Under the pieces are notes generated by a model. That model did not search any database, had not been told where the DNA came from, and saw only the letters and a list, made by a program, of their open reading frames with translations. DNA of 14,824 nucleotides, from positions 1-14,824 of the forward strand of contig JBDRBU010000097.1 of assembly GCA_043822305.1 (NCBI GenBank). The letters are read 5' to 3'. This document shows positions 1 to 14,824 of this stretch, in pieces. This DNA is from Candidatus Firestoneibacteriota bacterium (lineage in GTDB: Bacteria; Oederibacteriota; D2-FULL-39-29; JBDRBU01). How positions within the stretch are numbered: the first letter of the stretch is position 1; every line of letters starts with the position of its first letter. Made by a program: the position numbers and the translations under genes.

Positions 1-32
1 ACTTTAATTTTACTTTTATCAAAATTAACCAT
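1..32 (-). CDS. 5' end of a divergent gene running off the window (MVNFDKSKIK...), product unknown
   Basis: ATG at 32-30 on the - strand, AGGAGG Shine-Dalgarno at 45-40, open frame to the window edge. Confidence 0.6.
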   Translation of the reverse strand, partial: MVNFDKSKIK

Positions 33-67
33 TTGGTAACCTCCTTTAAAAGGTATAAACTTTTTCC

Positions 68-96
68 TTTACATATAGGTTACCATATTATATACT
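68..96 (+). promoter_or_regulatory. Putative sigma70-type promoter for the PPIase gene
   Basis: TTTACA (68-73), 17-bp spacer, TATACT (91-96); AGGAGG SD at 141-146 before ATG 157. Confidence 0.6.
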
Positions 97-156
97 ATAG
101 ATAATAAAAAATATTACATTAAACTTGAGGAAGTCTCTAAAGGAGGATTTACTCAT

Positions 157-1905
157 ATGATGAAATTTTTAAGAAATAATATGAAAATAATTTTCTGGGT
201 AGTAGTCGTATGTTTTTTAGCCACCATATTTTTAGTCTGGGGAATGAAAGGTGAAATTTCAACAGTAGCACCAAATGTTTTAGCCATAATAAATGGCAAA
301 GAACTCTCATTGGAAATATTTAATTCAATATACACACAGAAAATAGATGAGTTGCAAAAAGAATTTAAAGGTGAAGTCCCTGAATTTTATGAAGGATTTT
401 TAAGGAAACAAATATTGAATTCCTTGATAACACGAACATTATTATTAGAAGCAGTTAATAAATATAAAATACATTCAACAGAAGAAGAAATAAGAAGCAA
501 AGAAGAAGAAATAAAAACGAGAATAAGAAGTTTTTTCTATGTTGATGGTAAATTTGATAAAAAAAGTTTTGAGCGAGCAGTAAAAAGTGGTAGAATTCCA
601 TATGATGAAATTATAAATCAGGAAAAAACTAACCTGATCTTATCTAAATTAGAAAGAATGATAAAAGATACGGCCAAAGTAACAGAGGAAGAAATAAAAG
701 AAGAATATTTAAAAAATAAAGAAAAAAGAAAAGTAAAATATATAAAAATAGATGTTAAAAACTATCTTAAAAATATATCAATCATAGAAGATGATCTTAA
801 AAAGCACTACGAACAAAATATTAATAGTTTTAAAATTCCTGAAAAATTTAAAGTTAAATATATTTTCTTTGGTGTTAACGCTAAAGAAAAAGCAAAATCT
901 CTTATTGGAAAATTAAAAGCTGGTACTGATTTTGCAACTTTAGCCAAAGAGAATTCCGACGACCCTGGTTCAAAAGACAAAGGTGGTGATTTAGGGTTTT
1001 TTAAAAAAGGTGTCATGGTTAAAGAATTTGATGATGTTGCCTTTAACTTAAAAGTAGGAGAAATTACCAATGAACCAGTGAAAACACAATTCGGATTTCA
1101 TATAATTAAAGTTGAAGAAAAAAAAGATGACGAAATTAAAGCGAGACATATACTAATTAAATTAGACACGGACGATAAAATTAAGGCATCTTTTAAGGAA
1201 AAAGCAGAAAATATACATAAAAAAATTATCAGCAAGAATTTCGAAGTAATTGCAAAAGAAAACTCTTTAAGCGTTAAAGAAATATCATTCACTAAGGAAG
1301 AACCCTTAAAAGATATTCCTGAGCAAGAAAAATTCAAAAACGAGGTATTTAATCTTAAACCAAATGAAATTTCTACTCCAGTTGAAACAGAAAATGGGTA
1401 TTATTTGATAAAATTAATGGACAAAATACCCGAAAACATAAAACCATTAGAAACCGTAAAAAACGAGATACAAAACAAAATAAAATTAGAAAGGGCTTTA
1501 CCCTTAGCAGGAATTGAAGCAGAAAAATTATACAAAAAAATATTTGAAGAAAAATCTGATTTTGATCTAGTTTGCAAACAATTCGGAATAAAAGAAACTG
1601 ATTACTTTGATCGGGAAGGAAAAGAATTAAAAAATATTGACCATACAGGAGAATTTACTAGAACTACTTTTAAAATAGCAAATATTGGAGAAATCGGCAA
1701 GATAGTGAAAACTCAAGAAGGATGCTATTTACTAAAACTAACAGATAAAAAACTTCCCGATGAAGCAACATATTTAAAAGAAAAAGAAACTATTAAAACC
1801 GAACTTTTAACTAAGAAGCAAAATATTGTTTTCTCCCAATGGTTAGAAAATTTAAGGAAAAATGCTAAAATAAAAGATTATTCGGATAGATTTTTTAAAG
1901 AATAA
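157..1905 (+). CDS. Membrane-anchored parvulin-type peptidyl-prolyl cis-trans isomerase/chaperone (PpiD/SurA-N family)
   Basis: N-terminal TM anchor (IIFWVVVVCFLATIFLVWG), SurA-N-like helical region, parvulin motif DFATLAKENSDDPGSKDKGGDLGFF...VKTQFGFHIIKV, further degenerate rotamase-like segments; strong SD. Confidence 0.9.
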   Translation: MMKFLRNNMKIIFWVVVVCFLATIFLVWGMKGEISTVAPNVLAIINGKELSLEIFNSIYTQKIDELQKEFKGEVPEFYEGFLRKQILNSLITRTLLLEAVNKYKIHSTEEEIRSKEEEIKTRIRSFFYVDGKFDKKSFERAVKSGRIPYDEIINQEKTNLILSKLERMIKDTAKVTEEEIKEEYLKNKEKRKVKYIKIDVKNYLKNISIIEDDLKKHYEQNINSFKIPEKFKVKYIFFGVNAKEKAKSLIGKLKAGTDFATLAKENSDDPGSKDKGGDLGFFKKGVMVKEFDDVAFNLKVGEITNEPVKTQFGFHIIKVEEKKDDEIKARHILIKLDTDDKIKASFKEKAENIHKKIISKNFEVIAKENSLSVKEISFTKEEPLKDIPEQEKFKNEVFNLKPNEISTPVETENGYYLIKLMDKIPENIKPLETVKNEIQNKIKLERALPLAGIEAEKLYKKIFEEKSDFDLVCKQFGIKETDYFDREGKELKNIDHTGEFTRTTFKIANIGEIGKIVKTQEGCYLLKLTDKKLPDEATYLKEKETIKTELLTKKQNIVFSQWLENLRKNAKIKDYSDRFFKE

Positions 1906-1921
1906 GTAGGGACTACAAAAG

Positions 1922-1956
1922 AACAACCCCCTAACCCCCTTTATTAAGGGGGAATA
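1922..1956. repeat. CCCCCTT/AAGGGGG palindromic repeat, copy 1; possible bidirectional terminator between convergent genes
   Basis: AACAACCCCCTAACCCCCTTTATTAAGGGGGAATA; stem 1935-1941/1946-1952; similar copy at 2621-2657. Confidence 0.8.
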
Positions 1957-1968
1957 GACTCACGATTT

Positions 1969-2328
1969 TTATTCAATAGTGCTCTTTAAGTCAGATAACT
2001 TCTTTTTTAACTTGCTTATTTTTTCCTTAAATTCTACTTCTTTAAAATCTATTTCAATCTGTTGTTCATTTTTTTTCTTTAATTCTTTAATCTTTATTTT
2101 TGCCCCCTTAAGAGTAAATTTATCCTCGTAAAGAAGTTTATGTATTTGAAATATTATGGCCATATCTTTTTTTCTATAAGTTCTTTGTCCGCCAATACCC
2201 CTTCCTGGTTTTAAAGATTTAAATTGGTTTTCCCAATATCTTAATATATAAGGTTTTACATGTGTAATTTCACTTACTTCACTAATTGTAAAAAATAGTT
2301 TATCGGGTATTTTAAACTCGTCTATCAT
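1969..2328 (-). CDS. MerR-family HTH transcriptional regulator (type usually found next to ihfA)
   Basis: IPDKLFFTISEVSEITHVKPYILRYWE...GGQRTYRKKD MerR HTH. ATG 2328 with an AAAGGGG SD is preferred over the ORF-track start at 2349. Confidence 0.88.
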   Translation of the reverse strand: MIDEFKIPDKLFFTISEVSEITHVKPYILRYWENQFKSLKPGRGIGGQRTYRKKDMAIIFQIHKLLYEDKFTLKGAKIKIKELKKKNEQQIEIDFKEVEFKEKISKLKKKLSDLKSTIE

Positions 2329-2617
2329 ATGAAATTTCCCCTTTTTCAATCTGTCGTTTTAATATTTTACTTGGTTTAAATGCTGGGATTTTTTTAGCAG
2401 GAATAATTACCTTTTCTCCTGTTTTAGGATTCCTTCCTATTCTTTCTCTCTTTTCTCTTATGATAAATGTTCCAAATTTACTTATTTGAACTTTTTCGCC
2501 AGACTTTAAAGAATTAACTATTGAATCTAATAATGTTTGAACAGATTTTTTAGCCAGACTATTATTTATTCCTAATTGGGCAACATTTCTAACTAAATCA
2601 CGTTTGGTTATATTCAT
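2312..2617 (-). CDS. HU/IHF family DNA-binding protein (IHF alpha-like)
   Basis: MNITKRDLV...GEKVQISKFGTF...RIGRNPKTGEKVIIPAKKIPAFKPS signature. Start placed at ATG 2617; the ORF-track extension to 2647 is translated repeat DNA. Confidence 0.92.
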   Translation of the reverse strand: MNITKRDLVRNVAQLGINNSLAKKSVQTLLDSIVNSLKSGEKVQISKFGTFIIREKRERIGRNPKTGEKVIIPAKKIPAFKPSKILKRQIEKGEISYDRRV

Positions 2618-2620
2618 AAC

Positions 2621-2657
2621 AACAACCCCCTTGATCCCCCTTAACAAAGGGGGAATA
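2621..2657. repeat. CCCCCTT/AAGGGGG palindromic repeat, copy 2
   Basis: AACAACCCCCTTGATCCCCCTTAACAAAGGGGGAATA; 8-bp stem 2635-2642/2647-2654. Confidence 0.8.
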
Positions 2658-2696
2658 TAATCCTCACGGCTTTCACTGACTATTTACGCGAATTTT

Positions 2697-3701
2697 CTAT
2701 TCAGATTTAAGTTTTCGTTGCATTAAGTTACTAATGGCTTTAATTGGAGATTTGTCTTTAAATAAAACATTATAGACTTCTTTTGTTATAGGCATTTCAA
2801 GATTATATGTTTTAGATATCTTATAACAAGTCTTTGTGGTTGTAATACCTTCTGCAACCATTTCCATAGAGATTAAAATATCCTTTAATTTTTCTCCCTT
2901 CCCTATTCTCTCTCCGACCATTCTATTTCTACTATACTTACTCATACAAGTAACTATCAAATCTCCAATACCTGATAAACCATTAAGTGTGTCTGGCCTG
3001 GCACCCATTTGACTCGCTAACCTTTTTATTTCTATTAGCCCTCTGGTTATAAGAGCTGCCTTAGTATTATCACCTGTTCCTATTCCGTCTAAAATTCCTT
3101 TAGCCAAAGATATTACATTTTTCAATGCTCCACCTAACTCAACTCCAATGACATCATATGAGGTATACACTCTAAAGTAATTATTAGAAAATACTTTTTG
3201 CAACATATTAGCCATCTCTTTATTTTTAGATGCAATAACCACCACTGTCGGAACTTTTCTACTTACTTCTTCAGCATGACTCGGTCCTGATAAAACAGCT
3301 ATTCTTCCATTCAAATTTAATTCTTTACTTATCACCACCGAAATTCTATCTAATGTTTTATAATCAATACCTTTAATTACGCTTAAGACTATGACTTTCT
3401 TGCTTATTTTTATTTTTGATATTCTCCTTAAAATATTTCTTAAATATTTTGACGGAACGGCGAGGATTAGTATGTCTATATTATGTAAGGCCAGATGAAG
3501 CGAATTTGTTATTTCTATACTTTTGGGTATTTGGACACCTGGCAAAAATTTTAAATTTTCTCTTGTTTTATTTAAAAACTGTGTGTAATCTTCAAAATAT
3601 TCATATAAGGTAACATTATGTTTATTCTCTGCCAGGAGTATGGCTAATGCTGTTCCCCATCCACCTGCTCCTATTATACTGATTTTCTTACCATATGGCA
3701 T
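2697..3701 (-). CDS. gpsA: NAD(P)H-dependent glycerol-3-phosphate dehydrogenase
   Basis: IIGAGGWGTALA Rossmann motif, LSGPSHAEEV, GVELGGALKNVI, GLSGIGDLIVTC..SRNR, MVAEG. Confidence 0.96.
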   Translation of the reverse strand: MPYGKKISIIGAGGWGTALAILLAENKHNVTLYEYFEDYTQFLNKTRENLKFLPGVQIPKSIEITNSLHLALHNIDILILAVPSKYLRNILRRISKIKISKKVIVLSVIKGIDYKTLDRISVVISKELNLNGRIAVLSGPSHAEEVSRKVPTVVVIASKNKEMANMLQKVFSNNYFRVYTSYDVIGVELGGALKNVISLAKGILDGIGTGDNTKAALITRGLIEIKRLASQMGARPDTLNGLSGIGDLIVTCMSKYSRNRMVGERIGKGEKLKDILISMEMVAEGITTTKTCYKISKTYNLEMPITKEVYNVLFKDKSPIKAISNLMQRKLKSE

Positions 3702-4314
3702 TTTCTTTGCCCTCTAATATTCTTTTAATATTGGAAATATGTCTTATAATTATGAGTATTGTGGCTAATGCTCCAAAAAGTACAATATATAAAGACTTTT
3801 TAAAAATCAATATTGATACTAAAAACGCGACTGAACTGATTATAGAACCTAACGATACATATCTAGTAATTAAAACTACCAGCAAAAATACGATGGCACT
3901 TATTCCGAGTTCGAACGGTGTTAAGGCTAAAAATACTCCCATACTTGTGGCTACTCCTTTTCCCCCTTTAAAATTTAAAAATATTGTCCAATTATGCCCT
4001 ATGATTGCACATATTCCGCAAATAATACTCAAAACTTCAATGTTTTGTGAACCCGGCACCATATCGGTACAAGGTAAACTAGAAATCAGTAATATCGAAA
4101 CATACTGAGTACATATAAATCCTTTTACAAAATCAATTATCAAAACTAATATACCAGGTATTACGCCTAATGTTCTAATTACATTTGTCGCCCCAATATT
4201 TCCACTTCCTTGTTGTCTTATGTCTATTTTAAAGAAAATTTTCCCTACTAAATACCCTGTGGGAACAGAACCTAGAATATAACAAATAATCATGGTGAGT
4301 ATAATTAAAAACAT
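3688..4314 (-). CDS. plsY: Glycerol-3-phosphate acyltransferase PlsY
   Basis: YILGSVPTG, DIRQQGSGNIGATNVIR, GHNWTIFLNFKGGKGVAT, RYVSLGS, RHISNIKRI motifs. Confidence 0.96.
   Translation of the reverse strand: MFLIILTMIICYILGSVPTGYLVGKIFFKIDIRQQGSGNIGATNVIRTLGVIPGILVLIIDFVKGFICTQYVSILLISSLPCTDMVPGSQNIEVLSIICGICAIIGHNWTIFLNFKGGKGVATSMGVFLALTPFELGISAIVFLLVVLITRYVSLGSIISSVAFLVSILIFKKSLYIVLFGALATILIIIRHISNIKRILEGKENAIW
4047..4078. repeat. Imperfect palindrome inside plsY (TTTACC..GYACC/GGTGC.GGGT family)
   Basis: Minus strand TTTACCTTGTACC-GATAT-GGTGCCGGGTTCAC; encodes LPCTDMVPGS; resembles 13639-13673. Confidence 0.6.
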
Positions 4315-4833
4315 TTATCCCATCCTTTTTATTCCTTTAATTAAATAATCCAATAAAGATATCATTGTGAATACTATCATTATATACAGGTAAATATTCA
4401 AGATGGTTATCTGTGGAAGTAACAATAATAATATAACCGAAGTACTTTGCAAAAAATTAGTGAATTTCCCAAATATACTTGGTTCAATTTTTATATTAGA
4501 AGTAATTATAAATATTAATAACCAGCCAAGTATAAGTATGATATCTCTACTTATTATGGTTACGACCATCCAGTCTGGTATTAAGATAGTCGAGGCTAAT
4601 AATAAAAAAGCGGTATTTATCAATATTTTATCTGCTAACGGGTCCAATATTGAGCCTAAAGTACTTCTTGATTTATTTATCCTGGCAATAATGCCATCTA
4701 ATATATCTGTTATCATCGCCACTATAAATATCAAAGTAGCTATTTTAATATCTGTTTTAAAAAAAATAACAAATAAAGGAGTAGATAATATTCTTAACAC
4801 AGTTAAAATATTCGGTAGTGTTATAGTTTTCAT
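4315..4833 (-). CDS. CDP-alcohol phosphatidyltransferase (PgsA-like or cardiolipin synthase-like)
   Basis: TLPNILTVLRI and DILDGIIARINKSRSTLGSILDPLADK CDP-alcohol phosphotransferase motif; multi-TM; adjacent to plsY. Confidence 0.9.
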   Translation of the reverse strand: MKTITLPNILTVLRILSTPLFVIFFKTDIKIATLIFIVAMITDILDGIIARINKSRSTLGSILDPLADKILINTAFLLLASTILIPDWMVVTIISRDIILILGWLLIFIITSNIKIEPSIFGKFTNFLQSTSVILLLLLPQITILNIYLYIMIVFTMISLLDYLIKGIKRMG

Positions 4834-6896
4834 AATATTTTCTTTTTCAACAGTACTTTTTTAAATACATCTACAATGAGTGGGTCAAATTGTGTGAATT
4901 TATTTAATTCTAATTCATTTAAAGCAGTATTTTCATCAATAGCTTTCCTGTAAGGTCTGTCTGATATCATGGCTTCAAATGCATCGACAACAGTAATAAT
5001 CCTTGATAATAATGGTATGCTCTGTTCTTTTAAACCATCAGGATATCCTTTCCCATTGTAACGTTCATGATGATGAGCAATAATATTCGCCACATCTTTA
5101 AACTCACTTATTTTTTCTAATATATTCGCAGCAATAACCGGATGTTTTTTAACTACTTCATATTCGGATGGAGTTAATTTAGAAGGCTTTTTTAAGATAT
5201 TGTCTTCTATACCAATTTTACCTATATCATGCAATATAGCACTAAATTGCAACAGTTCTTTTTCTTCCTCTGTTAATCCAATTTCTACAGCTATTTCAAT
5301 CGCATATTTAGTAACCTCTTCAGAGTGATCTCTTGTATAATTATCTTTAGTATCAAGTATAGTCGCCAGAGATTTAATAATATTCATATACATAGTTTTT
5401 GATTGCTTTAATAATCTTGCATTTTCAATGGCAATAGCCGTATGTGAGGCAAATATTAAAGTTAACTTTTTTTCATCTTCGCTAAAAATTCTTTTATAAG
5501 GAGAAAATATTGTAAGAACTCCAACGATTTTGTTTTTAACTATTAATGGAACACAAATTAAAGAATTTATTTTTTCTAGATGGCTATGATTATATGTTGA
5601 TATATCTTCTATGGTTAAAAGCTGTTGCATCTTAACTGCTTTATTTTCAATATCATTTAAAAGATTTTCTATATCGATTAAATAATTTGAAGATAACCCA
5701 TATGATGCATATAATTCTAATTTTTGTTCTGTTTCGTTTAAAAGTTTTAATACAGTTCCTTTGGCCCATAATATTTCAGTTATGGAACGAACTATTAGAT
5801 TTAAGACCGTATCTAAATCTACTGTTGAAAGTATTACATTTCCTAAATAAGAAATGGAAGACTGATTTTTAACCATCTCGAGTGTAGATTCGTAAACTTG
5901 GGCCCTTTCAATCACTATTGACGCTTTTTCAACAAGATTTTCTAAAAATTTTACTTTTTTTTCATTAATCTCTTCTTTATAATATAATAATATTATACAG
6001 TTAACTATTTTACTACGAGATATTAATGGTAAGGATATTTTTTTATCTTTAATAATTCTATTATTACCCTTAATTGTTTCTTCTATAATATCTTTATTTT
6101 CATTTAATATTTCCTCGTCTTTTTCTAATTTAAATCCGGATTTTATTTTTAACAAAAATTCTAAACGATGAGGATCTCTTAATAATATTACGCCAGAATT
6201 TGCTTTAGTTATACTTACAAAACGATTCATGAGTACTTCCAAAGTTTCATCTAATGTTAGCGATAATAAGCCAACTTCCATTATTGAGTTTAAACACATC
6301 ATCTCTTCCTTGTGAAACTTTTCAGATTCTAAATGTCTCTTATTTTCCAAGATAATAGAAATTTGAGAAGTAAAAGTTTCTAAATATCTTTTTTCCTCAT
6401 CTGTAAATTTTTTCTGGCCACTTAAATTAACAATACAAATTGCACCTATGGTTACATCCTTCCTTAAGATTGGAATTAACATTTTTGAACTATCTATCTC
6501 TACTGTCTTTTTATCTATGATAGACTTAAGAATCTCTACAGACTCGAGGTCATGGACGACCCCGAGTACCTTTACAGTTGTTTTTAAATTGTTTGATATA
6601 ACTACTGGAGATAATTTATTTTTATCATCATTAAGTAAAAAGATAATAATTCCAATATCCTTAATTACTTTGGATATATCCTCGACAACTATATTTAAGA
6701 CATCTATCATATTACTGGAAGATAATATTAATTCGTTTATTTGATTAATTGTTTTTAGATTCTCTACCATATCCCTTATTCTATTAACCAGCTGGTTTTT
6801 TTCTGCCTTTTTATGTCTTCGATAACTAATAAATGAAATAGTTAATAAGGTAGCACAGAGAAATAACACAAGTATAGCTTCTTTATATGCAGTCAT
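4830..6896 (-). CDS. Membrane-anchored multi-GAF HD-GYP protein (putative cyclic dinucleotide phosphodiesterase)
   Basis: N-terminal TM, three GAF-like repeats (LIPILRK, LPLISRS, CVPLIVKNKIVGVL...AIAIENARL), YTRDHSEEV, LHDIGKIG, HHERYNGKGYPDG, DAFEAMISDRPYRK. Confidence 0.9.
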   Translation of the reverse strand: MTAYKEAILVLFLCATLLTISFISYRRHKKAEKNQLVNRIRDMVENLKTINQINELILSSSNMIDVLNIVVEDISKVIKDIGIIIFLLNDDKNKLSPVVISNNLKTTVKVLGVVHDLESVEILKSIIDKKTVEIDSSKMLIPILRKDVTIGAICIVNLSGQKKFTDEEKRYLETFTSQISIILENKRHLESEKFHKEEMMCLNSIMEVGLLSLTLDETLEVLMNRFVSITKANSGVILLRDPHRLEFLLKIKSGFKLEKDEEILNENKDIIEETIKGNNRIIKDKKISLPLISRSKIVNCIILLYYKEEINEKKVKFLENLVEKASIVIERAQVYESTLEMVKNQSSISYLGNVILSTVDLDTVLNLIVRSITEILWAKGTVLKLLNETEQKLELYASYGLSSNYLIDIENLLNDIENKAVKMQQLLTIEDISTYNHSHLEKINSLICVPLIVKNKIVGVLTIFSPYKRIFSEDEKKLTLIFASHTAIAIENARLLKQSKTMYMNIIKSLATILDTKDNYTRDHSEEVTKYAIEIAVEIGLTEEEKELLQFSAILHDIGKIGIEDNILKKPSKLTPSEYEVVKKHPVIAANILEKISEFKDVANIIAHHHERYNGKGYPDGLKEQSIPLLSRIITVVDAFEAMISDRPYRKAIDENTALNELELNKFTQFDPLIVDVFKKVLLKKKIL
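6542..6567. repeat. GC-rich palindrome inside the HD-GYP gene
   Basis: ACTCGAGGTC-ATGGAC-GACCCCGAGT, 10-bp arms with one mismatch (G-U in the mRNA); encodes VLGVVHDLES. Confidence 0.65.
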
Positions 6897-6928
6897 ATTT
6901 TTAAATACTTATTTAGTTTACTCCAAAG

Positions 6929-6956
6929 CATGGTAGTCGCAGGCTTCAGCCTGCGT
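6929..6956 (+). repeat. GTAG-tagged REP-like element, intergenic copy
   Basis: CATGGTAGTCGCAGGCTTCAGCCTGCGT; stem CGCAGGC/GCCTGCG; 27 of 28 bases identical to 10708-10735. Confidence 0.9.
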
Positions 6957-6976
6957 ATTATACTTATACCAATAAT

Positions 6977-8047
6977 TTAAGTTTTTGTCAATAAGTCTTT
7001 ATATATGAAATATATTTTGTTTATTAAATTTTCCAGGTTATAACCTTTAAGTGCAGAGACACAAATACCTTCAGGAACAAGATTACATATTCGTTTAATT
7101 TGAATATCATCTATTAAGTCTATTTTGTTAAGTACTGTAAGAACAGGTTTTTCTAAGACCTGAAGGCTTTTTAATTCTTTAAATACAGTATCCTGTTGAA
7201 CATTTATATCCTGTTTACTTATGTCTAAAACTGTTAATATTATATTTGCGTATTTAATTTCTTCCAAAGTGGCCCTAAATGCGGAACTTAATTCAGAAGG
7301 TAAATTTCTAATAAATCCTACTGTATCAGTCAGTAATATCCCTTCTTTATTAGGTAAAATCAGTTTTCTTGTAGTTGGGTCCAAAGTGGAAAAGAGTTTA
7401 TTCTCCACTAAAACATTAGATTTTGTTAATGTATTAAGAAGTGTAGATTTTCCTGAGTTAGTATAACCAACTATAGAAATAGTGAAATATCCTTTTCTCA
7501 ATCTGCTTTCTCTTATCAAACCCCTATGTTTTATTACATGTTTTAACTCCCTATTTAGAAACATAATTCTATGTCTTATCCTTCTTCTGTCTATTTCTAA
7601 TTTTTTCTCACCAGGTCCTCTCGTACCAATTCCCCCTCCTAATTGAGATAATTCCACTCCTTTTCCATGTAATCTTGGTAGTAAATGAATAAGTTGTGCT
7701 AATTCTACTTGGATTTTGCCTTCATTGGTTTTTGCATGTTTTGCAAAAATATCCAGAATCAATGCGGTCCTATCAATTATTTTTCTCTCTATAATTTTCT
7801 CTAAATTTCTCTGCTGATTGGGTTTTAGATTATGATTAAATATAACTAAATTTATATTAAGCCTTTTACATTGCTCTTTTATTTCATATACTTTACCCGC
7901 ACCAATATAAAAAGCAGAATCTGGCACACTTTTATTTTGAATGATTTTACATGCAATTTTTGCCGAAGCAGTTTTAGCCAGTTCTTCTATTTCTTGATAT
8001 GAATCTTGACTCTCTGTAGTTAAACCACTAAGAATAGCTAATTCCAT
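6977..8047 (-). CDS. hflX: Ribosome-splitting GTPase HflX (short form)
   Basis: IDRTALILDIFAKHA..EGKIQVELAQL, GGGIGTRGPGEKKLEIDRR, GYTNSGKST, LFSTLDPT, DTVGFI, NKID. Confidence 0.97.
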   Translation of the reverse strand: MELAILSGLTTESQDSYQEIEELAKTASAKIACKIIQNKSVPDSAFYIGAGKVYEIKEQCKRLNINLVIFNHNLKPNQQRNLEKIIERKIIDRTALILDIFAKHAKTNEGKIQVELAQLIHLLPRLHGKGVELSQLGGGIGTRGPGEKKLEIDRRRIRHRIMFLNRELKHVIKHRGLIRESRLRKGYFTISIVGYTNSGKSTLLNTLTKSNVLVENKLFSTLDPTTRKLILPNKEGILLTDTVGFIRNLPSELSSAFRATLEEIKYANIILTVLDISKQDINVQQDTVFKELKSLQVLEKPVLTVLNKIDLIDDIQIKRICNLVPEGICVSALKGYNLENLINKIYFIYKDLLTKT

Positions 8048-8048
8048 A

Positions 8049-8972
8049 TTAATCTTTCCTTTGATTTTGTATAATATTTAATATTTCATCTACATTATCG
8101 TCAATATTCTCTTCATATGTAATCCAAATTATCCTTTTATCCTTTTTAAACCATGTCATTTGCCTCTTAGCATATTTTCTTGTATCCTTTTTCATCAAAT
8201 TTATTGCAGAAATCAAAGAATATTTACCATGCAAATAGTCATGCATATGTCTATATCCTAATCCTTTTAAGGCAACAATATTTTTGTAATTTTTATACTT
8301 ATCGATTATTTTTTCCACCTCTTCAACCAGACCATTTTTTATCATTAAATCAACTCTATCGTTTATTCTCTTGTATAATCTTATTCTATCCATTTCAATT
8401 CCTATCATGACAATATCAATCCCATCTAATGATTTTTTAAACTGCTGGAGTTTAGAAATTGGAGTCCCTGTTGATTTATATACTTCCAATGCTCTTATTA
8501 TTCTAAATTTATCATTTTTGTGAATTTTTCTTGCGGAAATCTCATCAACTCTTTTTAATTCATTATACAAAAATTCCAAGCCATTATTTTCACAGTCTCT
8601 TTCAAGTAATTCTCTAATATTTTTATCTGGAGGTGGGCTCTCGAAAATTCCATCAATAGCAGCTTTTATATAAAGCCCGGTCCCTCCGACCATGATTGGA
8701 GATTGGCCATGGGCGATTATTGATTTTATGATTTTTCTACACTTTTTCGCATAATTAAATGCATTAATTTGAAAAACTGGTTTATAAACATCTATTAGAT
8801 AATGTTTAACAATATTTCTTTGCTCTTTTGTTGGCTTAGCCGTACCAATATTTAGTTCTTTATAAATCTGAAGTGAATCTGCTGATATAATTTCACCCTT
8901 AACCTTTTGGGCTAATTTTATTGATATTCCTGTTTTACCAACACCTGTAGGTCCAACAATAACTATTAACAT
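8049..8972 (-). CDS. miaA: tRNA dimethylallyltransferase
   Basis: GPTGVGKT, EIISADSLQIY..LNIGTAKP, VGGTGLY, RIIRALEV, TRKYAKRQMTWF. Confidence 0.97.
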   Translation of the reverse strand: MLIVIVGPTGVGKTGISIKLAQKVKGEIISADSLQIYKELNIGTAKPTKEQRNIVKHYLIDVYKPVFQINAFNYAKKCRKIIKSIIAHGQSPIMVGGTGLYIKAAIDGIFESPPPDKNIRELLERDCENNGLEFLYNELKRVDEISARKIHKNDKFRIIRALEVYKSTGTPISKLQQFKKSLDGIDIVMIGIEMDRIRLYKRINDRVDLMIKNGLVEEVEKIIDKYKNYKNIVALKGLGYRHMHDYLHGKYSLISAINLMKKDTRKYAKRQMTWFKKDKRIIWITYEENIDDNVDEILNIIQNQRKD

Positions 8973-10693
8973 CTTTTAAACTTTCTATCAATTTCATCAA
9001 AATTTATCTTTATTAAACCGGGTCTTCCATGAGGACAGTACTGTAAATCACAGTTTAAAAATTCATTTACTAATCTGCTCATTTCCTCATATGTTAATTT
9101 GTCGCCAGCACGAACTGCTGAATGACACGCAATACTTCTTAAAAGATTTTCTTTTCCATCTTTTACTAAATTATTACTAACAATATCTTCACTTAATGTA
9201 TCTATAATCTCTACTAGCATTTTTTCCACATTAGTATCTTTTAAAAATTCCGGTGTACCTCTTAATAAAAAAGTATTTTTTCCAAAATTCTCAATATCAA
9301 ATCCCAGGTCCAATAAATCATTCAATGATTTATCTAAAATACTACTTTGAGAAAAATTTAATTTTAAACTTATTGGAACAAGAAAATACTGTGTTTTACC
9401 CACGCGGGGGTTACTTTTATCCTCTGAATGTTTAGATAATTTCTCATAAATCACTTTTTCATGAGCAACATGTTGATCTATTATATATATTCCATCCTTA
9501 GACTCCGCTAAAATATACATAGATTTAATTTGAATTATTGGTACAACTTTTGATTCTGTTTGATAATTTTGCATTAATTCACCAATAGTATTAGTCCTTG
9601 TCTCTAAAACCTTATAATTATATTCATTTATAATAGGGACACATCCAAAAGGGATGTGTCCCTTAATTGCTTCCGCCTCTGCTTCTGGAAAAATCTTTGG
9701 TAGAGGTTTTTCCTTTCTTAAAATTTCTTGGACAGCATTCATAATACTATTGTAGACTAAATTGGTATTCATGAACTTTATTTCTCGTTTAGTTGGATGA
9801 ATATTAATATCTATTTTTGAGGGATTTATATTTACAAACAATATACATACTGGAAATCTGTTATGAGGAACTAATGCTTCATAACCCGACGAAATAGCAT
9901 GTGATATGGATTTATCCACGACTAATCTATTGTTTACAAAAATGTACTGACTGTTTTTGGTAGGTTTTGTAAAGTCTGGCTTACCGATATATCCAAAAAT
10001 TTCAACCTCTTCATTTTTAAATTTAATCTCCATTAAATTATCTACAAATTCTTTCCCAAATAATTCATACAATCTTTCTTTCAATGTTTTAACGGCTAAA
10101 ACATTTAAAGAAGACCTTCCATCTACTTCTAATTTAAAACTTATATTATTATTAGCTATGGCCAGTTTAAATATTAAATTGTATATATGTGAAGCTTCTG
10201 TTTCTATAGATTTTAAAAATTTAAGCCTTACTGGAATATTATAAAATATATCAGCTACGGCTACCATTGTTCCTCTTGGAAAAGCACATTTCTCTAATTT
10301 TTTTTTACCATTTATTACCGTTAATTTAGCCCCTATTTTAGAATCGTTATCAATACTTCTAATTTCTAATCTGGAAACAGCAGCCATTGAAGATAATGCT
10401 TCACCTCTAAAACCTAATGTCTTAATTTTATAGACATCGTCCATGGAAGATATTTTACTTGTGGTATGTCTATCTATACATAAAATAATATCTTCCTTAT
10501 TCATACCCAGACCGTTATCTTTAACTTTAATTAGTTTTTTTCCACCTTGCTTAATTTCTACAAATATTTCAGTTGCTTGTGCATCTATAGAGTTTTCAAT
10601 TAGTTCCTTTGTAACTGAAACCGGTCTTTCTATTATTTCTCCCGCAGAAATCCTTTTTATGGTCTCTTCAGACAAAACTTTGATTTTATTCAT
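8966..10693 (-). CDS. mutL: DNA mismatch repair endonuclease MutL
   Basis: ISAGEIIERP..KELIENSIDA, TLGFRGEAL, DINIHPTKREI, DQHVAHEKVIYE, ACHSAV, CPHGRP. Start placed at ATG 10693, which overlaps the gatA stop (ATGA). Confidence 0.96.
   Translation of the reverse strand: MNKIKVLSEETIKRISAGEIIERPVSVTKELIENSIDAQATEIFVEIKQGGKKLIKVKDNGLGMNKEDIILCIDRHTTSKISSMDDVYKIKTLGFRGEALSSMAAVSRLEIRSIDNDSKIGAKLTVINGKKKLEKCAFPRGTMVAVADIFYNIPVRLKFLKSIETEASHIYNLIFKLAIANNNISFKLEVDGRSSLNVLAVKTLKERLYELFGKEFVDNLMEIKFKNEEVEIFGYIGKPDFTKPTKNSQYIFVNNRLVVDKSISHAISSGYEALVPHNRFPVCILFVNINPSKIDINIHPTKREIKFMNTNLVYNSIMNAVQEILRKEKPLPKIFPEAEAEAIKGHIPFGCVPIINEYNYKVLETRTNTIGELMQNYQTESKVVPIIQIKSMYILAESKDGIYIIDQHVAHEKVIYEKLSKHSEDKSNPRVGKTQYFLVPISLKLNFSQSSILDKSLNDLLDLGFDIENFGKNTFLLRGTPEFLKDTNVEKMLVEIIDTLSEDIVSNNLVKDGKENLLRSIACHSAVRAGDKLTYEEMSRLVNEFLNCDLQYCPHGRPGLIKINFDEIDRKFKRC
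9395..9414. repeat. Short GC-rich palindrome inside mutL, possible truncated member of the TTTACCC family
   Basis: TTTACCCACGCGGGGGTTAC; encodes SNPRVGK. Confidence 0.4.
9635..9663. repeat. Perfect 12-bp inverted repeat inside the mutL linker
   Basis: AGGGACACATCC-AAAAG-GGATGTGTCCCT; encodes KGHIPFGCVP. Confidence 0.85.
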
Positions 10694-12171
10694 ACAGGTG
10701 CATTCCACATGGTAGTCGCAGGCTTTAGCCTGCGTTCCGTATTCTTTTCGTAATTCCATCCTACTTTTAAAATTTCCCCTTCACAAAAAGGTTTACCAAT
10801 TAACTGCATTCCTATTGGAAGATTATCTGAAGATATGCCACAAGGAATAGAAATAGCAGGAAGACCTGCTAAATTTACGGATATAGTAAAAATATCTGAT
10901 AAATACATTTGAACTGGATCGGATACCTTTTCCCCAATTTTAAATGCTGGAGTAGGTGTGGTTGGTGTAAGTAAGAAATCACATTCTTTAAAAGCTTCTT
11001 CAAAATCTCTTTTTATTAAGGTCCGTACTTTTTGAGCCTTTAAATAATATGCATCATAGTATCCTGCACTTAAAACATATGTCCCTAACATTATTCTCCT
11101 TTTCACTTCCTTTCCAAACCCTTGATCTCTTGTCCATCTATACATATCACCCAGATTTTTTGCCGTTTTATCTCTATATCCATAATGCACACCATCATAT
11201 CTACCCAGATTTGAGCTGGCTTCTGCGGTCGCAATAATATAATAAGTAGCAAGACAATATTCAGTATGGGGAAGACTGATACTTTTTATCGTCGCTCCCA
11301 ATTTTTCAAATAATTTAATAGCATTATCAATAGAATTAGCTACTTCCGGATCTATACCCTTTACAAAATATTCTCTGGGTATTCCTATTTTAATTCCTTT
11401 TATATCTGGAATCAAATACTTTGTATAGTCAGGAACTTCAATATTTATAGATGTAGAATCTCTTTCATCATATCCAGATATAACATTCATAATTAACGCG
11501 CAATCTAAAACACTATTTGAAAATGGACCTATTTGGTCCAAGGAAGATGCAAAGGCAACAAGTCCATATCTTGATACTCGACCATATGTAGGTTTTAAAC
11601 CAATTACACCACAACAAGCAGCCGGTTGTCTTATTGAACCTCCGGTATCAGAACCTAACGACAGAGGAGACTCCTTGGCACTGACACAAACTGCAGAACC
11701 ACCAGAAGAACCACCGGGTACCCTGGTAATGTCCCATGGATTAAAAGAGGGTCCGAAATATGAATTTTCAGTAGAAGAACCCATGGCAAATTCATCCATA
11801 TTACATTTACCTAATATAATCAATCCGTTATTTTTAATCTTTTCAACCACAGTAGCATCATATGGTGCTATAAAATTTTCTAATATTTTAGAACCACATG
11901 TAACTCTGGTGTCTTTCATACATAGAATATCTTTTATTGATATTGGAACTCCAAATAAGGGGGGTAAATCAGAAGCATCTTTTTTCAGAGATTTATCACA
12001 TTCCTTTGCTTGGACTAATGCGTTTTCAAAATTATAAGATATATAAGCATGCAATTTATCATCTACATTTTTAATTCTTTCTATAAACGATTTCACTATC
12101 TCTTCGGAAGATATTTTTCTTTCCTTTAATAATTTTGATAAATTATGTGCATTAATCTCAAATAATTCCAT
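10690..12171 (-). CDS. gatA: Asp/Glu-tRNA amidotransferase subunit A
   Basis: Amidase signature GKCNMDEFAMGSSTENS, PGGSSGGSA, LGSDTGGSIRQPA; EVKRRIMLGTYVLSAGYYDAYYLKAQKVR. Confidence 0.98.
   Translation of the reverse strand: MELFEINAHNLSKLLKERKISSEEIVKSFIERIKNVDDKLHAYISYNFENALVQAKECDKSLKKDASDLPPLFGVPISIKDILCMKDTRVTCGSKILENFIAPYDATVVEKIKNNGLIILGKCNMDEFAMGSSTENSYFGPSFNPWDITRVPGGSSGGSAVCVSAKESPLSLGSDTGGSIRQPAACCGVIGLKPTYGRVSRYGLVAFASSLDQIGPFSNSVLDCALIMNVISGYDERDSTSINIEVPDYTKYLIPDIKGIKIGIPREYFVKGIDPEVANSIDNAIKLFEKLGATIKSISLPHTEYCLATYYIIATAEASSNLGRYDGVHYGYRDKTAKNLGDMYRWTRDQGFGKEVKRRIMLGTYVLSAGYYDAYYLKAQKVRTLIKRDFEEAFKECDFLLTPTTPTPAFKIGEKVSDPVQMYLSDIFTISVNLAGLPAISIPCGISSDNLPIGMQLIGKPFCEGEILKVGWNYEKNTERRLKPATTMWNAPV
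10708..10735 (+). repeat. GTAG-tagged REP-like element, in-frame copy inside the gatA 3' end
   Basis: CATGGTAGTCGCAGGCTTTAGCCTGCGT; 10734-10708 translates as RRLKPATTM in GatA. Confidence 0.9.
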
Positions 12172-12201
12172 ATAAAAGGGGACAGCGACTTTTATTTAAT
12201 C

Positions 12202-12224
12202 CGCCCAACAAATTGGGCAACTAC
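12202..12224 (-). repeat. GTAG-tagged REP-like element (second subfamily) overlapping the gatC stop
   Basis: Minus strand GTAG-TT-GCCCAA-TTTG-TTGGGC-G; same GTAG + 2 nt + stem + 4-nt loop layout as the elements at 6929 and 10708. Confidence 0.75.
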
Positions 12225-12511
12225 TCCATAATTTTAGGAATCTTAAAATATCCTTTTTGTTTATCAGGAGAATTCTTAAGAGATTCTTCCACATCAAGAG
12301 ATTCTTTTACTTTATCATTTCTAAATACATTATTAACAGAAATCACAGTTGCAGGTTTAGTTGGCTCAATCCCGTCTGTATTTAGTTCCTTTAACTTATC
12401 AACAAAATTCAATATATCTACAAGTTGTTTAGTAAACAACTCTTTTTCTTCACGACTCAGATGTAGTTGTGCAAGTTTTGCTACATGTTCAACTTCTTTT
12501 TCTGTAATCAT
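12221..12511 (-). CDS. gatC: Asp/Glu-tRNA amidotransferase subunit C
   Basis: ITEKEVEHVAKLAQL...ILNFVDKLKELNTDGIEPT...NVFRND...GYFKIPKI; directly upstream of gatA. Confidence 0.96.
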   Translation of the reverse strand: MITEKEVEHVAKLAQLHLSREEKELFTKQLVDILNFVDKLKELNTDGIEPTKPATVISVNNVFRNDKVKESLDVEESLKNSPDKQKGYFKIPKIME

Positions 12512-12518
12512 CTTTTCC

Positions 12519-13820
12519 TCACAAATGTTTTAATACTTTAAATATTTTAACTAATACATCTTTATTTCCAAACCCACCTGGTTTAGTTACTATATGTAAT
12601 TTTCCTTTCGCAGAATAAGTTAATGGAATTCCGGTAAAAATCCTTTTAGTCAGCAGTAAAAATGAAATATTTAACTTACGACATACACCGGCTGCCGTTG
12701 CTCCTCCTGATAAGACAAGTTTATTAAATTCTAATTTATCAACAAGATACTTTGCAATTTCTCCTAATTTTAAACTTATCTCTTCCCCTGTTTTTTGCAC
12801 ACTACTACTTCTAATTAGTTGTGAAATATATTTTAACGAGTTTCTATCATTAGATAGATAAACTATTACATCGGTTTTTGTTTTTTTTGATATAATTTTT
12901 TTGATTAATTGAATATTTTCTAATAACATTTTTGGCGAAATTTTTAAAACAGGTACATTAAATCTATCTTTGATATATTTAACTTGCTTGGCTGTTATAT
13001 CTTTTAAACTTCCTATAATACAAGCAACTTTACCCCGCGACTTCTGGTGCATATGTGAAGATACATTAGTGCGTGCCTTACTTTTGTTTTTAAAAATTTC
13101 TTTGGCCAAACGAGATGCCCCACAAACCATCTTAAAATTTTGGACAACACGACTAATGGTTTTTAAATTTTTATTATCTTTACAATCAAAAATAAGTATT
13201 TTATTCCCATCCAATCTTAATTTACTAATTTTATTTTTTACAAACTTAACACCTTTATTGATTGTATCTATATCTATAAGTGCACATTTATATTTTGATT
13301 GCTGACCTATTAAATCAATAAGTGATGAAGTTTTTACCGGATTAAGCATATCTAAAGCAAATTCAGAATCTTTCAATAATTTCTGGTTAACATAGTGATG
13401 GCCATAAACTGTGATTCTTTGCATTTCTGGAAAAGCAGGGATAAAAGGTATTACATCTAAACTTAATTCGTCTAGACACGCATCTATTTCATAACCAATG
13501 TTACCTCTTAATGTTGAATCTATTTTTTTATAATATTTTTGAATTTTATATCTTTGAATAACTTTCAACAATCCTCTTAATTTTTTATAGGCCATATCTG
13601 GACTAATTAGTCTGGATTCAGTATCTATGACAAGAATATTTACCCTCGCACCACCAGAGGGTGCAGGGTATACTTTTGAAGAAAAATATTTATATTCCTT
13701 ATTAAATCTCTTGCATTTTTCAAATATCAAAGAACCACACGACAGTCCTAAATCATGCAATTGTAAACCAACATCATTAGCACCTGTTAAATCATCAGCT
13801 AAGATTATTACTTTCTTCAT
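12519..13820 (-). CDS. Four-carbon acid sugar kinase family protein (DUF1537; DtnK/DenK/OtnK-like)
   Basis: ILADDLTGAND, IDTESR, YKKIDSTLRGNIG, PAFPEMQRIT..G, IIGSL, LSGGATA, VTKPGGFG. Confidence 0.9.
   Translation of the reverse strand: MKKVIILADDLTGANDVGLQLHDLGLSCGSLIFEKCKRFNKEYKYFSSKVYPAPSGGARVNILVIDTESRLISPDMAYKKLRGLLKVIQRYKIQKYYKKIDSTLRGNIGYEIDACLDELSLDVIPFIPAFPEMQRITVYGHHYVNQKLLKDSEFALDMLNPVKTSSLIDLIGQQSKYKCALIDIDTINKGVKFVKNKISKLRLDGNKILIFDCKDNKNLKTISRVVQNFKMVCGASRLAKEIFKNKSKARTNVSSHMHQKSRGKVACIIGSLKDITAKQVKYIKDRFNVPVLKISPKMLLENIQLIKKIISKKTKTDVIVYLSNDRNSLKYISQLIRSSSVQKTGEEISLKLGEIAKYLVDKLEFNKLVLSGGATAAGVCRKLNISFLLLTKRIFTGIPLTYSAKGKLHIVTKPGGFGNKDVLVKIFKVLKHL
13639..13673. repeat. GC-rich palindrome inside the kinase gene
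   Basis: TACCCTCGCACC-ACCAGAG-GGTGCAGGGTA (11-bp stem, 1 bulge); encodes VYPAPSGGARV. Confidence 0.8.
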
Positions 13821-14626
13821 TTTAATAGATAAACCTTTACATTCTTTGGTTGAAAAGAAGACGATTCTTTATAAGTATCAAAACATAAATCTATCTTATT
13901 TCCTTTTATGGCACCACCAACATCTGCAGCTATGGCCAAACCATAACCATTAATGTATAACTTACTCTTAAGAGGAATTATCTTAGGGTCAACCGCAACC
14001 ACTCCATATCCAGCCAGATAACCAATAGAAGTAAGTCCATCAGCATATGGTCCACAATCCTCAGGTCCTGGATAATATCCTGTGGCCCTCATGACAATAA
14101 CTTTTGATGCTTTTACTTTTTTAGTCAACATATACATTCGTTTCTTAGAACTTAGACCGACCACAATTTTGCAATTTTTTGGTTTTTTATGGTTTGAAAT
14201 GTTAAATATTTTTCTCCATATTTCCTTATGATCATGATATAAAACTTTTACTTCTTTTTCTATAAAACCATTTTCTCCTGATTCTAATTCTATGATTTCG
14301 TCCTTATTAAGATAAGAATCTTTTATCTTAATAGTTTCATATGGCAATATATCTCTTACCTTAATATTTTCTTCTTTTACTCTTATGACTTTAATGTTCA
14401 TACCATCTGCAATTAAAGTGTTCAAACTAGGAGAGACAATATCAAAACTATTTAAATTAACATTTTTACTTTTTAAAACATCGCATACTGTCTGATTCCT
14501 CACTTCTGCTTCAATAATAGAATTATCCGCTATTATTTGAACCTTACCCTTAAATGGATTAAAATAAACACTTCCTGTTAGTAAAGTTAATACTAAAACT
14601 CCTAACAATATCAAAATTTTTTTCAT
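13817..14626 (-). CDS. YabE-like secreted/anchored protein with DUF348 (ubiquitin-like), G5 and 3D domains (putative cell-wall lytic transglycosylase)
   Basis: Signal/TM N-terminus, TVCDVLKSKNVNL...DIVSPSL...DGMNIKVIRV, G5-like GENGF..KEVKV, 3D motif MRATGY...GVVAVDPKIIPL...AADVGGAIKGNKIDLCF; AGGAGG SD at 14642-14637. Confidence 0.9.
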   Translation of the reverse strand: MKKILILLGVLVLTLLTGSVYFNPFKGKVQIIADNSIIEAEVRNQTVCDVLKSKNVNLNSFDIVSPSLNTLIADGMNIKVIRVKEENIKVRDILPYETIKIKDSYLNKDEIIELESGENGFIEKEVKVLYHDHKEIWRKIFNISNHKKPKNCKIVVGLSSKKRMYMLTKKVKASKVIVMRATGYYPGPEDCGPYADGLTSIGYLAGYGVVAVDPKIIPLKSKLYINGYGLAIAADVGGAIKGNKIDLCFDTYKESSSFQPKNVKVYLLK

Positions 14627-14687
14627 AAATAAATAGCCTCCTTCAAGATTTTTCTTTTAATTCTGTTTGATTGAAAATAGGTATCTG

Positions 14688-14824
14688 CTTACATTCAAGT
14701 CCCTAGTGCAACGGTTTCAGTAAATACTTCTTTTGGTGTATGCCAATCAAGCACTTCTCTTGGACGATCGTTTAATAGATCTTCGACTTTCTTCAATCTA
14801 TAAGATGAAATCTTTGAGAAATTT
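14688..14824 (-). mobile_element. Right end of an IS30-family insertion sequence (partial)
   Basis: Terminal repeat-like CTTACATTCAAGTCCCTAGTGCAAC (14688-14712) has the IS30 ATTCAA-N-GCAAC pattern, and the transposase stop lies inside it. Confidence 0.85.
14695..14823 (-). CDS. IS30-family transposase, C-terminal 42 aa (not in the ORF track)
   Basis: Manual translation NFSKISSYRLKKVEDLLNDRPREVLDWHTPKEVFTETVALGT*, which matches the IS30 LN-x-RPR-x2-L-x-W-x-TP-x-E...VAL C-terminus. Confidence 0.85.
   Translation of the reverse strand, partial: NFSKISSYRLKKVEDLLNDRPREVLDWHTPKEVFTETVALGT

Follow-up and report, generated by a model that had tools for sequence, protein, structure and literature searches.

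The seven GC-rich stretches that lie within the open reading frames of the window are copies of genome-wide repeats belonging to four gene-less families. Judged from alignments with homologues, they are lineage-specific in-frame micro-insertions, and one family, which we call B, is dominant among them. Family B accounts for four of the seven sites (plsY, mutL 9395 and both kinase sites), and its unit, ends and target can be described base by base.

The window and its repeat copies

The window is the whole stretch of DNA analysed here, 14,824 nucleotides, and forms one contig (C97) of an assembly, G000, of 2.15 Mb in 125 contigs, with 31.6% GC and a completeness of 96.8%. Genes outside the window were called with a simple caller, which reproduces the window's own genes and yields 2042 genes and 90.6% coding sequence for the genome. 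The nearest 11 comparison genomes share the order of G000, with MutL identities of 46–50%, and a MutL-based scan of the genome collection returned only 5 loci, all distant. One MutL homologue carries the name Ca. Firestonebacteria, and the lineage of G000 is probably close to that group. Repeat families are abundant in G000, a k-mer census giving 867 intervals.

The original prediction placed seven GC-rich stretches inside intact reading frames of the window, and all are found there, with 50–61% GC compared to 29% for the window (Table 1). It also took all the host genes to be core housekeeping genes, a description that does not extend to the HD-GYP protein and the sugar kinase.

Table 1. Host genes, repeat copies and the candidate nuclease gene (positions in the window unless a contig is given).
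Feature	Position	Strand	Remarks
plsY	3688..4314	-	host gene; TIGR00023 over cut-off
Family B' element in plsY	4047..4078	-	net 27 nt, +9 aa (PCTDMVPGS); hairpin decayed
GAF + HD-GYP protein gene	4830..6896	-	host gene
Family D hairpin in GAF/HD-GYP gene	6541..6570	+	gene reads opposite strand; about 12 host codons replaced
Family C intergenic copy	6929..6956	+	27/28 identical to gatA copy 10708
mutL	8966..10693	-	host gene; TIGR00585 over cut-off; start taken from alignment
Family B element with internal 15-nt deletion, in mutL	9395..9414	+	net 15 nt, +5 aa; loop of MutL C-terminal domain
TIR-type repeat pair, head-to-head, in MutL linker	9635..9663	+	12-bp perfect stem; net +11 aa
gatA	10690..12171	-	host gene; TIGR00132 over cut-off
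GTAG-type repeat (family C) in gatA	10708..10735	+	encodes most of the GatA C-terminal tail
Four-carbon acid-sugar kinase-like gene	12519..13820	-	host gene; below NCBIfam cut-offs
Decayed 27-nt family B element in sugar kinase	13028..13059	-	inter-domain linker; net +4/+5 aa
Full 30-nt family B element in sugar kinase	13639..13673	+	both 5-nt repeats present; surface loop
88-aa GIY-YIG gene	G000:C78:39107-39370		adjoins tRNA-Asn; Pfam GIY-YIG over cut-off

Each of the seven sites matches a repeat family, so the expectation that their motifs recur across the genome is borne out. The kinase site at 13639 scores 45.4 bits on the family B matrix and the plsY site 40.5 bits on the model of a subfamily, B', with 29 of 33 positions identical to an intergenic copy (C9:7445). 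The second kinase site, 13028, reaches 24.1 bits on a 27-mer model (shuffled sequence gave a mean of 0.4 matches of at least 20 bits). Site 9395 in mutL is the best match, at 35.8 bits, of a model of B with an internal deletion that was built with this very site in mind, and shuffles gave none of at least 20 bits. The ends that several sites had been seen to share belong to one element, family B, while the near-identical intergenic copy is that of the gatA element (6929), which itself lies 15–42 nt before the overlap of the gatA stop with the mutL start. At the TIR-type pair of mutL 9635, most copies of the family carry three G where the TIRYT end motif is GGGGWSAS-like, and the repeat has only 8 nt in common with the nearest Y1 gene (C68).

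The sites had all been described as hairpins, and this holds for three of them, which fold clearly better than shuffled sequence (9635, z -7.9; 10708, z -5.8; 13639, z -4.7). Site 6541 is marginal (z -2.0), and 4047 (z +0.6), 9395 (z -0.2) and 13028 (z +0.4) have no folding advantage; the hairpins at these last three are decayed.

Insertions seen against homologues

Alignments with homologues rule out native conserved peptides at these sites. Distant relatives taken alone were misleading at plsY, mutL 9635 and the HD-GYP site, where close homologues settled the matter. PlsY has 208 residues compared to 199 in homologues at 89% and 69% identity (P0018, P0019), and the alignment contains a single clean gap of exactly 9 residues at the element. 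MutL is 16 residues longer than a 72%-identical homologue (P0002), of which 5 fall at 9395 and 11 at 9635. The gain at 9395 is also +5 against P0003 and +4 to +6 against all 15 relatives; that at 9635 is read against P0002 only, the distant relatives being uninformative.

In the kinase, site 13639 corresponds to +11 to +18 residues in 12 of 12 comparisons, with relatives at 32–43% identity, and site 13028 to +4 or +5 in 11 of 12 (-2 in the remaining one). An alignment-based structure prediction of this protein (mean pLDDT 86.5) has only two low-confidence segments, residues 47–58 and 247–257, both predicted to be disordered; the insert at 13639 coincides with the first and that at 13028 adjoins the second.

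The proposal that the repeats add peptides in frame to loops and linkers thus stands for several families, with two of the seven sites departing from it. At the HD-GYP site a stretch of 14 residues is replaced, with a net gain of 2 against an 82%-identical homologue, and at gatA the site makes up the last 15 codons, giving a tail that exceeds those of all 9 relatives by 4–5 residues. As read from these alignments, gatA is a tail replacement and HD-GYP a replacement, not plain additions.

Outside the window we compared 10 of the 32 coding B loci with homologues, chosen because Pfam named the host. Full-sized gains coincide with the B copy in AroE and in a radical SAM protein (+10 residues, 4 of 4 orthologues each), in a PyrK-like protein (+9 or +12) and in MoeA (+10, against E. 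coli MoeA only, there being no match in 5 relatives), while two B units account for +20 in PolX (one orthologue) and +10 or +11 in MurF. Smaller net gains are found in KsgA (+5), RibF (+4), Fmt (+4), where the copy has lost its own left end, and RimP (+3 or +4). In 8 of 9 aligned proteins no lineage-specific insertion of at least 4 residues is present other than the B element; RimP has a second one, which is a copy of family D. The partial gains suggest later in-frame trimming. Net gain was smaller in older copies, a trend that was not significant among the 12 copies compared (rho 0.46, p 0.13).

Empty and filled sites can also be compared within G000. Of the five copies of one repeat, three are empty and the other two carry, at one and the same position, a B' insert of 27 nt; at the cleanest filled site the insert is flanked by identical 4-nt repeats.

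The family B unit, its frame and its target

In the B unit, two 9-nt arms enclose a loop of 4 or 7 nt and are themselves bracketed by 5-nt TTTAC-like repeats; the unit forms a bulged hairpin and gives a net gain of 27 or 30 nt per copy. Subfamily B', of which the plsY copy is a member, has a 5-nt loop and 4-nt repeats; 4 of the 18 arm positions distinguish it from B, with copies such as 13639 in between. Tandem arrays of B also occur, made of identical units.

With a two-arm matrix, we found 51 units of at least 20 bits (three shuffles gave 0, 2 and 1), which merge to 43 loci once arrays are joined; four models together gave 47 loci (0–2 in five shuffles) in 33 of 2042 genes. Chance or GC bias is ruled out by local trinucleotide shuffles and by synonymous shuffles: a count blind to families found 29 strong hairpins in 24 of 1814 coding sequences, compared to 9 and 11 after synonymous shuffling.

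Genes hold 28 of the 43 loci in their interior and 4 at their ends; 5 loci run across a gene boundary and 6 lie between genes, so that 32 are wholly within called genes (internal plus gene ends). Avoidance of genes by B is not detectable, since 28 of 43 internal loci compare with 76% of all TTTAC sites (p 0.10). The other families behave differently: with fuzzy patterns that include some chance matches, 1 of 85 copies of family A, 6 of 72 of family C and 6 of 44 of family D are internal, and the internal share of B differs from theirs with Fisher p values of 3e-16, 1e-10 and 8e-7, respectively. Sixty of the 72 fuzzy copies of family C are intergenic. The TIR-type repeats, the GTAG-type repeats and family D are ordinary intergenic repeats that survive in genes only occasionally.

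All 36 coding B units measure 27, 30 or 33 nt (B' copies being entered as 27 nt after a one-base register shift), whereas 3 of the 15 non-coding units measure 26, 28 or 31 nt. A copy of the consensus type has a stop in only one of the six frames, the other five being open, and that stop falls within the target itself. Since the length is a multiple of three and the only stop is within the target, coding insertions never break the frame, and four different frames are used by the coding copies. The 5' flanks are random, and the bias is for TTTAC followed by TT or TTT: TT follows B in 19 of the 27 best loci compared to 17% of all TTTAC sites (p 2e-9).

Up to seven cases in some 10 kb had been taken to imply proteome-wide remodelling, which the census does not support: besides the 33 genes with B, other families contribute no more than a few dozen internal copies. 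About 2% of the genes are affected, amounting to about 30 unrelated proteins, in which each B copy adds up to 9–10 residues. The window itself is rich in B, holding 4 of the 47 loci compared to 0.3 expected (p about 4e-4), about twelve times the genome density, a count to which one of the four census models, built for a window site, contributes.

Distribution beyond the genome

The expansion of B is lineage-specific. A search with a strict B pattern gave 17 matches in G000 and no match in 98 further genomes of its phylum, in viral contigs or in metagenomes. The arms of B' are present in 28 of the 98 relatives, mostly between genes, and a coding expansion like that of B was not seen there. A looser B pattern matched 63 metagenome loci and 29 viral loci, mostly terminator-like or GC-rich chance matches, and another viral search gave 1 match, terminator-like. 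One B copy compared by BLAST with plasmids and phages returned only fragments at E values of 3–9.

Nuclease genes of the genome

Genes for Y1, GIY-YIG and DUF559 proteins flanked by repeat families had been anticipated, and they are present in G000, which has 2 small GIY-YIG genes, 2 DUF559-like genes and 6 Y1 genes that score over cut-off. Five of the six Y1 genes have TIR families of their own on either side and the IS200-like one a different hairpin; family A brackets one DUF559 gene, and NTS-like repeats bracket the small GIY-YIG gene of contig C85. Most repeat families of G000 have a partner gene. The idea that an HUH/RAYT nuclease drives the insertions fared less well, as no Y1/RAYT gene is flanked by B, the main inserting family. 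The kilobase on either side of these ten Y1, GIY-YIG and DUF559 genes is free of B copies, and the flanks of all 6 Y1 genes carry neither B nor C in this assembly (97% complete, 125 contigs). The IS200-like element was rejected as a driver of B, from which its hairpin and left boundary differ; TnpB gave no match over cut-off in 13 genomes; and nothing ties the one reverse transcriptase gene of G000 (C65) to B.

The other small GIY-YIG gene, on contig C78, gives uninformative NCBIfam results. Exact B' arms lie some 25–55 nt 5' of its start, separated by a longer loop; G000 as a whole has only 6 such exact arm pairs, this one included. The left B' arm is found upstream of the gene in 5 of 8 close homologues (61–81% identity), which are kin and not independent, two of the eight having less than 70 nt of upstream DNA covered; it was absent upstream of the 21 distant homologues fetched. 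Starting from the arms, GIY-YIG genes of this clade occur at 2 of 50 B'-arm loci and 1 of 99 B-arm loci, and many of the arm copies resemble terminators or tRNA-trailing hairpins. A search for viral relatives of the C78 protein found none, and one in plasmids gave 8 distant matches.

How family B may spread

We propose, at somewhat less than even odds, that B is a 27/30-nt, frame-keeping hairpin with a TTTAC-like target that was copied by a tRNA-linked GIY-YIG cut followed by host repair. Mechanistically, the small GIY-YIG enzyme would cut single-stranded DNA at the B hairpin, by analogy with the Ssn-type nucleases, which in the sections drawn on here are described as cutting one strand of single-stranded DNA beside their own hairpin repeat (PMC11893778). 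Host repair would then patch the excised piece into a short matching site, so that B would land after TTTAC-like sites with the reading frame kept. Copies would be kept by selection where they fall in protein loops, linkers or termini, and many would afterwards be trimmed to a net +4 or +5 residues by in-frame deletions. As the driver of B, the GIY-YIG enzyme is our favoured but tentative candidate. In its favour are the exact B' arms 5' of the C78 gene and the contrast between its close and distant homologues. Against it, the link is to B' and not to the commoner B, genes of this clade are few at the arm loci, and B' arms are present in relatives where no coding expansion was seen. Moreover, GIY-YIG enzymes are hydrolytic and are not known to have a strand-transfer step, whereas precise insertion in one orientation is typical of HUH enzymes, and this weakens the route.

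The last point leads to a second reading, in which an HUH (Y1) transposase of the RAYT/TIRYT/IS200 kind would carry B along as a minimal passenger with one hairpin. A small single-stranded circle would be cleaved at its junction and then joined on the 3' side of TTTAC, the end repeat being no true target duplication. The single fixed orientation, the T-rich target and the bulged stem of B fit such an enzyme, as do the T found at +1 in 22 of the 27 best loci, which makes a C-then-T junction, the right-end variants common to unrelated loci (TATAC in 3), the tandem arrays, the dumbbell fold of circular B units and the 6 Y1 genes at hand; TnpAREP is described in the cited sections as cleaving at CT and able to build tandem copies (PMC3333891, PMC8266576). 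We nevertheless consider it rather unlikely, given that five Y1 genes have TIRs of their own and the IS200-like one a different hairpin and left boundary, that B has no GTAG tag, that Y1 genes are present in 18 of 20 relatives devoid of strict B, and that no Y1 gene was found among 58 ORFs adjoining B-like hairpins at 28 metagenome loci.

Other routes fare worse. In an enzyme-free origin, template switching or microhomology repair at stalled forks would copy a hairpin that resembles a terminator and has TTTAC ends, and slippage would multiply it. This is improbable: a fixed unit in one orientation and two main lengths only is found at more than 40 unlinked sites, other hairpin families of G000 behave otherwise, and slippage would account for the arrays and not for the dispersal. 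This holds even though in other genomes perfect versions of the same stem, set between runs of A and of T, resemble terminators, the 5–8 nt of identity between end and target could act as microhomology, and the units within arrays are identical. A very small MITE, whose 22–25-nt core has inverted ends of 9 nt and which a DDE transposase would move while duplicating a 4–5-nt target, would explain the complementarity of the core arms (8 of 9), the direct repeats at the flanks and the identical 4-nt repeats at the cleanest filled site. We regard it as very improbable, as the orientation of B is fixed and the left and right repeats often differ in a regular way (3 of 5 B' copies pair TTTA on the left with TTCA on the right); in addition, a transpososome with two ends would seem to need more than a 22-nt core.

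Returning to the GIY-YIG route, a bolder claim would be that B is a new kind of minimal mobile element: a 27/30-nt unit spun off the hairpins of a tRNA-lodged mini GIY-YIG cassette, spread without transposase or reverse transcriptase, frame-safe, entering genes as freely as spacers and then trimmed into protein loops. We hold this picture as a whole to be possible and rather doubtful.

How very small gene-less palindromic repeats spread is treated as an open question in the parts cited for REPs (PMC8266576) and SRMs (PMC11893778). In B, the unit, ends, target and both empty and filled sites are defined to the base, with few candidate enzymes in the same genome. With the unit, ends and target so defined and the candidate enzymes all in G000, the spread becomes testable with oligonucleotides. 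In addition, B offers a clean natural series of peptide insertion, followed by what would be trimming, in conserved enzymes (PlsY, MutL, AroE, MurF, RibF, KsgA, Fmt, RimP).

Comparison with known systems

In the literature searched, which left most subscription papers outside, we found no description of the B element or of coding micro-insertions linked to a GIY-YIG gene. The closest likeness in kind is with the Rickettsia palindromic elements (RPEs), described in the parts consulted as gene-less palindromic repeats of about 105–150 bp that lie in frame within unrelated conserved proteins and are apparently tolerated; coding palindromes of Wolbachia and Methanocaldococcus are cited beside them (PMC10969869, PMC2229807). 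Like these, B inserts in frame into conserved protein genes. However, at 27/30 nt it is about a fifth of their size and not a member, it has defined end repeats and a target, uses four frames without a single conserved peptide, and about three quarters of its loci are inside genes.

REPs, as presented in the cited parts, are 20–50-nt hairpins, mostly intergenic and GTAG-tagged, with some intragenic GTAG/CGTC cases, and there are also TIR-bracketed Y1 genes (PMC3733652, PMC8266576). Family C fits this description (a GTAG tag, a short hairpin, its intergenic majority), although no Y1 gene flanked by C is found in the G000 assembly, and the TIR-type repeats probably fit the TIRYT class; five Y1 genes of G000 are bracketed by TIRs. 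B differs from both in lacking GTAG (one strand has GTAA, a tetranucleotide that varies among metagenome copies), in not being extragenic and in flanking no Y1 gene.

The Ssn system comprises single-domain GIY-YIG proteins of about 90 residues with a cognate NTS/SRM hairpin beside the gene and dispersed copies, rarely in genes according to the cited part (PMC11893778). The C85 gene resembles it in its NTS-like flanks, whereas B and B' do not match the NTS/SRM consensus when compared by eye. MITEs derived from IS200/IS605 are described, in the section cited, as having a subterminal hairpin at each of their two ends and as lacking flanking direct repeats (PMC3333891). B is set apart from these by its one hairpin and apparent 4–5-nt repeat. 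By size alone, the nearest known system would be the SDR of Nostoc, which are reportedly mobile repeats of about 21–27 nt. Taken globally, in-frame coding palindromes are already known, as RPEs and intragenic REPs, and B is a variant of that phenomenon.

The gatC-gatA-mutL stretch

The TIR-type repeat between gatC and gatA is identical to the end of a Y1 transposase element at position 23061 of contig C51. Further along, the start of mutL overlaps the stop of gatA in an ATGA (window 10690-10693). The longer mutL that is listed, starting at an upstream ATG, reads through the GTAG-type repeat at window 10708-10735 and is without support from homologues.

Repeat features of the window and the source genome (G000; C, contig; L, fetched locus)
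Feature	Location	Context
TIR-type repeat, then decayed GTAG-type hairpin	window 12174-12224	between gatC and gatA
Family A copies	window 1923-1955 and 2621-2682	intergenic
Family B tandem array, 5 units	G000:C27:5215-5366	
Family B tandem array, 3 units and a partial	G000:C51:10505-10599	
Family B tandem pair, 2 units	G000:C27:9082-9146	
tRNA-Asn, two hairpins, 88-aa GIY-YIG gene	L220:1294-1755 (G000:C78)	
Two-hairpin repeat, ~100 nt, five copies	G000:C7:12846-12940, C68:14242, C91:17621, C83:771-893, C107:7483	
Purine-rich short repeats, 9-nt period	G000:C26:2797, C26:6719, C66:7477, C51:10496	

Candidate drivers and other features

Eight genomes of the phylum have a close homologue (61-81%) of the GIY-YIG nuclease on contig C78, and for four of these homologues a tRNA gene was detected directly upstream. 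Family A, the commonest repeat family of the source genome (85 + 30 copies by fuzzy matching, almost all intergenic), flanks a DUF559 gene (C117:10356-10667) on both sides. The same genome holds a reverse transcriptase (C65:4931-5947), the only one found, and a CRISPR-like array of ~13 repeats (C39:22521-23014).

Nesting of family B

Family B, a 27/30-nt hairpin element, also occurs in tandem, and the pair at C27:9082 lengthens a PolX/PHP protein by 20 aa. Two copies are nested in the purine-rich repeats, which code for Glu/Lys/Val runs at N-termini. B-like hairpins were also seen on metagenome contigs (L138:1501, L141:1501 and L155:725), nested either in TIR-type repeats, where both cases add 30 nt, or in a broken 5' half of tRNA-Leu. 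A hairpin of the type of subfamily B' (5-nt loop, 4-nt repeats) lies in the relative G046 (L298:1001), inside an apparent RNase P RNA gene. Finally, two of the five copies of the two-hairpin repeat carry a B' insert, and this repeat resembles the miniature elements derived from IS200/IS605.
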